A stretch of 64,000 nucleotides of DNA, from the IMG/VR virus record IMGVR_UViG_2909314774_000001. One strand, 5' to 3'. This document shows positions 1 through 64,000 of the stretch, one piece after another. Under the pieces are notes generated by a model. The model worked only from the letters and a program-made list of their open reading frames with translations, did no database searches and was not told the origin of the DNA. This DNA is from a virus. Lineage: Duplodnaviria > Heunggongvirae > Uroviricota > Caudoviricetes. Numbering within the stretch: position 1 is the stretch's first letter; the number at the start of each line of letters is the position of its first letter. Both the position numbers and the translations under genes were made by a program.

Positions 1-12
1 TCATTACGTAAA

Positions 13-3000
13 GTGCAATCAGAGCTAAATGATTTCTCTGATTGGGCGACCTATGCAAGCAAAAGCGCAAGCCGCTTTGGTACGGAGGTCAAAGAAGCCT
101 CTGCGTCCGTGAGTGGCATGAATACGCGCCTTAATACCACGACGAAGCGACTCAGTAATTGGGGTGTCACAACGAGTCAGGCTGCCGAGGGACTGAAAAA
201 GGTTCGTGAGCAGATGGACGAAGTTATCGGACGTCAGCAACTGATTAGCAAGCCGGTACGCGTTCGTACATCTGGAAGTGGCGATGGTGGTAGCGGGCGG
301 CGTAGCGGCGCTTCTGGCCATAGCGGTAAAAGTAACGAAGGAGGTATGTTCTCTGGCCTTCGTGGCAACATTTTCCTGCTTGGCGAGATCGGAGATGCAG
401 CCAGAACGGTTACTGACATCATGTTTGGATGGCAGAAGCCTATTGTTGAAGCTGCGGCCGAAATGGAACGTATGCGGGTGATGCTTCGTGGGTTGAATAA
501 GGAGAAGTCTAACCCTGGCCAGGCTGCCGCCGATGACATGAAGTACATCGTAGACATGGCTCAAAATGCGCCGTTCGCGATGCAGGCGTTAACAGATTCC
601 TTCGTGAAGTTTCGTTCTGCTGGCTTAGATCCAACCGATGGCTCTCTGAAGGCGCTGGTGGACTCCGTTGCTCGTTTTGGTGGTGATAGTGAGCTGTTGA
701 AACGTGCGGCTGTGGCCGTTCAGCAGATGTCCGGTAAGGGCGTCGTGTCAATGGAAGAGCTACGTCAGCAATTAGGTGAAGCCGTTCCTAACGCGATGCA
801 GGCAATGGCAGACGCCGCAGGCATCACTATGGGGGAACTGACTAAAGCCGTTGCCAGCGGTACGGTTGAGGCAAAACAGGCGTTGTCTCTGATGTTTGTT
901 GGTCTGCGTGCGGAGAATGAGAACGCAGCGAAAGACATGATGCAAACCTACACAGGTGCGCTGGCGCAACTTCAGACGTCATTCACGTTATTTGCTGATC
1001 GGGTTGGTCAGGCCGGATATCTGGATTCTCTATCGAAGGGGATGAAAGAACTGGCTTCAATCATGAATAGCGCCGAAGGGATTTCGTTTGCCAATTCTTT
1101 AGGTTCGGGGTTAACAACGGCAATCGATGGGTTGCGTCAGCTTGCTCAATGGTTAGCAAAGAACCAAGAGCTGGTAATTAATCTCGGTAAGGTCGTGGCC
1201 GCGATGGTTGCGTTCAAACTGATGCGAGCAGGGATCATGGGGGTAGTTGGCGCTGGGAGCCAGATGGTTAGCACCTTTGCCACGATGGCGACCGCCATAC
1301 AGACTCCATTTAACCTCGGCGCTACAGCAGTAACTCGATTCAATCGTGCGGCACGTATGGGGCTGGCTCCGATCCCCTCTCTTATTTTCGCCATCCGTGG
1401 GGCGATTACGGGGCTTAAAGGCGCTTTTGCTGGATTAACGGCGTTCATTGCAGCAAACCCTATAGGGGCAGCATTTACAGTTGCCACTGTAGCTGTTGCT
1501 GGCCTAATCACGTACATGACCATGCTCCGCAGCGAAACTTCAAAGGTCGTTGACGAGATTAGGAAAATACCAGAAGCGATGACAGCGGCCAAACGTGCAC
1601 AAATGGCCGACCGCGCAGAAAAGCTCGAAAAGCAGATTCTTGCTGATCAACGAGCATTAAAAACTGGTGAGGGTGTTAATTACGTATCTAACTCTGCCGG
1701 TGTTATTACTCACAAAGAGTCGAAGGCTGACATCGAAGCACGCCTGAAAAAAAATCAGGAGGAGTATCAAAAGATAACCGGCACGATAGCTCTTGGTGAC
1801 GGCGCTGTAGCAAAGCGTTTGGCTAAAGAGGCTGCCGAATCTCAGATTGAGAAAATTCGAGCGGAAAACCAGATTTTCGCGGCAACATTCGTGAAAGCCC
1901 GGCAAGAGGCTCTGGATAAGATCCAGAAAATCAATGATGACGGTTCACTTTCAGATGACGAAAAGAACAAGCTATTGGCACCGTTACGTGAAACGGTAAA
2001 CAAAAGCTATCTGGAGCCTGCGCAAAAACTGGTTGATTCACTTTCTTCTCGTAAGAATGCGACCGAGAAGCAAATTGCGACTCTTAATGATCAGCTTGAA
2101 AAAGCCAAAAAGGATGGAAATACCGAGCAGATCCAGAAACTGCAAGGCAGTATTCGTGGTTATCAGGAGCATTTGGAAGCCGTTGCTCAGGAGCTGACTC
2201 AGGCAGAGTTCGAGAGAGATAACGCGGCCAAAACTGGTAAGGGCGTAATGTCAAACCAGGGGACTGTTCTTGGGTTAGGTACAACTGATAAAGCTGCTCA
2301 GAAGGCGCTGGCGCAATATATGCGAAACCAGATGGATTCTGCGACTTATCAACGTACTTTGCCTGACGGCACTCCGATGATGGACTTCGAAGGTAAGCCG
2401 ATTATTGGGCCTAAACAACTCAAGACGCAGCTTAATTTGCAGAAAGCATCCAGCGCCAGCTCTCTGGAGAAAATGAGCGATGAAGAGCGTGCCGCAGCCA
2501 TTGCTGCACTGACTAAAGCTCGTGAACAGGATGCCGCAGCCGCCGAGAAAGCAGCCCAACGATCAGCTAACGCCTCGCAGCGTGCGGCCAAGAAGGAACA
2601 GGCAGCGCAACAGAAACTGGCAGCCGGATACCAGAAGGCTCTGGACAAAGCCGATCAGCTTATGGGGCAAATGGGTGAAAGCTCTAAGGCTACGGTATCG
2701 TTTGATCAGTCTCTTCGCGATACAACGAAATCGCTGACAGATTTGGCTAATGCGGTTCCTAACGAGTTCATCACTCAAGAGATGATCGACAAGGCGAAAA
2801 AACGTCTTGAAGACCTCAAAAATGCGACACCTGAATATCGCGAGATGTTTAATCGCCGCAATGTTGAGCAGATGATCTCCACCTGGGCACCGGAGGCGGA
2901 TTCCATTATTAGTGCTGGCTATACGCCGTCTCGCGAAGAGAAAGTTGCTGATTTCGAAGACACCTACAACCGCAATCTCAAAGCGTTGATAGAACTTCGT

Positions 3001-4224
3001 GATAAGGCGTCTGATCCTAAAGTTGTGGCGCTTTATACAAAGAAAATCAATCAACTGATTGCTGCTGGCAATACCGCGCTTATTAAAGAGACGGGGATTG
3101 CGACGCAGAAGTTGGCACTGGAATACGAAAACCTGGCAGAGCAGATCGAAAGCACCTGGACTGATTTGTTTAGTGGCTTAACTGATGTCCTGACTGATTT
3201 CGTTATTAACGGGAAGATGAGCTTCTCCAGCCTATCTCAGTCCATTTTGAAAGACATCACCAATATGGTCGTGAAGTCGCAGATCACGCTGCCTCTAATG
3301 AACATGTTGGGGATGGGAACCACCGCAGCTGGTAGTTCACAGAGTGGTAATTTGCTGACCGGGGTTGCTTCCGCCGTTGCCAATCAAGGGGTACGAATGG
3401 GCAACACTGTTAACGGCGACAAGTCGGTAGGAGAAGCCACGAAGGAGACGTCCAGTTCGGTAACTGGATTGGGGCAAACGACACAGCAGACCACCAGCGC
3501 AATTGGCACAGCAACAAATGCGATTGGTAGCTGGGTATCAGGGCTATTTGATAGCACCGAAGCCAAAGATGCTGAGACAAAAGCAGTGAAGGATTCCATC
3601 TTCTCGATGCAGAACCTCAGCTCTGTTACCGGTGCTCTGTCTGCCGCGTTTGCAATGCTTGGAGCTAATGCTTCCGGCTCTGGTAATAAGTGGTTGAATT
3701 TCGGCGCGACAGTTGCATCTGGGTTGGTTTCAGTATGGGCTGGTGGTGGATTCGATGGATTGATGTCCGGTTCTTCTGGCTCAACTTCCGGGTTCAACAA
3801 TCTGACCAGTTCTGCTGCCGATGGCACGAATGGTATTCCTGCAATTCCGAAGTTTGCAAATGGTGGCATATTCGGAAAAGACGGCGTGATCCCGCTCCGG
3901 GCATACCAGAAAGGCGGTATCGCCAACTCACCTCAATTGGCGTTGTTTGGGGAAGGCGATATGAATGAGGCGTATGTTCCATTGCCTGATGGTCGAACAA
4001 TCCCTGTAACGCTCAGTACCGATGGTATGAGTGGAGGAGGAAATGTTCTTTCTCCGGTATCAATTGAGATCAACGTCCATAGTGACGGTAGCACAACTGA
4101 ATCCGGCGATACAGAAAGCATATGGAACAATGCCGCTCAACGGATGAAAGCAATCGCGCTTGAGACTATCGCTCAAGAGAAACGCCCTGGCGGATCACTC
4201 AACCCAAACACTCAACGTAACTAA
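13..4224 (+). CDS. tail tape measure protein (lambda gpH-like)
   Basis: 1403-aa ORF directly upstream of M/L/K/I/J homologues; long alpha-helical Ala/Gln/Lys-rich body, internal hydrophobic segments, Gly-rich C-terminal region. In-frame TAA at 10-12 means the gene starts inside the window; exact start (GTG at 13 or a later ATG) uncertain. Confidence 0.8.
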   Translation: MQSELNDFSDWATYASKSASRFGTEVKEASASVSGMNTRLNTTTKRLSNWGVTTSQAAEGLKKVREQMDEVIGRQQLISKPVRVRTSGSGDGGSGRRSGASGHSGKSNEGGMFSGLRGNIFLLGEIGDAARTVTDIMFGWQKPIVEAAAEMERMRVMLRGLNKEKSNPGQAAADDMKYIVDMAQNAPFAMQALTDSFVKFRSAGLDPTDGSLKALVDSVARFGGDSELLKRAAVAVQQMSGKGVVSMEELRQQLGEAVPNAMQAMADAAGITMGELTKAVASGTVEAKQALSLMFVGLRAENENAAKDMMQTYTGALAQLQTSFTLFADRVGQAGYLDSLSKGMKELASIMNSAEGISFANSLGSGLTTAIDGLRQLAQWLAKNQELVINLGKVVAAMVAFKLMRAGIMGVVGAGSQMVSTFATMATAIQTPFNLGATAVTRFNRAARMGLAPIPSLIFAIRGAITGLKGAFAGLTAFIAANPIGAAFTVATVAVAGLITYMTMLRSETSKVVDEIRKIPEAMTAAKRAQMADRAEKLEKQILADQRALKTGEGVNYVSNSAGVITHKESKADIEARLKKNQEEYQKITGTIALGDGAVAKRLAKEAAESQIEKIRAENQIFAATFVKARQEALDKIQKINDDGSLSDDEKNKLLAPLRETVNKSYLEPAQKLVDSLSSRKNATEKQIATLNDQLEKAKKDGNTEQIQKLQGSIRGYQEHLEAVAQELTQAEFERDNAAKTGKGVMSNQGTVLGLGTTDKAAQKALAQYMRNQMDSATYQRTLPDGTPMMDFEGKPIIGPKQLKTQLNLQKASSASSLEKMSDEERAAAIAALTKAREQDAAAAEKAAQRSANASQRAAKKEQAAQQKLAAGYQKALDKADQLMGQMGESSKATVSFDQSLRDTTKSLTDLANAVPNEFITQEMIDKAKKRLEDLKNATPEYREMFNRRNVEQMISTWAPEADSIISAGYTPSREEKVADFEDTYNRNLKALIELRDKASDPKVVALYTKKINQLIAAGNTALIKETGIATQKLALEYENLAEQIESTWTDLFSGLTDVLTDFVINGKMSFSSLSQSILKDITNMVVKSQITLPLMNMLGMGTTAAGSSQSGNLLTGVASAVANQGVRMGNTVNGDKSVGEATKETSSSVTGLGQTTQQTTSAIGTATNAIGSWVSGLFDSTEAKDAETKAVKDSIFSMQNLSSVTGALSAAFAMLGANASGSGNKWLNFGATVASGLVSVWAGGGFDGLMSGSSGSTSGFNNLTSSAADGTNGIPAIPKFANGGIFGKDGVIPLRAYQKGGIANSPQLALFGEGDMNEAYVPLPDGRTIPVTLSTDGMSGGGNVLSPVSIEINVHSDGSTTESGDTESIWNNAAQRMKAIALETIAQEKRPGGSLNPNTQRN

Positions 4225-4266
4225 CTATCGACTGCCCCGACCGGGGCAGTCTCACAAGGATGTGAG

Positions 4267-4602
4267 ATGGAAAGACAAACGTTTAATTGGTATCCAGATT
4301 ACGAATCTGAAAAAAGCGTAAAACCGAATGTAACGATACTTAATTTTGGTGATGACTACGAGCAGCGACAGGCTCAAGGTCTTAATCGTATTAAAGAAGA
4401 ATGGTCGTTAACCTTTACCAGATCATACAACGAAATTAATGCAATCGATGACTTCCTGACTGAGCGAGCAGGCGTTGAGTCGTTCTATTGGGTTAATCCA
4501 AGAGGAAAACGGATTGTAGTTGTATGTGACAGTCATACGGTCAAGCGATATCAGGGGTACTGTGTCTTAACTGCTACATTCAGACAAGTATTTGAGGCTT
4601 AA
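4267..4602 (+). CDS. minor tail protein M (lambda gpM-like)
   Basis: 111 aa, same size and position as lambda gpM; recalled similarity (FGDGY/FGDDYEQR segment, W-containing C-terminal half). Confidence 0.7.
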   Translation: MERQTFNWYPDYESEKSVKPNVTILNFGDDYEQRQAQGLNRIKEEWSLTFTRSYNEINAIDDFLTERAGVESFYWVNPRGKRIVVVCDSHTVKRYQGYCVLTATFRQVFEA

Positions 4603-4684
4603 GTATCTGGATAAGTAAGTACTAATTTACTATCATTGTGGCGCTGACAGGATGTTAGCGCCTACTTATTTCAAGGATGAAACA

Positions 4685-5383
4685 ATGGGAATTAAAGCTG
4701 ATATTCAGAGCTTATCTCCCTCTGCACTCATTGAGTTGTTCGTACTGGATATGTCGAACACAACTTCAGGGGGGAAGCTATTCTTCCACGCCGGAACAAA
4801 CGAACTGATGCAACCGGTCGTCTGGCAAGGAGTGACATACGAGCCGTGGCCAATCAAAGCATCAGGCTTTGACAAAACTGGCCAGGGAACGTTGCCACGT
4901 CCAAAAATTCAGGTATCGAACTTTGCCGGAACTGTCTCTGCGGAAGTTCAGGCAAACGACGATCTTGTTGGCTGCCGCATTATTCGCAAGATGACACTGG
5001 CTCGCTTCCTCGATGCCGTTAATTTTAAAGACGGCAACCCAACAGCAGATCCAAACCAACATTTCCCGGATGAAATGTGGTTTATCGAACAGAAAACTCT
5101 CGAAACTCATCAGGTTGTCGAGTTTGAATTGTCCAGTGTGTTCGATTTGATGGGGGTGCAACTGCCGTATCGTCAGATCATTAAAAACACCTGCCCGTGG
5201 AAATACCGAGGGCCAGAATGCGGCTATACCGGTCCATATTTCGACAAAAATAACCAGCAGACGTCTATGTCTGGTGCGGATTACTGCACAAAACGTTATG
5301 ACGCCTGTAATGCGCGTCGGAATTATTTTGCCGACGGTGTGATCCATTTTGGCGGATTTATTGGAGCTACGCGGTATGGGTAA
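4685..5383 (+). CDS. minor tail protein L (lambda gpL-like)
   Basis: Strong recalled similarity to lambda gpL (WQGxxYxPxPI, ARFLDAVNF, NTCxWxYRGxECGY, FGGF). Start chosen at ATG 4685 (AAGGA RBS 7 nt upstream) rather than ORF-track start 4652. Confidence 0.8.
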   Translation: MGIKADIQSLSPSALIELFVLDMSNTTSGGKLFFHAGTNELMQPVVWQGVTYEPWPIKASGFDKTGQGTLPRPKIQVSNFAGTVSAEVQANDDLVGCRIIRKMTLARFLDAVNFKDGNPTADPNQHFPDEMWFIEQKTLETHQVVEFELSSVFDLMGVQLPYRQIIKNTCPWKYRGPECGYTGPYFDKNNQQTSMSGADYCTKRYDACNARRNYFADGVIHFGGFIGATRYG

Positions 5384-6173
5384 TAAAGCAATCCCTGAGC
5401 TTGGCTCTGACGTTATGCAGCAAATCTATCTCTGCGCCATAAATCGCTACCCTAATGAAGCGTGTGGCTTTCTGGTTAGAACTAATGGCGACAAATATCG
5501 CTTTATGGAAGCGCGGAATGTTTCGGAGAACCCGCAGAACACTTTTGTAATGCACGTTGACGACATTATGGCGGCAGAGGATGCGGGTGATGTTATCGCA
5601 ATCTGGCATTCACATACTGATGAATCAGCAGAAGCATCTGATGCCGATCGTGCAGGCTGCGAAGCGACGGAAGTTCCGTGGATGATTCTGGCTATTCGCA
5701 AGAATGTTGAGGGAGATGCCCCTTTCCATTTTAGCGAGATGAATGTGATCACACCTGATGGTTTCGAAATGCCATACCTGGGCAGACCGTATGTATTTGG
5801 CGTATTCGATTGCTGGATGTTGTGTCGGGACTATTTGAAGCGTGAGTTTAACGTCGAACTAAACCCGAACGCACACCTGCATATTCCATCGTGGTACACC
5901 GGCGATAACGACATTCTCGATCAGAACTACCGTAACGAGGGATTGGTGCGTCTTGCGCCCGGAACAGAGCCTCAACGTGGGGACATCTTCTTTATCCAAT
6001 ACGGGAAAATGCCTGACCACTGCGCGGTTTATATCGGCGATGGAATGATTCTTCATCACCAGATCGACCGCCTTAGTTGTCGTGCTTATTACGGCGGAAT
6101 GTATCAGAAACATACGACGCATCACTTGCGTCACAGAGACTTGCTCAAGGGAGATGAGACGTGTCTGAGTTAG
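5376..6173 (+). CDS. tail assembly protein K (MPN/JAMM plus NlpC/P60 domains, lambda gpK-like)
   Basis: ACGF...HSHT...S.ADR JAMM-like motif followed by FDCWML and HCAVYIGDG.LHH NlpC/P60-like region; first ATG at 5376 overlaps the stop of L. Confidence 0.8.
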   Translation: MGNKAIPELGSDVMQQIYLCAINRYPNEACGFLVRTNGDKYRFMEARNVSENPQNTFVMHVDDIMAAEDAGDVIAIWHSHTDESAEASDADRAGCEATEVPWMILAIRKNVEGDAPFHFSEMNVITPDGFEMPYLGRPYVFGVFDCWMLCRDYLKREFNVELNPNAHLHIPSWYTGDNDILDQNYRNEGLVRLAPGTEPQRGDIFFIQYGKMPDHCAVYIGDGMILHHQIDRLSCRAYYGGMYQKHTTHHLRHRDLLKGDETCLS

Positions 6174-6754
6174 TTCATGTGCAGCTTGGCGGCCCTATGG
6201 CCAAACATTTTGGCCGCCACTGGCATCTAAAGGTGCGCAATACAAAACAGGCTCTGGATTTAATTGAGGCCAACAAGCCTGGGTTTAAAGCATGGATGAA
6301 GCGCAATATCAAAACCTATGACCGTTACCACATCCAGATCACCAATAAACAGGGCCACAAGTGGTCTGTTGACGAAAGTGAATATCAGATGATGGGGCAG
6401 TCTGACAACATTGCCAAAATCCGCATTACACCTGTTCCGCGAGGAAGCGGTGGATCTGCTTTTGGGTGGTTTCAGACGGTAGTAGGGGCCGCTTTGTTGG
6501 TTGTATCGGCGGTAGTGATGCCTGCTTTAGCACCTATCGGTTTGTCACTGATGATGGGCGGCATATCACAAATCATATCGCCGCAAGCCACTAACGAAAG
6601 TGTGAGACAGGCAGATAACTCGAACTCTTATTATTTCGACGGCCCTCAAAATACAGAAAACCAGGGCAACCCAGTACAACTTATCTATGGCGAGGAAATT
6701 CTGGTTGGCTCACAGGTTGTGAGTTCTTCAATCACGATTGACCAGCTAATGTAA
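6161..6754 (+). CDS. tail assembly protein I (lambda gpI-like)
   Basis: 197 aa between K and J homologues, GTG start overlapping K stop, hydrophobic C-terminal half as in lambda gpI. Confidence 0.65.
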   Translation: MSELVHVQLGGPMAKHFGRHWHLKVRNTKQALDLIEANKPGFKAWMKRNIKTYDRYHIQITNKQGHKWSVDESEYQMMGQSDNIAKIRITPVPRGSGGSAFGWFQTVVGAALLVVSAVVMPALAPIGLSLMMGGISQIISPQATNESVRQADNSNSYYFDGPQNTENQGNPVQLIYGEEILVGSQVVSSSITIDQLM

Positions 6755-9700
6755 ACAAGGATTTTTTTGAACATGGAACAGTTCAAGAAGAAAAAGTTAC
6801 CGCTGTTTATTGCAGGTGCGGGTGGTAAAAAAAGCAGCAAAAGCTCTAGCCGTACACCGGTTGAAGCCGACGATACCGTAAATTCTCGTGCAATGGCCGC
6901 TATCCTCGATCTTCTTGGGGAAGGTGTAATTGGCGGCTTGGTAAATGGCGCAAGATCTATTTTTGTCGACGATCTGCCGATTGTAAATGAAGACGGTTCC
7001 TCCAACTTCAGCGGAATCACATGGGATTTTCGCGACGGTTCGCAAGACCAGACTCCAATGTCTGGCTTTGATTTCGTTGAAACGCCTAAATCCGTCAATA
7101 TCCAGTTAAAAAAAACACATTATGTAACGGTTTCAATCGATAACGATGAAGCTGATCGGGTTCGTGTCATCATGAAGTTTCCTTCTTTGCGAAGCATAGA
7201 TAAAAAAACTGGTGACACGAACGGTACAACCGTTGAGTACAAGTTCCAGATAGCAAATGGCGACTCAACATTTGTAGATGTGGTCGCAGAAGGTGAAAAA
7301 AGCGTTGGCATTAAGCTAACAGCAAAGAAGACAGGTGTTTATTACCGTAGCTATGAGCTGAAGCTGCCTAAGCCTGGACGCGCGTACAAGGTTCGTGTAG
7401 TCCGTATTACCGATGATAACAGCAGCCAGTATCTCTATAACGATACATGGGTGGACTCAATAGGTGAGATTGTAGATACACCGATGAACTACCCAAACTC
7501 TGTGCTGGTGGGTCTGAAGGTTAATTCTGAGCAGTTTGGTAGCACCATGCCATCTCGTTCGTATTTGGTACGTGGATTAAAAATTCGCGTGCCGTCAAAC
7601 TACAACGAGGCCAGCAACACTTATGATGGTGTATGGGATGGCACTTTTAAGCTGTTGTCTTCTTCAAACCCCGCGTGGATTCTCTTTGATTTGCTTACCA
7701 ATGCTCGATATGGCCTTGGTCAGTATGTGTCGGAATCTATGATTGACCTCGGCCAGCTATACCAGATCGGTCGATATTGTGACGAAGAGGTTGATGATGG
7801 CTTTGGTGGTAAAGAGAAACGCTTTGCAATCAATACGCAGATCACCAGTCGACAGGACGCATACCGATTAATTCAGGATATTGCCGGTGCATTCCGCGGT
7901 ATGGTGTTTTGGGCTGGTGGCATGGTTAACATCATGCAGGATAGCCCATCAGATCCGGTAATGATGTTTACCAACTCTAACGTCAAAGATGGATTGTTTA
8001 CCTATAAAGGTTCTGCGCGTAAAGATCGCCCATCCGTTGCGCTCGTAACCTACAACAACAAGGAGGACGGTTATAAGCAAAACATCGAGTACGTTGAAGA
8101 TCAGGACGCAATGCGCCGTTATGGTGAGCGTAAGACAGAAGTCGTAGCATTTGGCTGTACAAGCCGAGGGCAGGCTCACCGAGTTGGTTTGTGGCTTTTA
8201 TATACCGCCAGAATGGAGTCGGATGTAATTACATTTACTGCCGGCTTAGACGCGTCATTTCTGATGCCTGGTGAAACCGTTCTGATTCAGAACAAATATC
8301 GCGCAGGCAAACGTAACTCAGGTCGAATTGTGGCGTTTACCAAAAACAGCGTCACACTCGATGCGCCGGTGTCGTTAGCCAAAGGCGGCTGCTTTATTCG
8401 AATACTGAATCAGGAAGGCAAAATCGTTGAACGCGATGTTCTTGAAACTGGCGAAAATATAACAAAAGTTACGTTTTCAAAATCCCTGTCTTCGGCTGAA
8501 ACGCCTGTTTTGAACGGCGTCTGGACTATTACAGAACCAGACCTCGAACCTATGCGCGTTCGCATCGTTAACATCGCGCAGGGGGAAACGCCGGGTAGCT
8601 TTGACATCACCGCTGTTGAGAACAATCCGTCTAAATATGAGGCAATCGACAATGGTGCAACGCTGATCCCGCAGAATACGACGGTATTGGACCCAACTTA
8701 CTCCAAGCCATCTAATCTGCAAATCACTGAAGGGACTTATCTCTCAAGCCCGGGCAACCTGTCAGTAAAACTGACTGCAACATGGGAAGGGAAATCTCCA
8801 GAGTATTGGATCAGTTGGCGACGTTCTGATGAAAACAATGTATCGAACTGGCAATCGGCGCGTGTAACCGAAGAGCAATACGAAATCGTTAATGTCGCGG
8901 AGAATGGACGCTACGACTTCCAACTGTATGCGGTTTCATTCAACGGTAAAAAAACAGAAATTATCAGTACCGTTTATCAGGTGCTGGGCACAATGACACC
9001 GCCGGATGCACCAACGTCATTAACGGCCGTTGGAGACTATCGTAATGTGATACTGAATTGGGTTAATCCAGATTCGGTGGACCTTGATCACATTAATGTT
9101 TACGCATCCCAGACCAACAATCTGGATACGGCGAAACTGATCGCAGAGTCTGCAAGCACCACCTTTACACATGCTGGTCTTGGGGATAGCGAAACGTGGT
9201 ATTACTGGGTTCGAGCATCGAACAAGCGAGGTATGTTAAGTCCTCCGAACTCAAACTTGGGTACAGAGGCGACAACTCGCGATGTACTGTCGTTCCTGAC
9301 TGGCAAAATTACATCTTCCGAGCTTGGTCAGGCTCTGCTTGAGGACATCAACAGCAAAGCCTCTCAAGAAGCAGTTGACGAGTTAAATGAGCATATCAAC
9401 CAGAGCGTCGAATCTTTGGAGGGGGCGGTAAACGACGTTAAGGAAGATATAGCTGAATTAGATAAGCAGTTCAGCGATAACCTCGCGGATTTTGAAATAA
9501 AATTCAACGAGCGTAGCGATGCTTTGGAGAACGCACAAACCGAGCTTAAAGGTGAGGTTTCGGCAACGATTGACAAGGTCAATGAAGCGTTTGAAAAAAT
9601 TGATGCTACTGATGCTGCAATTGTTGAAATCGAAAACACCGTATCTGAACACGATAAAGCTCTCGCTAATACAGTCGAGGCAATAAAGGCTGCAAGAGAT

Positions 9701-10041
9701 GAAGCGGCGGCTCTTATTGCTAAGGAAAGCGAGGCTCGTGTTGAAGGCGATGCTGCAAACGCTAAACAACTGGAAGTGTTGCAGTCAACGGTAGAGGAAA
9801 GCTCCGCTGCCGTTGAAGAAATGAAAAAGACGGTTGCAGAGGTCGATCGTGCCAGTGCAGAACTGACTACGAACATTGAGGCGTTAGCCAAAACAAATAT
9901 TGACCTGGCTCTTCGTCAAGATGAAGACCAGCACAAGCAGATGGTCAATAACGCGAAGATCGCAACAACACAGAAAACCTTTGCTGATGATATGTCTGCA
10001 ATGGCCACGAAGGTTGAGGAAATTCGGGTAATGACTCCAAC

Positions 10042-10545
10042 TTACTGATAGTGTTTTATGTTCAGATAATGCCCGATGACTTTGTCATGCAGCTCCACCG
10101 ATTTTGAGAACGACAGTGACTTCCGTCCCAGCCTTGCCAGATGTTGTCTCAGATTCAGGTTATGTCGCTCAATGCGCTGAGTGTAACGCTTGCTGATTAC
10201 GTGCAGCTTTCCCTTCAGGCGGGATTCATACAGCGGCCAGCCATCCGTCATCCATACCACGACCTCAAAGGCCGACAGCAGGCTCAGAAGACGCTCCAGT
10301 GTGGCCAGAGTGCGTTCACCGAAGACGTGCGCCACAACCGTCCTCCGTATCCTGTCATACGCGTAAAACAGCCAGCGCTGACGTGATTTAGCACCGACGT
10401 AGCCCCACTGTTCGTCCATTTCAGCGCAGACAATCACATCACTGCCCGGCTGTATGCGCGAGGTTACCGACTGCGGCCTGAGTTTTTTAAGTGACGTAAA
10501 ATCGTGTTGAGGCCAACGCCCATAATGCGGGCGGTTGCCCGGCAT
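10042..10545 (-). CDS. insB: IS1 InsB (transposase made as InsAB' by -1 frameshift)
   Basis: 167-aa frame matching IS1 InsB; the A6C slippery motif (TTAAAAAACTC on the coding strand) lies at 10481-10491 in the insA/insB overlap. Confidence 0.9.
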
Positions 10546-10739
10546 CCAACACCATTCATGGCCATATCAATGATTTTCTGGTGTGTACCGGGTTGAGAAG
10601 CGGTGTAAGTGAACTGCAGTTGCCATGTTTTACGGCAGTGAGAGCAGAGATAGCGCTGATGTCCGGCAGTACTTTTACCGTTACGCACCACGCCTTCAGT
10701 AGCTGAGCAGGAGGGACAACTGATGGAGATGGAAGCCAC
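10464..10739 (-). CDS. insA: IS1 InsA transposition regulator
   Basis: 91 aa [40 protein letters not shown]..., near-identical to canonical IS1 InsA as recalled; zinc finger CPSC...CSHC. Confidence 0.93.
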
Positions 10740-10905
10740 GGGAGCACCTCAAAAACACCATCATACACTAAATCAGTAAGTTGGCACCATTACCGAAATT
10801 CGCGTAGAAATTGGCGAAGACATTAAGGCCAGTATTCTGGAAGAGTCCACCGCTCGTGCCGATGGCGATGAAGCGTTGGCAAAGCGTGTCACTCAGCTGC
10901 AATCT

Positions 10906-11796
10906 AAGTTTGAAGGAGATATCAGCGCGGCGATTAGTACAGAGCAGGAGGCTCGTACATCTGCCGATGAAGCTCTGACGACACAGATCACTCAGCTTGA
11001 GTCGAAAGTAAGCAACGATATCGTCGCAGCTATTAAGGAAGAGCAAGAAGCCCGAGCAACGGAAGATTCGGCTCTGGCAAGCCAGATCACCCAACTTCAG
11101 GCAAAGGTTGATGATGATATTTCTGCTGCAATACGTAGTGAGCAGGAGGCTCGAGCAAGCGGGGACTCTGCGTTAGCCAAACAAATAAACCAGCTTCAGT
11201 CAAAGGTTGACGGTGATATATCCGCTGCCATCACTCAGGAGCAGGAGGCCAGGGCAAGTGCTGACCAGGCGCTCTCACGAGAAATTAACAGCCTGCGAGC
11301 ACAAACCGGAACTGATATTGCCGCAGCGGTTGCTGTAGAGACAAAAGCAAGGACTGATGCCGATAGTGCATTGTCTACCCAGATTACGTCTCTTACAGCA
11401 AAAGCTAATGATCTCGAGGCGTCTCTTGCCAGAGAAACAACGGCTCGTGCAGATGGTGATACCGCTTTAACAAAAGAGGTTTCAAGTTTAAAAGCACAGA
11501 CAGCGAAAGATATTAGTGCGGCCGTTGCAGTTGAAACGCAGGCTCGAACTGATGCTGACTCGGCGTTGTCGTCTCAGATCACCAAGCTGACCTCTCAATA
11601 CAAAGAGGATATTAAAGCGGCTGTAGCAACCGAAACGAAAACGCGTACAGAGCAAGATGCTGCATTGGCGACTCAAATCACAAACTTAGAGTCTCAAACG
11701 GCAGCCAACATTTCCGCGGCGGTAACAACTGAAACGACAGCGAGAACGCAGGCAGATAATGCTTTGAGTGGGCGAATCGATACTCTGAAAGCAGAG
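10906..11796 (+). repeat. nine tandem 99-bp (33-codon) coding repeats inside the J fibre gene
   Basis: Translation shows nine consecutive 33-aa units of the type K-V-D-x-D-I-S-A-A-I-x-x-E-Q-E-A-R-x-S-x-D-x-A-L-x-x-Q-I-T-Q-L-Q-(S/A). Confidence 0.85.
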
Positions 11797-12369
11797 GTGG
11801 ATGGAAATACCGCGACAATTCAACAGCAGGCAACAGCTATTGCTGATACCAACAAAAAAGTGTCAACCGCGTGGACGTTGAAAATGGAAACTTCAACGAG
11901 CGGAGGGCAGAAGTATGTTGCTGGTATTGCGCTTGGTATCGACACCACTGGCCTTTCTCAGTTTTTGGTGCAGGCTGACAGGTTTGGTTTGGTCAACTCT
12001 GTTAACGGGAAGATCACAACGCCATTTGTTATCGAAAACAGTATCGCCTATATGAATGGAGCGTATATCAAGGATGGCACAATCACCAATGCAAAAGTAG
12101 GCGATCTGCAATCTACCAATTTTGTTAGCGGTAGATCTGGATGGCGGTTCGGCAAAAATGGAACGCTTGAGATCAACGGTAATAGCGGCGGCAATGGGCG
12201 ATTGGTTATAAATGGTCAGCGGATTGACGTTTATGACGATAACAACGTCTTACGAGTAAGAATTGGCCGTCTGTGATGGTGGAAAAAAAATTTTATATCG
12301 GTAAAAATAGGTAAGTATTTACTTAATGGCGGGCAAGGATAGCCCGCCAAATCAAGGAGCATATTCAAC

Positions 12370-15300
12370 ATGTGGTACAGGGAAGGTACTATCACATTTA
12401 CACAGGGTAGCAATACTCTGGTTGGGGCAGGGACAGCCTGGAACGTAACAGCTAATGGTGTGTTGCCGGGGATGATCGTCATTGGCCCCGACAATAAGCT
12501 GTATGAGATCAAGCGCGTAACCAGTGATACGAACATTGTTCTCTCAGAACCTTATACCGGCGAAACTCAGTCTGAAGTTCCGTGCCGAATCATTACGACC
12601 TATGAAGGCGACTTAACACAGTTTAGCGCGCGCTTTACAGCACTAATGTCGCGTATGTCGGCTGATTCCAAGTCCATGCGCAGTTGGTTGACTGCTCTGG
12701 ATGAGGTGACAATCGAGCGTGAAGACGGTACAGAAGTGACCGTTAAGCCGCTAATGCAGATCGTCAACGAGCACAACGAAAACGTTGAGTGGTATAAAAA
12801 TAACACTGACGCGATTGATGCTGCTGGCGACAAAGCTCGTGAGGCGGCGGCCAGTGCTGCCGCAGCAGCAGAAAGCGCCAATATCGCTGGAGAAAAAGCC
12901 TCTCAAGCGTCTCAAAGTGCATCCGCTGCGGCATCCTCACAAAGTGCCGCAAGTGCGAGTGCAACTGCTGCGAAAAAATCTGAAACGAATGCTGCAGCGT
13001 CACAAAAATCTGCAGCCACTTCTGCATCCACCGCGACCACGAAAGCGTCAGAAGCTGCCACCTCAGCCAGAGATGCGTCGGCTTCAAAAGAGGCGGCAAA
13101 ATCATCAGAAACGAGCGCAGCCTCCTCGGCAACAGCGGCAGGCAATTCCGCGAAGGCGGCAAAAACGTCCGAGACGAACGCCAGGTCTTCTGAAACGGCA
13201 GCGGGACAGAGTGCCTCAGCTGCGGCAGGCTCAAAAACAGCGGCTGCGTCGTCTGCCAGTGCCGCGTCAACAAGTGCCGGGCAGGCCTCATCCAGTGCCA
13301 CCGCCGCCGGAAAATCGGCAGAAAGTGCCGCATCGTCTGCTTCAACAGCCACAACGAAGGCTGGCGAAGCCACTGAACAGGCCAGCGCAGCAGCGAGGTC
13401 TGCTTCCGCAGCGAAGACATCCGAAACGAACGCGAAAGCGTCGGAAACCCGTGCAGAATCCTCAAAAACGGCAGCCGCATCGTCCGCCAGTTCGGCAGCG
13501 TCATCGGCATCATCTGCGTCTGCTTCAAAAGATGAGGCGACCAGACAGGCGTCAGCAGCGAAGGGCAGCGCCACGACGGCATCCACGAAAGCAACAGAGG
13601 CGGCAGGCAGTGCGACGGCAGCATCTCAGAGCAAAACTGCTGCTGAATCCGCTGCGACCCGTGCGGAAGCTGCTGCTGATCGTGCTGAAGAGATTGCCGG
13701 TGCAGTTGCGATGGAAGACGCAAGCCTTACAACTAAAGGTGTTGTGAAACTTAGCAGTGCTGTCGATAGCACCAGCGAATCACTGGCTGCAACTCCAAAG
13801 GCAGTTAAAGCTGCGAATGACAATGCGAATAGCCGATTGGCGAAGAATCAGAATGGCGCTGATATCCCAGACAAGGGCCGCTTCCTGAGTAACATTAATG
13901 TTTACAGCAAAGGTGAAGTGGATAAGAAAAAGGGGATGCGAAAATACACTTTCTCTGCTCCTGCAAATGCAGTAAGCGGTAAGTGGTATCCTGTAGTCTT
14001 TCGCCGAACTGGTGGTGGCACAGATGAATTAGCCTCACGAGTGGTTATCACCACTTATTCCTCAGCTGGCGGATACGCCATGAATAATTGTGAATTTAAT
14101 GGGTTTGTTATGCCTGGCGGTTGGTCTGATCGCGGTTCATATGCGGCTGGTTTTTTCTCAATATATTCTACTGCTGAGCGAGCTATACACTCGATTATCG
14201 CAAGCGTGAAAGATGATGATTTGTGTAGTGTATTTTACGTTGAGACAAGAGCATTCCCTATCCAGATTTTTGCTGAGGAAGGATTAAATGTGATTGTTCC
14301 AACGGCTGATTATGCAGTTGGTCAAACCACTTATAAGTGGGGGGCAACTGATCCTTTATCAGAAAGTACGAATGCACAGATAATTTTGGACTTTAAAAAT
14401 GGACGAGGTTATTACTGTTCACATCCATTTATTTCAAGTCTTTCAGGAAATGCTGCTACAGCCACGAAATTGCAGACGGCAAGATCTATCGGTGGAGTTG
14501 TTTTCGACGGTTCTGCAAATATTAACCTTCCAGGTGTAAACACTACGGGTAATCAGAACACCACTGGTAATGCTGCAACTGCTACAAAACTTCAGACTGC
14601 AAGAAAAATATCCGGTGTTCCATTTGATGGTTCTACTGATATCACTTTAACCGCCGCGCATGTTGCCGCTTTCGCAAGAAGAGCAACAGGGTCATATGCT
14701 GATGCTGATGGCGGCGTGCCGTGGAATGCTGAATCTGGTGCTTATAATGTAACTAGAACGGGCGACAGTTATATTCTTGCCAACTTTTATACTGGTGTAG
14801 GTAGTTGCCGTACGCTTCAAATTAAGGCTAACTATAAAAATGGTGGGTTGTTTTATCGTTCATCTCGCGATGGCTATGGTTTTGAAAGTGGTTGGGAGCA
14901 GGTTTACACGACTGGATTTAGACCTCAGCCGGCTGATATAAACGCACCAACCGCTGCCGACGGATGGTTAAATAGTGGTAACGGAACAGCATTTACGACT
15001 GCTCAGTTTATAACGTGGCTAAATAATCAGGGTGCATTTTCAAACAAATATTGGATTGCACGGTGCTCATGGTATTACGCCAACAATAATTATATAGACG
15101 ACACTGGTTGCGGTAGGATCGATCTATCTGGTTCCGTGATTGAGGTGTTTAGTAATAAGACAACAAGCAATTACACTATTCGTGTTACAACGACAACAAC
15201 ATCGGGTCATGGTGGCGTTAATAATGCGGAATTTATTTATGTGTACAATGGCAGTGATTACTCGCCAGGCTGGCGTCGTTCTTATAATACTAGAAACAAA

Positions 15301-17655
15301 CCAACAGCTTCTGATGTAGGAGCATTATCGCTTTCTGGAGGAGCGTTAACTGGCGGATTAACTGCTGCTGGCGAGATTATTTCAAAATCGGCGAATGGTC
15401 TGCGCATTGCCTACGGAAACTACGGATTCTTTATCCGAAACGATGGTTCAAGCACATACTTCATGTTGACCGATTCGGGTAACAGCCTGGGAACCTATAA
15501 TAGTTTAAGGCCGCTTATCATTAACAATGCCAATGGTGCTGTTAGGATCGGTAATGGACTCAATGTTACTGGCGGCATCAATGGTAGTTTGAACGGTAAT
15601 GCTTCAACAGCTACGAAGTTGCAAACAGCGAGAAACATCAATGGTGTTAAGTTTGATGGTTCAGGCGATATCAATATTAATACATTGGTATCTCGTGGCC
15701 GAGTTACGGCGTTAAGCGGCTCTACTCAAGGCACTGCTGGCATTCAAATGTATGAGGCGTACAACAATAGCTACCCGACCACGTATGGCAACGTATTGCA
15801 CATGAAAGGTGCGAGTGCTGCTGGTGAGGGCGAGTTGCTTATTGGCTGGAGCGGAACGGATGGTGCTCATGCACCGGTTTATGTTCGTTCACGCCGTGAT
15901 ACTTCGACAGCGAATTGGTCTGGTTGGGCGCAGGTCTATACCACTGCTCATAAACCCACAGCGAAAGATGTTGGGGCTGCACAGACGTTTAGCGCGTCAT
16001 ACAGTACTGGGGCTGGCAACTGGACTACCGCTGAATTTATCGCATGGCTGAAGGAGCGTGGTGCTTTCGCCGTACCGTATTGGATGATGAAAGGCTCTTG
16101 GTCATATGCCGACAATAAAATTATCACTGATACAGGTGTCGGCAATATTTGTCTTGCTGGTGCGGTTATCGAGGTTTTAGGTCACGAAGGCGCAATGACC
16201 ATCCGAGTTACTACGCCTACAACGACAACCGGAGGTGGTATTGCCAGTGCTCAGTTCACCTATATTAATCACGGTAGCGCGTATGCCCCTGCCTGGCGCA
16301 GAGATTACAACACGACTCTCAAACCAACTGCGGCTGATGTTGGTGCGTTGCCGAGCGGTGGCGGCACACTTTCCGGCGCACTCACATTATCTATGGTTGC
16401 GCCGAGTGTTCAATTACGAGGGCAAGGTACTGATACCAGGCAGTACATCATGGCTTACAGAACCGATGGTGCTACATCATGGTATGTAGGTAAGGCTAAC
16501 AACGGCTCTGATAGCGCGATGCTCTGGAACTATACGGGGGCAAACGGAGTCGAGTTGGCTGCCGATGGCAATGTGCGCATTAATGCGAAGGGTAAGCAGT
16601 TTACGTTCGCAAACAACGGCAATTTGGGGCTTGTCGCTTCGTTGGATCAAAGTTCTGTTCCACAGGGCATTTACCATCAAGTTGCTATGAACTCTGGAAC
16701 CAGAGGTGCTAAATCCTATCTTCGTAAGTTCAGGGGTGGGAACGCAGATACCGTCTGGCATGAAACCGTTCAAGACGGAAATTACCGACTTGCTACTGGT
16801 GACACTGATTCTCAGGGTGAAATGTACCTTTCGACTTCGGGTTGGGTTCGTTTCCGTGGTGAAGTTGTTTCAGAATCGGCCAATGGTTTGCGAGCCGCAT
16901 TCGGTAACTTCGGTTTCTTTATCCGAAATGATGGAACGAACACTTATTTCCTTTTGACAGCTTCAGGTGACAAGTACGGTTCTTGGAATGGTTTGCGGCC
17001 TCTGACTATCAACAATGTCAGTGGCGCAGTGTCAATGAGCAACGGACTAACTGTTGCTGGTGGACTTAATGTAACGAGCGGAAACCTGAAAATCTCGACG
17101 TCCAGCACATCGTGGATCGACATGAGAGCAGGCGTAGCCCTTTCGAACTCTTCAGCTGTTTCGACGTCATCCGCTTCGGCGATAGTCCGTCAAGAACACG
17201 CCGATCGCCATTTCATTCTTGGCGGTTTGGGTAACTCGCAGTTCGGGATTTACATGATTAACAAATCTCGAACTGCGAACGGCACTGACGCTGCCGCTTA
17301 TCTCCAGAACGACGGCACTTGGGTTTGCGCAGGCAACGGTAGTTTTAATGACGTTTACATCCGTTCCGACCGCCGTAGTAAGCGCAATATTCGCAAAATT
17401 GAGCGGGCGCTCGACAAGCTGGAGCAGATCGAAGGTGTTCTCTACGAGATTCAGGTCTGTGGCCGTTATGAGCAGTCTGGTGGCCTCATCGCTCAGGATG
17501 TCCAGAATGTTCAGCCTGAACTGGTAACGGTCGACCATAACGATCAGTCAGGAGAGCCTCGTCTGCGTCTTAACTACAACGGCGTTATCGGCATGTTGGT
17601 TGAGGCTGTCAAAGAGCTGCGCGAGGAAGTGCGCGAACTGAAGGCAAAAATGTAA
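12370..17655 (+). CDS. side tail fibre protein (lambda Stf-like N-terminus and shaft, C-terminal S74-type intramolecular chaperone)
   Basis: Residues ~160-480 closely resemble the Ala/Ser-rich shaft of lambda Stf (KTSETNAAASQKSAATSASTATTKASEAATSARDA...ATPKAVK). C-terminal ~120 aa (SDRRSKRNIRKIERALDKLEQIEGVLYEIQ...LVEAVKELREEVRELKAKM) looks like the autoproteolytic chaperone domain found in endosialidase-type fibres. RBS CAAGGAG precedes the ATG. Confidence 0.85.
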   Translation: MWYREGTITFTQGSNTLVGAGTAWNVTANGVLPGMIVIGPDNKLYEIKRVTSDTNIVLSEPYTGETQSEVPCRIITTYEGDLTQFSARFTALMSRMSADSKSMRSWLTALDEVTIEREDGTEVTVKPLMQIVNEHNENVEWYKNNTDAIDAAGDKAREAAASAAAAAESANIAGEKASQASQSASAAASSQSAASASATAAKKSETNAAASQKSAATSASTATTKASEAATSARDASASKEAAKSSETSAASSATAAGNSAKAAKTSETNARSSETAAGQSASAAAGSKTAAASSASAASTSAGQASSSATAAGKSAESAASSASTATTKAGEATEQASAAARSASAAKTSETNAKASETRAESSKTAAASSASSAASSASSASASKDEATRQASAAKGSATTASTKATEAAGSATAASQSKTAAESAATRAEAAADRAEEIAGAVAMEDASLTTKGVVKLSSAVDSTSESLAATPKAVKAANDNANSRLAKNQNGADIPDKGRFLSNINVYSKGEVDKKKGMRKYTFSAPANAVSGKWYPVVFRRTGGGTDELASRVVITTYSSAGGYAMNNCEFNGFVMPGGWSDRGSYAAGFFSIYSTAERAIHSIIASVKDDDLCSVFYVETRAFPIQIFAEEGLNVIVPTADYAVGQTTYKWGATDPLSESTNAQIILDFKNGRGYYCSHPFISSLSGNAATATKLQTARSIGGVVFDGSANINLPGVNTTGNQNTTGNAATATKLQTARKISGVPFDGSTDITLTAAHVAAFARRATGSYADADGGVPWNAESGAYNVTRTGDSYILANFYTGVGSCRTLQIKANYKNGGLFYRSSRDGYGFESGWEQVYTTGFRPQPADINAPTAADGWLNSGNGTAFTTAQFITWLNNQGAFSNKYWIARCSWYYANNNYIDDTGCGRIDLSGSVIEVFSNKTTSNYTIRVTTTTTSGHGGVNNAEFIYVYNGSDYSPGWRRSYNTRNKPTASDVGALSLSGGALTGGLTAAGEIISKSANGLRIAYGNYGFFIRNDGSSTYFMLTDSGNSLGTYNSLRPLIINNANGAVRIGNGLNVTGGINGSLNGNASTATKLQTARNINGVKFDGSGDININTLVSRGRVTALSGSTQGTAGIQMYEAYNNSYPTTYGNVLHMKGASAAGEGELLIGWSGTDGAHAPVYVRSRRDTSTANWSGWAQVYTTAHKPTAKDVGAAQTFSASYSTGAGNWTTAEFIAWLKERGAFAVPYWMMKGSWSYADNKIITDTGVGNICLAGAVIEVLGHEGAMTIRVTTPTTTTGGGIASAQFTYINHGSAYAPAWRRDYNTTLKPTAADVGALPSGGGTLSGALTLSMVAPSVQLRGQGTDTRQYIMAYRTDGATSWYVGKANNGSDSAMLWNYTGANGVELAADGNVRINAKGKQFTFANNGNLGLVASLDQSSVPQGIYHQVAMNSGTRGAKSYLRKFRGGNADTVWHETVQDGNYRLATGDTDSQGEMYLSTSGWVRFRGEVVSESANGLRAAFGNFGFFIRNDGTNTYFLLTASGDKYGSWNGLRPLTINNVSGAVSMSNGLTVAGGLNVTSGNLKISTSSTSWIDMRAGVALSNSSAVSTSSASAIVRQEHADRHFILGGLGNSQFGIYMINKSRTANGTDAAAYLQNDGTWVCAGNGSFNDVYIRSDRRSKRNIRKIERALDKLEQIEGVLYEIQVCGRYEQSGGLIAQDVQNVQPELVTVDHNDQSGEPRLRLNYNGVIGMLVEAVKELREEVRELKAKM

Positions 17656-17721
17656 TCAAGGTGAATGGTGAGGGGCCACCCTCACCAATTCAGGATATTC
17701 ACATCAAAAAGGAGATTAGAT

Positions 17722-18504
17722 GTGCCAATTGTCGGTGTTCCCGGTTGGATTGGGTCTTCGGCTGTCAGTGTGACAGGCCAGAGATGGATGAGTGCGGCTC
17801 GAACGGCGGTGCAACTGCCAGCGGCTGGTTCAATGTCTCAAATGGCCGGGCGATCTAAAGAAGTTCAGTACAGCATCGGTGCGAATCATAACTACAACAA
17901 AGACACACTGATCAACTATTTAAAATCCCAGGGGGCGACGCCAGTCGTTGTTACCATTACAGGGGATCTGGTGTCGTCCAGTAGCGGCGTGCCATGTTTA
18001 GATTTCCCGAGTTCACTTACCAACTCTTATATCAGCCTTGTAATCAACGCAGGTGTGACTGTCTATGGACGCGGTGGCAATGGTGGTAGTAACGCTGCCG
18101 GTGCTGCTGGTGGTAACGCAATTAATAATGGCATCGGTACACGCTTGCGTATTACGAATAATGGTGCAATCGCTGGAGGTGGCGGCGGCGGTGGCGGCGG
18201 TAACAGGGGTAAACTAATATTTGGTGGTGGCGGTGGTCGCCCATTCGGTGCTGGTGGGTCTTCCTCTCATATGAGTTCCGGTGCAACTGCTGGTACTATT
18301 TCCGCTCCTGGTAAAGGATCTGTTGGTGAGGGGTCTCTTAGTGCATATACAGGCGGTTCGGGTGGTAATGTCGGTGCTGCTGGAGGAAGATGTAATACTC
18401 AAGGTAACGGTACAGAATATAACGGCGGAGCAGCTGGTAAAGCCGTAACTGGCAACGCGCCTACATGGACTAAAGCTGGGGCAATTTACGGCGCTCATGT
18501 GTAA
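17722..18504 (+). CDS. glycine-rich protein, possible gp38-like tail-fibre adhesin
   Basis: GTG start with AAAGGAG RBS 7 nt upstream; C-terminal half is made of poly-Gly motifs (GGGGGGGGGNRGK, FGGGGGRPFGAGG, GGSGGNVGAAGG) separated by short variable segments; sits immediately 3' of the fibre gene. Confidence 0.45.
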   Translation: MPIVGVPGWIGSSAVSVTGQRWMSAARTAVQLPAAGSMSQMAGRSKEVQYSIGANHNYNKDTLINYLKSQGATPVVVTITGDLVSSSSGVPCLDFPSSLTNSYISLVINAGVTVYGRGGNGGSNAAGAAGGNAINNGIGTRLRITNNGAIAGGGGGGGGGNRGKLIFGGGGGRPFGAGGSSSHMSSGATAGTISAPGKGSVGEGSLSAYTGGSGGNVGAAGGRCNTQGNGTEYNGGAAGKAVTGNAPTWTKAGAIYGAHV

Positions 18505-18578
18505 GTACTTACCTACCAAGTGTGGGCGTTTTATGATATAAAACCGCCATCCCGATTTGACGATTCATGGAGGAAATA

Positions 18579-18902
18579 ATGTCGAACGAGATGGCAGGCG
18601 TAACGCCAGAGCAGGTAGAGCGCATTGCCGCTATCGTTGCGCGTGAAGTTGTCGGCAAATTAGGTAAGGAGTTGCGTGAGGAAATTGGCCAGGAGGTCAA
18701 CGACCAGCTCAAAACCTACTTTGGCGATATGACGCCTTCGCAACACAGCATTCAGCACTCCAACCTGGACAAACTACTTAATCGGCTAGACGCCATCTCC
18801 AGCGGGTTCTTTGGCGGCATTATCTCAAAGATAACGTCGTTCCTGATTACCGCGCTGCTGCTGGGTCTGGCCGCTTATGGCGTGAAGAATGGACTGCAAT
18901 AA
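18579..18902 (+). CDS. small membrane protein, holin candidate
   Basis: GGAGG RBS; hydrophilic N-terminus then a C-terminal hydrophobic helix (FFGGIISKITSFLITALLLGLAAYGV); first gene of the putative lysis cassette. Confidence 0.35.
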   Translation: MSNEMAGVTPEQVERIAAIVAREVVGKLGKELREEIGQEVNDQLKTYFGDMTPSQHSIQHSNLDKLLNRLDAISSGFFGGIISKITSFLITALLLGLAAYGVKNGLQ

Positions 18903-18914
18903 CAGGAGATCAAG

Positions 18915-19608
18915 GATGAAAACTCCGAGAGGCATTCGTAATAACAACCCTGGCAACCTCGACAAAGGTTCGCCGTGGCAGGGGCTAATCGACAACCCTG
19001 CCGAACCGCGCTTTTGCACGTTTAAAGACCCTGTTTGGGGGATTCGTGCGCTGGCGGTGACTCTAATTACCTACCACGATAAACGTCGCGCAAAAGACGG
19101 CACAAGTATCGATACCATTCGTGAAGTTATTGAACGTTGGGCACCGCCGAATGAAAACAACACTGACGCCTACATTAATGAGGTGTCTAAAGCCGTTGGT
19201 GTAACCGCAGACATGATCATCGATCTGCATGATTACGACATTCTTCGACCTTTGGTTGAGGCAATCATTCGCCATGAGAATGGGCGAGGTCCGCTAAAAA
19301 CGCTGAACACCTGGTATGCGGCAGAAGTTATTGAGGAAGGTCTGCGTCGAGCTGGCGTCGTTAAGCCGGTGAAAACCGTGAAGGCTGTTCCTGTAACTAA
19401 AGAAACTGCAGGCGCAACTGTTACAGCAGGTATTGGTCTGGCGCAGCTGGCCGATGTTATGCCGCAGGTTTCCGCTGCTATGGATAAAGCACAAGGTCAT
19501 ATCTCTAGCGGGGATACAGTACGCATCATCTTCGGTATTGCCACTATTGTTGTGGCAGGATTCATTGCCTGGTCGCAGGTAAGAAAACACCAGAAAGGGA
19601 TGGTCTAA
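18915..19608 (+). CDS. lysis-cassette protein with C-terminal membrane anchor (possible cell-wall hydrolase)
   Basis: AGGAG RBS; N-terminal RNNNPGNL...W motif region; C-terminal TM helix IIFGIATIVVAGFIAW; position between holin candidate and spanins. No catalytic motif I can name with certainty. Confidence 0.3.
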
Positions 19609-19609
19609 T

Positions 19610-19861
19610 ATGCTAGGCAGCCTGATGACAAAGCTAAAAGTTGCTTTGATTACGCTGGCTGCCGTTCTTTTCGTTCTTGTCGGCGCTTACACGATGGGCG
19701 GGAATGCGGCGCGACGAGCAATGGAAGAGAAGGCAAAACAGGAAGACAGAAAACGACTTCAAAACACAGTGAAAGTGGTGAATGAGACGAGCAGTAAAAT
19801 ACGTCAGAAAGATGCTTCTGCCGTTCATCGTGAGTTGTATGATAAGTGGGTGCGTCATTAA
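19610..19861 (+). CDS. i-spanin (Rz-like)
   Basis: 83 aa, N-terminal TM helix (LKVALITLAAVLFVLVGAY) followed by charged coiled-coil-like region; overlapped at its 3' end by a lipoprotein ORF in another frame. Confidence 0.6.
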   Translation: MLGSLMTKLKVALITLAAVLFVLVGAYTMGGNAARRAMEEKAKQEDRKRLQNTVKVVNETSSKIRQKDASAVHRELYDKWVRH

Positions 19862-19997
19862 ACCACAAACAGCCAGCGTGTTGTTCTGCGATGGGGCTGA
19901 GCCTATCTATATCAGCAATAATGATGTAATGACTGAAGAAACCGAACGCCAAATCCTTTTTCACAATACGATGGGAGAGAGGGTTTGTGGTTGGTGA
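19812..19997 (+). CDS. o-spanin (Rz1-like outer membrane lipoprotein)
   Basis: Signal peptide MLLPFIVSCMISGC with lipobox ISG-C; overlaps the last ~50 nt of the Rz-like gene out of frame, the classic Rz/Rz1 arrangement. Confidence 0.5.
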   Translation: MLLPFIVSCMISGCVIKPQTASVLFCDGAEPIYISNNDVMTEETERQILFHNTMGERVCGW

Positions 19998-20029
19998 TGT
20001 CGAAGTTCCCCTCAAATGAGGGGAACACA

Positions 20030-20551
20030 TTATTCTTCGAACAATTTTTCGATAGATTTTGTAGGATAGAACAAAGAACGCTCGTTGTTACCAACCAGCT
20101 GGATAAAGCCTAAACTTTTATAAAACGCCTTGGCTTTGTCATTTAACGCCTCAACGAAAAGTCCATGAATGCCTACAGCAAGAGATGCATTGTACACAAC
20201 GCGCATTGCATGTGTTACAAGCATTGAGCCAAATCCTTGACCTTGAAGGGACTTGTCCAAAGCCAGCCTACCCAAAGTAACACTTGGAACATTCCGATAA
20301 GGAACCTTCTTTTGTTTGCTTCTTGAAGGTAAGGACTCCTTTTCAAAACAACTACCTGACAAAGTGTAATATCCTAACACTTTTGGCCTTTCTTCTTGAG
20401 TGCAAAGCACATAAGCACGAAGAATTTTTCCCTCATGCTGCCTTTTTAAGTGGTTGGCTAAAAAGGCGTTTAGTGACTCTTCGCCGCAATCAAAACCGTT
20501 TAGATCATAATCTTTCTCTCCAGAGAAAATCTCTATCGTTGTATTGCTCAC
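20030..20551 (-). CDS. GNAT-family acetyltransferase toxin (TacT/KacT/AtaT-like)
   Basis: 173 aa with GNAT acetyl-CoA binding signature (LALDKSLQGQGFGSMLV); immediately downstream (8-nt gap) of a DUF1778-type RHH antitoxin gene. Confidence 0.75.
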   Translation of the reverse strand: MSNTTIEIFSGEKDYDLNGFDCGEESLNAFLANHLKRQHEGKILRAYVLCTQEERPKVLGYYTLSGSCFEKESLPSRSKQKKVPYRNVPSVTLGRLALDKSLQGQGFGSMLVTHAMRVVYNASLAVGIHGLFVEALNDKAKAFYKSLGFIQLVGNNERSLFYPTKSIEKLFEE

Positions 20552-20558
20552 GAGTAAA

Positions 20559-20828
20559 CTACTCCATGCTTTTCAGACGATCAGCAGCTCGTTTCAGCTT
20601 GTCGTTCGGTGCCGGAGGATTGCTTATAGCGTCCATAACCAGATTCCAGGATTCTTCATTCAGAACTAGTCTACGGTGTTGCTCTATAACTTTCACGGCA
20701 CGTTCAGATGCACTGCTAACCATAAACTGAGTAATGCTCTGGTTAGACATTGCGGCAGCTTCCTCGATGATGCTTTTATCGTCATCGGTTAATCTCAAAT
20801 CGATGCGCTGCTTTTTTAGTGCTGACAT
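20559..20828 (-). CDS. RHH antitoxin (TacA/KacA-like, DUF1778)
   Basis: ~89 aa from MSALKKQRIDLRLTDDDKSIIEEAA (AGGAGG RBS 6 nt upstream); N-terminal ribbon-helix-helix and C-terminal PAPN-type tail typical of antitoxins paired with GNAT toxins. Confidence 0.7.
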   Translation of the reverse strand: MSALKKQRIDLRLTDDDKSIIEEAAAMSNQSITQFMVSSASERAVKVIEQHRRLVLNEESWNLVMDAISNPPAPNDKLKRAADRLKSME

Positions 20829-21146
20829 GTATTCCTCCTGATGGCCGTGATGTAGGAAGGCCATCAATCTCCTCTGTTCAAACTGAGTTTTCGACTCAAA
20901 AATTACTTTAAAAGGCTATAGCCCATTACGTGTGCATTATCAAATTGTGTACGGCATATCACCGTACTTGTAATATAGAGGTCATTGTTACTTTTTTCAA
21001 CAGACAAATACAAGCTATGATTGCCAATTGTTAATCACAACCTACCATTTAACCTTTACACCGCAGCCGTAGGCATTTAGGCTATATCACATATAAGAAA
21101 ACAAGTTGTTTCAGACGATAATTATATACGCAAAGGGAACTCTCCA

Positions 21147-21815
21147 ATGACCAAGATCTTTGTGGTTGGCGGCACAAAGGGCGGGCCTGGCAAATCCACC
21201 GTTGCCCAGCAAATTGCCGTTTGCCTGAAAGTCAAAAAGAAGAAGAAGGTTTATATTACCGATATAGATATTCAGCGCACGACAACGAGCTGGTGTGAAG
21301 ACCGTCGACAGAACGAAGACCTTGAGCTGATTCCTTTTGCATACGTTCAGGATGACATCATTAAGCACCTAAAATCGCTTCAGGGTAGAGCTGAGTTTGT
21401 AGTGGTAGATGCCGGTGGCTTTGACTCCGAAATTCAGCGACAAGCGATGCTGATGGCTGACGTTATCATTATCCCGCTTCGTCCTAAGCGTCGTGATTTG
21501 AAATCTCTGCGTGACATTGATCCTATTATCGACAATGTTCGTAATGTAAACGATAAAGTGAAGGTCCGCGCGGTCATGAACCAGTGCCCGGCTTTGCCAT
21601 CACAAGTGTCTCGCATTCTGGCGGCTAAAGAGATTGTCGAGACGTTTGGCATCGAGTCTGCGCCAGTCAATCTATATAACCGCAACGTCTATGATGATGC
21701 GGAAGAGTCTGGTCGTTCTATCTTTGAAATGACCGGTAGCGAGCGCGACAAAAAGGCGGAAGCCGAGTTTGAAGAATTTGTAGATTATCTGTTGAGTCTG
21801 GAGGAAGAAGAATAA
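21147..21815 (+). CDS. ParA-type partition ATPase (small, deviant Walker A)
   Basis: VVGGTKGGPGKST deviant Walker A (KGGxGKS/T), 222 aa, followed by an overlapping small RHH protein. Confidence 0.8.
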   Translation: MTKIFVVGGTKGGPGKSTVAQQIAVCLKVKKKKKVYITDIDIQRTTTSWCEDRRQNEDLELIPFAYVQDDIIKHLKSLQGRAEFVVVDAGGFDSEIQRQAMLMADVIIIPLRPKRRDLKSLRDIDPIIDNVRNVNDKVKVRAVMNQCPALPSQVSRILAAKEIVETFGIESAPVNLYNRNVYDDAEESGRSIFEMTGSERDKKAEAEFEEFVDYLLSLEEEE

Positions 21816-22174
21816 TGTCCATGAAAATGGGTGACCTAGCAAAGCGCAAAGAGCCTGATGCACCGGCTAAGAACACAACTCCTTTGCGCCAACCAGTCAG
21901 ACCACAGGGACGCCCGACTCGTGGCAAAGAGAAAATTAAAAGCCGCACAATGTCACTGGAGGACGAATACTTCGAACTGCTGGAGATGATGAAGTTCATC
22001 CCTCGCTTCGAGAAATTCACCCGCTCTGATGTGATTCGTGCTGCTATTTTCCATCTTGCGGAGAAGACACCGCAGGAAATCGAGGACATCGTGAAACTTA
22101 ACGAGGCGATCACAGCTGCCGATGTCACGATGCGTACCGATGAAATTAAACGCGAGTTGATGAAGAAAGGGTGA
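21815..22174 (+). CDS. small centromere-binding partition protein (ParG-like RHH)
   Basis: 119 aa, start overlaps ParA stop; unstructured basic N-terminus and C-terminal RHH-like segment (SLEDEYFELLEMM...RSDVIRAAIFHL). Confidence 0.55.
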   Translation: MSMKMGDLAKRKEPDAPAKNTTPLRQPVRPQGRPTRGKEKIKSRTMSLEDEYFELLEMMKFIPRFEKFTRSDVIRAAIFHLAEKTPQEIEDIVKLNEAITAADVTMRTDEIKRELMKKG

Positions 22175-22225
22175 TTATATTGGGCGTTTGTTACGCCCAA
22201 TATATGAGTTGAAGGATAGACACCA

Positions 22226-23932
22226 ATGGAATCGATAGAAGTATTTTTAAAAAATTTTTTGGACTCAGATCATCGGGTTGCTGTCATAAAAGGAAATTGG
22301 GGAGTAGGTAAAACGCATTATTGGAATAGCTTTTATACTAAACATTCTAAAAAATTAGATTTTAATGCATATTCATATGTTTCTTTGTTTGGAATAAATT
22401 CTATTGGAGACATTAAAAAAGCTCTTTATCATTGTGCCACACCAATTAATGAAAAGAAATATAAAGAACTGATTTTATCTGAAACGGATCGAACTATGAT
22501 TCGTTATAGAAATGGGTTTTGGGGATGGTTGAAATACAACTCCTTGTCAAAATTTTTAATACATTTTGGAAAGAACGATTTTTTTGGGTTCAAAACTGAT
22601 AATCTGCTGTCATCTCTTGAGTATAAATTTGTTAATAATTATTTGGTTTGCATTGATGATATTGAACGAAAAGGTAGTGCGCTAGAAATTAAAGAGATTA
22701 TGGGGGTAATTGATGAGTTGGCAAGAAGAAAAAATTGCAAGGTTGTTCTAATATTAAATGAAGATAACTTACATGAAGAAACTGCACAACAACAGTTTTT
22801 AGAGTATAGAGAAAAAATAATTGATGTGGAAATAAAATACGATCCCACGCCTGAGAAAAACTTAAGAAAAGTTTTTTATGAGACTGACCCTGATTTTCTT
22901 TTGTTAAAAAACCTAGTAAATGATTTAAACATCAAAAACATTAGAATATTAAATAAAATAAAATCATCTCTAGTTATATTTAGAGATGTGCTAAAGTTAG
23001 CAGAGGATAAGGTTAGAGAAAGTTTTATTAATAGATTGGTCTTATTTTCAGTGGTTTACTATTTTGGTGTTCCTAGCGTTGATTATGCTTCATTTAAGGA
23101 GTCAATCAAAAATATACATGCATTCGACTATATGTTAGATGATAAAGATGAAAAGGAAGAAGTTAACTCTGTATATTCATTTGTTAATAGCCTTGATGTT
23201 ATTTATGAACGAGCAGAAAGTGCTTTCGATGATGATATAGATTTTTACCTTAAGAACGGTTATGTTTCTTCTGAAAGCAATATTCTAAATATAATAAAAG
23301 AAAAAAATGAACAATATAGAGATAATAGGGTTTTATGTGAGGTTTATAAAATTTGGGATGTTTTTAGAAACTCTTTTAAAGATAATGAATCAGAGTTTAT
23401 TTTTCAAATTGAGCGCGTAATTAACGATAGTCTGTTGCGTATACCAATTGGACAGTTCGTAGGTTTAATAAATGTCCTAATTAAATTGGATAGAGATTGT
23501 AATAATATTATAGAGGCATATGCAGATGCTTTTGTTAATAAAGAAAATGCGTATGCTACATTTAATTCTTTGCGAGTAGAGATCTTCGGAAATGAAGAAT
23601 TAGGTTTCAGAATTGAAAAAAAATTGAAAGATAGAAATCCAGATGACTATAACTTAGATAAAATTATAAAAAAAATAGCTGGTGGAAGATTTAACCATAG
23701 TGATGTGAATATTCTTAACAGTTTTTCTAAAGATGATTACGTAAACTGGATATTATCCTGTGATCAGGATGCTTTGAATTTAGTAGAAGAGACTATGCTC
23801 AAGTTCAAGGGTATGCAACACCCGACAGACGAACAGAAGAGCATCACTGATAAAGCAATAGAAGCTTTGGAGGAAGTTGCTTCAAAATCAACACTTAATA
23901 AGCTGCGTGTTAATAAAATACTCAATCATTAA
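22226..23932 (+). CDS. KAP-family-like P-loop NTPase in low-GC cargo region
   Basis: Walker A GNWGVGKT at residues ~23-30 and Walker B-like LVCIDDIER ~110 aa downstream (KAP NTPases typically hhhhDDLDR); gene is markedly AT-rich, with Asn/Lys/Ile-rich codon usage unlike its neighbours. Confidence 0.55.
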   Translation: MESIEVFLKNFLDSDHRVAVIKGNWGVGKTHYWNSFYTKHSKKLDFNAYSYVSLFGINSIGDIKKALYHCATPINEKKYKELILSETDRTMIRYRNGFWGWLKYNSLSKFLIHFGKNDFFGFKTDNLLSSLEYKFVNNYLVCIDDIERKGSALEIKEIMGVIDELARRKNCKVVLILNEDNLHEETAQQQFLEYREKIIDVEIKYDPTPEKNLRKVFYETDPDFLLLKNLVNDLNIKNIRILNKIKSSLVIFRDVLKLAEDKVRESFINRLVLFSVVYYFGVPSVDYASFKESIKNIHAFDYMLDDKDEKEEVNSVYSFVNSLDVIYERAESAFDDDIDFYLKNGYVSSESNILNIIKEKNEQYRDNRVLCEVYKIWDVFRNSFKDNESEFIFQIERVINDSLLRIPIGQFVGLINVLIKLDRDCNNIIEAYADAFVNKENAYATFNSLRVEIFGNEELGFRIEKKLKDRNPDDYNLDKIIKKIAGGRFNHSDVNILNSFSKDDYVNWILSCDQDALNLVEETMLKFKGMQHPTDEQKSITDKAIEALEEVASKSTLNKLRVNKILNH

Positions 23933-24113
23933 TAGATTATGACCTGCTTCCGTATGTATTTAATAAGTTACTTATTATTTGTATATACAGAAGCAGGTCT
24001 TTTAAAGACACCCACCAGAACAAGTCCCTTCCGTTTCCACTTCCAAAAACTGCCACCAGTCGCTATCATCCGCTCATTGTGATAAGTAAGTAACTACCTA
24101 CCAGGTGAGCCAC

Positions 24114-24854
24114 ATGAGCCAAATCTTTTTCGATACCATCGACAACGACCAGTACGACTTCATGACAGAGTGGAATACCGCTGTTATGGACAAGTGGGTT
24201 GCTGAAAACATTGGTTTGTCGCGCTGCAAAGACGAGGCTGAACTGTTTGAGACGAAGTGGTTTGATTACCGCGATATGCATCCTCTCATGGCCACCTGTC
24301 TGTTTACGGAGGCATACAAACGTCAGTACTCAAATATCATGCTGACGCACGGTCGTGAACACTTTGAAACAGCTCCGTTCACCACCGGGTTAAAACGCTT
24401 GCCTTATCAGGAGTTGTCGACTGCTAATAAAACGTCGCTATGGAAAGCACGCCAGTTTGCGGATCGCTATTGCTGCTCATACGACTACTTTATCTCCACT
24501 GTTCTTTCCGCAGCTGCACGACGTCTGTGGGACAAGCTGCCTCGCCCACAGCATTTGTGGCAGCCAGAACTGATTGAGATATTTGAAGAGAAATTAGCCA
24601 GACGCGCAACAACCCGTCTGGATGACTCTCTGGTTAGCTTTAAGCATATGGGAGACATGCAGTTCAACCCGATTCAGGAAAGCTATTTTGAGTGGATTCT
24701 GGAGCGTTTGCGCACCATCCCTCGCAGCAAGCGCATACGCGCAATTTTCTCCGCTATCTGGCTAATGGAAATCGTTCCAGAGCGCCTTATTTCCGACCAC
24801 TTTCCAGAAGAACTGGAAGAAGCACGGCGGTTTATTGATCCCCTATCTAATTAA
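24114..24854 (+). CDS. hypothetical protein
   Basis: ORF with backbone-like GC, preceded by the conserved intergenic TAAGTA motif; no recognisable domain. Confidence 0.4.
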   Translation: MSQIFFDTIDNDQYDFMTEWNTAVMDKWVAENIGLSRCKDEAELFETKWFDYRDMHPLMATCLFTEAYKRQYSNIMLTHGREHFETAPFTTGLKRLPYQELSTANKTSLWKARQFADRYCCSYDYFISTVLSAAARRLWDKLPRPQHLWQPELIEIFEEKLARRATTRLDDSLVSFKHMGDMQFNPIQESYFEWILERLRTIPRSKRIRAIFSAIWLMEIVPERLISDHFPEELEEARRFIDPLSN

Positions 24855-24897
24855 CTAATACTAGAAAACAATTTGTTTAAAAAACAAAGGAAAGCAC

Positions 24898-26238
24898 ATG
24901 ACCGAACTTTGCCATACAGGACGCGGGCTGTCCGAAGAGTTTGATGAAGATTTCCAGAACAGACTGACGGCATATTTTTGTCGTGATCACGAGTTTCTTA
25001 CTCGTGCGGGAGATCTGGTTGTGCCTAGCCAGTTTGCCAATGCGGCCAATGCCATATTGGTTAATATGGTTTCGGGCTATTACCGTATGTACAAGAGCGC
25101 GCCCTCTTCATCTGCAATTCTGGATATGCTTAAGCGTGCGAAACGCGATAAGACTATCCGTGAGGAACTATTCGCCGATGTTGTTGCTGCGTTTAAGCGC
25201 ATTCTTGCAGAAAAATTGTCCGATACCTCGTACATGGTTGACCAGGTATCAACCTTCGCAAAAAGTGTAGCGTTTGATGATGCTCTGATTAAGGCTGCTG
25301 AACTGAAAGAGAAAGGCGACTTTCAGGGGGCGATGGCAATCATGGCCAAGGTTCAGCAGATTGGATCGAACGAAGCGACCGGAATCTATGACTACTACAC
25401 CTCCGCAAGTGAGCGATTGAAAGCGCGTGAATATGAGGCTTCAGAGGAGTATGTACCAAACAGTATTACAACTGGACTCCCTCTTCTCGATAGGTTGCTG
25501 TACCAAAAAGGCTGGGCAAAGCGCGAAATGGTGCTCTTCATGGGGTTCGCTAAATCCGGTAAATCGACCGCAATGGGTGAGTTTTCCATAAACGCAACGC
25601 TTGCTGGCTACAATGTTCTGTATCTCTCGCTGGAGGTTCACACCACCATTTTATCCGACCGTTTTGATGCAAGATTGTCGGAGACAGAAATGTCCAAGCT
25701 GGTGGAACGGCGCGATGAGGTTCATCGTAAGTTGGCAGAGTTGGGAGCCACGAAGGGGATTGGTAGTTTGTGGGTGGTTGAGCGTCCGTCAGGAAGTATG
25801 TCACCGGCAGATCTGGACCGTATGCTTAACAGCATGAAAGCCAACGGCATGGTACCTGACATGGTTGTTGTCGACTACGCAGATTTGATGCGTGCCAGTT
25901 ATGACCTTCGTGATGATCGCGCCAACATTCGTAGTATCTACACCGATTTACGTGCTCTTTATGACAAGCATAACGTTGCTGGGATCACGGCATCGCAGAC
26001 AAACCGTGAAGGTGGAGCGTCAGAAGTTGCCACAATGATGCACGCTGCCGACAACATCGAAAAAGTACGTATTGCTGACCTGGTAATAACGATCAACAAA
26101 ACCGAAGAAGAAGAAGCGAAAGGAGAGGCTCGTCTCTACTTTGCTGGTTCACGTAACCAGCAGGGAGGGATCAGCATTCGCGTTAAACAAAACCTCGAAC
26201 AAATGCGCTTCATTGAGCGAATCTTAGACGTTACCTAA
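24898..26238 (+). CDS. DnaB-like replicative DNA helicase (RecA-fold)
   Basis: Walker A FMGFAKSGKST followed by SLEV and VVVDYADLM Walker B-like motifs, as in DnaB/T7 gp4 helicase domains; conserved AAAGGAAAGCACATG start context. Confidence 0.7.
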   Translation: MTELCHTGRGLSEEFDEDFQNRLTAYFCRDHEFLTRAGDLVVPSQFANAANAILVNMVSGYYRMYKSAPSSSAILDMLKRAKRDKTIREELFADVVAAFKRILAEKLSDTSYMVDQVSTFAKSVAFDDALIKAAELKEKGDFQGAMAIMAKVQQIGSNEATGIYDYYTSASERLKAREYEASEEYVPNSITTGLPLLDRLLYQKGWAKREMVLFMGFAKSGKSTAMGEFSINATLAGYNVLYLSLEVHTTILSDRFDARLSETEMSKLVERRDEVHRKLAELGATKGIGSLWVVERPSGSMSPADLDRMLNSMKANGMVPDMVVVDYADLMRASYDLRDDRANIRSIYTDLRALYDKHNVAGITASQTNREGGASEVATMMHAADNIEKVRIADLVITINKTEEEEAKGEARLYFAGSRNQQGGISIRVKQNLEQMRFIERILDVT

Positions 26239-26319
26239 AAAATAAGCGTGGAGAACACCTCCACGCTTGATTCATTGGTGAAACAACTTTTCTTTTGCCA
26301 AACCACAAAAGAAAAACAC

Positions 26320-27498
26320 ATGAGCCTTTATGTTATATCAACATTTAGGTTGGTCACAATATTGCCTGTTAAAAGTGGAATTATCGTGAGCGAGCTGAAA
26401 GAGCTAATTACCGAATTAGATTTTGAACAATGGTTGGATACTGAAGGTATCGTTTATCGACGTGGAGGCGTGAGTGCTCGCGGTCGTGAAGTGAATATCA
26501 AGGAATGTCCGGTATGCGGCAGCTCCAACTGGAAGGTATATTTCAATCTGACCAGTGGCGTCGGCAAATGCTTTGCTGGTGATCATCCCGAAGAGATTCA
26601 GTTCAATAAGCTGGTCTTCCTCAAGCACTACAGCGGCAAATCACGACGACAGTTCGAGGAATATGTGCAGAACGCCCTTCTTTCCCAGGGGTGGGCACCA
26701 AAGAAAGAAGAGATAGTGCTTGCAAGCACAGTCGAGTTAGAGGGACCACTTGCACTCCCTCGTCATTACGAACTTCCTATAGATGGCCGTCTTCCAGACT
26801 ATCTGGTTGAACGAAACATATCGCCTGAAATGGCAAAGTATTTTGACCTACGATACTGCGTCGAAGGCAAGCACGCCTATGTAGATCCGTATACAGATCA
26901 GGTTAAAGGACAGATATTCGATATGCGAATACTGATACCGGTTTACGATCTGGATGGGGTAATGAAGACATTTCAGGGACGAGACATTACCGGTACAGCA
27001 GAACGCCGCTACCTCTTTCCTATGCAGCTTCCAGCTTCAGGTAAGTTTCTCTACAACGGCCATAATGCAGTCGGCAAACAGACTGTAGTTGTCTGTGAGG
27101 GGGCGTTCGATGTTATGGGGGTTAAACGAGCTATTTTTGACGAAGAAACATTACGTGATTACGTGGAACCAATAGGAACGTTCGGGATGCATCTATCTGG
27201 TAACACCACTCAGGATGCAGAAGATCAGTTAGGCGCGTTCCTGACGCTCAAGGCGCGTGGGTTACGTAATGTGATCATGATGTGGGATAGTGAAAAGCAA
27301 GCTATACGTAATACGATGGCCGCAGCCAGGCGACTGACCAGTATTGGTCTTAATGTCAAAGTGGCGTGTTTGGGCGAGGAAGGACTCGACCCGGGCGATG
27401 CAACGCCAGAGCAAATCATCAAAGCCTATTATCGGGCAAAACCGTATACCAAGCAGTTGGAGTTACAAAGCAAGGTTTTGGGCATTAAGGCTCTATGA
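26320..27498 (+). CDS. DNA primase (zinc-ribbon plus TOPRIM)
   Basis: CPVCGSS...CFAGDH zinc-binding motif then TOPRIM-like VVVCEGAFDVMGV and MMWDSEKQ; start moved to ATG 26320, which carries the conserved AAGAAAAACACATG context. Confidence 0.65.
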   Translation: MSLYVISTFRLVTILPVKSGIIVSELKELITELDFEQWLDTEGIVYRRGGVSARGREVNIKECPVCGSSNWKVYFNLTSGVGKCFAGDHPEEIQFNKLVFLKHYSGKSRRQFEEYVQNALLSQGWAPKKEEIVLASTVELEGPLALPRHYELPIDGRLPDYLVERNISPEMAKYFDLRYCVEGKHAYVDPYTDQVKGQIFDMRILIPVYDLDGVMKTFQGRDITGTAERRYLFPMQLPASGKFLYNGHNAVGKQTVVVCEGAFDVMGVKRAIFDEETLRDYVEPIGTFGMHLSGNTTQDAEDQLGAFLTLKARGLRNVIMMWDSEKQAIRNTMAAARRLTSIGLNVKVACLGEEGLDPGDATPEQIIKAYYRAKPYTKQLELQSKVLGIKAL

Positions 27499-27576
27499 TA
27501 ACAATCACCTTTAAAATAAGTAGATGATTACTTATCTTTCTGTGAGAATACTTTCATCTGTTAGCTAGGAGTTGGT

Positions 27577-28353
27577 ATGAAAGACGAAATTCAGAAATTA
27601 GCCTGCGACATCATTGATAAAACTGGTTTAGAAATCAGCGAGAGCAATCGGCTAGACATCATTGAAAAAGCCGTAAAAACAGCAATGGATCATATCGCCA
27701 CTCGTTTGGTCGAGATCCCGCTACCAGGGCTACCTTATCTGAAAGTTGAGTTACACGTATGGGGTGAACCTTCTTGTTCACGGCGTTCTGCATTAGTTGT
27801 TTTTATTAGCAAAGAAAACCCGCTCAGTCTTAAAGTGCAGGTTGGTGCATGGATGGATGGAAAAGTGATCTACACAAATACCGTTTTTTGTCTTTCAAAC
27901 GACGAAACTATTGAAGCGGCCATTCAAGAAGCAGTTCTAGCAATGCGCAGCAGCGGTTTGATGAAGAATAACTACGAAGAGTACTTGCGTTCGATAAGTG
28001 GTGAAAAGACATTATCTCTGAAAGCAGATTTCGTTACCCCGAAAAATCTGTTGGAAGTCTTGCTTAATAAAGGGGCTAATGATGCCGTAAATGTAATCAG
28101 AGAGAGTGAGTATGCGTCTCTTTGCGACATGTGCAAAAGCCAGTTGGATCTGGTGCATATCGTTATTGATGCTGGGAAGGCATGTGATGGCGTAATGGCG
28201 GAATTTGCTTGGAAGGTGGTCAGGATTGCTAACGAATTACCGATGATAGAGCAAGAGGCCAAATCATACGCCACCAATCATGTCACAGAGCTTCTTGTCC
28301 CCTATCGCTTAGAAAGCAATCAGCGCAAGATGGTTAGCTGGGGAAGTTGGTAA
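27577..28353 (+). CDS. hypothetical protein
   Basis: 258-aa ORF with AGGAG RBS; no recognisable motif. Confidence 0.35.
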   Translation: MKDEIQKLACDIIDKTGLEISESNRLDIIEKAVKTAMDHIATRLVEIPLPGLPYLKVELHVWGEPSCSRRSALVVFISKENPLSLKVQVGAWMDGKVIYTNTVFCLSNDETIEAAIQEAVLAMRSSGLMKNNYEEYLRSISGEKTLSLKADFVTPKNLLEVLLNKGANDAVNVIRESEYASLCDMCKSQLDLVHIVIDAGKACDGVMAEFAWKVVRIANELPMIEQEAKSYATNHVTELLVPYRLESNQRKMVSWGSW

Positions 28354-28408
28354 TCTCTCCGCGCGTCGTTTTTTACGCAAATAACGATAGGTAAGTACAA
28401 GATTATTT

Positions 28409-28891
28409 ATGGCGGTAGTTGTGAAAGCTGATTTGTCAAAAATCCCTTCTATTTCAGGAAATAACGGTTATTCACTTCGTTGTGAGGAAGTAAAGATAAA
28501 CGGTGAGTCGGCATATTGCAGCTATTCCGTTTGCCAGCACACCATTCTTGCCTTCAAAGAAAACCGTCTTCCTCGAACTTCTTTCCAGTCGTGCGCAACC
28601 GCTATCAAAGAAGGCAAATGCAAGGCGTTAAAAATGATGGTTGAAGAGATTCGTAAAGGAGAATCTCTGTATTTCGAAGATATGACCGCGCTCATTAAGG
28701 AGGTTGAAGAACGGAATAAACAAGCCAGAACTATAAAACGAAAACGTGACAGTGTAACGATTAATAGCATGGTTAAGAAGAGCACCACATCACAAACAGC
28801 GATCACTGACGTGTATGCGGCGTTGCTTGAAGAAACAACAAAAGAAACACATGAGCAAATCGATCAACATATGGAGGCAAAACAACAATGA
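28409..28891 (+). CDS. hypothetical protein (Cys-containing)
   Basis: 160-aa ORF preceded by TAAGTA motif; C..C....C.H cluster near N-terminus. Confidence 0.35.
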   Translation: MAVVVKADLSKIPSISGNNGYSLRCEEVKINGESAYCSYSVCQHTILAFKENRLPRTSFQSCATAIKEGKCKALKMMVEEIRKGESLYFEDMTALIKEVEERNKQARTIKRKRDSVTINSMVKKSTTSQTAITDVYAALLEETTKETHEQIDQHMEAKQQ

Positions 28892-30210
28892 AAAAGTTGA
28901 TCGCACTTAAGCATAAGCTGGACGAAATGAAAGCTATGGGAACCAATGCAAAAAAAGAGGCATTGGCCAACATGGATGACTTCGAGCAAAGCATGGTTTC
29001 ATTGATGCTCAACCCTTTCATCCGTTTTGGGGTAAAGAAATACAAAGTGGCAGAGCCGCTTAGTGAGTCCGTCCCAAGTGACGAAAAAGCCATTGATATA
29101 CTGAATAAGCTGGCCTCTCGCGAGCTGACGGGGAACGCAGCAATAGCTGCTGTTGAGTCTATCGTGGCGTCAATGTGCGCCGATGGGCAGGACGTGTTCC
29201 GTCGTTTCCTCTTAAAAGATCCGAAAGCTGGCGTTGGGATTAGCCTATGCAACAAGGTTTTTGAAAATCCCATTCCGAAATTTGAGGTGCAGCTGGCGTC
29301 ACCGTATAAAGAAAAAGGCGACAAATACCCCTTCAAGCCAAATCCTAAAGCCAAATGGCCGATGATTGGCAGCCTTAAGCTCGATGGTTTGCGAGTAATT
29401 TGTGAGGTTATTGTTGACGAGGAAGAGGTGAACTTCCTTTCTCGTACTGGTAATCCAATCACGTCTCTCGATCACCTAAAGCCAGCCATGCTCGAATTAG
29501 GCAAACTTTCAGGCCACAAACACATCTTCTTCGATGGTGAAGGAACAGCCGGTTCATTTAACCAGTCCGTATCTGCATTGCGCAAAAAGAACGTGCAGGC
29601 AATTGGCGCTATTTATCATGTTTTCGACTTCTTCCTACCGGAATGGCGGGCACAGGCTAAATCCAAAGAGTATGCAAAGACAGGTATGAAGCTGAAAGAG
29701 CGCCTGGCTATTCTCGTGGCGTTGTTCAAAAACGATCGCAGTGAAGACTACGCGCAAGACATTCACCTACATCCGTTCTACATCATCCATAGCCACGAAG
29801 ACTTCATCGAACGCTTCATGAAACGCCTGGACGATAACGAAGAAGGGGAGATGGGCAAAGATCCGAACTCTGTTTACGAGTTTAAACGTACCCGCAGCTG
29901 GTGGAAGTTAAAAGACGAAGATTCAGAAGATGGTGAAATTATCGACTTTGAGCCTGGCGACCCGGACTCTGGTTTTGCCAACACGCTTGGAAAAATTGTT
30001 ATTCGTCTTGAAAACGGCGTCATCGTTCGTGCGAGTGGCATTAAGCATAAATATCTGGACGAGATCTGGAACAACAAAGAGAAGTACCGTGGTCGTATTG
30101 TCGAGGTTCATTGTCACGAGAAAACACCTGATGGCAGCTTACGCCACCCACGACTGAAATGGCCGCGTTGCTTACGCGATACCGAAGATCGAATCGGAGA
30201 TAAAGAATGA
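28888..30210 (+). CDS. ATP-dependent DNA ligase
   Basis: Adenylation motif I K-L-D-G (IGSLKLDGLRV), further nucleotidyltransferase-like motifs (FFDGEG, WWKLK) and C-terminal OB-fold-like region. Confidence 0.75.
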   Translation: MKKLIALKHKLDEMKAMGTNAKKEALANMDDFEQSMVSLMLNPFIRFGVKKYKVAEPLSESVPSDEKAIDILNKLASRELTGNAAIAAVESIVASMCADGQDVFRRFLLKDPKAGVGISLCNKVFENPIPKFEVQLASPYKEKGDKYPFKPNPKAKWPMIGSLKLDGLRVICEVIVDEEEVNFLSRTGNPITSLDHLKPAMLELGKLSGHKHIFFDGEGTAGSFNQSVSALRKKNVQAIGAIYHVFDFFLPEWRAQAKSKEYAKTGMKLKERLAILVALFKNDRSEDYAQDIHLHPFYIIHSHEDFIERFMKRLDDNEEGEMGKDPNSVYEFKRTRSWWKLKDEDSEDGEIIDFEPGDPDSGFANTLGKIVIRLENGVIVRASGIKHKYLDEIWNNKEKYRGRIVEVHCHEKTPDGSLRHPRLKWPRCLRDTEDRIGDKE

Positions 30211-31636
30211 TCGTATTAAGTAAAAGGGAGAAAGAAACGCTTCATGAAATCAGTAAGTGGCCGGAGTTCCCTGAGTACTGGAAGCCTAAAACGCGAGCTA
30301 AGTTAGAGCGTTTAGGGTTGGTTGCAAACGTTTCTGAAACGTGGTGCTCGGCCAACTACCAGTTAACTGATAAAGGGAAAGTATTGCTACAGCAATTAGT
30401 AGAATCAGGAGTGTTAAAATGATTCCATACATCTCATTAGCTTTTATGGGTGGCTTCCTTATCGGCTTCGGCATCTGTCGTGATTTAATTAAGCAGGAAC
30501 TTAAAACCAAAACACTGTGCATCGGAAAGCGTGTGTATCGGGTAGTTCATGAAACAAAGGTTAGAAAATGAGCAATTTAACTTCTTGGGACTGGTGGTTG
30601 GCCACCTATTTCTTAGCGGCCGGAGTCGCATTCGCCTTTTACGTAGGTCAGTTAGTCGTAAAACTGCTGCTGATTAAATTTGCCAGTCATAAACGTATCG
30701 ATGATGGTCTGTGGCGTCTTGGCACCCTGGTGGAAACTCGCTACGGGCAACTTAAGGAGAACGAAACCATTACTATCCAAGCGAAACGGTTCACTGCCAC
30801 CATCACAAGAACACCTAGTCGTAGAGTGGCCTTGATCAAAAAAGTCACAACCGAATAAAAATACAATGATAAGTATTTACTTACTTATCTTTTATGTATA
30901 AGATGACTTTGTTTTCGTTGAGACGCGACTGTTTGAACTTAAATACAAGTGCAAACGAAGAAGTCTATCTGGCAGTAGCCTAATAAGCCAAACACCAGCG
31001 AGGTCAGTTTCCAGCCTCGTTACCGAAATGGGACACACTGAGCGAGTGTGATTGCAGAACGCAGGAGGGAACATTCATGTTCCCTCCGATGAAGTAACAG
31101 AATGGGCGGTTGGTATATTTTCAACTCCATATGACTCCCGGATTCTTAGCCACTGACCGCCCATCCTGTTACGTCATTTTGTTCAATTATGCCGTTTATA
31201 CTGGGTTAAAAAGCGGCGACGTAGCCCGGCTGGTATGGTTAGCCAGCACACAACGTTGAGGCCATTACATTTTTATCAATTCTAAGGTTCTATTCACAGA
31301 GATACCGGCGAGCGTTGATATGTAACATGTTGGGCAAACATTCAATCGGAGTAGTGGCCTCAACGTTGTGAAGACGGGATTGTTGTGTAGGTTTAACCAC
31401 TGTTGCCATTGGTGCCTGTTTTCACAACAAATGATTCCATACATCACATTGTATAAATTACAAAGTAGGTGCTGTCCTCAGAAACATCATCTACTTAAAG
31501 ATTTTGCCTTCTACTATTGAGCGAAGTCGAAAGCGTCTGGCACTAACGAAAAGTGCAAGTAGCGGTGCGTTTCCTGGCAGAAACTAAACCGTCGCGATTG
31601 GCACTGTTGAGTAATAAATACTGGCAGTGCTGAATT

Positions 31637-31711
31637 GATGGTGTAGCTCAGCGGTAGAGCAGTTGGCTGTTAACCAACTGGTCGGTGGTTCGAATCCACC
31701 CACCATCGCCA
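31637..31711 (+). tRNA. tRNA-Asn (GTT)
   Basis: Hand-folded cloverleaf: acceptor GATGGTG/CACCATC, D-arm GCTC-AGCGGTA-GAGC, anticodon arm GTTGG-CTGTTAA-CCAAC, T-arm GGTGG-TTCGAAT-CCACC, encoded CCA. Confidence 0.85.
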
Positions 31712-31716
31712 ATTTA

Positions 31717-31803
31717 GGGGAGTTAGTCCGTAGGGGCAGCGGGGTAGACTGTAAATCTACTGTCATTGCGACTCGGGTGGTTCGACTCCATCACTCCCCA
31801 CCA
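31717..31803 (+). tRNA. tRNA-Tyr (GTA)
   Basis: Acceptor GGGGAGT/ACTCCCC, anticodon arm GTAGA-CTGTAAA-TCTAC, long variable arm, T-loop TTCGACT, encoded CCA; resembles E. coli tRNA-Tyr. Confidence 0.8.
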
Positions 31804-31807
31804 AATT

Positions 31808-31883
31808 GCCGGTTTAGCTCAGTTGGTAGAGCGCCTGCCTTGTAAGCAGGATGTCAGCGGTTCGATCCCGTTAACCGGCACCA
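31808..31883 (+). tRNA. tRNA-Thr (TGT)
   Basis: Acceptor GCCGGTT/AACCGGC, D-arm GCTC-AGTTGGTA-GAGC, anticodon arm CCTGC-CTTGTAA-GCAGG, T-arm AGCGG-TTCGATC-CCGTT, encoded CCA. Confidence 0.8.
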
Positions 31884-32203
31884 ACACAACAGGTAAGAGC
31901 ATTGGGCGAATCGGCGATACTGACCACAAGCCCGTAAATCGATAGAGTCAGACCAGTGCTCTTACCGTTGTGAGGAAGTGCAGCTCTTTGAAGCAACCAG
32001 AAGATAAGCATCTGGCTTCACAACACAACGATAAGATCATTACGGTTAATCGTCGTTCATGTGCACAATGACTGGTCGAAAGGTAGTGATCTTACCGTTG
32101 TGATGAATGCACAGGCTGATGTGCCGCAACTACAGTAGTGCGCGCTTTGCGGGGCTTGCTACAACCCTGTGTCGGAGTTCAGCACCGACCATCACAATAG
32201 CTG

Positions 32204-32290
32204 GAGAGTAGGGAGCATGGTGCTCAAGCGGTCTTGAAATCCGTCCCATTGTGCAAACGATGATGGTTCGATTCCATTACTCTCCGCCAG
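32204..32290 (+). tRNA. divergent tRNA-Ser-like gene (anticodon TGA), possibly degenerate
   Basis: Acceptor GGAGAGT/ACTCTCC, T-arm GATGG-TTCGATT-CCATT and CCA end are good; anticodon loop CTTGAAA as in tRNA-Ser(UGA), but the D-arm and anticodon stem fold poorly. Confidence 0.45.
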
Positions 32291-32443
32291 ACACAGCGTT
32301 GAGCGGTTTGGCCTTTTAATCAACCAGATTAAGACTCCGCTAACATAAACCAGACCGCTCAACGCTGTGATAGACAATTACGGCAGACGTTCTTAACCAT
32401 AGCTTGCTAACATCCTAGCAACACTTTTTTCAGCGCAAAATTC

Positions 32444-32466
32444 AAAGGGGCTTCGGCCCCTTTTTT
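32444..32466. terminator. bidirectional intrinsic terminator
   Basis: AAAGGGGC-TTCG-GCCCCTTTTTT hairpin with A-tract upstream and T-tract downstream, between the tRNA cluster and the 3' end of the minus-strand 420-aa gene. Confidence 0.7.
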
Positions 32467-32481
32467 GTTGAACAGTGCAAT

Positions 32482-33744
32482 TTACTTTGCATAGTCGCCC
32501 AATTTTAATATTTCGCGCTTATATTCATTAACCATGCTACTGGATTCAGTATAAATTCGATTTAAAAGATTATCGTTATCTTTATTTTCATTTATCTTAA
32601 TTAGTGCTAATTTATATTCATAGTCATCAAATGCCACAATTAAATGGTGGCCTGGGATTATATCTTCGTCACTCTTAAAGTATATATCTTCAAGTATGTA
32701 ATCTAGTTGATTAGATTTTCTTTTCTCGATGTAATCTTCAGCCATAGCTATTACATCATTCCTGTCATTTAACCTGTTTTTTTCGGAAGGCACATCTTCG
32801 TAATGTTGCACGATTGAACAACCAATAAGGCGTGGGATGTAAACGTCAAAATGAGTAACTCTATCATTCGCGGTTTTAAGTAGTTCCTCAAAGTAGTTTC
32901 TTACATGTAAAGGCAACTTCTCAAAGTAATCATTAATTATAGGAGAACAAGGAGTTTTATAATTCATAAGAACCGACGGTACGAGCTTTGGGTGTCGAAA
33001 CATCCAGTCCCTTTTAACGTCCGATGGAACATAATAACTTTTAATGATATTATCAAAATAATTTATCATTCGAGATTTGAATATTTTGTTGAATCTAAGG
33101 TTTATGAATGTATCCAGATAAGGCATATTTGAATAAGCATCATCAAAAAATATTTCATCATTGAAAAAATCATATTTATTCAATAAACAACACAGTTTTT
33201 CCGAATTAATATGTTCACAATAATCGATTTTTAATCCAAAGATAGCAATGATCAACTTCATCTGAGGTGGGATTTTAAAAATTAATTGTGACACATACGC
33301 TCTTTTTTCCTTGAGACATTCCCCATCAATATAAAATGAACCATCCACATACTCAAATATATTAATAATATGCTTCACATACTGTATTACCTCATGCTGT
33401 CTTACCAATGGGTAATATAGTCTATGTAACTCATCGCTGTTTAAATTAATTTTGTGTTTATCGATAATTTGTTTTGCAAGAAGACATAACTCATCATGTT
33501 GATTTAATAAGGAATCAAACCATTGTTTAAATGCACTCTTTCGCATTTCGAACAATGATTCAGTTGTTAATTGAAGGGCTGAAAAAGCTGCTTTTGCACT
33601 TTTTCTCGCTTCGTAGGCATTCCATGCTGTTGCTATAAAAGCAAATGCTGTAGCCAATGTTCCAACAGTTTGACCATTTAAAACAACCCAATCCCAAAAA
33701 ATGACGGTGAGCAGTAGTATAATAATGAAAATTAAAAAAGGCAT
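32482..33744 (-). CDS. membrane-anchored protein of unknown function in low-GC cargo region (abortive-infection-like candidate)
   Basis: 420 aa; two N-terminal hydrophobic helices (FLIFIIILLLTVIFWDWVV, GTLATAFAFIATAW) then a large Asn/Tyr/Asp-rich soluble domain; opposite strand to neighbours, AT-rich, own promoter region and terminator. Confidence 0.5.
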   Translation of the reverse strand: MPFLIFIIILLLTVIFWDWVVLNGQTVGTLATAFAFIATAWNAYEARKSAKAAFSALQLTTESLFEMRKSAFKQWFDSLLNQHDELCLLAKQIIDKHKINLNSDELHRLYYPLVRQHEVIQYVKHIINIFEYVDGSFYIDGECLKEKRAYVSQLIFKIPPQMKLIIAIFGLKIDYCEHINSEKLCCLLNKYDFFNDEIFFDDAYSNMPYLDTFINLRFNKIFKSRMINYFDNIIKSYYVPSDVKRDWMFRHPKLVPSVLMNYKTPCSPIINDYFEKLPLHVRNYFEELLKTANDRVTHFDVYIPRLIGCSIVQHYEDVPSEKNRLNDRNDVIAMAEDYIEKRKSNQLDYILEDIYFKSDEDIIPGHHLIVAFDDYEYKLALIKINENKDNDNLLNRIYTESSSMVNEYKREILKLGDYAK

Positions 33745-33918
33745 GTATGTATTTCACTCTACTAACTATAAAATATTAGGCTAATGTTAACCAAACAATG
33801 CCTTAATTAATAGATTGATCGAGGCTTTAATAGCTTTATAATGCAGATTGCAAAGATAAGTATGCACACACCTATCTTCTTTGTAAGTAAAGTTGCATAT
33901 CAATTCTATGAGGTAACA

Positions 33919-34164
33919 ATGACAATCACTATCTACGGACGAGATAACTGCTCATACTGCAAACGTGCGGTCGAGCTGGCGAAGCAACTAAAGGGACATG
34001 GCTACGGTGATTATGAGTACATCGACATCACTACTGCCGGTATCGACAAGGAAAAACTTAGTGAAATTGTTGGTAAACCGGTAGAGACTATCCCCCAAGT
34101 ACTGATCGATGGTCAACCGATTGGCGGATACACAGAACTGGCTGCATACGTCAGCACCCTCTGA
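33919..34164 (+). CDS. glutaredoxin-like protein (NrdH/Grx type)
   Basis: MTITIYGRDNCSYCKRA with CxxC active site and GGY..L C-terminal motif of glutaredoxins; GAGG RBS; followed by hairpin terminator 34169-34194 (AACGGCTC-ACAG-GAGCCGTT + T-run). Confidence 0.75.
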   Translation: MTITIYGRDNCSYCKRAVELAKQLKGHGYGDYEYIDITTAGIDKEKLSEIVGKPVETIPQVLIDGQPIGGYTELAAYVSTL

Positions 34165-34375
34165 TTTTAACGGCTCACAGGAGCCGTTTTTTATTCCCAC
34201 CAAACTCACTCCTGTTTCCCTTAAAATTCAAAAAACAACGTCTAAATGATTCCATACCTACTATGTATGGAATCATTGCTGAAAATGAGTTACTTTTACT
34301 CTTGATCCTATAAGAATCTATGCCTAATATACTGTTTACTTATACAGTGCATCGGCGTAACTCGGTGATTGTCAT

Positions 34376-35479
34376 ATGAAAAATAGCTTTGACAGAGCAC
34401 GCGCTGCGGAGAACACCTCAAAAGAGGCGATAGAGTATCTCGAAAGAGCATCTCAAATGCAGGCCGTTATGATCTCCCAGGTCAGCAATGACATGAGATT
34501 CTCGGACGCATTCATGTTATTCACTCGCTTATCTCTGCTGATAACCAGACGTCGGCCAGAGATCGCTGTTCATTGTATTTTGATACATGTTTTGCCGCAC
34601 ATTGCCGATGTAAAAGTAAGTGACATTAATAGGTTCATGGTGAACCAACTGGTCAACCCACTAATACTGGATGGCAAAATTGTTATGGGCCGCCGCGTTT
34701 TCTCTCTGATGAAGCAGTTCCTTAGCTGGTGCGCCTTCCAGGGGATGATAGACGTGTCACCGTTAAACGATATGTCACTTAACAAAGTTGCCGGTGGCGC
34801 AAAGCCCACACCTCGCGAGCGGAAGCTGACCGACGCAGAGGTATGGGTGTTCTGGAATATATGGGACTACTTCAATGTGTGTGCTGGTACAAAATGGGCG
34901 GCCAGGCTATGTCTTGTATCCGCAAGACGACCTGACGAAGTACTGCGGGCTAAAAAAAGTGAGTTCAATCTTAAGCGTGGGGTTTGGAATCAAGGCAAGA
35001 GGAACAAATCTGCCCGTGAGCATTCTCTGCCTTTAAGCTCATTAATGCGCACTTGTATTGAAGAGTTGTTCGAATATGGTAAAGACAGCCAGTGGCTCGT
35101 GCCTTCGAATAAAAAAATCGGGAAAGACCTTCCTATGTCTAAAGTGGCAATAGCCCAGGCATTACGTCGTATTCTGGAACGACCAGAACTGATGGAGCTT
35201 GAGCCATTTACACCCCGAGATTTGCGCCGTACTGCGCGTAGTTACTTCCCAGCATTAGGCATAAGCCAGGAGGTATCACGTAAAATCATGAACCACAGTC
35301 TTGAGGGGATAGATCGGGTCTACGACCGGCACGATTATATGGACGAGATGCGAGACGCCTTAGAAAGTTTCTCGACGTACATCGCATCAATCGTAGAGCA
35401 ACCGGATTTAGACGAAATTGACCACAAATTTAAGGGAGATCGTCTATCAACAGAGCTTATTCGTGTAAATTTTTCATAG
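34376..35479 (+). CDS. tyrosine site-specific recombinase
   Basis: C-terminal catalytic region with LVSARRPDEVL (box I Arg), PRDLRRTARS (box II) and IMNHSLEGIDRVYDRHDY (HxxxxxxxxY, Tyr nucleophile). N-terminal region unusual, start uncertain. Confidence 0.7.
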   Translation: MKNSFDRARAAENTSKEAIEYLERASQMQAVMISQVSNDMRFSDAFMLFTRLSLLITRRRPEIAVHCILIHVLPHIADVKVSDINRFMVNQLVNPLILDGKIVMGRRVFSLMKQFLSWCAFQGMIDVSPLNDMSLNKVAGGAKPTPRERKLTDAEVWVFWNIWDYFNVCAGTKWAARLCLVSARRPDEVLRAKKSEFNLKRGVWNQGKRNKSAREHSLPLSSLMRTCIEELFEYGKDSQWLVPSNKKIGKDLPMSKVAIAQALRRILERPELMELEPFTPRDLRRTARSYFPALGISQEVSRKIMNHSLEGIDRVYDRHDYMDEMRDALESFSTYIASIVEQPDLDEIDHKFKGDRLSTELIRVNFS

Positions 35480-35860
35480 AGACTTTATGGCCTCAACAAC
35501 CTTTTGTGATGCGCCTTTCTCTTTACCGAATCGCTCGTTATATGCAGCAAGAACCTGTTTTTCGTCCTCGTTAAGAGGAGCAGTGCCTTCTTTGTATAAA
35601 AATGCTGCGAGTTCGGGTTGGCGTTCTTCCAGCACCATCATCATAAGACGACTTGGCTCAATACCCAGTGCCAGCGCCAGCGGACGAACCTTATCGATAG
35701 GCAAAGGAATTTTGCCGCTTTTAATTAAAGAAAGGTTGTTGGCGTTTTTATACCCAATTGTTTTGGCTATCTGGGCCTGGCTCATAGGTGAGGATTCAAT
35801 CAACCCTGCGATAAAAGCAGCGTAGCGACTTTCTATAAATTCAATCTTGTTATCAGACAT
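35474..35860 (-). CDS. XRE-family helix-turn-helix transcriptional regulator
   Basis: 128 aa, convergent with the recombinase; HTH segment SQAQIAKTIGYKNANNLSLIKSG resembles Cro/CI-type DNA-binding domains. Confidence 0.6.
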   Translation of the reverse strand: MSDNKIEFIESRYAAFIAGLIESSPMSQAQIAKTIGYKNANNLSLIKSGKIPLPIDKVRPLALALGIEPSRLMMMVLEERQPELAAFLYKEGTAPLNEDEKQVLAAYNERFGKEKGASQKVVEAIKSL

Positions 35861-36422
35861 GGTTACAACCTTTGCGCGTTCAATTCTCTCTGGTAAGTGC
35901 TTACCGATATTACATCAAAGGTTAGGGTTGTAAAGCTATTATCATTTTTTTCGATAGGCACTTAAAAGACCGGTTAAAGGCCATTGCACGGAGAAAAATT
36001 AGCCCAAAACAGGTAAGAAAATCAACTTGCATATGATATGAATGTATTCAGTATTGATACAAATTTTAGTAGTATTCCTTACCATAATATAAGTTAGAAT
36101 GGATTGATTGAATGAACACCACTATTTCCAGCCTAATCGCTCTTGAGATCGGACACGTACAGAAATTAGCTGATGAGTGTGTAGCTGACATCCTCACCGA
36201 TCTACCGAATGAGCAGATTCAGGTTGGTGTGAATGACACAACTGGATTTATATTCGAACTTAACAACAAACGCTTCACGCTTCTCAATACCGGCTCCGGG
36301 TCTTTAGCCGTCAGAATCTGTTAACCCCTCTTCTCCCTGCGCGAATGGCTTAGTTCCCTGTTCGCGCAGTGCTACATTAAACACACTAGTAAATAATTTG
36401 TTTTCATAACAAAGGATTAGCC

Positions 36423-38531
36423 ATGTCTAAAAAACGTTCCATCAAAGAGGTTCAGGACTTCCGTGACAGTGTAAAACGAGTAGTCGCTCTCCTTTCAGGT
36501 AAAAACATCCCTGTTGCAGAACGAGGGGACGACGCTTATGTACGCTATAACGATGATGGAGAGCCAATTCTCGTAAACATCCCATCAATCCCGGATAACG
36601 CAACACCGGCATTGATGAATGCTGTGCGCGGATTTCTCGATCATGAGGTTGCTCACATTTTGTTTACCGATATTCGTGTGTCCAACAAAATGAGAGAAAA
36701 AGGACGCGTTCCTTCCTGGTCGCTATGGAATGCCTTAGAAGACGTGTTCATCGAGCGAAAAATGGGTCAGGTCTTTAACGGAACAAGACGTAATCTGATG
36801 GCAACTCAGCGCCTTATAATCGAAAAAGTCTTTAAACCAAAGGCTTCAGAGGCTATTGCTTATTGTGGCAAAGATCAGCGCGCGCTTTTTCTAAACTTCT
36901 TTCTCTGTCCGGTTGTAAGAGCCTGGGATGGCCAAGCACCGTTCGTAGATTTCATGGATGAATATTGGCCTGTCATTGAGAAACCAATTTCATTATTAAA
37001 AGAACATGGTATCGATGTGGCCGTGCGTAACATGTCTTGCACCGAGGATTGTGTAAAGGTGGCTGCGACCATAGCTAAGATCCTCAAAGACACTGAAAGT
37101 GAAAGCAAAGGTAAGGAGTCAGCTCCGGGAAAAACTTCCGATCCTTCAGACGCTGACCAGACGGATGCCTCTGGAGAAAACAATGAAGACAACGAAGATC
37201 ATGAGACACCCTCATCGTTAGATAATCACAAATCTATTAAATCAGAGTCACATAGTAAGCACAAACATGATAATAACGACAGTGATGATTCAGATAATCC
37301 TGAATCATCAGAAACAATATTCGATGATACAGAAAATGATAAAGCGGTATCAGATTCTGATGCTTCTGATAACGCGGCGTCAGAATCATTAACCGCTGAC
37401 CACGAAAAAAGAAAAACGACAGAAGACGGCTCTTCAGACATTCCAACTCCGTCAAAAATGAGTCTGGAAGAGGCTTTAGAGGAGTTGGATAGCATGGAAG
37501 ATGAAGTCGGAGGCATGACAGAAGATGCGCTATCCGAAACGATTAAAAGCGAGTTAACAGAAAGCTCGAAAAGCGAATACAGGCCATACAATCGCTCATA
37601 CGACTTCATCGGCTCGATTGATCAGGCAGAAGCCCATATCAAACGGCTTATTAAAACATTCTCCGATATTGATTTAGGTGGATATCCAATCAGCCGTTAT
37701 CGCATCGTTCCTGAAGGCAACCAACTCTTCGACAAATATATTGAAAAGCACCTTTCGTCAGGTGTTTCGTCGACGCTGGCAAAAGACCTGGAACGTGCAA
37801 TAGCAAGCAGAAACAGAGTTCAGTTTATACCTGGCCAGCGTCGGGGGCGCATTCATGGTTCAAGTATCTACAGATTAACAATGAATGATGATCGCGTGTT
37901 TCGTAAAAAAGAAGAATCTAAAGCCGTTAACGCCTGTGTTCAACAAGTGATTGATTTATCGGGTTCAATGAGTGGCGAAACGATAAAACTAGCTCTTGCA
38001 AGTGCATATACCATCGCCGATGCACTTGATCGAATAAATGTTCCCAACATTATCACCGGCTTCACTACATTTGGCAGTCATATGGCAGCAGGAGAACTTA
38101 AGGCTATCAAATATGAGTTCTCTCGCTTTGAATCTTTAATGCTACCTATCATCAAAAATTGGAATGAAAAAGCAAATTCTCGCGAAGTTCGCTCACGTAT
38201 GGGGTGCGTAGGCTACACATTCCCACTTCTTAATAACGTGGATGGTGAAAGCATAGCCAGCCTTGCATCGTTATTTTCCGGTCGCTTGGAGGACAGGAAG
38301 ATCATGCTTGTTCTGAGCGATGGCGCGCCGTGGGCTGTTGGGAGAGGTTTTGACGCCCATTTGCGTTCGGTTACGAAGCAAATTGAAACGCAGACTGACA
38401 TTGATTTGATGGCAATTGGCATCATGACTGATGCACCGGAGAGATTTTACGCAAATCATGCCCTGGTAACTAGTGTTGATAGTCTTGGTTCATCTGTAGT
38501 TACTGAACTATCTCGTATCATTTTGAAGTAA
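36423..38531 (+). CDS. VWA-domain protein (CobT-like) with acidic Ser/Asp-rich linker
   Basis: C-terminal von Willebrand A domain with MIDAS motif D-L-S-G-S-M-S-G; central low-complexity acidic stretch (DNNDSDDSDNPESSE...). Confidence 0.65.
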   Translation: MSKKRSIKEVQDFRDSVKRVVALLSGKNIPVAERGDDAYVRYNDDGEPILVNIPSIPDNATPALMNAVRGFLDHEVAHILFTDIRVSNKMREKGRVPSWSLWNALEDVFIERKMGQVFNGTRRNLMATQRLIIEKVFKPKASEAIAYCGKDQRALFLNFFLCPVVRAWDGQAPFVDFMDEYWPVIEKPISLLKEHGIDVAVRNMSCTEDCVKVAATIAKILKDTESESKGKESAPGKTSDPSDADQTDASGENNEDNEDHETPSSLDNHKSIKSESHSKHKHDNNDSDDSDNPESSETIFDDTENDKAVSDSDASDNAASESLTADHEKRKTTEDGSSDIPTPSKMSLEEALEELDSMEDEVGGMTEDALSETIKSELTESSKSEYRPYNRSYDFIGSIDQAEAHIKRLIKTFSDIDLGGYPISRYRIVPEGNQLFDKYIEKHLSSGVSSTLAKDLERAIASRNRVQFIPGQRRGRIHGSSIYRLTMNDDRVFRKKEESKAVNACVQQVIDLSGSMSGETIKLALASAYTIADALDRINVPNIITGFTTFGSHMAAGELKAIKYEFSRFESLMLPIIKNWNEKANSREVRSRMGCVGYTFPLLNNVDGESIASLASLFSGRLEDRKIMLVLSDGAPWAVGRGFDAHLRSVTKQIETQTDIDLMAIGIMTDAPERFYANHALVTSVDSLGSSVVTELSRIILK

Positions 38532-38626
38532 TTAAAACAGCCTTAATGATAAGTAACTACTTACCATAGTTAATGGTATATTTATATAAGAACTTGAACG
38601 CTCATTAGAGAACAAAGGAAAAGCGC

Positions 38627-39862
38627 ATGACTACTACTGCACTGCAAAATGATAAAAATCCTTCTGATTACCTTGTTTGCAAGTGGTGCGGCAAATCATT
38701 TCACTATTTTAAGTCCCATGTAGCCAATGGTAATTGCGAGGGCATTCCTGAGTCAGTAAAAGATGCCGATCCTGACACCGTACTGAAAATGTACACAACG
38801 CAGTTTCCAGATGAACCAACGCTATCGAAAAAGGCACTTGATGCAATTCAAGCTAAACGTGCCGAGCAAAAAAGCGAAATGGCGAAATCTTCTGGCTTGA
38901 CCAGTAGCCCAGGCTACACAGGCACAGTTGAGTACAAGACAGATCTGGTCGCAGCTCACGAACTGCTAAACGTAACGGTGGAAGAACTCGGAACAAAACG
39001 TGGGACGCCGCTCATGGTTAGCGTCAACGTCAATACGCCGTATCCAGAGTTCGTTCCAGAAGTGAAGAAGGGCTACGTATATGGCGACTTCGAACTGATC
39101 AAAGATATTTTCATGATGCTTGAACTTGGCATACCTGGCTATTTGTGGGGTCATGCAGGAACAGGCAAATCGTCATTGCCTACACAGCTATGTGCTTTGC
39201 TCAATCGTCCGTTGATCCGTGCCCAACATACAGCATCAATGGAAGAGGCACATGTTACGGGGCAAATTCTGGCGCGTGATGGCTCTACGTATTTCGAGCC
39301 TGGCTTGCTTGCGCTCGCAATGAAGCATGGCTGGGTTTACCTCGCGGATGAATACGACTTTGCGTTTCCACAAATTCTTGGCGTGTATCAGCCAGTGCTG
39401 GAAGGTGAGGCGTTGGTCATCAAAGAGGCAACTCCAGAATGGCGTCGCATTACTCCGCATGAACGGTTTGCTTTCATTGGCACTGGCAACACAAACGGTT
39501 CTGGTGATGAAACCGGCTTGTACCAGGGTACAAACATCCAGAACGCCGCGAACTTTTCACGTTTTGGCATCGTTTCGAATGTGAAATACATGAGCAAAGA
39601 GGCAGAGATCAACATGTTGATAAATGCCGGCATCGTGGATGAATACGCTGAAAAGATGGTTAAGTTTGCCGGTATCGTTCGCGATGGATATGAAGAACAC
39701 CTTATCAGCCAGCCAATTGGGCCTCGTGAGCTTTTGTTGTCGGCCAAGATTGGAATGATGCGAGGCGACTTTGTGACAGGTATTGAGCGTTCTTTCATTA
39801 ACAAACTCCCTTCAGCTTCTGCGCAAGCGGCTCGTGAAGTTGTTCAAAAAATATTTGGTTAA
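38627..39862 (+). CDS. AAA+ ATPase (CobS/MoxR-like)
   Basis: Walker A GHAGTGKSS, Walker B-like VYLADEYD, arginine-finger region; immediately downstream of the VWA protein, the usual CobS/CobT or MoxR/VWA pairing. Confidence 0.7.
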   Translation: MTTTALQNDKNPSDYLVCKWCGKSFHYFKSHVANGNCEGIPESVKDADPDTVLKMYTTQFPDEPTLSKKALDAIQAKRAEQKSEMAKSSGLTSSPGYTGTVEYKTDLVAAHELLNVTVEELGTKRGTPLMVSVNVNTPYPEFVPEVKKGYVYGDFELIKDIFMMLELGIPGYLWGHAGTGKSSLPTQLCALLNRPLIRAQHTASMEEAHVTGQILARDGSTYFEPGLLALAMKHGWVYLADEYDFAFPQILGVYQPVLEGEALVIKEATPEWRRITPHERFAFIGTGNTNGSGDETGLYQGTNIQNAANFSRFGIVSNVKYMSKEAEINMLINAGIVDEYAEKMVKFAGIVRDGYEEHLISQPIGPRELLLSAKIGMMRGDFVTGIERSFINKLPSASAQAAREVVQKIFG

Positions 39863-40042
39863 TCGTGCGTAAAGGATGTTTCGGCTCTCTTATCGCTGCT
39901 TCTGAAACTGGCAAGGCTTGTCTGGGGTGTCCAGACAAGCCCGATTGTCACCAATCAGCAAAAGAAGTTGCGATTTCGATGTATGGGAAGTTCGTAGGCT
40001 TCCCCAATGACAAAATCAAAAAAACCAGAAAGGTAAAAACAC

Positions 40043-43000
40043 ATGAAGGCACTGATGGTTCGAACTGACTTCTCACTTGGGGAGTCGGCTCTAAAAGCAG
40101 AAAACGCGGTGAAGATTGCCAGAGAAGCTGGCTACACCGCTGTAATTTCAGCAGATAGCATGAATATTGCAAGTGTTATTCCACTACAACGTGCCGCTGG
40201 TGACGACATGGCGGTTATTTGTGGTGTGAAACTAAACATTGTTGATGATCCCACATACGAGCACCGGGCTAAACTTGCTAAAGAATCTATGAGATGTATG
40301 GAATCATTAGAGCGGGGACGTAACTACTCGTTTACCGCTCTAATTAAAAATGAGCAAGGATATCGCGACATCTGCGAACTAATGACGGCGGCCAACACAC
40401 GAGAACAGTTCTACTTTGTACCGCGTCTCTCGCTCGAACAGTTGGTTTCTACATATGCCAAAGGCAACATCATCCTGCTTACTTCCGACATCGGTAGCGT
40501 GTTCCAACGCAACGATTTTGCAAAAATCATAAGCACACTGATTACAGCGGGTGGAAAAGACAACTTCTATAGTGTGGTTTATCCGCACCCTACCCCATTC
40601 TACGACCAGATTAACGTCCGGGCGATGAAAGTCGCCAGCGCATTGAAAATAGAGCCAGTGGCGTTCTATCCCGCTTATTACGAATCGATCGACGATGCAG
40701 ACATTAAAGACATTGCGCACATGGTTACGAACAACATCAAAATCGACCAGCCGCATCGTCTGCGTATCCCCCACCAGCGAGATAACGCCGTCAATGGTCG
40801 CCGCCATCTCCTTGAGGCGCTTAAAGCCTTCTCCGTTCGCATGGATGTGCCGGTAACAGCTGCAATGGCCTCAACAACGCAGGATACCATTATCGATGCC
40901 TGCACATGGCGCTGGCATGAATTGCCGCCAGCACTGCCAAAGATGGCAGACGACGAGCCTGCAACGCTTATGAAACTGGCTGTTGCAGGGCTGCGTAAAC
41001 GTCTTACCACAAAAGAGTTTGGCTACACACCACCTGCTTCTGAGAACAGGGTTTATGTTGAGCGGCTAAAGTACGAAATGGACACGCTGACTCGCCTGGG
41101 ATTTTGTGGTTACTTCCTGATGGTACGCGATCTGATGAATCATAGTCGTGAAACTGGCATTCCCGTTGGGCCTGGTCGTGGTTCCTCTGCCGGTTCTCTG
41201 GTGGCGTGGTGCATAGGCATAACCAACGTCGACCCAATCCGTCACGGTCTTCTGTTTGAGCGTTTCATCAACCCTGAGCGTCTCGACTTGCCGGATGCGG
41301 ACTTGGACTTCAGCCAGGCACGTCGCCATGAGGTGATCGAGTATCTGAATGAACGCTACGGCGAAGATTACGTTGCGGGTATTCCGAACTTCACCTACCT
41401 GGGCGCAGCCTCTGCACTACGTGATACCGCTCGTATTTATGGTGTGGAGTCCGCAGATATGGCGGTATCAAAAGAACTGAAGAACGCTGAGGATGATAGC
41501 CTTCCATTGGAAGAACTGCGCGAACAACTGGCAAGTCTCGACAAATACGCAACAAAATATCCTGATGCATTCAATGCAGCCTGCAAGTTACAAAGCCTTA
41601 TGCGTGGCTTTGGTAGACATGCGGCAGGGATGATCGTAGCAGGTGTTCCTCTGACAGAACGTACACCGGTTGAGCGCCGTGGTGACGCGCGTTGTATCGC
41701 ATTTGACAAGCGTTACTGCGAGGCTATGGGCCTAATTAAGCTGGACGTGCTTGGCCTGGCAACTCTCGATTTGCTCGATAGTGCAAAACGCTACATAAAA
41801 GAGAACACAGGTGAAGATATCAATCTTGATGCCATTTCTCTTGAAGATCGCAAGGTGCTGGATGGTTTTGCTGCTGGGTACACTCAAGGTGTTTTCCAGC
41901 TTGAATCAGGCCCAATGCGCAAGCTGCTTAAAGATTTAGGTGGTGGAATTGAGCCAATGAGCTTTAAAACGGTCGTCGCTACAACTGCGCTCTTCCGGCC
42001 GGGGCCAATTCAATCAGGCATGTTGGATGACTATGTTTCTGTCGCCAAAGGCTTTATGACGCCGGAATCATTACACCCCGTTCTTGATGAACTTACCGCG
42101 GAAACAAATGGCGTGATTCTCTATCAGGAACAGACGATGAACGCGACTCGATTGCTTGCCGGCTTCACAATGGCTGAAGCTGACGCTGTGCGTTCCGCAA
42201 TCGGTAAGAAGAACATGGAAAAAATGAAGAGCATGGGCGAGAAGTTCATCGTTCAGGCTCAAGCTGGCTGGATAGACGTTGAGCTGGAAGATGGCACTAC
42301 ACAGCGCATTCACCGTGCGGAACATTTTAAATGCGAAGACGGAACTCTGAAAACTGTCGAAGAGGCACTTGAGCACGGCGCAAAACTACCTATAAACGCA
42401 GTACGCGTTACAGCGTCACATCCAGGGCTATCAGAGATGAAAGCGAAGGAGATCTGGACCGCATTTGAGAAAAACGGAGCCTATCAGTTCAATAAATCAC
42501 ACTCCGTTGCTTATTCTTTAATCAGTTATCAGTCTATGTGGCTAAAGACGCACTACCCTGCTGAGTTCTTCGCAGCTGCGCTCACCATTCTGGGCGAGGA
42601 TAAGCATCAGGGGCTGGTGAAGGATGCGCTGACCTATGGCATTCGCGTATTGCCACCAGACGTTAATGTGTCATCTAACCGAATTGAGATCCGCACACTC
42701 GAAGACGGCAGTCAGGCACTGTATGCGCCATTCTCTGCTGTGAAAGGCTGTTCTGAAAATGGTTGTCAGGCAATTATGCGTGCGCGTGAGAAAGTTGGTG
42801 GCAAATTCGAGTCAGTGGCACAATTCGATGAAGCGGTCGAGAAGCGTGCATGTAACAGTCGTGTACGCGAGTCGCTTCATAAAGTAGGGGCTTTTGCGTC
42901 AATTGAGCCAGGCAGTCTTCCAGCAACTGATCCTGAACGACTGCGCGACCAGGCTGAGCTGATGGGCAATCTCATCATTGACGCTGTTAAAGCATCACGT

Positions 43001-43561
43001 CCGTTCGAAATGAATCCTAAGCGTTCTGCCGAAATCAACGTACTCATGACACGTATGGCGGCTGAAATGGGCTTGGGTGAGGAGTTGATACGCCCGACTA
43101 TTGGTATTAAACCCAAAATCATGATCATTCTGGACAATGCGAACGGCAATGACGCTCGTACCGGCTACTTCATGGAGAACGGATACGACGACTTTAAGGC
43201 AAAACTACTGACAGTTGGAGATCTGCGCATGGGCGATCTTTATGTCACGGGTGTTTGTAAGAAGGTTAAGGACAAAGAGAAAGACTATACCAAAGACGAG
43301 ATAGGCCAGTTCACAGACTTTATGCGGGAAGAAATTAATCTTGTACGACCAACCTACATTTTGACGTGTGGTAGTCGTTCAACCGCACTATTTAACAATA
43401 AGAGTAAACCATCAGATCTGATTGGTCGTAAGGAGTACTTCCCAGAGCTTGATGCAACCGTCTTCTACGGATTTAACCCGAATATCCTGTACTTCCGACC
43501 GGAAGAAGGAGAGCGACTGGAGGCCATTCTGGCTGATATCGCGGAGACAATAAATAAGTAA
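40043..43561 (+). CDS. dnaE: DNA polymerase III alpha subunit homologue (DnaE-type, PHP domain)
   Basis: 1172 aa; hallmark Pol III alpha segment GFCGYFLMVRDLMNHSRETGIPVGPGRGSSAGSLVAWCIGITNVDPIRHGLLFERFINPER and downstream catalytic Asp region LPDADLDF; followed by intrinsic terminator 43566-43592 (AAACCCGCC-TGTT-GGCGGGTTT). Confidence 0.85.
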   Translation: MKALMVRTDFSLGESALKAENAVKIAREAGYTAVISADSMNIASVIPLQRAAGDDMAVICGVKLNIVDDPTYEHRAKLAKESMRCMESLERGRNYSFTALIKNEQGYRDICELMTAANTREQFYFVPRLSLEQLVSTYAKGNIILLTSDIGSVFQRNDFAKIISTLITAGGKDNFYSVVYPHPTPFYDQINVRAMKVASALKIEPVAFYPAYYESIDDADIKDIAHMVTNNIKIDQPHRLRIPHQRDNAVNGRRHLLEALKAFSVRMDVPVTAAMASTTQDTIIDACTWRWHELPPALPKMADDEPATLMKLAVAGLRKRLTTKEFGYTPPASENRVYVERLKYEMDTLTRLGFCGYFLMVRDLMNHSRETGIPVGPGRGSSAGSLVAWCIGITNVDPIRHGLLFERFINPERLDLPDADLDFSQARRHEVIEYLNERYGEDYVAGIPNFTYLGAASALRDTARIYGVESADMAVSKELKNAEDDSLPLEELREQLASLDKYATKYPDAFNAACKLQSLMRGFGRHAAGMIVAGVPLTERTPVERRGDARCIAFDKRYCEAMGLIKLDVLGLATLDLLDSAKRYIKENTGEDINLDAISLEDRKVLDGFAAGYTQGVFQLESGPMRKLLKDLGGGIEPMSFKTVVATTALFRPGPIQSGMLDDYVSVAKGFMTPESLHPVLDELTAETNGVILYQEQTMNATRLLAGFTMAEADAVRSAIGKKNMEKMKSMGEKFIVQAQAGWIDVELEDGTTQRIHRAEHFKCEDGTLKTVEEALEHGAKLPINAVRVTASHPGLSEMKAKEIWTAFEKNGAYQFNKSHSVAYSLISYQSMWLKTHYPAEFFAAALTILGEDKHQGLVKDALTYGIRVLPPDVNVSSNRIEIRTLEDGSQALYAPFSAVKGCSENGCQAIMRAREKVGGKFESVAQFDEAVEKRACNSRVRESLHKVGAFASIEPGSLPATDPERLRDQAELMGNLIIDAVKASRPFEMNPKRSAEINVLMTRMAAEMGLGEELIRPTIGIKPKIMIILDNANGNDARTGYFMENGYDDFKAKLLTVGDLRMGDLYVTGVCKKVKDKEKDYTKDEIGQFTDFMREEINLVRPTYILTCGSRSTALFNNKSKPSDLIGRKEYFPELDATVFYGFNPNILYFRPEEGERLEAILADIAETINK

Positions 43562-43864
43562 TAAAGAAAACCCGCCTGTTGGCGGGTTTATAAAGAATTA
43601 TGGCGCTTGTTGAGGAAGTCACTCCTCTTACGCACTTTGTTTTGCCATGCCGGCAGTTAGCTTCTGCCTTTGACTATTCATGCGGCAACCCCGCATTTCG
43701 CCACAATGGGCAATTCACTTTTATGGAATAAACTGGCCGTTGTGTCGATTTAATTAGCATGGCCTTACCATGCTAATTTATTCAACTTGTACAATCCTGC
43801 AAATCTATCCACTCAGGCTTACACCGTCTTCGTTATTGTAGAAATGAGGATCATCAGCGTTGAA

Positions 43865-44080
43865 TCAGCTTAGAGCAATGACATTTGCTGCTGCTGGGCC
43901 TTTAGCCCCATTCTCGATAGAGAATTCGACCTGCTGGCCTTCTTCCAAAGTGCGGAAATTATTACTCTGAATTGCCGAAAAATGTACAAAAACATCTTTA
44001 CTGCCATCAGCAGGAGAAATAAAGCCAAAGCCTTTATCAGAGTTAAACCATTTTACTAAACCAGTCATTTTATTAGACAT
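43865..44080 (-). CDS. cold-shock protein (CspA family)
   Basis: [38 protein letters not shown]: RNP1/RNP2 motifs of CspA-type OB-fold proteins; start placed at the internal ATG (70 aa). Confidence 0.85.
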
Positions 44081-44409
44081 AGATATTACCTTCTTAATTT
44101 TGTGAGCCACATAGTGCGGCGAGAATTTGATCTGTATAGATTGGGACTTACTTAGGCACTTAAGGAGGAGACTCACGAAGAAGGGAAATCAGAAGATAAC
44201 ACTGAACTGAGACTGCTTTACTAAAACTGCTTACATAAGGTCTGTCTTGCAAACCAACGATGCTATTAACGCATACCCCTTCTTTTCATGCAACCTTTAT
44301 TTTTCAAAGATAACTAATTTTTGTCACCATTGGTTTAGTAAACGTTAACGAACCAGACGATGCCAGACACCTTTACAGAGAACAGATGCCCGCCAATTGG
44401 CGGGCATCA

Positions 44410-44973
44410 TTATGCGCATTTCGCAATATCTTTGCGGCGTTTAATCAGTTTCTCCGCAATTTGCTCTATTTCGTTGAAATCTTTCGAGACGCTGTTTCGA
44501 AGCGCCAGATTCCATTTACTCAAAGTTCGGGCATTTTGGACAATTTGATCGCCCTCTTTAAGTCGTCCGTTATTCATGAGCCATTCAGCCACATCAGCCC
44601 AATCCCAGAGAGGAGACTGGCCTTTTATGCGTTGTACAGGGCAAGGGAAGTCGCCGCTTCCGCGCTTACCGTCTTTGAGCAACGCCACTGCCTGGCGAGA
44701 CAGGTCTGTCAGTTCCGCGATATCGCTTAAGCCCACAAGAGCCGAGTCGACGGATTCAACAATTGCACCGATACCGGCTGATTCAATATTGTCGACCGCA
44801 GATGCGATAGCTGCATCAAGTGATTGTGCTTCGCGGTCAAATTCTACATAGACGGAGTTTCCATATGCGCAAATTAGCGCATCGTCACAGCCGTTTTGGT
44901 ACAGCGCGTCTTCCAGTCCTTCCGTCTCATACGATACGCCTGAGAGCGTCAGAGTGAAGTTATAAAGCGCCAT
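44410..44973 (-). CDS. DNA-binding protein with AlpA/MerR-like HTH (second gene of a two-gene operon)
   Basis: 187 aa from MALYNF (start context CAAAGGAAAACTATG); central segment LSRQAVALLKDGKRGSGDFPCPVQRIKGQSPLWDWADVAEWL resembles AlpA-type excisionase/regulator HTH domains. Confidence 0.45.
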   Translation of the reverse strand: MALYNFTLTLSGVSYETEGLEDALYQNGCDDALICAYGNSVYVEFDREAQSLDAAIASAVDNIESAGIGAIVESVDSALVGLSDIAELTDLSRQAVALLKDGKRGSGDFPCPVQRIKGQSPLWDWADVAEWLMNNGRLKEGDQIVQNARTLSKWNLALRNSVSKDFNEIEQIAEKLIKRRKDIAKCA

Positions 44974-45033
44974 AGTTTTCCTTTGAAGATAGTTGGACAG
45001 TTTCTGCAAAAGGCGGCTAATGCCGCCTTGAAA

Positions 45034-45258
45034 TCATTTACAACGATCAACCATTCGTTTGATCTGTTTGGCATGGTTTTCGGGATTACCCGGAGTCGAC
45101 CATACGCTCATTTGGTGAGTTTTGTGTTCACCTTCTGGATTACCGCATCGCAGTCTGCAAAAACAATGTGCAGCACCACCAGCTGCTACCCAGATCCAGC
45201 CTTTACTTAATGCATAGTCAATGGCTGCTTGAATATGCTTATTCGGATGTTGCTTCAT
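45034..45258 (-). CDS. small Cys/His-rich protein (first gene of the operon)
   Basis: 74 aa with GGAGG RBS; HCFCRLRC and H..H cluster suggests metal binding; no family recognised. Confidence 0.4.
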   Translation of the reverse strand: MKQHPNKHIQAAIDYALSKGWIWVAAGGAAHCFCRLRCGNPEGEHKTHQMSVWSTPGNPENHAKQIKRMVDRCK

Positions 45259-45275
45259 TCGCCTCCGATAATAGT

Positions 45276-45304
45276 ATTCTATTCACAGTGTTGACATCTG
45301 TCAA
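45276..45304 (-). promoter_or_regulatory. sigma70-type promoter with overlapping palindromic operator
   Basis: On the minus strand: TTGACA - 17 nt - TAGAAT, about 20 nt upstream of the ATG at 45258; the -35 lies inside the perfect inverted repeat GTTGACATCTGTCAAC (45290-45305). Confidence 0.65.
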
Positions 45305-45512
45305 CGGCGACTGAATTTCATCCGTTCATGCCACACCCCCATCCATCTCATGTATGTGACCTAAAGATGGTCAGCACAGCTTACCAAAATAAGACAACTA
45401 ATTATCTTCGGTGATCTCAATATTTTCCCCTGAACAAAGTTGACATGACGCCATAAACCCGTTCTCTGTTTGATATAATTGATACAGATTTTATAAGTAG
45501 GAACCTATTAGA

Positions 45513-45944
45513 GTGAACACTGATATTTTTTCTAAAATCATGGCCGATCTGGAGTTCGACCGCGACAACCTTGAGGAAGTATGGCGTAAACAGCCACGGC
45601 TTTTAATGGAGTATGGGTCAAAACTAGCGCAGGCAGATCGAGATGTCGCAGAGGCAAAACTTAACCTTGAAGCTGTTGAAGCAAAGCTATACGACACAGA
45701 GCGTAAGAACTTGAGTATGAACGGCATTAAGTTCAACGAGTCTGTACTGGACGCTAAGGTTAAAACAAACCCACAGTATCTGTCTAAACGGCAGAAGTTG
45801 GATGAAGCACGGCACATCGCAGACATATACAAACATGCTGTCGCCGCCTTTTCGCATCGCCGAGACATGATCGTTCAGGCGTCAAAGATGGCCATCGTTG
45901 AATTAGAGCGATTAGGCTCTGAACGCTTTATTACTCCCCGTTGA
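45513..45944 (+). CDS. hypothetical protein
   Basis: 143-aa ORF (GTG start), coiled-coil-like composition; no motif recognised. Confidence 0.35.
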   Translation: MNTDIFSKIMADLEFDRDNLEEVWRKQPRLLMEYGSKLAQADRDVAEAKLNLEAVEAKLYDTERKNLSMNGIKFNESVLDAKVKTNPQYLSKRQKLDEARHIADIYKHAVAAFSHRRDMIVQASKMAIVELERLGSERFITPR

Positions 45945-46061
45945 TTTTTGATAGATAATAAGTAAGTACTGATCTATCATTTAACAGCTCGAAAGAGCCA
46001 CGAATGAACGAAAGCCCAACGCGCATAGCGCCATCGGCCAAATCACAACAAGGAGAAACAC

Positions 46062-47090
46062 ATGTCTAAGACATTACTTGATTTGCTTAACAAAACTCGT
46101 GAAGACATTGCCGCCAAACGTGGCAACAACGTTGATCTGACTCGCTTAAAAGACGGCGTCAACTATATCCGCATCTTCCCGAATAAAGACGACCCAAACG
46201 GTAAGTTCTTCCAGACTTTCGGTATGCACTACGTTAAGTATCAGAACGAGGAAGGTAAAGAAGCAACCAACGCTTATATTTGTGAGCAACATACTCACGG
46301 TCGCGCTTGTCAGCTATGCGAAATGGTTATGGAAGGTCGCGCTCGTCACAAGGGTAACAAAGCAATGGAAGAACGCATCGGTCAAATGCGTGCCACTCCT
46401 CGCTACCTGGTCAACGGCATTCTTTCTGCTCGTGAGGATTTCGCAGATGCTGAGAAATGCCAGTTAATCGAGCTGCCGTCTACTGTATTCGATGATATCT
46501 GCAAAGCAATCACCGAAGACATCGCTGATGATATCGGCAATCCACTGAGCAAAGAGGAAGGCTACGCATTCCTGATTAAACGTACTGGCTCTGGTCGCGA
46601 TACCAAATATGACGTCTCGCCTAAGCGTAAAGTCTACAAAGGCGATATCGAAGATAAATTCTGGAACACCCAGCATGATCTGATCGCATACGCAAATCAG
46701 GCTGATGAAACTCGTCTTCTGTCGACAGTTCGCACTATGGGTCGTCTGATTGGCATCGCTGCACCAACTGCCGCAGCATCTGCACCAGCAATTTCCTCAA
46801 CCGCGAAAACATCGGCTGCGGCACTACCTGGATTTGGCTCTGTCACTGGTCATACGGAGGGTGCGACTGCTGTAGCAACCGCTCACACCCCAGCTTCTGA
46901 ACCAACCAGTCTGGTTGATGAAGAAATCCTCCGTGCCGTTGAAACTGAATTTAAACCAGAAGCAAGTTCCGCTGCCGTTGCCGTATCAGTCAAAGAGTCT
47001 GAAGCAGTCGCAGCGACATCTGTAGCAGCCGCATCTGCGACGGAAGACGAAGGTCTGGATGACCTACTGAGAGAGCTGGACTCTCTGTAA
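46062..47090 (+). CDS. single-stranded DNA-binding protein (T4 gp32-like)
   Basis: gp32-like segments (IRIFPNKDDPNGKFF; zinc-binding H/C cluster CEQHTHGRACQLCE) and acidic C-terminal tail (EDEGLDDLLRELDSL); followed by intrinsic terminator 47108-47135. Confidence 0.6.
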   Translation: MSKTLLDLLNKTREDIAAKRGNNVDLTRLKDGVNYIRIFPNKDDPNGKFFQTFGMHYVKYQNEEGKEATNAYICEQHTHGRACQLCEMVMEGRARHKGNKAMEERIGQMRATPRYLVNGILSAREDFADAEKCQLIELPSTVFDDICKAITEDIADDIGNPLSKEEGYAFLIKRTGSGRDTKYDVSPKRKVYKGDIEDKFWNTQHDLIAYANQADETRLLSTVRTMGRLIGIAAPTAAASAPAISSTAKTSAAALPGFGSVTGHTEGATAVATAHTPASEPTSLVDEEILRAVETEFKPEASSAAVAVSVKESEAVAATSVAAASATEDEGLDDLLRELDSL

Positions 47091-47150
47091 TCCCATTACG
47101 TGACCAGTAAGGCGTCTACGGACGCCTTACTTTTTGGAAGGAATGTACCG

Positions 47151-48095
47151 GTGAATTATCTCTTCGTAGATGGCAATAGCCTGGGTTATTACCACCAACA
47201 ATCTGACAAATTGCACAACGGCGAAATGGAAGTACAGGCTGCTTTCGGCTTTGTTAAGAACGTCCGTCGTTATGCCTCCATCCTCCATGCCCGACCTATG
47301 ATTCTTTGGGATGGATTTAGTGACAAGCGTCGCGACTTTTACCCGGACTACAAAGCAAATCGCGACGACGATCCTGATATGAAAAAGATGAAGGAAGGCT
47401 TTGCTATCCAGAAGCCATACATCCTCAAAATGATGACCGCGCTTGGAGTTACCCAACTCATTGCAAAAGATGCAGAAGCGGATGATCTGGCCGGGCTGCT
47501 GGTATCCCGCATGGCACCGCAGCCAACCGTTGAACACATCTATCTGTTAACAGGCGATAGCGACTGGCTTCAGTTAGTTCGTGAAAACGTAAGCTGGGTA
47601 AGCCTGCGTGAAGACGCCAAAAACAAGCAGGTTAATTTTGAGCAATTTGCGGAGCTGACAGGATTCGCCACGCCTCGCGCATTTTTGGAAGCAAAAGCAT
47701 TACAAGGCGATAACTCGGACAACATTAGCGGTGTTGGTGGCATTGGTGCTGGCGGTGCGAAAGAGCTGCTGCATGAATGGGGAAGTGTCGCAACGATGGT
47801 ACGCGGCATCAACGACGGCTCAATCGTGGTTAATAAAGGGCGTCATAAGACCGCCTTCAACAAACTAGCGAAGAATGCCTTCAACGAGAAAACAGGCTGT
47901 CGAATGCTCGAAGCGTTCAAGAGAAACATCACGCTAATGAACCTGATTGAGACGAAGTTTCCGCCTACCGAAATCGAAACAATCAAAGGCAATCGTGACG
48001 TGAAAGCATTCGAGCAACTGTGCTACGAGCTGAATTTCCGTTCGTTCCTTGAAGACCTTGAAGTGTTTGTTCTTCCATTCGAAAGGTATTGCTAA
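47151..48095 (+). CDS. 5'-3' exonuclease / flap endonuclease (FEN family)
   Basis: N-terminal LFVDGNSLGYY (PIN-like nuclease motif), acidic catalytic residues and Gly-rich H3TH-like region GVGGIGAGGAKELL; GTG start after terminator, GGAAGG RBS. Confidence 0.75.
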   Translation: MNYLFVDGNSLGYYHQQSDKLHNGEMEVQAAFGFVKNVRRYASILHARPMILWDGFSDKRRDFYPDYKANRDDDPDMKKMKEGFAIQKPYILKMMTALGVTQLIAKDAEADDLAGLLVSRMAPQPTVEHIYLLTGDSDWLQLVRENVSWVSLREDAKNKQVNFEQFAELTGFATPRAFLEAKALQGDNSDNISGVGGIGAGGAKELLHEWGSVATMVRGINDGSIVVNKGRHKTAFNKLAKNAFNEKTGCRMLEAFKRNITLMNLIETKFPPTEIETIKGNRDVKAFEQLCYELNFRSFLEDLEVFVLPFERYC

Positions 48096-48363
48096 TGCTT
48101 AAATCGATTATCAATGGCGCTACAACCACCCCTGCCCAACTGGCAAAAGAGATTGTCTTTTATCACGGTGAGTACGCTGTCATCGCACTGCCGTCAATTC
48201 TAGGCGCTGCCGGAATGAAAGCGACAGATCGCGAGTTTGGATTAGTCAGCGAGCAGGTCGTAAAAATCCTCGCTCGTGTATCCAGACTCCTTAACCACGA
48301 TGCGATTGTATTCGATGAATCCGCCGCTTTAAAACGAATCAACGAAACAAAAGGAGCCTGATC

Positions 48364-49437
48364 ATGGCAAAAGGAAAATCCGCACTGGCACTTGCTCTGA
48401 AAAAGAAAATCGGTAGCAACGACGAAATTCAGAAAGTAACTCATTGGATTGATACAGGCTTTCCACCGTTAAACAAAGCTATTTCTGGTCGTTACGATGG
48501 CGGCTTCCCATGTGGTCGTATCGTCGAAGTATTCGGTCCTCCAAGTGCAGGGAAAACGTTCCTTGCAACAGCAGCGATGATCTCCGCTCAAAAACAAGAT
48601 GGTCTGGCGGTATTCCTCGATCATGAAAACAGTTTTGACGTTGGCCTGGCTGTAGCCAATGGCCTGAACGCAGATGAGGATGACGGTCAGTGGGTATACA
48701 AGCAGCCAGATACCTTCGAAGACTCTGTAGAGTTGATCGGCACAATACTTAAATTGGTTCGTGATGAAGAGCTTATCCCCGAATCAGCACCTATCTGTAT
48801 CGTGGCTGACTCTCTTGCGTCTATGGTTCCGAACTCCAAAGCCGAGAAGTTCGAAAAGATGGCTGAAGGCACTGCCAAAGACAAAGATCAGCTAAACATG
48901 AACGACAATACGGCACTGGCTCGTGCGACGAGTGCGAACTTCCCTACTCTGGCTTTGTGGGCACGCAAATACAACGCCTGCATCATCTTCTTGAATCAGG
49001 TTCGCACAAAAATCGGTGTAATGTTTGGCGACCCTACTACGTCGCCAGGTGGAGATTCACCGAAGTTCTACGCTTCTGTACGTATCCGTCTTGGTGCATC
49101 GGTGATGAAGGATGGTAAAGAGAAGATCGGCCAGGACGTAGGCGCAGAATGCATCAAAAACAAAGTTGCACCACCGTATGGCAAATGCACCTGGAAATTC
49201 TACTTCGATCCTACTCGTGGCCTCGACGTTATCGAATCGCTCGTCGAGTACATGCTGGAAGAAGGATACCTGCCAAAGAACGCCAGCGGGCGAGTTGAAA
49301 TTGGTGACAAGAAATACACCAAATCGCAGATCGTTGAGATGTATCGGGAGAAGCCACTGGCTGAAATCATTGCGGCTTTGCAGGCAATCGACGACCGAAG
49401 AGCAAAAGACAACCCCACCGAGTCAGTAGAAGAGTAA
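48364..49437 (+). CDS. RecA/UvsX-like recombinase
   Basis: Walker A GPPSAGKT and RecA-fold core (VFLDHENSFD, IIFLNQVR); 357 aa; followed by intrinsic terminator 49441-49468. Confidence 0.7.
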   Translation: MAKGKSALALALKKKIGSNDEIQKVTHWIDTGFPPLNKAISGRYDGGFPCGRIVEVFGPPSAGKTFLATAAMISAQKQDGLAVFLDHENSFDVGLAVANGLNADEDDGQWVYKQPDTFEDSVELIGTILKLVRDEELIPESAPICIVADSLASMVPNSKAEKFEKMAEGTAKDKDQLNMNDNTALARATSANFPTLALWARKYNACIIFLNQVRTKIGVMFGDPTTSPGGDSPKFYASVRIRLGASVMKDGKEKIGQDVGAECIKNKVAPPYGKCTWKFYFDPTRGLDVIESLVEYMLEEGYLPKNASGRVEIGDKKYTKSQIVEMYREKPLAEIIAALQAIDDRRAKDNPTESVEE

Positions 49438-49529
49438 ACACAAGGCGTCCACAGGACGCCTTGTTTATCTCTTGAAAATATATAAGTACTTACTTATTAT
49501 TTTCGCATAACAACCACATAGGAAAACAC

Positions 49530-49730
49530 ATGATCAAAATCTATCTATTGGCAGTAGCCACAGGCCTTTCAGTGGCTCTCATCTACGGTTTACTGGTTCC
49601 GTCGCTGATTTCTACCAAGAGTGATTTAGCCGTCATGTTTGGAGTTATCGTTGGTTTTGGTGCTCCTGTAATCGGTCTTATTGCTGGTCGTAAGTTTATC
49701 AACTCATTAATCAAAGCAAAGGGGAAATAA
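49530..49730 (+). CDS. small two-helix membrane protein
   Basis: 66 aa, two hydrophobic helices; ends 4 nt before the SPFH lipoprotein gene. Confidence 0.4.
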   Translation: MIKIYLLAVATGLSVALIYGLLVPSLISTKSDLAVMFGVIVGFGAPVIGLIAGRKFINSLIKAKGK

Positions 49731-49733
49731 GTA

Positions 49734-50564
49734 ATGAAGAAAGGTTTACTTGCAGTTGCTCTGGCGGCTATTTGCACAATGGGTCTTACTGGCTGCGATC
49801 GCGTGGAGCCTGGATACGTTGGCATCAAAGTAAACAAATTAGGTGAAGACAAAGGGATTGGTGAAGTGGTTGGCGTTGGTCGCCAATGGACAGGTCTTAA
49901 CACCGAACTTTACGTATTCCCGACCTTCAAACAAATGAAGACCTACGACGAGCCGTTCACATTCCAGATGAGTGACGGTACTGCTATTGGTCACAAAATT
50001 GGCGTTGCGTATCTGGTTAATCGTGACAAGGTAACGACGGTGTTCCAGACCTATCGCAAAGGCGTAGACGATATCACCGAATCAGATCTGCGTCAGAAAA
50101 TTGCCGACTCTCTAAACCGTTTGGCCAGCCGTATGACCACTGACTCATTTATCGACGGTGGTAAGGCACAATTGCTGGACAACGCACTGAAAGATATTCA
50201 GAAAGAGATGTCTCCGGTTGGTATTGAGGTACTGAGCCTGTCATGGGTTGGAAAGCCTGATTACCCAAAAACTGTCATTGAATCTATTAACGCCAAAGTA
50301 ACGGCTAACCAGCGTACTCTGCAACGTCAGCAGGAAGTTGAACAACGTAAAGCTGAGGCGAATATGCTACGTGAACAGGCTAATGGTGAAGCTGATGCTA
50401 TCCGTGCTCGTGCGCAAGCAGAAGCAGACGCCATTCGTCTACGCGGTGAAGCTCTGCGTCAAAACCCGAACGTTATGGAACTGGAAGCCATCAATAAATG
50501 GAATGGCCAGTTACCGCAGTACATGACTCAAGGGGCTAACACTCCTTTCATTACAGTGAAATAA
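49734..50564 (+). CDS. SPFH/band-7 domain lipoprotein (prohibitin/HflC-like)
   Basis: Signal peptide with lipobox LTG-C; SPFH-like core and C-terminal Ala/Glu/Arg-rich coiled coil (EADAIRARAQAEADAIRLRGEALRQ); followed by terminator 50581-50607. Confidence 0.6.
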   Translation: MKKGLLAVALAAICTMGLTGCDRVEPGYVGIKVNKLGEDKGIGEVVGVGRQWTGLNTELYVFPTFKQMKTYDEPFTFQMSDGTAIGHKIGVAYLVNRDKVTTVFQTYRKGVDDITESDLRQKIADSLNRLASRMTTDSFIDGGKAQLLDNALKDIQKEMSPVGIEVLSLSWVGKPDYPKTVIESINAKVTANQRTLQRQQEVEQRKAEANMLREQANGEADAIRARAQAEADAIRLRGEALRQNPNVMELEAINKWNGQLPQYMTQGANTPFITVK

Positions 50565-52230
50565 CTCCCCTAAAAAGTTCAGGCGTCCAGTTGGACGCCT
50601 TTTTTATCGCAATTATCTTATTAAGAAAACAATTTGTTTAAAAGGATAAGAAAACATGACAACTATTAAGAAACTCTACGATGCCGCAAACGTGGCTCTG
50701 GATGTTATTGATGATGAAGTAGCAAAAGGCTTTCCTGAACCTGATTGGGCGCATCAGCTACGAAACGCTATCGCAGAAATGACCCCACCAGATCCAACCC
50801 CCGACGAGACAGACTGGCAGCGATTCATCCGTATGTACGCTCAGGAAATAGGTCCAACGCCAACGGCAGAGCAGGCAATGCTGCTGAAATACTTCAAAGA
50901 GGCGGGAGAGGATTTACCAATTGATGACTCAGCATATTGGTTCCACTGCGCATGGCGTAAGTATGACGTGATATTCACACAAGGCATGGGAAGCAAAGAT
51001 ATGGTTGTGTGGCATCTACTCCATATAGACACAGCCGTTGACAGAGTTATTGAACAGTTTTTCCCTAAACAAGAAGATTGATCGCCTATTCATAACTAAC
51101 AAAATAAGTAAACACTAACCACAAAAGGAAAAACACATGAGAGTTTTAGTTCGAATCGTTACCAGCACTGTCTATGACGTGTTTCCGCTTTTTATGGTCA
51201 AAGCCGATGGCCTTAACGACGAAGAAACTGACGCGCTGATCCAGCGTATTCTCGTTGAATATACAGGTCATGACGCTGATTCAGTGATGGTTGATGATGA
51301 TGGTGTTTGTTGGCATAACGGCAACTGTTGGTACGTAGAAGAGACTCAACAAATCAGTGATGAAGATGCCGAACATCTTGAGCGTATTTTAAGCATCAGC
51401 ACTTTTGAGTGAGTTTACAGTAAAATTTATATAAGTTAGTATCTACCTATCATGAAGATTTTTATTGAATACTTGTTACTCATCGTTTCAATAGCTTTTG
51501 TCATCGACTGCATTTTCACTGGTGTCATTCGTAAAGTCTTTTCCCCGGTGCACGACGTAGTCATAAACGCTTTGGCTATCGTGCTCGTATTTAATTCAGC
51601 ATTTGATGTAATCAAAGAGGTGGCAGCATGAAGGCCATCCCATTCGCGCTGTTGTTCCTTTCTTCGATCGTTGTGGCCGACACCACTGTTTATCAGTGTG
51701 AAATGTCTGTAGCCGACGTTAAGAATGGCGCTCTTACCGACGTCATAAAAGCACCATATGGAGCGATGGTCGTAGACAGCGGCGACCAGTTCTATGTTGT
51801 GCGTGACGATCGAGTGTTGTCATCCCCATATCTCACAAATCGTAATGGCAAATTAACCGGCGTCGGAGAAGACCACTTCGTATACAACAAATACAAGGGC
51901 TTCTATGGCGTTCACGCTTCTCAGCAAAGCTACCTTTTCGATGACTGCAAGGAGGTTGGATAATGGCATTAACACTGGCAGGTCTGGAAATCGAGAAAAC
52001 AAGCGGCTACTGGCGTGCTAAGGGTTTCAAGCAGCCTGGCATTCTTGAGCGTCTGGAACGTGAAGATGGGTATATCGTCCACCAGCGGCGTGAATGGCGT
52101 ATGTACGATCCAGAAACAGGAAAACTGACTACAAAAGCCGGAACACTTTGGGGTCTGTTGAAGAAAATTCACTGATAACACCAACCACTGCGGTGAGTAG
52201 TCTGCTCACCGCATTCGTATCCAGCTCATT

Positions 52231-52662
52231 ATCCACTGTAGTCAGTAACAAAACCTTCCTACATATCTGCTAACCACTGTAGCGAGTAGACAGCCTTTCA
52301 TTCGCATCAAACAACCACTATGGTGAGTATTGGAGTGAGATGTCCAGCGGGTATCCACTATGGTGAGTAAGCCTTTGCTGTTTTCAGTGGATATCCACTC
52401 GCCACAGTGGATACGCTCAAAGATGAGGGCGACAACAACCACTATAGACAGTAAATTTTCCAAGATACCCAGTGACCACTAACCTCGCAGCCCTTGTTTC
52501 ATCAGTGTTAGTGATCACTAACATTTAATTCAGTATTTGCATTCTACTGCCTACAGTGGTTATCAACAGATAACGATACTCACTATAGTGGATAGCGAAT
52601 TACAGATATAAGTAAGGCTCACTACAGTGGATAGTGAGCCTTACTACTAACTACAGTGGTTG
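52231..52662. repeat. iteron array downstream of repA (incA-like), both orientations
   Basis: About nine copies of a ~19-bp unit with core CCACTRTAG / CTAYAGTGG (e.g. ccactgtagtcagtaac, ccactatggtgagta, cactatagtggatag, ctacagtggatag) plus palindrome GTGGATATCCAC at 52387-52398. Confidence 0.8.
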
Positions 52663-52664
52663 GG

Positions 52665-53720
52665 CTATTTGCGAGTCTTTGCCTTGCGCAACTCTTCGAG
52701 AAGCGCCAGTTCTTCTTTACTCAACATGACCATTTTGCCTTCTTTTTCGTCAGGCACAACGTCGATAATGTCATCTTGATTCTCATCTGGGAGGCTATAT
52801 TCCGTCTCATCATTATCGATTTTTGTTGATATTTGTGCCTGGCGTAACTTTGGCCGCCTATAGTGGATGACGAAGTAGACCGAGTTTCCGCGCTTAACTT
52901 CCGTGTAATCGAGATATCCTATCTCTCGCAGCTGTTCCATAGCCTTTCTTACCGTCGCATTCTGAGTAATAGTGCGACTTGTCAGATTAAGTCTGGCGCG
53001 TAAACGGGCTAGTGATATTGGTGCCGGATCAGGCGGCAAACTTTCAATAAAAGTATAAAGCGCCTGAGCGGATTCTTTTCTTGAGAGTTCGTTTATAGCC
53101 CGGAGTTGCAGAAGAACCTTTTTGTCGAACTGGTAGAGTTCGAAAATCTTGGGATCTGCTTTCAGTTCGACCGTATCGTGCTTGACACTATATTTTGCCG
53201 TTTGCACAAGATGCGTTACGTAAAACTCATCAGAGCCTTTGCTACGGAACGAGATGGTATTTGTGGCAATACGGCTTAGCGAACTGTCCAGGCGTTTGCG
53301 TAACTTCGCTGATGACCTGGCGGTCGGAATGCCACACAGCCTTACAAACTCAACGAACGGCAATGTGACAGTATCGCCAACGACCTTGTGTTTGGCAAAC
53401 GCGTGGATTATTCCCACCCACGTTTTAAAGTCGTTATCCATATCAAGCCGAAGGCCAGAGATCCTTATGTCTTCGTACCCTTCGGCTTTTGCCAGAGACA
53501 GCTGTTTGAGTTCAGCAGAGGCATCCATAGAGACCATTTGCCCCTTTCTTCCTCTGGATGTCGATTTCAGCGTCGGAACGAAGAGGCCCAGACGCATCAA
53601 AGCAACAGGCTGAACAGTGTTATTAGTGTTAGGAACCAACGTAACAACTTCGCCTGTCTTTTTATCTGTTTCTGAAAATGCTTCAACGATCGCTATGTTT
53701 TTATTGCCGTTTTCGCTCAT
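52665..53720 (-). CDS. repA: iteron-binding replication initiator (RepA-like)
   Basis: 351-aa ORF flanked on both sides by arrays of its likely binding sites and adjacent to DnaA boxes and an AT-rich stretch; call is from context, I cannot verify the family by sequence. Confidence 0.6.
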
Positions 53721-53764
53721 TCCAAATGTCTCTTGTTATTCGACGGCTTTGGTGGCCTTTGCTG

Positions 53765-53888
53765 ATTACAGTGGATAGTAGCACTCATCACAGCGGTTAT
53801 CCTACCGTCTATAGTGGTTTTTCTCCTCTCTATAGTGGTTGCTTTGCTCCCTATAGTGGATTATTCGCTCTCTATAGTGGATATCGAT
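53765..53888. repeat. origin iterons immediately upstream of repA
   Basis: Five to six direct repeats spaced ~21 bp with core CTATAGTGG (gtctatagtggttt, ctctatagtggttg, ccctatagtggatt, ctctatagtggata). Confidence 0.8.
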
Positions 53889-53995
53889 CATGTCTGAAGG
53901 CAGATGGCACAACGGTTTGAGGTTGGCGGGGATCTTATTGGGTCTTTATGGGTCTCTTTGGTTCTCTTTGTGATCTGAATTACTGGATCGGGCCT

Positions 53996-54051
53996 GTGGA
54001 TAAAAATCAGAGGATTTCAAGAACAGGTAACTCTACTCTTCTGTGGATATT
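53996..54051. promoter_or_regulatory. DnaA boxes in AT-rich origin region
   Basis: TGTGGATAA (53996-54004, perfect DnaA box on opposite strand) and TGTGGATAT (54043-54051) between two iteron arrays; a third iteron array (CTCTACAGTGG-like, 5 copies) lies at 54161-54270. Confidence 0.6.
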
Positions 54052-54462
54052 TAAGGACATAAGAATCATGACTAAGAGTAGAGTTGAGATATATCTATGT
54101 ATATCAGTATGTTAATGAAGAATTAAGTCATTAAGTTATCCATAAAAGACAATGTGCTCTACTCTCTACAGTGGATATATACAGCTCTCCAGAGTGGTTG
54201 TTTTACTCTTCATAGCGGTTATTCAGCTCTCTACAGAGGTTTCTTTGCTCTCCATAGTGGATGGCAACACCCTTTCAGACCAGTAACCGCAACGGCTAGA
54301 GGCGATCGGGGATCTCTTTGGATCTTCTATTTGATCTTACTTGGGATCTCTTATTTGGATCTATCCAGTGGATAACTGGGATAAGTAAAACAGGCAAATG
54401 CAGATTAAGGTATGCCTAATGAGTTATCGTAGCATCGGCCAATAACTACTGAAAAAACGATT

Positions 54463-55107
54463 ATGGATCTAAAACGCACGCGCTGGGTTCGTCGTCTTGA
54501 GGACGGCTCCTACACTATCGAATCAAATTCCAACCTGAATAAGCAGAAGTTACTTTGTGATATCTGCGGTATAGCGGCGAAGTGCCCGATCTACGAAACC
54601 AGAATTAAACTTGATAAGGCTGGTGTGAACTTTCATTTGAATAGTTGTATCAGGTACGTTCCATTGCTCGCATTTCGTAAACCGATCATCGGATTGGATG
54701 CGCCCTACTTCAACACACTCCGTTCAGGAGTAACGTGGCGAGATCGTTTATCACCAGACAAACTGATTTGCCTTGTATCCGCAGATACAGGAAAAATCAT
54801 TCGTTTTGGGAAAGTAGACAAGGTTTACTCAGGCCCAGTTGACGAGATGTTGCGGAAACACAGCCGGTTTAATCACCTCTGCATGGGTGGTGAGAAAATC
54901 GAGAAGGTTGAAGAAGTGATCCGCAAATCCTACGGACACTTCCTGACCAAAGATAGCCTGCTCACTGCAATCTACATCAGACATGTAAAACGTGAGTTCG
55001 ACCTTGAATACCATAGCGAAGAAGAACTGAACCTTGTCGATCCACGTCCTAAAGCTGGCGTCATAAGCATAAATGCAGCGCGTAAAAAGCCCACTGACGC
55101 GCTGTAA
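54463..55107 (+). CDS. hypothetical protein
   Basis: 214-aa ORF next to the replicon; Cys cluster CDICG...C near N-terminus. Confidence 0.35.
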   Translation: MDLKRTRWVRRLEDGSYTIESNSNLNKQKLLCDICGIAAKCPIYETRIKLDKAGVNFHLNSCIRYVPLLAFRKPIIGLDAPYFNTLRSGVTWRDRLSPDKLICLVSADTGKIIRFGKVDKVYSGPVDEMLRKHSRFNHLCMGGEKIEKVEEVIRKSYGHFLTKDSLLTAIYIRHVKREFDLEYHSEEELNLVDPRPKAGVISINAARKKPTDAL

Positions 55108-55362
55108 CCCTCCAGATCGTATATTGGCGTAGATAGAATCTACGCCCCCTCAAAATAGCTCTCATAGCGTTCTACAGTGATCCTGTCTTATTTTTAGTCA
55201 TACAGACAAGCAAAGTTGCGCCACGATAAATAGGTATATACTTACTTATAAATTTTTGTATATTAAGGCGCTCGTTTCATTCCTAACATACCGTTATGCA
55301 TAGTTGTTTACCTCCTCATTGCTCTTAGAATTTGTATCAAAATAACCACAAAGGAAAAACAC

Positions 55363-56448
55363 ATGACTTTGCCATACGGCGTCATTTCTGACTGCCACTA
55401 CCATAAATGGGATGCGTTCTCCACGACGAACGCTGAGGGGCTTAACTCCAGACTTGAAATACAGTTGGAAGCAACGAAAGAAGCAGCCATCGCCATGAAG
55501 AAGGCCGGTTGTAAGTACATGTTGGTTGCCGGTGATACATTTCACGTCCGAGGAACTGTGTCCCCTTCTGTTTTGCATTACGTAACTGAAACGTACAAGT
55601 GGATTATCAACGAGCTTGATCTGACAGTAGTAATGCTGGCCGGTAATCACGATCTTGAAACCAACGATTCAGTATATAGCGCCAACGCAGCAGCATCGCT
55701 GAGTTCTATCGGCGTGGTAATCGTATGTGGCAAGCGCCCACACTCAATAAAAATTGGTGATGTGACTGTCCACCTGATTAGCTGGCGTAACAATCATGCG
55801 GAGCTTATCAGCGATCTGAAAGCATTACGTAAGAGCGTAGAAGGTGATAATCATGACGTTGTTATCCATACATCCATTAACAAAGCCATTCCAACAATGC
55901 CTGACGTCGGTATCGATGCGCAGGAGTTAAAGGATATCGGCTTTCGTCTCGTGCTTAGTGGGCATTACCACAACCACAAAGAGGTCATTCCTGGAGTTAT
56001 CAGTGTCGGTGCACTGACTCATCAAAATTGGGGAGATGTTGGATCTCTGGCTGGCTACATGATCGTAAACCCGGACGGCAGTTTCAGTCACTACGAAACC
56101 AGTGCGCCTAAATTCATTAACCTGGAAGATGATGTTGCTGATGACCAAATTCGCGGCAACTACGTGCGTTTCCGCGCCGTAATTGAGAACGATGAAGAAG
56201 GCATTAAGTACCAGAACATCCTCAAAACAATGGGTGCAAAAGGTGTCGTGTGCAACTTCATCCGTAAGTCATCAATGATGGAAGGTACAGCCAGCACAAC
56301 TGAAACCAGCAAAATCGATAGCCTGGGAGAGTCGGTATCTGCTTATTGCAAGATTGTCCACGATACTGACGGCGGATTTGATCTGAGCAAATTGGATATT
56401 TTGTGTCAGGAAATCCTCACCGAAGCGGAGAGTTCGGAGGCTGTGTGA
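55363..56448 (+). CDS. SbcD/Mre11-like nuclease (calcineurin-like phosphoesterase)
   Basis: Phosphoesterase motifs LVAGDTFH, MLAGNHD, LSGHYHN; conserved AAAGGAAAAACACATG start context; followed by the SbcC-like gene. Confidence 0.75.
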   Translation: MTLPYGVISDCHYHKWDAFSTTNAEGLNSRLEIQLEATKEAAIAMKKAGCKYMLVAGDTFHVRGTVSPSVLHYVTETYKWIINELDLTVVMLAGNHDLETNDSVYSANAAASLSSIGVVIVCGKRPHSIKIGDVTVHLISWRNNHAELISDLKALRKSVEGDNHDVVIHTSINKAIPTMPDVGIDAQELKDIGFRLVLSGHYHNHKEVIPGVISVGALTHQNWGDVGSLAGYMIVNPDGSFSHYETSAPKFINLEDDVADDQIRGNYVRFRAVIENDEEGIKYQNILKTMGAKGVVCNFIRKSSMMEGTASTTETSKIDSLGESVSAYCKIVHDTDGGFDLSKLDILCQEILTEAESSEAV

Positions 56449-56677
56449 AGCAAAGTCGTTATGGGAGCTTTCGAGACTTTGCCATCACGATGAAAAGACT
56501 TGAACGAGGCCAGACGGTGATGTTTCACAAGCCCTACCCGCCACAAGGAAATCCCGTAGCGTTTTATCTTGGAAGGTTAACAAGAAAAGGCGTATTGAGG
56601 CGCAGATCCTTCCCGGCGCATACGGAGTTCAGATTGAAAGAAGGCCAAAAGCTAACACACGGTATCAGAGGTGTTAT

Positions 56678-58594
56678 ATGAAGTTTTTAAAGCTCCAGGT
56701 TGAGAATTTTATGGCTATCGCCAGCGCGGAGGTCGAGTTAGATCAGCGTGGTTTAGTGCTTATTCAGGGTGTTAATAGTGATGATAGTTCCGCATCAAGT
56801 AATGGCTCTGGAAAGTCAACTCTAATGAATAGCCTGATGTGGTGTCTTTATGGCGAAACAGCTCATGGTGTGAAGGGTGACGATGTGTTGTCTACCGACC
56901 ATGAAAAGAACTGTCGTGTTGCAGTAACCATCGAGGATGAAGGCAAGAGATACGCAATCATTCGTCACCGTAAACACAAAGAGTTCAAAAATCGTCTTAT
57001 CGTTCGTGGTGAAGATGGCGATATGACGAAAGGCAAAGATGCGCTGACGCAGGAGTTCGTCGAGCGTCTGATCGGTGCATCTAAAGAGGTTTTCATGGCT
57101 TCCATCTATGCGAGCCAAGAAGCTATGCCAGATTTACCTGGAATGTCCGACAAAAACCTCAAAACCATCGTAGAAGAAGCCGCTGGCGTTGACAGACTGA
57201 CACGCGCCTACGCTATTGCTCGTGAGCGAGCTAATGCAGCTGCCGCACGTATGGATGTGGTTAAAACCAAATTGGAGTCGACAATCTCGACCATTGAGGC
57301 AACACAGTCAGAAATTGAGTCAGCGAAAGCCTCCTCTGAATCATGGGAGCAAGAGCGTTCTAAACGTTATGACGATGCCCTGGCTGGGCTGGCCAGTGCC
57401 GAAGTTGAGTTAACGGAAGTTGAACTTGAGATCCGCACTCTTCCCGAACAGATACGTGATACCGAGAAGGCAATCGAAAGTGAGCGCAAAAAGTTAGCCT
57501 CAAAAGAAGAACATGACGCCAAGTTGCTCAAAGTTCGTGGTGCGATAACTGATATTCGGGCAAGCATCAAAGCTACAGAAAATAGTCAGGCTGATGCAAT
57601 GAGCCGCGCGCGTAATTTTAAGACCAAAGCAGAAGAGGTTGGTACTAAAGTGGGATCACCATGCCCTACTTGTGGCAAAGCCTACTGCGAAGAAGATCTA
57701 TCAACGGTGAAGGAGAATTTCATTGAACAAGCACGTCAGGAAATTGGTCAGGCGAAGACACTTGCAGAGGCAATGGCTAAACACAAAACGAATCTTGAGA
57801 AAGCGTTAAGCATTGAGTCTGCCCTTGTTAAAACGACACCTGATGTAACGGCTATCATTGCCCGGATTGAAGAGCTTACGAAACAACTCTCATCTTTGCG
57901 TCATCGTGAGAAGGAGGTTGTTGCTATTGAGTCTCTTGTGACTCGTGCTCGTACTGAGGTCGATCGTATATCAAAAGAGATTAATCCGTTTATTGCTCTT
58001 ATCGCCAGACACGAAGATAACCTGGTATCCAGTAAGTCTACCTTCAAGTCCTTAAAAGATGAGTTGAAGGCTATTCAGGAACAAACGTTGCTATTGGAAA
58101 AAGCTCGTCAGGTCTACTCTCCTGCCGGGGTGCGTTCTCATATTTTGACGTCTGTTACGCCTTTCCTGAATACACGCACTGCCGAGTATCTCAATACGTT
58201 GTCTGACGGGAATATTACTGCTGAGTGGTCGACGATGGATGTCACTAAAAAAGGTGAGTATCGCGACAAATTCAACATTAGTGTGCAGAAGAAAGGTTCA
58301 AGTAAGTCGTTCCAGACCCTCTCTGGTGGTGAGAAGCGGAAGGTTCGCATTGCGTGTTCTTTGGCATTGCAGGATCTGGTTAGTAACCGGGCGAGTAAAA
58401 ACATCGATTTGTTTATCGGCGACGAAATTGACGATGCACTCGATACAGCCGGTCTTGAACGCCTCATGGGTATTCTGGAGTCCAAAGCTCGCGAGCGAGG
58501 TACTGTGCTGATTATCTCCCATAAAGAGATGAAGTCATGGTTCCGGGAAACTATTACGCTGGAAGTTAAAGAGGGGCGCAGCTATGTCGTTTAA
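56678..58594 (+). CDS. SbcC/Rad50-like ATPase
   Basis: N-terminal Walker A GSGKST, long central coiled coil with CPTCG zinc-hook-like motif, C-terminal signature and Walker B (LSGGEKRK, LFIGDEIDDALD). Confidence 0.75.
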   Translation: MKFLKLQVENFMAIASAEVELDQRGLVLIQGVNSDDSSASSNGSGKSTLMNSLMWCLYGETAHGVKGDDVLSTDHEKNCRVAVTIEDEGKRYAIIRHRKHKEFKNRLIVRGEDGDMTKGKDALTQEFVERLIGASKEVFMASIYASQEAMPDLPGMSDKNLKTIVEEAAGVDRLTRAYAIARERANAAAARMDVVKTKLESTISTIEATQSEIESAKASSESWEQERSKRYDDALAGLASAEVELTEVELEIRTLPEQIRDTEKAIESERKKLASKEEHDAKLLKVRGAITDIRASIKATENSQADAMSRARNFKTKAEEVGTKVGSPCPTCGKAYCEEDLSTVKENFIEQARQEIGQAKTLAEAMAKHKTNLEKALSIESALVKTTPDVTAIIARIEELTKQLSSLRHREKEVVAIESLVTRARTEVDRISKEINPFIALIARHEDNLVSSKSTFKSLKDELKAIQEQTLLLEKARQVYSPAGVRSHILTSVTPFLNTRTAEYLNTLSDGNITAEWSTMDVTKKGEYRDKFNISVQKKGSSKSFQTLSGGEKRKVRIACSLALQDLVSNRASKNIDLFIGDEIDDALDTAGLERLMGILESKARERGTVLIISHKEMKSWFRETITLEVKEGRSYVV

Positions 58595-59327
58595 ATTAAG
58601 CCGCTCGCAGTTTTTGCAGGTATTTGCAGTGATGCAGTCGATAAAACTGATCAATGGGCATACTTCCAATGGTGCGGCTCCACGTATTCTGTGGGGCAGC
58701 AACAATATTGACGGAGTACAATTCGCCGCGTTGCTTGGTCTAATATCCGAGACGCCATTGATGCAAAGTTTGAAATCACTACCACCTGGATGTATTGCGC
58801 CGATCCTGATTAATCCTTTTGTTGAGGGGGGATATCTTCCCAACGTCGGGCCTGGGTTTATTGCATCCCATGAAACTGAAGATCTTAACATTAATAGCGA
58901 AGGGTTCTTTGGGGGAATGGGTGCGCATCACTGTATGGCTTTCACGAACCTTATTCGACTTGCCAATAAGCGGGTGGATAGTTTGGCATCGCCAGGTGAT
59001 GCTTTTACTGGTTTCCTTATCCAAAGGAGGGATAAAAAGTACAGTGCGGACAAACTACAGTTTGTTGGTAAGTATGGAGAAATGGTAGAAATCGAACTTC
59101 AGCTCCCTCATGTTTTAGCAAACGATAGTGCAGACAGTCGGAGGCTATTGGGCATCATGCGTCATTTCATAGCAAGTGGTGTTAAACATGCCGCAGATAA
59201 ACGTGTCACGCAGGAAAATGAGTATTCAGACTTTGCAAACTATCCCCAACCAACGTTGCAAACGGCAATAGTAGCCAATTCGTTGGAGGCGAGATTATTG
59301 GAAAACCCTATATGGGGAACATGGTAA
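58584..59327 (+). CDS. hypothetical protein
   Basis: 247-aa ORF between the SbcC-like and RuvC-like genes; no motif recognised. Confidence 0.35.
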   Translation: MSFKLSRSQFLQVFAVMQSIKLINGHTSNGAAPRILWGSNNIDGVQFAALLGLISETPLMQSLKSLPPGCIAPILINPFVEGGYLPNVGPGFIASHETEDLNINSEGFFGGMGAHHCMAFTNLIRLANKRVDSLASPGDAFTGFLIQRRDKKYSADKLQFVGKYGEMVEIELQLPHVLANDSADSRRLLGIMRHFIASGVKHAADKRVTQENEYSDFANYPQPTLQTAIVANSLEARLLENPIWGTW

Positions 59328-59336
59328 GGAGACTAT

Positions 59337-59906
59337 ATGAGTAAAAAAATCAGCGTAGTTGGTGTTGATCCCTCAATGAGCAACTTTGGGCTTGCTGTGG
59401 GCACTTTAGACCTTGAGACGGACGAACTTGAGATTCACGGCCTTACTCTTGTTGAGACTAAAGCGGGGAGTAACAAAAAGACCGTTCGTGTGAACAGTGA
59501 CGATCTGCGCCGCGCCAGTGAAATATGGCGTGTTGCGAAGCCAATCATTGATAAGGCAAATATGGTTTTTTGTGAGCTACCGGTTGGGAGCCAAAACTCT
59601 CGTTCGCAGACGTCTTACGGTATTTGTATCGGTGTACTTGCGTGTGTGGATAAGCCATTGATCCAGGTTACTCCAAACGAAATCAAGCATTTTGTCGGCA
59701 ATAAACTTACTACATCGAAAGAAGAGATTATCCAGTGGGCTACGAAAAAACACCCTAAAGCACCGTGGCTGCGTCGTAAGCAATCTGGACAGGATGTTCT
59801 CGTGAACAAAAACGAACATTTGGCTGATGCGGTGGCTGCCATCCATACCGGTATGCAAACAGATCAGTTCCGCCAGGTGCGCGATGTTCTTAAGTCTCTC
59901 ATTTGA
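59337..59906 (+). CDS. RuvC-like Holliday junction resolvase
   Basis: N-terminal ISVVGVDPSMSNFGLAV (RuvC-type first catalytic Asp in a beta-strand) and C-terminal acidic catalytic region; 189 aa. Confidence 0.55.
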   Translation: MSKKISVVGVDPSMSNFGLAVGTLDLETDELEIHGLTLVETKAGSNKKTVRVNSDDLRRASEIWRVAKPIIDKANMVFCELPVGSQNSRSQTSYGICIGVLACVDKPLIQVTPNEIKHFVGNKLTTSKEEIIQWATKKHPKAPWLRRKQSGQDVLVNKNEHLADAVAAIHTGMQTDQFRQVRDVLKSLI

Positions 59907-59979
59907 TTTCATTGATAGGTAAGTGCTTATCTATTAACATGGGCCACTATATTTAGTGGCCCTCTTTATTTGGTGATAC

Positions 59980-62295
59980 ATGATAAGCATCGTAAAACGT
60001 AACGGCCAAACAGAGCCGTTATCCGAAGAAAAATACAACCGCGTCGTAATGTATGGCGTAGAAGGCATTCGTGGTGTAAGCGCATCCGCTGTAGCAATGG
60101 GAGCTGCGGCCAGCATTTTTGATGGGATTACCACCAGCCAGTTGCATGAGGCTTTGGTTAAATCTGCCGCTGATTTGATCTCACCAGAAGCACCAAATTA
60201 CTCACAGGTGGCTGCCCGCCTGAACATTTTTAAAATCCGCAAAGATGCCTTCGGTCGTTACGACTATCCGAACTTCTACCAACACATTGTCAAGAACGTT
60301 AACAAGGGCGTTTATGACAAGGATTTGCTGACACATTATTCGTTTGAAGAGATCGAAGAACTCGGCAATTACATTAAGCCGAAACGTGACGATCTTTTTG
60401 GCTATGCAGCTACGGTGCAGTTGCAAAGCAAATACCTCGTTCAAAACCGTGTTACTGGTGAGATTCATGAGGGGCCGCAACATATCTATATGCTGGTAGG
60501 CATGTGTCTGTTCCAGAATTGGGAAGACGACTGCGCTGGCAAAACACGTATGGAGATGGTCAAAGGTTTCTATGACGTTACAAGTACGTTCAAACTGTCT
60601 CTGCCCACACCAATCATGGCCGGCGTCCGTACTCCAACCCGTCAGTTCTCCAGTTGTGTGCTGATTGAGTCTGGCGATAGTCTGAAAGGGATTAGTGCAG
60701 CTTCAGCCGCAATTATCGACTACGTTTCACGTCGTGCTGGAATTGGTATTGGTTTTGGCCGTATCCGTGCGCTGGGCAGCGAGATCCGCAATGGTGAAGC
60801 CACCCATACCGGAGTTATTCCATTCCTGAAGCATTTCCAGACTGCTGTTAAATCTTGCTCGCAAGGTGGTGTCCGTGGTGGCGCAGCAACAGCGTTTTAC
60901 CCGATCTGGCATCTTGAAGTTGAAAGTCTGCTGGTGGTGAAAAATAACCGTGGTATCGATGAAAACCGCGTTCGCCATCTTGATTACGGCGTCATGAGTA
61001 ACCGTCTGATGTACCGTCGACTCGTCAGAAGCGAGAACATCACTCTGTTCAGCCCGCATGATGTGCCTGATATGTACGAAGCCTTCTTCACAGATCAGGA
61101 TCTGTTTGAAAAGCTGTACCATAAATACGAAGCCGATGATTCAATTCGCAAGAAGTCAGTACCTGCCATTGAGCTGTTCTCATCTCTGATGCAGGAACGA
61201 GCGTCCACGGGCCGAATTTATATTGCGAACGTCGATCATATTAACGAGCATGGCGCTTTCATTCCTGCTCTTGCACCTGTTCGCCAGTCAAACCTGTGCA
61301 TGGAGATCACTCTACCCACCCGTCCACTGGCATTTACCGACGACCCGAACGGTGAGATCGCGCTATGCACTTTATCCGCTTTTAACCTCGGAGCCATCCG
61401 TTCACTGGAGTCTCTTAAAGAGGTGGCGTTCTATGCCGTTGCTGCACTGGATTCGTTACTGGATTATCAAGACTATCCGATGGAGGCAGCCGAAGTGCCT
61501 GCCAAAGCTCGTCGTAGCTTGGGAATTGGTGTAACCAACTTTGCTTATTACCTGGCAAAGAATGGCGTTCGTTATTCTGATACCGCTGGCAATAAACTGG
61601 TGCATGAAACGTTCGAAGCTATCCAGTATTACCTTCTTGATGCCAGCTGCCGACTTGCTGAAGCAAAAGGTGAGTGTGACTGGTTTGAGCAGACCAAGTA
61701 CGCAATTGGTCAGTTGCCGATCGACCATTACCGTTCTTCATTAGACGAAAGTGGCGAAACCAACTTTGAGTTAAAGATGCCGTGGGAAGAACTGCGTGAA
61801 CGTATTGCAAAATACGGCCTTCGCAACTCCACACTGACGGCACAAATGCCATGCGAGACTTCCAGCCAGATCACTAATTCCACCAACGGCATCGAACCGC
61901 CTCGTGGCCCGGTGTCGGTGAAATCTTCTAAGGACGGCATCGTTAAGATGGTCGTGCCTGAGTTTGAAAAACTGAAGGAACAGTATGAATACCTGTGGGA
62001 TATGCCGGACAACCGCGGCTATCTGACAAAGGTGGCGATCATCCAGAAGTTCTTTGACCAGGCTATTTCAGCCAATACCAACTATGACCCTTCTCGCTTT
62101 GAAGGCGATAAAGTCCCAATGATGACGCTACTGTCAGATTTGCTTCTCGCCTACAAGATGGGAGTTAAAACGCTTTACTACCACAACACCAGAGATGGGG
62201 CAGGAAAGCGTGATGACGACGAACCGCAGAATCCACTGACGCAAGCTGTAGCCGTCGAGCCAGAAGATGAGTGCGACGGGGCCTGCAAAATCTGA
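59980..62295 (+). CDS. nrdA: ribonucleotide reductase large subunit (class Ia NrdA-like)
   Basis: N-terminal ATP-cone-like VKRNGQTEP...E.Y, catalytic Cys/Asn/Glu region (SNLCMEI, PCETSS) and C-terminal Cys pair (ECDGAC); 771 aa. Confidence 0.85.
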   Translation: MISIVKRNGQTEPLSEEKYNRVVMYGVEGIRGVSASAVAMGAAASIFDGITTSQLHEALVKSAADLISPEAPNYSQVAARLNIFKIRKDAFGRYDYPNFYQHIVKNVNKGVYDKDLLTHYSFEEIEELGNYIKPKRDDLFGYAATVQLQSKYLVQNRVTGEIHEGPQHIYMLVGMCLFQNWEDDCAGKTRMEMVKGFYDVTSTFKLSLPTPIMAGVRTPTRQFSSCVLIESGDSLKGISAASAAIIDYVSRRAGIGIGFGRIRALGSEIRNGEATHTGVIPFLKHFQTAVKSCSQGGVRGGAATAFYPIWHLEVESLLVVKNNRGIDENRVRHLDYGVMSNRLMYRRLVRSENITLFSPHDVPDMYEAFFTDQDLFEKLYHKYEADDSIRKKSVPAIELFSSLMQERASTGRIYIANVDHINEHGAFIPALAPVRQSNLCMEITLPTRPLAFTDDPNGEIALCTLSAFNLGAIRSLESLKEVAFYAVAALDSLLDYQDYPMEAAEVPAKARRSLGIGVTNFAYYLAKNGVRYSDTAGNKLVHETFEAIQYYLLDASCRLAEAKGECDWFEQTKYAIGQLPIDHYRSSLDESGETNFELKMPWEELRERIAKYGLRNSTLTAQMPCETSSQITNSTNGIEPPRGPVSVKSSKDGIVKMVVPEFEKLKEQYEYLWDMPDNRGYLTKVAIIQKFFDQAISANTNYDPSRFEGDKVPMMTLLSDLLLAYKMGVKTLYYHNTRDGAGKRDDDEPQNPLTQAVAVEPEDECDGACKI

Positions 62296-62400
62296 CATAT
62301 GGTGGGGTATAACCCCACCTTCTCTTTGATTTGTAAGCCTTGTTTAAACAAATAAGATAACAACTTGTTTAAACACATCAAAAAGCAAAAGGAAAAACAC

Positions 62401-63543
62401 ATGTCATATTCAACGTTCCGTTTGGGTGCTAATGATGCAACCAAAGAGCCTATGTTCCTCGGACAATCTGTCAACGTGGCACGTTACGATCAGCAAAAAT
62501 ACCGTGATTTTGAAAAGTTGATTGAACGTCAATTGTCTTTCTTCTGGCGGCCGGAAGAAGTTGATATTTCGAGCGATCGTATCGACTTCAACACGAAGCT
62601 GCGGGACCACGAACGTCACATTTTTCTGAGCAATCTCCGTTATCAAACGTTACTCGATTCAGTTCAGGGACGTAGCCCAAATGCAACGCTGCTGCCGCTT
62701 ATCTCTATTCCTGAACTGGAAACGTGGGTTGAAACATGGTCTTTCTCTGAGACTATCCATAGCCGCAGCTACACCCACATTATTCGTGGCATGGTGGACG
62801 ATCCGAGCATTGTTTTTGACGGTATTGTTACGGATGAAGAAATCATCAACCGAGCGATCAGTATCTCTGCTGAATATGACAGGCTTTATGGGATGACCTG
62901 CGAGCGCCAGTCGTTAGGTGAGAAGGAGTTTGAACGTCTGTACGTAAATGAATATGGCTGGGAGCCATACCCTTTGCACCGTCAGCTTTTCCGCACGTTG
63001 GTGTCCATTAATGCGCTTGAGGCGATCCGTTTCTATGTAAGTTTTGCATGTACGTTTGCCTTTGGCGAACGGAAGTTGCTTGAGGGTAACACCAAAATTA
63101 TGCGCTTTATTGCCCGTGATGAAGCTCTGCATTGCGAAGGAACTGAACGCATGATCCGCTTCATGCGTACCGGTCGCGAAGGTTTATTGTGGAAAGAGAT
63201 TGCTGCTGATGAAGAAAACGTCATTTACGACACCATGAAATCAGTAGCCGAACAAGAAATGAACTGGGCAGACTATCTCTTCAAAGACGGTTCGATGATT
63301 GGTTTAAACGCGGACATTCTCAAAACCTATGTAAAATACCGCACCAATCTGGCTATGAATCGTCTTGGCCTGAAGGCTTTATTTCCAGAAGTTACCACTG
63401 ATCCGCTGGTCTGGATGAACAAGTGGTTGTTAACCGACACACTGCAAATTGCACCACAAGAGGCAGAGCAAAGTACATATCTGGTAGGTCAGATCGATTC
63501 TACCGTGGATAAGGCTTCTCTAAGCCAGTTTGCTGACCTGTAA
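62401..63543 (+). CDS. nrdB: ribonucleotide reductase small subunit (NrdB-like, di-iron tyrosyl radical)
   Basis: Iron-ligand and radical-site motifs ([22 protein letters not shown]), C-terminal tail for R1 binding; start at ATG 62401 with AAAGGAAAAACACATG context. Confidence 0.85.
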
Positions 63544-63620
63544 ACCGATACAAAGCATTATGTGGCCTGGCAACGCTGGGCCACAATGGATCACAAGAAT
63601 TAAGAAGGAACAAAACTAGC

Positions 63621-64000
63621 ATGAACTTTACCAAACTGACTGACCACCTGAAACTTGCCACCGATCGACTCATTGGATTTAAGCCAGAACCATATGAGTT
63701 GCATGAAGGTCATGGTGTAGCTACTGAAAGTATTTACAAGATGGTCGATCAGTTTCATGAACTATTCCAGCATCCGAGACGCGTTATGCCGACACCAGAG
63801 CTGCTTCGTCTCCGTGCAAGCCTGATTCATGAAGAAGCTGTAGTGGAAGGTATTCCAGCCGCAATGAATGGGGATATTGAGCAACTGCTGGATGCAATGG
63901 CCGACTTTTTATACGTTGGTGTTGGTACGATGGTCGCCATCAAAGGTGGTATTTCTACCGGCATGACCTATTACACGCAGGAACAGAGCATTGATCGCTT
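63621..64000 (+). CDS. partial ORF, possibly MazG-like all-alpha NTP pyrophosphohydrolase (runs off window end)
   Basis: ELHEGHGVATESIYK ... LIHEEAVVE ... LLDAMADFLYVG, reminiscent of MazG/dUTPase-type all-alpha NTP-PPases; 3' end truncated by the window. Confidence 0.35.
   Translation, partial: MNFTKLTDHLKLATDRLIGFKPEPYELHEGHGVATESIYKMVDQFHELFQHPRRVMPTPELLRLRASLIHEEAVVEGIPAAMNGDIEQLLDAMADFLYVGVGTMVAIKGGISTGMTYYTQEQSIDR

Follow-up and report, generated by a model that had tools for sequence, protein, structure and literature searches.

Organization of the locus

The DNA analysed here, called the window below, is a stretch of 64,000 nucleotides from a phage-plasmid of E. coli of ~110 kb, in which a two-gene cassette has the recombination genes on one side and the replication origin region on the other. 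A phage-encoded setting had been proposed in an earlier sequence-only reading of this DNA, and the phage-plasmid provides it. The features of the locus, given by their positions in the window, are the following:

49440..49472, + strand: left terminator hairpin after the RecA/UvsX-like gene, AAGGCGTCC-ACA-GGACGCCTTGTTTATC (11-bp stem, -19.0 kcal/mol, z = -5.9)
49472..49500, + strand: promoter-like site, TTGAAA-17 nt-TATTAT (10/12 consensus matches)
49520..49525, + strand: Shine-Dalgarno sequence of the small gene, AGGAAA (taken from the sequence; the ATG follows after 4 nt)
49530..49730, + strand: small gene, predicted 66-aa two-helix inner-membrane protein (ORF, PHROG 1130, AF2, dN/dS)
49734..50564, + strand: large gene, predicted 276-aa SPFH/Band-7 lipoprotein, prohibitin/HflKC-like (Pfam, PHROG 200, AF2, Foldseek, PDB profile)
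49734..49796, + strand: putative signal peptide of a lipoprotein with its lipobox, MKKGLLAVALAAICTMGLTG-C21, and Asp22 as the +2 residue (read from the sequence)
49800..50360, + strand: SPFH (Band_7) domain, residues 23-209, with a beta-rich SPFH1 (21-95) and an alpha/beta SPFH2 (97-176) (Pfam, AF2)
50268..50564, + strand: predicted coiled-coil helix 179-243, short helix 245-255 and C-tail with W256, G258 and P261 (DSSP on the AF2 model)
50581..50608, + strand: right intrinsic terminator, AGGCGTCC-AGTT-GGACGCCTTTTTTATC (hairpin 50581-50600 plus T-run, -15.1 kcal/mol, z = -5.1)

Only 3 nt separate the stop codon of the small gene (TAA, 49728-49730) from the ATG of the large gene at 49734, and the Shine-Dalgarno sequence of the latter, AGGGG, lies within the 3' end of the small gene, which makes translational coupling of the pair plausible. 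The 66-aa ORF matches PHROG 1130 ('membrane protein', 2e-25) and shows dN/dS values of 0.11-0.23 when compared with diverged relatives; on these two grounds, the ORF is a genuine gene. The category assigned to PHROG 1130 is 'moron, auxiliary metabolic gene and host takeover'.

The strong terminator that had been noticed after the pair is confirmed by the energy and z-score of the hairpin listed above and by its T-run. The stem GGCGTCC/GGACGCC occurs only twice within the 64-kb window, in the left terminator and at 50582-50599, the two copies belonging to a direct repeat (D2). Alignment with the empty site shows that one period of this repeat, 1139 nt, corresponds to the cassette. An exact empty site is found in pYPE3-114k, and among 206 related E. 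coli plasmid backbones 8 lack exactly these 1139 nt with flanks that are 99.5-99.7% identical, which defines the unit as a discrete and dispensable accessory cassette. At the cassette site, Enterobacter relatives carry a different ORF.

Regarding the region upstream of the small gene, a near-palindrome (49478-49497, core TAAGTACTTA) fills the spacer and the -10 region of the promoter-like site. The 26-nt block of this site is conserved over 27 distinct upstream variants of related phage-plasmids, the flanks of which vary, and the block at 49472-49500 may act as a promoter or as an operator. The palindrome is found 11 times in the 64-kb window versus 0.1 expected. It should be noted that the motif present at the promoter-like site is common to at least 10 other sites of the window, including other promoters. 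With its putative promoter, its terminator and its position amid backbone genes, the pair has the appearance of a moron-type accessory cassette.

The lipoprotein signal and SPFH fold of the 276-aa protein

A lipoprotein signal was defined as an N-terminal signal peptide that ends in a lipobox, [LVI][ASTVI][GAS]C, and the N-terminus of the 276-aa protein contains such a sequence, with MKK followed by a 14-residue hydrophobic core and by L-T-G-C21. The lipobox cysteine is invariant in alignments A2 and A4, and a lipobox-like N-terminus is found in 111 of the 150 best cluster representatives. In E. coli, Asp at position +2 keeps lipoproteins in the inner membrane, a retention signal that may be weakened by Arg at +3, the residue found at this position in the 276-aa protein. 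Asp22 is kept among the enterobacterial members. In many relatives, the +2 residue is Ser, Thr or Gly, and some of these proteins could reach the outer membrane. A prophage protein that may be related, PM0222, was found in outer-membrane vesicles (PMC9872710).

Residues 23-209 match the Band_7 profile (PF01145) with an E-value of 2.6e-30 and 106.2 bits, against a cutoff of 23.6, over profile positions 2-176 of 176, and the protein matches PHROG 200 ('lipoprotein') at 3e-108. In the AF2 model (pLDDT 93.4), an anchor is followed by SPFH1, SPFH2, a 65-residue helix (179-243) and the C-tail. In 109 sequences, this tail shows an invariant W256 and a conservation of 90% or more at G258 and P261; a weak match to the Flotillin family covers residues 208-266. 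Foldseek gave full-length matches to HflC/HflK, PHB1/2 and erlin1/2 with E-values of 1e-14 to 1e-12, the best being 7vhq_G (1.6e-14), and a probability of 1.00 for HflC/K, PHB1/2, erlin, stomatin, flotillin and MVP; QmcA was found at rank 38 (1.2e-7). When the family profile was compared with PDB sequences, prohibitin-1 came first (5e-10, residues 7-243), followed by HflK and HflC. The scores obtained with the NCBIfam equivalogs HflC (TIGR01932, 30.2 bits) and HflK (TIGR01933, 18.7 bits) are far below the respective cutoffs of 134.4 and 159.4, so that a link with FtsH is a matter of analogy and not of orthology.

The lipoprotein signal and the coiled-coil tail that the sequence-only reading had assigned to the ORF at 49734-50564 are thus recovered, as is the SPFH fold, whose absence from a structure prediction that reading had named as its own refutation. 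Profile and fold together place the 276-aa protein in the SPFH/Band 7 superfamily, and the long coiled coil and conserved C-tail of the model would be compatible with assembly into a ring or a dome.

The 66-aa hairpin protein

The small gene had been described previously as encoding a 66-aa two-helix membrane protein. The positions stated for both ORFs proved exact, and the 66-aa protein contains two hydrophobic segments, modelled by AF2 as helices 2-28 and 32-65 (pLDDT 72). The basic character of its C-tail (RKFINSLIKAKGK) leads to a predicted N-in/C-in topology with a short periplasmic loop. This predicted loop carries the conserved sequence L-V-P-S-L-I-S-x-K-S-D (residues 22-32), in which P24 and S28 are invariant among 18 diverse homologues.

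An NfeD profile search of the partner, which had been suggested in the earlier work, was negative: none of 18 diverse partner sequences matched PF01957 at E up to 1 or another Pfam family, one homologue giving a very weak match to a holin family (E = 0.18). A profile of the 18 sequences likewise gave no match among PDB chains, including YbbJ in 8z5g. The defining feature of NfeD is an OB-fold domain. As only ~13 residues follow helix 2, such a domain cannot fit in the 66-aa protein.

Conservation of the hairpin beside SPFH genes

The module was defined as a two-helix ORF with a P-x(1,2)-[LIVFM]-[LIVFMT]-S loop located directly upstream of, or fused to, an SPFH gene; in the 66-aa protein, this loop reads LVPSLIS (residues 22-28). 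In close viral loci, a two-helix ORF was present directly upstream of the SPFH gene in all 80 assessable cases. With the partner HMM, the hairpin was detected ahead of the SPFH gene in 64 of the 80 genome loci (Gamma- and Betaproteobacteria, Leptospira, Bacteroidota, Dependentiae, Actinomycetota) and in 53 of 80 distant viral loci. Several HMM-negative loci do carry a two-helix partner on inspection. The strict loop motif between two hydrophobic stretches was found upstream in 77/78, 55/78 and 59/80 loci, compared to 0 of 3635 control windows. Most of the ~240 loci, from several phyla, therefore have a P-x-L-I-S two-helix ORF directly upstream of the SPFH gene, and clustering of the neighbouring genes revealed no second gene that accompanies the SPFH gene in different taxa.

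An in-frame fusion of the partner to the N-terminus of the SPFH protein is seen in about 15 of the 150 best cluster representatives (HMM E-values of 2e-9 to 1e-3), and it was confirmed at the DNA level in two of the loci (L132 and L141). The fused relatives display, in order, TM1, the loop, TM2, a basic linker, TM3/lipobox and SPFH. This order puts the SPFH part outside and is consistent with the topology derived for the 66-aa protein from the positive-inside rule. In the PHROG 200 profile, ~80 additional N-terminal positions are present, which would fit the presence of fused members in this family.

The partner is absent upstream of some copies, including L087/L088 on E. coli/Shigella chromosomes, L147 and L156, and the SPFH protein may thus work without the hairpin. 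In addition, comparison of phage Cyrano with the window shows a near-identical SPFH gene (dS 0.005) and a diverged small gene (dS 0.63), a contrast which implies that any contact between hairpin and SPFH protein must tolerate many substitutions. Taken together, the gene neighbourhoods and the fusions identify the hairpin as a family-specific SPFH partner, conserved across phyla and sometimes fused.

Distribution and genomic neighbourhoods

Homologues were found in 373 of ~50,700 sequenced phages, both temperate and virulent and belonging to many families. The cassette family is present in ~5% of complete E. coli genomes and in Yersinia plasmids (62 records), and the carriers of the cassette are plasmids of E. 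coli, Shigella and Yersinia pestis. The family is common among environmental bacteria; in Dyella and Leptospira, the chromosomal copies lie amid BlaR1/BlaI, ribonucleotide reductase, succinate dehydrogenase and EAL-domain genes. This distribution points to a module that is cellular in origin and widespread in phages.

In the other phages examined, the pair is located in early or immunity regions, and in 24 loci a CI-like repressor is encoded 1-3 kb upstream on the same strand. The gene order is the same in N4-like and lambdoid phages.

Discussion

The fold, the lipoprotein signal, the conserved and sometimes fused partner, and the boundaries, dispensability and distribution of the cassette are the observations from which the following proposal starts. 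We consider it rather probable that the pair constitutes a two-component, prohibitin/HflKC-type scaffold located at the inner membrane on its periplasmic side, with a dedicated hairpin subunit, and that it is a captured cellular module acting on a client in the host membrane. The 276-aa protein would be exported, lipid-modified at Cys21 and, owing to Asp at +2, probably retained in the inner membrane, where ring- or dome-shaped oligomers, formed through the long coiled coil and the C-tail, would fence off a membrane patch. The 66-aa hairpin would be a membrane-embedded subunit with both ends in the cytoplasm and would present its P-x-L-I-S loop to the membrane-proximal SPFH domain, supplying the transmembrane part that HflK/C and prohibitins have in their own N-termini. 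Many phages would have captured this old cellular module. As a best guess, a host inner-membrane client would be held or shielded by the cage, and the analogy with HflKC and prohibitin makes FtsH-type quality control the first candidate; a changed turnover of membrane proteins or a changed envelope robustness would then favour the phage during early infection or in the carrier state. It should be noted that E. coli already has its own HflKC.

More tentatively, and with the odds rather against it, the 66-aa hairpin might represent an undescribed, phylum-spanning family of obligate partners, that is a third SPFH 'operon logic' beside HflK+HflC and SPFH+NfeD, and more than 10 phage lineages might have captured the two-component cage as an early/accessory pair in order to take over an inner-membrane process. 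Such a takeover may consist, for example, in caging FtsH or in closing the route of incoming DNA. The internal lipobox kept by the fused relatives could even mean that signal peptidase II splits one precursor into both subunits.

A function in superinfection exclusion or anti-phage defence is the strongest competitor of the scaffold proposal, and we consider it unlikely but worth serious attention. The cage and the hairpin would block the genome entry of other phages or trigger abortive infection, thereby protecting the carrier or the infected cell; this reading is compatible with the architecture proposed above and differs only in client and benefit. rexAB- or sie-type genes classically sit in immunity regions near a CI-like repressor, and early pairs of a membrane protein and a lipoprotein are typical of exclusion systems (T4 Imm/Sp, T5 Llp). 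Such systems would be matched by an autonomous, dispensable cassette that contains a member of PHROG 1130, with its moron and host takeover category, and that occupies early or immunity regions in temperate as well as virulent phages, where it is often preceded by a co-oriented CI-like repressor. However, neither protein matches the defence models of PADLOC-DB 2.0, even at E = 1, the chromosomal pairs of Dyella and Leptospira argue for a general membrane role over a phage-specific one, and no experimental link of SPFH proteins to exclusion was found in the literature.

Alternatively, the scaffold could reinforce or repair the inner membrane during phage development or plasmid-prophage carriage and delay a premature loss of the proton motive force or too early a lysis, comparable to the buffering of membrane stress by PspA/flotillin-type systems. 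We regard this as improbable. SPFH proteins act in general as organisers of membranes and in stress tolerance, and a contribution of HflKC to the tolerance of E. coli to aminoglycosides and oxidative stress has been reported (PMC10434171). A stabilising role would also suit homologues found among early genes and in virulent phages of many families, for which lysogeny control and protection of carrier cells are irrelevant. However, the cassette is dispensable in 8 natural plasmids, and the pair is unlinked to lysis genes, which in Cyrano are ~30 kb away.

It is very doubtful that the cassette encodes a lysogenic-conversion factor directed against an animal host, namely a triacylated lipoprotein of the surface or of vesicles acting as a TLR1/2 agonist or as an adhesion or virulence factor. 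The parallel is the possibly related PM0222 (Pmorf0222) from a prophage island of Pasteurella multocida, an 'HflK/C-like' SPFH protein of 25-35 kDa found in outer-membrane vesicles, which is reported as a TLR1/2-dependent virulence factor and the deletion of which attenuates virulence (PMC9872710). That E. coli, Shigella and Yersinia pestis plasmids carry the cassette could be invoked as well. By contrast, Asp at +2 and the presence of an inner-membrane partner speak against exposure at the surface, and members of the family are frequent in environmental bacteria and virulent phages, where effects on host immunity are irrelevant.

A degenerate SPFH-NfeD operon, with the 66-aa hairpin as a shortened NfeD and a mode of action like that of QmcA-YbbJ or stomatin-STOPP, has a slighter chance still and is largely refuted. 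The sequence-only reading had compared the pair to operons of this type. The two-gene layout, with a small membrane protein beside the SPFH gene, does stand, and QmcA is among the structural matches, at the rank given above. The kinship does not stand: the partner sequences show similarity neither to PF01957 nor to any PDB chain, YbbJ included, and 66 aa are too short for an OB-fold domain. Moreover, the SPFH domain is predicted to be exported whereas QmcA, an NfeD-linked SPFH protein, faces the cytoplasm (PMC2636767), and the nearest relatives by sequence are prohibitin and HflK/C, subfamilies for which a survey reported no NfeD partner (PMC2636767). The pairing goes far beyond a resemblance of layout, with a conserved partner proper to this family, and the earlier interpretation as a whole is partly supported. 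The functions put forward in that interpretation, a modulation of proteolysis or exclusion, are plausible suggestions, for which the literature yielded no test.

Finally, a lysis module made of a class II holin or pinholin and a spanin-like coiled-coil lipoprotein is contradicted and can be given hardly any credit, for although class II holins resemble the 66-aa protein in size, two helices, N-in/C-in topology and basic C-tail, although 1 of the 18 homologues has the very weak holin match and although the large protein is a predicted lipoprotein with a long coiled coil, this protein has a confident SPFH fold and not that of a spanin, the small protein is fused to it in many relatives, the pair occurs in non-phage chromosomal contexts, an endolysin adjoins it in none of the phages examined, and in the close relative Cyrano a separate set of holin, endolysin, Rz and Rz1 genes is found at 26.7-28.2 kb, ~30 kb from the SPFH pair.

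The SPFH cages formed by HflKC, prohibitin, stomatin, flotillin and erlin are understood structurally, and what they enclose and for what purpose is still debated. The subfamily considered here offers a compact SPFH model, with one SPFH protein, a 66-aa partner and natural fusions, and the 8 near-identical plasmids devoid of exactly this cassette represent a natural knockout series. Both genes are already widely annotated and the pair belongs to the more broadly distributed phage accessory genes without known function; in the literature, we found neither a functional study of the pair nor a report of the conservation of the partner. If the cage targets FtsH or genome entry, it will illustrate the use of a conserved cellular scaffold by phages; if it has no measurable effect, the pair will remain an ordinary one, already annotated.

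Comparison with known systems

PHROG 200 and PHROG 1130 are the same two families as the pair described here, and the locus is a member of both. Annotated members include gp044/gp045 of Erwinia phage vB_EamP-S6, gp49 plus a lipoprotein in Burkholderia phi1026b, the 'HflC/HflK family inner membrane lipoprotein' of BcepF1, the 'putative SPFH domain protein' of P88 and the 'Stomatin-like integral membrane protein' of Cyrano. In Escherichia phage P88, the SPFH protein is 77% identical and a 67-aa partner is encoded upstream. The existing annotations that were examined give no function and are often misleading ('serine protease'), and they never treat the pair as a unit. The only phage-associated SPFH protein with experiments that we found is PM0222 (PMC9872710), a possible relative of the 276-aa protein; its reported host-directed role does not explain the presence of the family in virulent phages and soil bacteria.

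The 276-aa protein is built like HflK/HflC, with an anchor, SPFH1, SPFH2, a long coiled coil and a C-terminal tail, and is predicted to lie on the same periplasmic side of the inner membrane. HflK/HflC are its best Foldseek matches, over ~280-300 columns at about 16-18% identity, and the sequence similarity to the HflC and HflK models is weak (2e-7 and 1e-3). By contrast, HflK and HflC are two adjacent SPFH paralogues that form a hetero-oligomer and each possess an N-terminal transmembrane helix, whereas a single SPFH gene, encoding the putative lipoprotein, is found at this locus, its neighbour encoding a separate 66-aa hairpin without SPFH domain. HflK/C and prohibitin cages engage FtsH or m-AAA proteases (PMC12624060; PMC2636767); for the 276-aa protein, engagement of FtsH is suggested by analogy only.

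The closest solved relative by sequence profile is found among the prohibitins (PHB1/PHB2 and the p-prohibitins, SPFH4), with prohibitin-1 at 5e-10. Here again, the length (~270-300 aa) and the C-terminal region resemble those of the 276-aa protein, and the SPFH domain is non-cytoplasmic, in the intermembrane space or periplasm, as predicted for the latter. Prohibitins have an N-terminal transmembrane or hydrophobic anchor and no small hairpin partner, whereas the 276-aa protein has a lipobox. For SPFH4, Hinderhofer et al. 2009 described no partner gene and called the topology unknown (PMC2636767).

The SPFH-NfeD operons (QmcA-YbbJ, 8z5g; YqiJ-YqiK; the archaeal stomatin PH1511 with the NfeD protease PH1510) likewise associate a small membrane protein with an SPFH gene. 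As in the present pair, the two genes are likely co-translated and the partner probably resides in the membrane patch under the cage. The present pair is distinguished by a hairpin without NfeD/OB-fold, by an SPFH domain predicted on the opposite side of the membrane, by the P-x-L-I-S loop and by the fusion of both proteins in some lineages.

The SPFH protein and its fold

The locus consists of a gene for an SPFH lipoprotein preceded by a gene for a small membrane partner, as the sequence-only reading had correctly recognised. The elements of this region of the window are as follows:

49440-49472, left terminator hairpin, stem GGCGTCC/GGACGCC, a copy of the right hairpin
49472-49500, promoter-like site, TTGAAA-17-TATTAT, upstream of the gene pair
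49530-49730, + strand, 66-aa ORF (ORF listing), two-helix membrane protein
49734-50564, + strand, 276-aa ORF (ORF listing), SPFH lipoprotein
50581-50608, right terminator hairpin, same stem GGCGTCC/GGACGCC, -15.1 kcal/mol, z = -5.1

The 276-aa protein starts with MKK and a hydrophobic core followed by L-T-G-C21, a lipoprotein signal, with an Asp at +2, and it matches PHROG 200 'lipoprotein' at 3e-108 and Pfam Band_7 at 2.6e-30. Modelled with AF2 from 109 diverse homologues (pLDDT 93.4), it comprises an anchor helix, a beta-rich SPFH1 domain, SPFH2, a helix of 65 residues (179-243) and, at the C-terminus, a short helix with a tail. When this model was compared with the PDB using Foldseek, full-length matches were obtained with HflC/HflK (1.6e-14), prohibitin 1/2, erlin 1/2, stomatin, flotillin and the major vault protein. 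The SPFH fold and the lipoprotein nature that had been proposed are thus both supported. With the SPFH family profile, the closest sequence was prohibitin-1 (5e-10), followed by HflK and HflC. Assignment to HflK/C itself was not retained, the scores against the NCBIfam HflC/HflK equivalogs being far below the cutoffs.

The small partner and its predicted topology

The 66-aa protein has two hydrophobic segments, which AF2 (shallow alignment of close homologues, pLDDT 72) models as helices 2-28 and 32-65, and it matches PHROG 1130 'membrane protein' at 2e-25. These data, and the folding energy of the right hairpin, bear out the two-helix membrane protein and the strong terminator previously read from the sequence. 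The strongly basic C-terminal tail predicts a cytoplasmic location for both ends of the protein and a periplasmic one for the short loop, STKSD. Only 3 bases separate its stop codon from the ATG of the SPFH gene, whose Shine-Dalgarno sequence lies inside the end of the 66-aa gene. Both genes are under purifying selection, with dN/dS of 0.03 for the SPFH gene and 0.11-0.23 for the partner.

Regarding the identity of the partner, the likeness to SPFH-NfeD operons that had been suggested is wrong in terms of homology. NfeD was rejected because 18 diverse partner homologues had no match to the NfeD profile or to any Pfam family, the profile made from them had no match among PDB sequences, and 66 residues are too few for an OB fold.

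Conservation and fusion of the partner

The two genes occur together far more often than chance would allow. Each of the 80 IMG/VR loci that encode a close SPFH homologue has a two-helix ORF directly upstream of that gene. Between P88 and the window, the partners are only 25% identical and the SPFH proteins 77%. When the 66-aa protein was used as the query in a homologue search, every match was a close relative (at least 73% identity) labelled 'hypothetical', and distant partners were therefore located by genomic position.

SPFH relatives were collected by an all-against-all search (E up to 1e-3, 2816 clusters). In about 15 of the 150 best cluster representatives, the hairpin is fused in frame to the SPFH N-terminus, giving proteins of 330-390 aa with the order TM1, P-x-L-[IV]-S loop, TM2, basic linker, TM3 and lipobox, SPFH. 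The fusion was confirmed at the DNA level in two of the loci compared (L132 and L141), and its topology agrees with that predicted for the separate proteins. Such a Rosetta-stone fusion argues for a physical association of the hairpin with the SPFH protein. In PHROG 200, the profile extends for about 80 additional positions at the N-terminus, which would fit the presence of fused members in that family.

A partner HMM found a match upstream of the SPFH gene in 64 of 80 genome loci from a one-genome-per-species collection (including Enterobacterales, Xenorhabdus, Morganella, Sutterella, many Dyella, Cupriavidus, Leptospira, Bacteroidota, Dependentiae and Iamiaceae) and a match in 53 of 80 distant viral loci, two of them downstream. 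This HMM under-counts, since several negatives, including a Pseudomonas-type prophage group scored 'none', carry a partner on inspection. A motif test was therefore added, in which the loop motif flanked by two hydrophobic 17-mers was sought in the 480 nt upstream of the SPFH gene; 77/78, 55/78 and 59/80 loci were positive, compared to 0/3635 control windows. Residues P24 and S28 are invariant among the 18 diverse partners. Clustering of neighbouring ORFs at 160 loci revealed no third gene conserved across taxa, and gave only lineage-specific synteny, the small partner and, in prophages, CI-like repressors.

The partner is missing at some SPFH copies (e.g. L087/L088, L147 and L156). In the Shigella flexneri (L087) and E. 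coli (L088) chromosomes, the DNA upstream of a 79%-identical SPFH copy (around 6001) has stop codons throughout, in every frame, suggesting a prophage remnant in decay that has lost its partner. In a few relatives (L204, L235) the gene order is reversed, the partner following the SPFH gene. In the cluster representative P0130 (344 aa) the partner appears to be fused C-terminally, and its predicted topology would then be inverted; the arrangement may be an artefact of read-through or recoding.

It was also observed that the fused proteins (representatives P0125, P0135, P0146, P0169 and others, and loci L132 and L141) keep an internal lipobox (for example LTAAAC-D, GTSAC-S) after the third hydrophobic segment, and that P0125 retains an M-L-K-K start ahead of it. 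Judged from these sequences, the internal lipobox raises the question of a signal peptidase II cut or of an internal translation start.

Between phage Cyrano (6105-7139) and the window (49530-50564), the SPFH genes are nearly identical (dS 0.005) and the small genes have diverged strongly (dS 0.63, dN 0.145), which points to a recombination breakpoint between or near the genes and to the exchange of partner variants between lineages.

A bounded and losable cassette

A 26-nt block of the promoter-like site is conserved across 27 sequence variants of related plasmids, in which the flanks vary. The stem GGCGTCC/GGACGCC occurs only twice in the 64-kb window, in the two terminators that flank the cassette, and the hairpin and its tail form a direct repeat with copies 1139 nt apart. 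In plasmid pYPE3-114k (NZ_CP041451.1), the recombinase gene is followed by a single hairpin and DUF7238, an arrangement that corresponds to the window minus exactly one repeat period. This empty site was found in 8 of the 206 complete E. coli genomes that share the backbone junction, with flanks 99.5-99.7% identical, and the remainder carry the cassette. NZ_CP010153.1 is another plasmid with the empty site. The cassette is therefore an accessory unit open to loss. The simplest route to loss would be recombination between the paired hairpins; insertion of the cassette beside a similar terminator is a possible alternative to deletion. In Enterobacter relatives of the phage-plasmid, such as an Enterobacter cloacae plasmid (L251, OW849200.1, 751-1122), the site between the recombinase and the next backbone gene holds a different ORF, about 123 aa long. 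The site thus behaves as a small hotspot for accessory genes.

A near-palindrome resembling ATAAGTAAGTACTTACTTAT was found to recur in the window, with 11 sites of 20 nt at 4 mismatches or fewer (4611, 12307, 18497, 24082, 27516, 30869, 45958, 49478, 51431, 55230 and 59915) against 0.1 expected from shuffles. With up to 1 mismatch allowed, its 10-nt core, TAAGTACTTA, is present 9 times where 1.45 would be expected. Most of the sites look intergenic by eye, and a TATCAT/TATTAT -10-like hexamer directly adjoins several of them; one copy (49478) fills the promoter-like site of the SPFH cassette. From its sequence and placement, this recurrent palindrome has the appearance of a regulatory motif, operator or promoter, serving a phage-plasmid regulon.

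Host element and distribution

The window is part of an approximately 110-kb E. coli phage-plasmid. Escherichia phages CMS-2020a, PhiR41_1 and Cyrano share 95-99% identity with the region, and plasmid pSCU-306-2 matches it at 100%. The gene pair is surrounded by genes for a 5'-3' exonuclease, a RecA/UvsX-like recombinase and DUF7238, with RepA about 2 kb further, and Cyrano also has lambda-like tail genes, ParA and cobalamin genes. A holin or spanin role was rejected because the holin-endolysin-Rz-Rz1 cassette of Cyrano is separate, about 30 kb from the gene pair, and because the pair also occurs in non-phage contexts; no lysis genes adjoined it in the cases examined.

Two further observations concern the neighbourhood. 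The window recombinase gene (48364-49437) is intein-free and encodes 357 aa; in Cyrano, pSCU-306-2, pYPE3-114k and many other close relatives, the protein has 780 aa and is annotated as a LAGLIDADG homing endonuclease or an intein-containing RecA. The last 293 of the 779 positions of PHROG 9666 align to residues 65-357 of the window protein. Downstream on the + strand, a 59-aa hydrophobic ORF (51452-51631) overlaps by 4 nt a 111-aa ORF (51628-51963) with a signal-peptide-like N-terminus. Promoter-like sites and a palindrome copy (51431) precede this second pair, which may be another membrane or periplasmic accessory unit.

The SPFH gene and its partner were detected in 282 of 5426 complete E. 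coli genomes, at 197 places on plasmids and 101 on chromosomes (about 76% identity), and in 62 Yersinia plasmids; both of the chromosomal or phage copies examined lie in P2-like prophages. Copies in Dyella and Leptospira have ordinary chromosomal neighbours (BlaR1/BlaI, ribonucleotide reductase, succinate dehydrogenase, an EAL protein), so that the module is cellular and was taken up by phages. SPFH homologues were detected by tblastn in 373 of 50,697 phage records, among them temperate phages of the Stx2a-converting, P2-like and Burkholderia phi1026b-like types. The others include phages that we assign to the N4-like, FelixO1-like, LUZ24-like, phiCbK-like, crAss-like and Lak types. The gene pair lies among early genes in the examples inspected (Erwinia S6, Pseudomonas DL54 and phi1026b) and between cI and xis/int in lambdoid prophages; at 24 prophage loci, a CI-like repressor is encoded 1-3 kb upstream on the same strand.

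Proposed working and comparison with known systems

Taken together, these results describe a self-contained, dispensable cassette. It encodes an SPFH protein of the prohibitin/HflKC type, which carries a signal for export and lipidation, and a two-helix partner that is inherited with it and is fused to it in some relatives. By analogy with known SPFH behaviour (PMC12624060, PMC2636767), the lipoprotein would assemble into a dome-shaped oligomer at the inner membrane, on its periplasmic side. The transmembrane part of this dome would come from the hairpin, whose conserved loop would contact the membrane-proximal SPFH domain, and the resulting cage would enclose a client. FtsH would be the first candidate client, a choice that we hold only tentatively. 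The same dome and hairpin architecture is compatible with a benefit in the exclusion of other phages, which we regard as a less likely but serious alternative; here, a PADLOC search with both proteins gave no match, which counts against a known defence system. The architecture is also compatible with envelope stabilisation, a serious alternative too but the least likely of the three.

Phage SPFH genes were noted as early as 2006 (PMC1524935), and later authors only speculate on their role (PMC13239085, PMC10269572). In a 2009 survey of prokaryotic SPFH proteins, no partner was found for the prohibitin-like and small subfamilies (PMC2636767). In the open-access literature, we found annotations and speculation but no functional study of the family combining SPFH lipoprotein and hairpin, and we came across no account of the partner or of its fused forms. 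PM0222, a possibly related SPFH protein of a P. multocida prophage reported to be a vesicle-borne virulence factor (PMC9872710), was the one prophage SPFH protein for which an experimental study was found there. Existing records label the SPFH protein 'SPFH domain-containing protein', 'lipoprotein', 'HflC/HflK family inner membrane lipoprotein' and, misleadingly, 'serine protease'.

The genes themselves are known and common, the window locus being a member of both PHROG 200 and PHROG 1130. No surprising mechanism is demonstrated here; a widespread phage gene pair is made directly testable. What seems new with respect to these families is that the two genes make up a conserved module of two components, fused in some cases and cellular in origin, which is present here as a cleanly bounded and naturally deletable cassette.

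Follow-up and report, generated by a model that had tools for sequence, protein, structure and literature searches.

A theta-type, iteron-controlled plasmid-maintenance replicon of an SSU5/pLF82-like phage-plasmid, belonging to the RepFIB/P1 RepA family, was recognized with a probability of about 0.93 at approximately 52183–54375 of the window (the whole 64-kb stretch of viral DNA that was analyzed). The complete origin core of this replicon, comprising a DnaA box, GATC repeats and an iteron array, occurs twice in tandem upstream of repA. The initial annotation had confined the replicon to 52231–54270; this extent was revised since each upstream iteron array has its own GATC block and DnaA box, which had gone unnoticed earlier. 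The positions of the features are given in Table 1.

Table 1. Replicon, partition and toxin–antitoxin features identified in the window
Feature	Position	Strand	Remarks
GNAT acetyltransferase toxin	20030–20551	-	Pfam Acetyltransf_1/7
TacA-type antitoxin	20559–20867	-	Pfam TacA1, 8.6e-26
ParA, small Walker-type, 222 aa	21147–21815	+	Pfam MipZ, AAA_31, CbiA, ParA
ParA partner, 119 aa	21815–22174	+	
Downstream control iteron array (incA / RepFIB E–K equivalent)	52183–52661	mixed	12 RepA-site cores (predicted)
Downstream inverted cores (five)	52353, 52313, 52272, 52231, 52183		
Downstream mixed-orientation cores	52437(-), 52402(+), 52382(+)	mixed	
Downstream cores adjoining repA	52551, 52583, 52622, 52651		orientation as in upstream arrays
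repA, RepFIB/P1 RepA family	52665–53720	-	351-aa Rep_3-family iteron initiator; ORF and Pfam
Perfect iteron core inside repA coding sequence	52858–52868	+	encodes conserved IHYRRP motif
Proximal iteron array (incC / RepFIB BCDD'D'' equivalent)	53760–53882	+	6 units, 21–22-bp phasing; cores 53766–53882
Proximal GATC / 13-mer-like repeat block	53886–53989		4 GATC: 53886, 53931, 53972, 53986
Perfect DnaA box TTATCCACA (TGTGGATAA on plus strand)	53995–54003	-	283 bp upstream of repA ATG
AT-rich spacer between both origin cores	54004–54155		GC 0.275–0.325 in 80-bp windows
12-bp inverted repeat in spacer	54029–54040 / 54073–54084		
One-mismatch DnaA boxes in spacer	54042–54050 (-), 54136–54144 (+)		
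Distal iteron array	54160–54262	+	5 units, 21–23-bp phasing; cores 54166–54262
Distal GATC-repeat block	54304–54361		6 GATC in 58 bp, GGATCTnTTT-type units, ~11-bp spacing
Distal DnaA box TTATCCACT	54367–54375	-	one mismatch from consensus

Affiliation of the Element

The window is an SSU5/pLF82-like phage of E. coli with a low-copy plasmid lifestyle. It showed 97–99% colinearity with Cyrano (= pLF82), an Escherichia phage and phage-plasmid of the SSU5 supergroup, whose annotation includes tail and lysis genes together with genes for ParA, an integrase, a repressor and the replisome, and it combined colinear structural, lysis and recombination genes with plasmid replication and partition genes, as is characteristic of this supergroup. 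The 2.35-kb replicon locus had an identity of 99.6% to Cyrano and 99.8% to IncFIB-typed E. coli plasmids, and more than 150 near-identical E. coli plasmid records, each covering at least 80% of the query, were found; the identity of the replicon region to SSU5 was 75–83%. The one plasmid record examined, pEHP91H1-1 (identity = 99.8%), was typed as IncFIB and non-mobilizable. Cyrano has been published as an episome present in 5.5 copies per cell and giving ciprofloxacin-inducible virions (PMC9928086), which bears out the initial view of the element as a low-copy plasmid prophage; the placement of the replicon inside a phage genome was likewise confirmed by the colinearity with Cyrano. The ParA gene and the toxin–antitoxin pair that had been reported along with it were both recognized by Pfam, the latter as a GNAT toxin and a TacA antitoxin, and the 119-aa ParA partner, putatively a ribbon-helix-helix protein, gave no Pfam match.

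IncFIB is the typing of SSU5-supergroup phage-plasmids (PMC7969092), and IncFIB(pLF82-PhagePlasmid) is a type assigned routinely. The replicon described here is this already catalogued IncFIB phage-plasmid iteron replicon, so the finding is already known, and its recognition only confirms that the window is an SSU5-like phage-plasmid. No experiment on exactly this replicon was found in the literature searched, the early pMT1 papers lying outside its reach. SSU5-like phage-plasmids are tracked with this replicon as a standard typing target; their hosts include E. coli, Shigella, Salmonella Typhi (pHCM2) and Yersinia pestis (pMT1), and resistance genes are present on some of them.

The repA Gene and Its Product

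The minus-strand gene initially described as RepA-like encodes a protein in which two Rep_3 domains scored above the Pfam cutoffs, namely, Rep3_N (WH1; PF01051) at residues 115–225 (42.2 bits, cutoff 22.4, E = 1.3e-10) and, by a marginal pass, Rep3_C (WH2; PF21205) at residues 236–281 (22.6 bits, cutoff 21.1, E = 1.3e-4). Comparison with Rep_3, RepFIB and P1 RepA, which had been proposed as a check, revealed homology to all three; identity was 91% to the RepA of pMT1/SSU5, 61–66% to classical RepFIB RepA and 47.5% to P1 RepA (residues 40–293, E = 1e-71). The family alignment contained 90 invariant columns, and the ATG codon of repA aligned with the CTG codon that experiments have identified as the start of P307 RepA. 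No family was matched in the NCBIfam scan of RepA, and searches of the PDB returned nothing at E <= 1 with phmmer and nothing at E <= 10 with hmmsearch using an 8-member RepA profile; the single-sequence AlphaFold2 model had a pLDDT of 38.8 and was unusable for fold comparison. Judged from its primary structure, the family membership of RepA can be regarded as already settled by Pfam and by the P1/RepFIB homology.

The identity of repA was 94–97% at codon positions 1 and 2 versus 66% at position 3, a pattern that indicates strong purifying selection on the gene. The Shine-Dalgarno sequence of repA is weak (tttGGAatg). The FIB replicon of F itself functions poorly owing to a weak ribosome-binding site (PMC11983097), and the similar signal found here would fit an inactive relic of the same kind, with the element being maintained otherwise. 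That the replicon is such a relic is nevertheless extremely unlikely: it would have to be reconciled with the selection acting on repA, with the conservation of iterons and cores across genera, with IncFIB being the sole typed replicon of the near-identical plasmid record examined, and with the stably episomal state of Cyrano (PMC9928086).

Iterons and Origin Elements

The iteron core CTAYAGTGGWT was searched for, with at most one mismatch, in the 64-kb window and in 100 shuffled sequences. There were 22 matches versus 2.54 ± 1.73 in the shuffles, none of which reached 22. Nineteen of these matches were located within 52231–54262, and all 13 perfect cores of the window fell within 52231–54176. 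The consensus of the iteron unit, derived from 24 sites, was TaCTCnCTAcAGTGGaT (about 17–19 bp); these 24 sites surround repA, so that directly repeated sites adjoin the rep gene, as in Rep_3 replicons.

The five or six direct iterons of ~21 bp first noted before repA were found to be six units. This proximal array ends 46 bp from the repA ATG and is presumably the repA operator; its identity to the SSU5 and L012 lineages was 86–90%, compared with 65–66% at the third codon positions of repA. The only promoter-like minus-strand match in the intergenic region (53887–53860, 9 of 12 positions) overlapped the iterons. The promoter scan as a whole gave 7 sites against 4.5 ± 1.7 expected, which is within chance, and autoregulation of repA via a promoter inside the iterons is therefore proposed by analogy. 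The terminator scan was also within chance, and an Rfam search of 51500–55200 returned nothing at E <= 1, giving no sign of antisense-RNA copy control.

Downstream of repA, the mixed orientation of the iterons was as initially described, but the array contains 12 cores starting from 52183 instead of about nine starting from 52231. The palindrome GTTAGTGATCACTAAC (52506–52521) was examined as a possible additional operator and rejected as a conserved feature, the corresponding sequences of SSU5 and pMT1 being non-palindromic. The core located inside repA was kept in SSU5 and pMT1; it was not accepted as a regulatory site, since its conservation is inseparable from the constraint that the invariant HYRRP motif places on the coding sequence, which may account for it. 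A role of the iterons as a partition site was rejected as well, because their position on either side of a Rep_3 gene is that seen in P1/RepFIB and because ParA is ~31 kb away.

The 742-bp intergenic region contained four DnaA boxes with no more than one mismatch versus 0.23 expected. One of them is among the only two perfect DnaA boxes of the 64 kb; its presence had been noted correctly, although at 53996–54004, i.e., one base off. The AT-rich spacer with DnaA boxes was found as expected from the initial annotation and had an identity of 62–64% to SSU5 and L012, corresponding to an approximately neutral rate of evolution. A third iteron array, previously assigned to 54161–54270, does exist (82–86% identity to SSU5 and L012), but it is part of a further, complete origin core that ends at 54375. 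No GATC cluster in the window is denser than the distal GATC block in this core (Poisson about 7e-7). The block shares homology with the Dam-site repeats of P1 oriR, aligns with the P1 oriR, F-type FIB, pKpn-type and Pantoea cores, and has an identity of about 79% to the single origin of SSU5-like phage-plasmids of Klebsiella.

Duplication of the Origin Core

In the nhmmer search against the family origin-core profile, the distal core scored 94 bits and the proximal core 62 bits. Both were 76–94% identical across the window, SSU5 and L012 lineages, and nucleotide comparison indicates that both are under purifying selection. Two cores were found in 40 of the 80 surveyed RepA loci, and the duplication is shared by a large clade of RepFIB-like replicons; the proximal-position core alone was present in 27 loci, as well as in P1 and F-type FIB, and the distal core alone in 11 loci, with proximal iterons still adjoining repA.

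The odds are about even that replication starts from the distal core (54160–54375) and that the proximal one is a decaying duplicate, whose iterons would serve mainly as operator and handcuffing partner. Consistent with this, the distal core has kept all six GATC sites and is the higher scorer, whereas three repeat units of the proximal block are altered (GATCC to GAACC or GACCC), and the proximal copy scored below the distal one in every surveyed double-core locus except L060. The retention of proximal iterons beside repA in the 11 loci with a distal core alone points in the same direction, as does the one origin present in sister lineages of the SSU5 group (pKpn type, PhiR41_1), which is ~79% identical to the distal DnaA/GATC segment of the window and adjoins the same ASCH-like gene. 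Evidence against decay of the proximal core is that it is the only one of the two to have a perfect DnaA box, that it has a P1-equivalent distance from repA (DnaA box to repA start, 283 bp versus 277 bp in P1) and that a core at this position is sufficient in the 27 loci, P1 and F-type FIB mentioned above. Moreover, despite the loss of three GATC sites, no other non-coding segment is as well conserved between the window, SSU5 and L012 as the proximal core (86–94%, the GATC block likewise 86–94%), which argues for retained function.

A functional two-origin or origin-plus-pseudo-origin system, in which the distal GATC-rich copy would fire under Dam/SeqA control and the proximal copy would be repurposed, appears rather unlikely; under such an arrangement, the proximal copy may serve as an operator insensitive to Dam, as a partner for handcuffing in cis or as an alternative origin. 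The double core was also found in Pantoea and Erwinia, on contigs that are 200–800 kb long and are not phages, and thus the duplication is no phage adaptation. No description of the double-core arrangement was found in the literature searched, which did not extend to the original pMT1 papers, and it may already have been described. The conserved double core is a potential natural test bed for iteron handcuffing and Dam/SeqA sequestration with two cores in cis. It is also relevant to the design of curing cassettes, which perform best with control iterons alone (PMC11983097).

Proposed Mechanism of Replication Control

The mechanism outlined below has been demonstrated in the literature for P1 and RepFIB. 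By homology with these systems, RepA monomers would bind the ~19-bp iterons that recur upstream of repA with a phasing of 21 bp, and host DnaA would bind the adjoining DnaA box; together, they would open the nearby GATC-containing 13-mer-like repeats, which would allow loading of the host replisome. RepA bound to the proximal iterons would repress its own promoter, and the 12 downstream iterons would titrate RepA and, through it, handcuff the origin iterons, so that initiation would stop as the copy number climbs. Re-initiation would be delayed by Dam methylation and SeqA at the GATC repeats. ParA and its partner would segregate the copies, and toxin–antitoxin pairs would penalize their loss. 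We infer from the same homology that RepA of the window binds the iterons of the window and that the replicon depends on Dam, SeqA and DnaA.

Another reading considered was that phage replication in the lytic cycle is also driven by this RepA/iteron replicon, as a whole or from a single core. The element has replisome genes of its own (as in Cyrano, helicase, primase, Pol III alpha, ligase and SSB), the inspected portion of Cyrano carries no annotation of a separate initiator for the lytic cycle, and two cores of differing GATC content could in principle allow two modes of use. At the same time, lytic replication of P1, the closest of the phage-plasmids studied so far, has a replicon of its own, a textbook fact that counts against lytic replication driven by RepA; iteron handcuffing serves to limit the copy number, and the double core is shared with the non-phage contigs of Pantoea and Erwinia. 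A lytic role is considered quite improbable.

Comparison with Known Replicons

The P1 oriR/incC-repA-incA style attributed to the region initially proved to reflect homology beyond analogy, as follows from the RepA identity and from the nucleotide alignment of the core. The parts follow the same order in both systems (DnaA box or boxes, GATC (Dam) repeats, iterons, repA, downstream array), with five or six 19-bp iterons in 21-bp phasing, and the DnaA-box/GATC core of the window aligns at the nucleotide level with the left half of the annotated P1 oriR, which includes DnaA sites and five Dam sites. P1 incA contains nine iterons, direct and then inverted (3 + 6), whereas the 12 of the window are arranged as four direct, three mixed and five inverted. 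The systems also differ in the iteron sequence (GATGTGTGCTGGAGGGAAA in P1, TaCTCnCTAYAGTGGWT in the window), in the number of origin cores (one and two, respectively) and in the ~60-aa acidic/helical C-terminal tail of the window RepA, which P1 RepA does not have. In P1, par adjoins incA, in contrast to the distant ParA of the window.

The origin core of classical RepFIB (P307, F, pO157) is homologous to that of the window. The FIB model, with origin iterons and a DnaA site upstream and control iterons downstream, has been supported experimentally (PMC11983097). Classical RepFIB differs from the window in its iteron (ATAARCTGTRG), in having only one origin core (−334 to −221), in the start codon (CTG in P307, ATG in the window) and in its location on conjugative multi-replicon plasmids instead of a phage.

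The closest systems are pLF82/Cyrano, pHCM2, SSU5 and pMT1, typed as IncFIB(pLF82-PhagePlasmid) or IncFIB(pHCM2), from which the window has only allelic differences. The double origin core is also present in SSU5 and pMT1, with all GATC positions of the window kept and most iteron positions shared. The downstream cores are kept in both as well, although the arrays differ by insertions or deletions of whole units (12 sites in the window and about 13–14 in SSU5 and pMT1), and the proximal DnaA box, perfect in the window, is TTATACACA in SSU5 and pMT1.

Identity of the Element and Its Plasmid State

The 2.35-kb replicon locus was 99.6% identical to that of Escherichia phage Cyrano and 83% identical to that of Salmonella phage SSU5; the remainder of the window was colinear with Cyrano (97–99%). 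At least 80% of the query locus was covered in 157 plasmid records, the best-matching plasmids being those of E. coli, E. albertii and Shigella (100–125 kb, 99–99.8% identity). Detailed examination of a single record, pEHP91H1-1, showed it to be typed as IncFIB only and non-mobilizable. Cyrano and pLF82 are both 108,379 bp, and the Cyrano annotation includes tail, lysis, integrase, repressor, replisome and recombination genes. The paper naming the phage equates Cyrano with pLF82 explicitly and describes it as episomal, with 5.5 copies per cell and a 39-fold increase in virion production under ciprofloxacin (PMC9928086). IncFIB is the type given to SSU5-supergroup phage-plasmids (PMC7969092), the SSU5 replication gene is included in typing tools (bioRxiv 10.1101/2025.09.12.675607), and the type name IncFIB(pLF82-PhagePlasmid) appears in thirteen papers. 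Maintenance as a low-copy plasmid prophage, as proposed in the initial annotation, is supported by the published episomal state and typing. The feature is an already known one: it is the IncFIB replicon carried by SSU5/pLF82-type phage-plasmids, a member of the RepFIB/P1 RepA family; the initial observation is confirmed and its interpretation as a P1-style plasmid replicon is supported.

Iteron Arrays and RepA

Repeats with the core CTAYAGTGGWT were found on both sides of repA (region ~52180–54380), as initially described. The 64-kb window contained 22 core matches with at most one mismatch, whereas its dinucleotide-preserving shuffles (n = 100) contained 2.54 ± 1.73, none reaching 22; the excess of repeats is not due to chance. 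Nineteen of the 22 matches were located within 52231–54262, and all 13 perfect cores of the window within 52231–54176. The iteron unit was ~17–19 bp (TaCTCnCTAcAGTGGaT, 24 sites aligned), and the sites formed three arrays and one isolated site (see the table). From repA outward, the downstream array comprised four sites oriented like those of the upstream arrays, followed by three mixed and five inverted sites.

The isolated core was conserved in SSU5 and pMT1 and absent from F-type and Pantoea genes; this core may represent an additional RepA site or a mere by-product of codon choice. A perfect 16-bp palindrome with a central GATC, GTTAGTGATCACTAAC, was detected between two downstream iteron groups, and its equivalents in SSU5 and pMT1 were not palindromic; a related motif, GGTTAGTGGTCACTGGGT, ~30 bp away was invariant in the window, SSU5 and pMT1.

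Profile comparison upheld the assignment of the gene as RepA-like (Pfam Rep3_N, 42.2 bits, and Rep3_C, 22.6 bits, with curated thresholds of 22.4 and 21.1, respectively). The protein was 91% identical to the RepA of pMT1 and SSU5, 61–66% to its RepFIB counterpart in F-type plasmids and 47.5% to P1 and P7 RepA (residues 40–293, E-value 1e-71). The eight-member RepA alignment contained 90 invariant columns, and P1 RepA lacked the ~60-residue acidic/helical C-terminal tail. The ATG at 53720 aligned to the CTG codon at which classical RepFIB RepA begins; this start has been experimentally mapped and is often mis-annotated (PMC11983097). Neither sequence nor profile search revealed a PDB match for RepA, and its single-sequence AlphaFold model was unusable.

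Features of the replicon and other loci of the window
Feature	Coordinates	Strand	Description
GNAT toxin	20030–20551
TacA antitoxin	20559–20867
ParA	21147–21815		MinD/ParA/MipZ families
ParA partner	21815–22174		119 aa
KAP-family P-loop NTPase	22226–23932	+	568 aa, directly after ParA pair
tRNA genes	31637–32289	+	Asn-GTT, Tyr-GTA, Thr-TGT, Ser-TGA
RecA-like recombinase	48364–49437	+	uninterrupted, 357 aa
70-aa protein gene	51963–52175	+	annotated 'P1 Cra / Cre-associated'
Downstream array	52183–52661		12 sites
Palindrome	52506–52521		16 bp
repA	52665–53720	−	351-aa ORF
Isolated perfect core	52858–52868	+	inside repA, over invariant IHYRRP motif
Proximal array (cores)	53766–53882		6 units, 21–22-bp phasing; ends 46 bp before repA ATG
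DnaA box	53995–54003
AT-rich spacer	54004–54155		GC 0.275–0.325
Inverted repeat	54029–54040 / 54073–54084		12-bp arms, 32-nt loop
Distal array (cores)	54166–54262		5 units, 21–23-bp phasing
Distal GATC block	54304–54361		6 GATC in 58 bp
214-aa protein gene	54463–55107	+	ASCH domain per Cyrano annotation; no Pfam match here

Duplication of the Origin Core

Four DnaA boxes (at most one mismatch) were present in the 742-bp intergenic region, with 0.23 expected. The box reported initially exists, but its position was one base off (53995–54003 here); the AT-rich spacer was found as described. A separate GATC-repeat block and DnaA box accompany each upstream iteron array, an arrangement that the initial annotation had overlooked, and the two 260-bp modules (53745–54010 and 54125–54385) were 77% identical when aligned. 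The distal GATC block is the densest GATC cluster of the window (Poisson ~7e-7), and the proximal block retains four GATC, with three units altered from GATCC to GAACC or GACCC. An Rfam search of the replicon region revealed no RNA element. The spacer carries a perfect inverted repeat (AACTCTACTCTT / AAGAGTAGAGTT).

Both cores were present in SSU5, pMT1, L012 (a third E. coli lineage) and Pantoea plasmids. Between the window and SSU5/L012, identity was 86–94% in the proximal DnaA/13-mer block, 86–90% in the proximal iterons, 76–78% in the distal DnaA/GATC block and 82–86% in the distal iterons, with 62–64% in the spacer and 65–66% at repA third codon positions. By these sequence comparisons, both cores show constraint, and the spacer taken whole evolves at an approximately neutral rate.

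An nhmmer profile built from the origin core was run on 80 RepA loci of different species, two of which were not assessable. Two cores were found in 40 loci, including non-phage contigs of 200–800 kb, a single core in the proximal position in 27 (an arrangement shared by P1, F-type FIB and the pKpn type), and the distal core alone in 11, where iterons next to repA were nevertheless kept. From this survey, the duplication is old and clade-wide rather than an adaptation of this phage. The chances are about even that the distal core is the firing origin and the proximal iterons serve as the operator: within the clade it is always the distal copy that is kept, and this copy outscored the proximal core in every double locus but one (94 and 62 bits in the window), whereas the perfect DnaA box belongs to the proximal core, which is highly conserved and occupies the P1-like position. 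The searchable literature, which does not include the original pMT1 papers, contained no description of a functional division between two cores. In sister SSU5-group lineages, the single origin was ~79% identical to the distal DnaA/GATC segment of the window. The distal DnaA/GATC core only, with iterons still beside repA, was observed in RepA loci of other Enterobacterales (L023, L025, L031, L046, L051, L056 and L058), which may be natural examples of origin/operator separation.

Partition, Toxin–Antitoxin and Neighbouring Genes

The partition and toxin–antitoxin genes expected from the initial annotation were recovered as ParA and a GNAT–TacA pair; the partner of ParA, putatively of the ribbon-helix-helix type, had no Pfam match. 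A HicAB pair annotated in Cyrano would, by colinearity, lie at ~44.4–45.3 kb. The segment 22175–23936, which holds the KAP-family NTPase gene, is missing from Cyrano, where a different hypothetical gene stands, and looks like a variable cargo slot, possibly defence-related. Two small conserved genes (70 and 214 aa) flank the replicon in every SSU5-group element examined, and the start of the latter adjoins the distal origin core.

The RecA-like recombinase gene of Cyrano and pEHP91H1-1 is 2340 bp (779 aa, labelled LAGLIDADG family homing endonuclease by PGAP); the window lacks exactly 1263 bp of it (1190–2452 of comparison sequence L001) and appears, from sequence, to carry the intein-free allele of an intein-bearing gene. 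tRNA-Tyr is extra in the window, because the Cyrano annotation gives only Asn, Thr and Ser.

Comparison with the P1 and RepFIB Replicons

The P1 oriR annotation comprises tandem DnaA sites, five Dam sites and five incC iterons containing PrepA, followed by repA and nine incA iterons. The DnaA/GATC blocks of the window aligned at the nucleotide level with the P1 oriR segment, as well as with the counterparts of this segment in F-type RepFIB, Klebsiella pJN2-26, E. coli PhiR41_1 and one Pantoea plasmid. The proximal DnaA box is 283 bp from the repA start (277 bp in P1), and the direct-then-inverted pattern of P1 incA (three direct and six inverted iterons) recurs downstream in the window. Because core alignment, DnaA-box spacing and incA orientation agree, the proposed oriR/incC–repA–incA likeness to P1 reflects homology and not just analogy. 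In RepFIB, experimental evidence supports an origin consisting of the upstream iterons and a DnaA site, while control of replication falls to the downstream iterons, which act by handcuffing and constitute the strongest incompatibility determinant (PMC11983097). By homology, this model of an upstream origin and downstream control iterons would transfer directly to the window locus.
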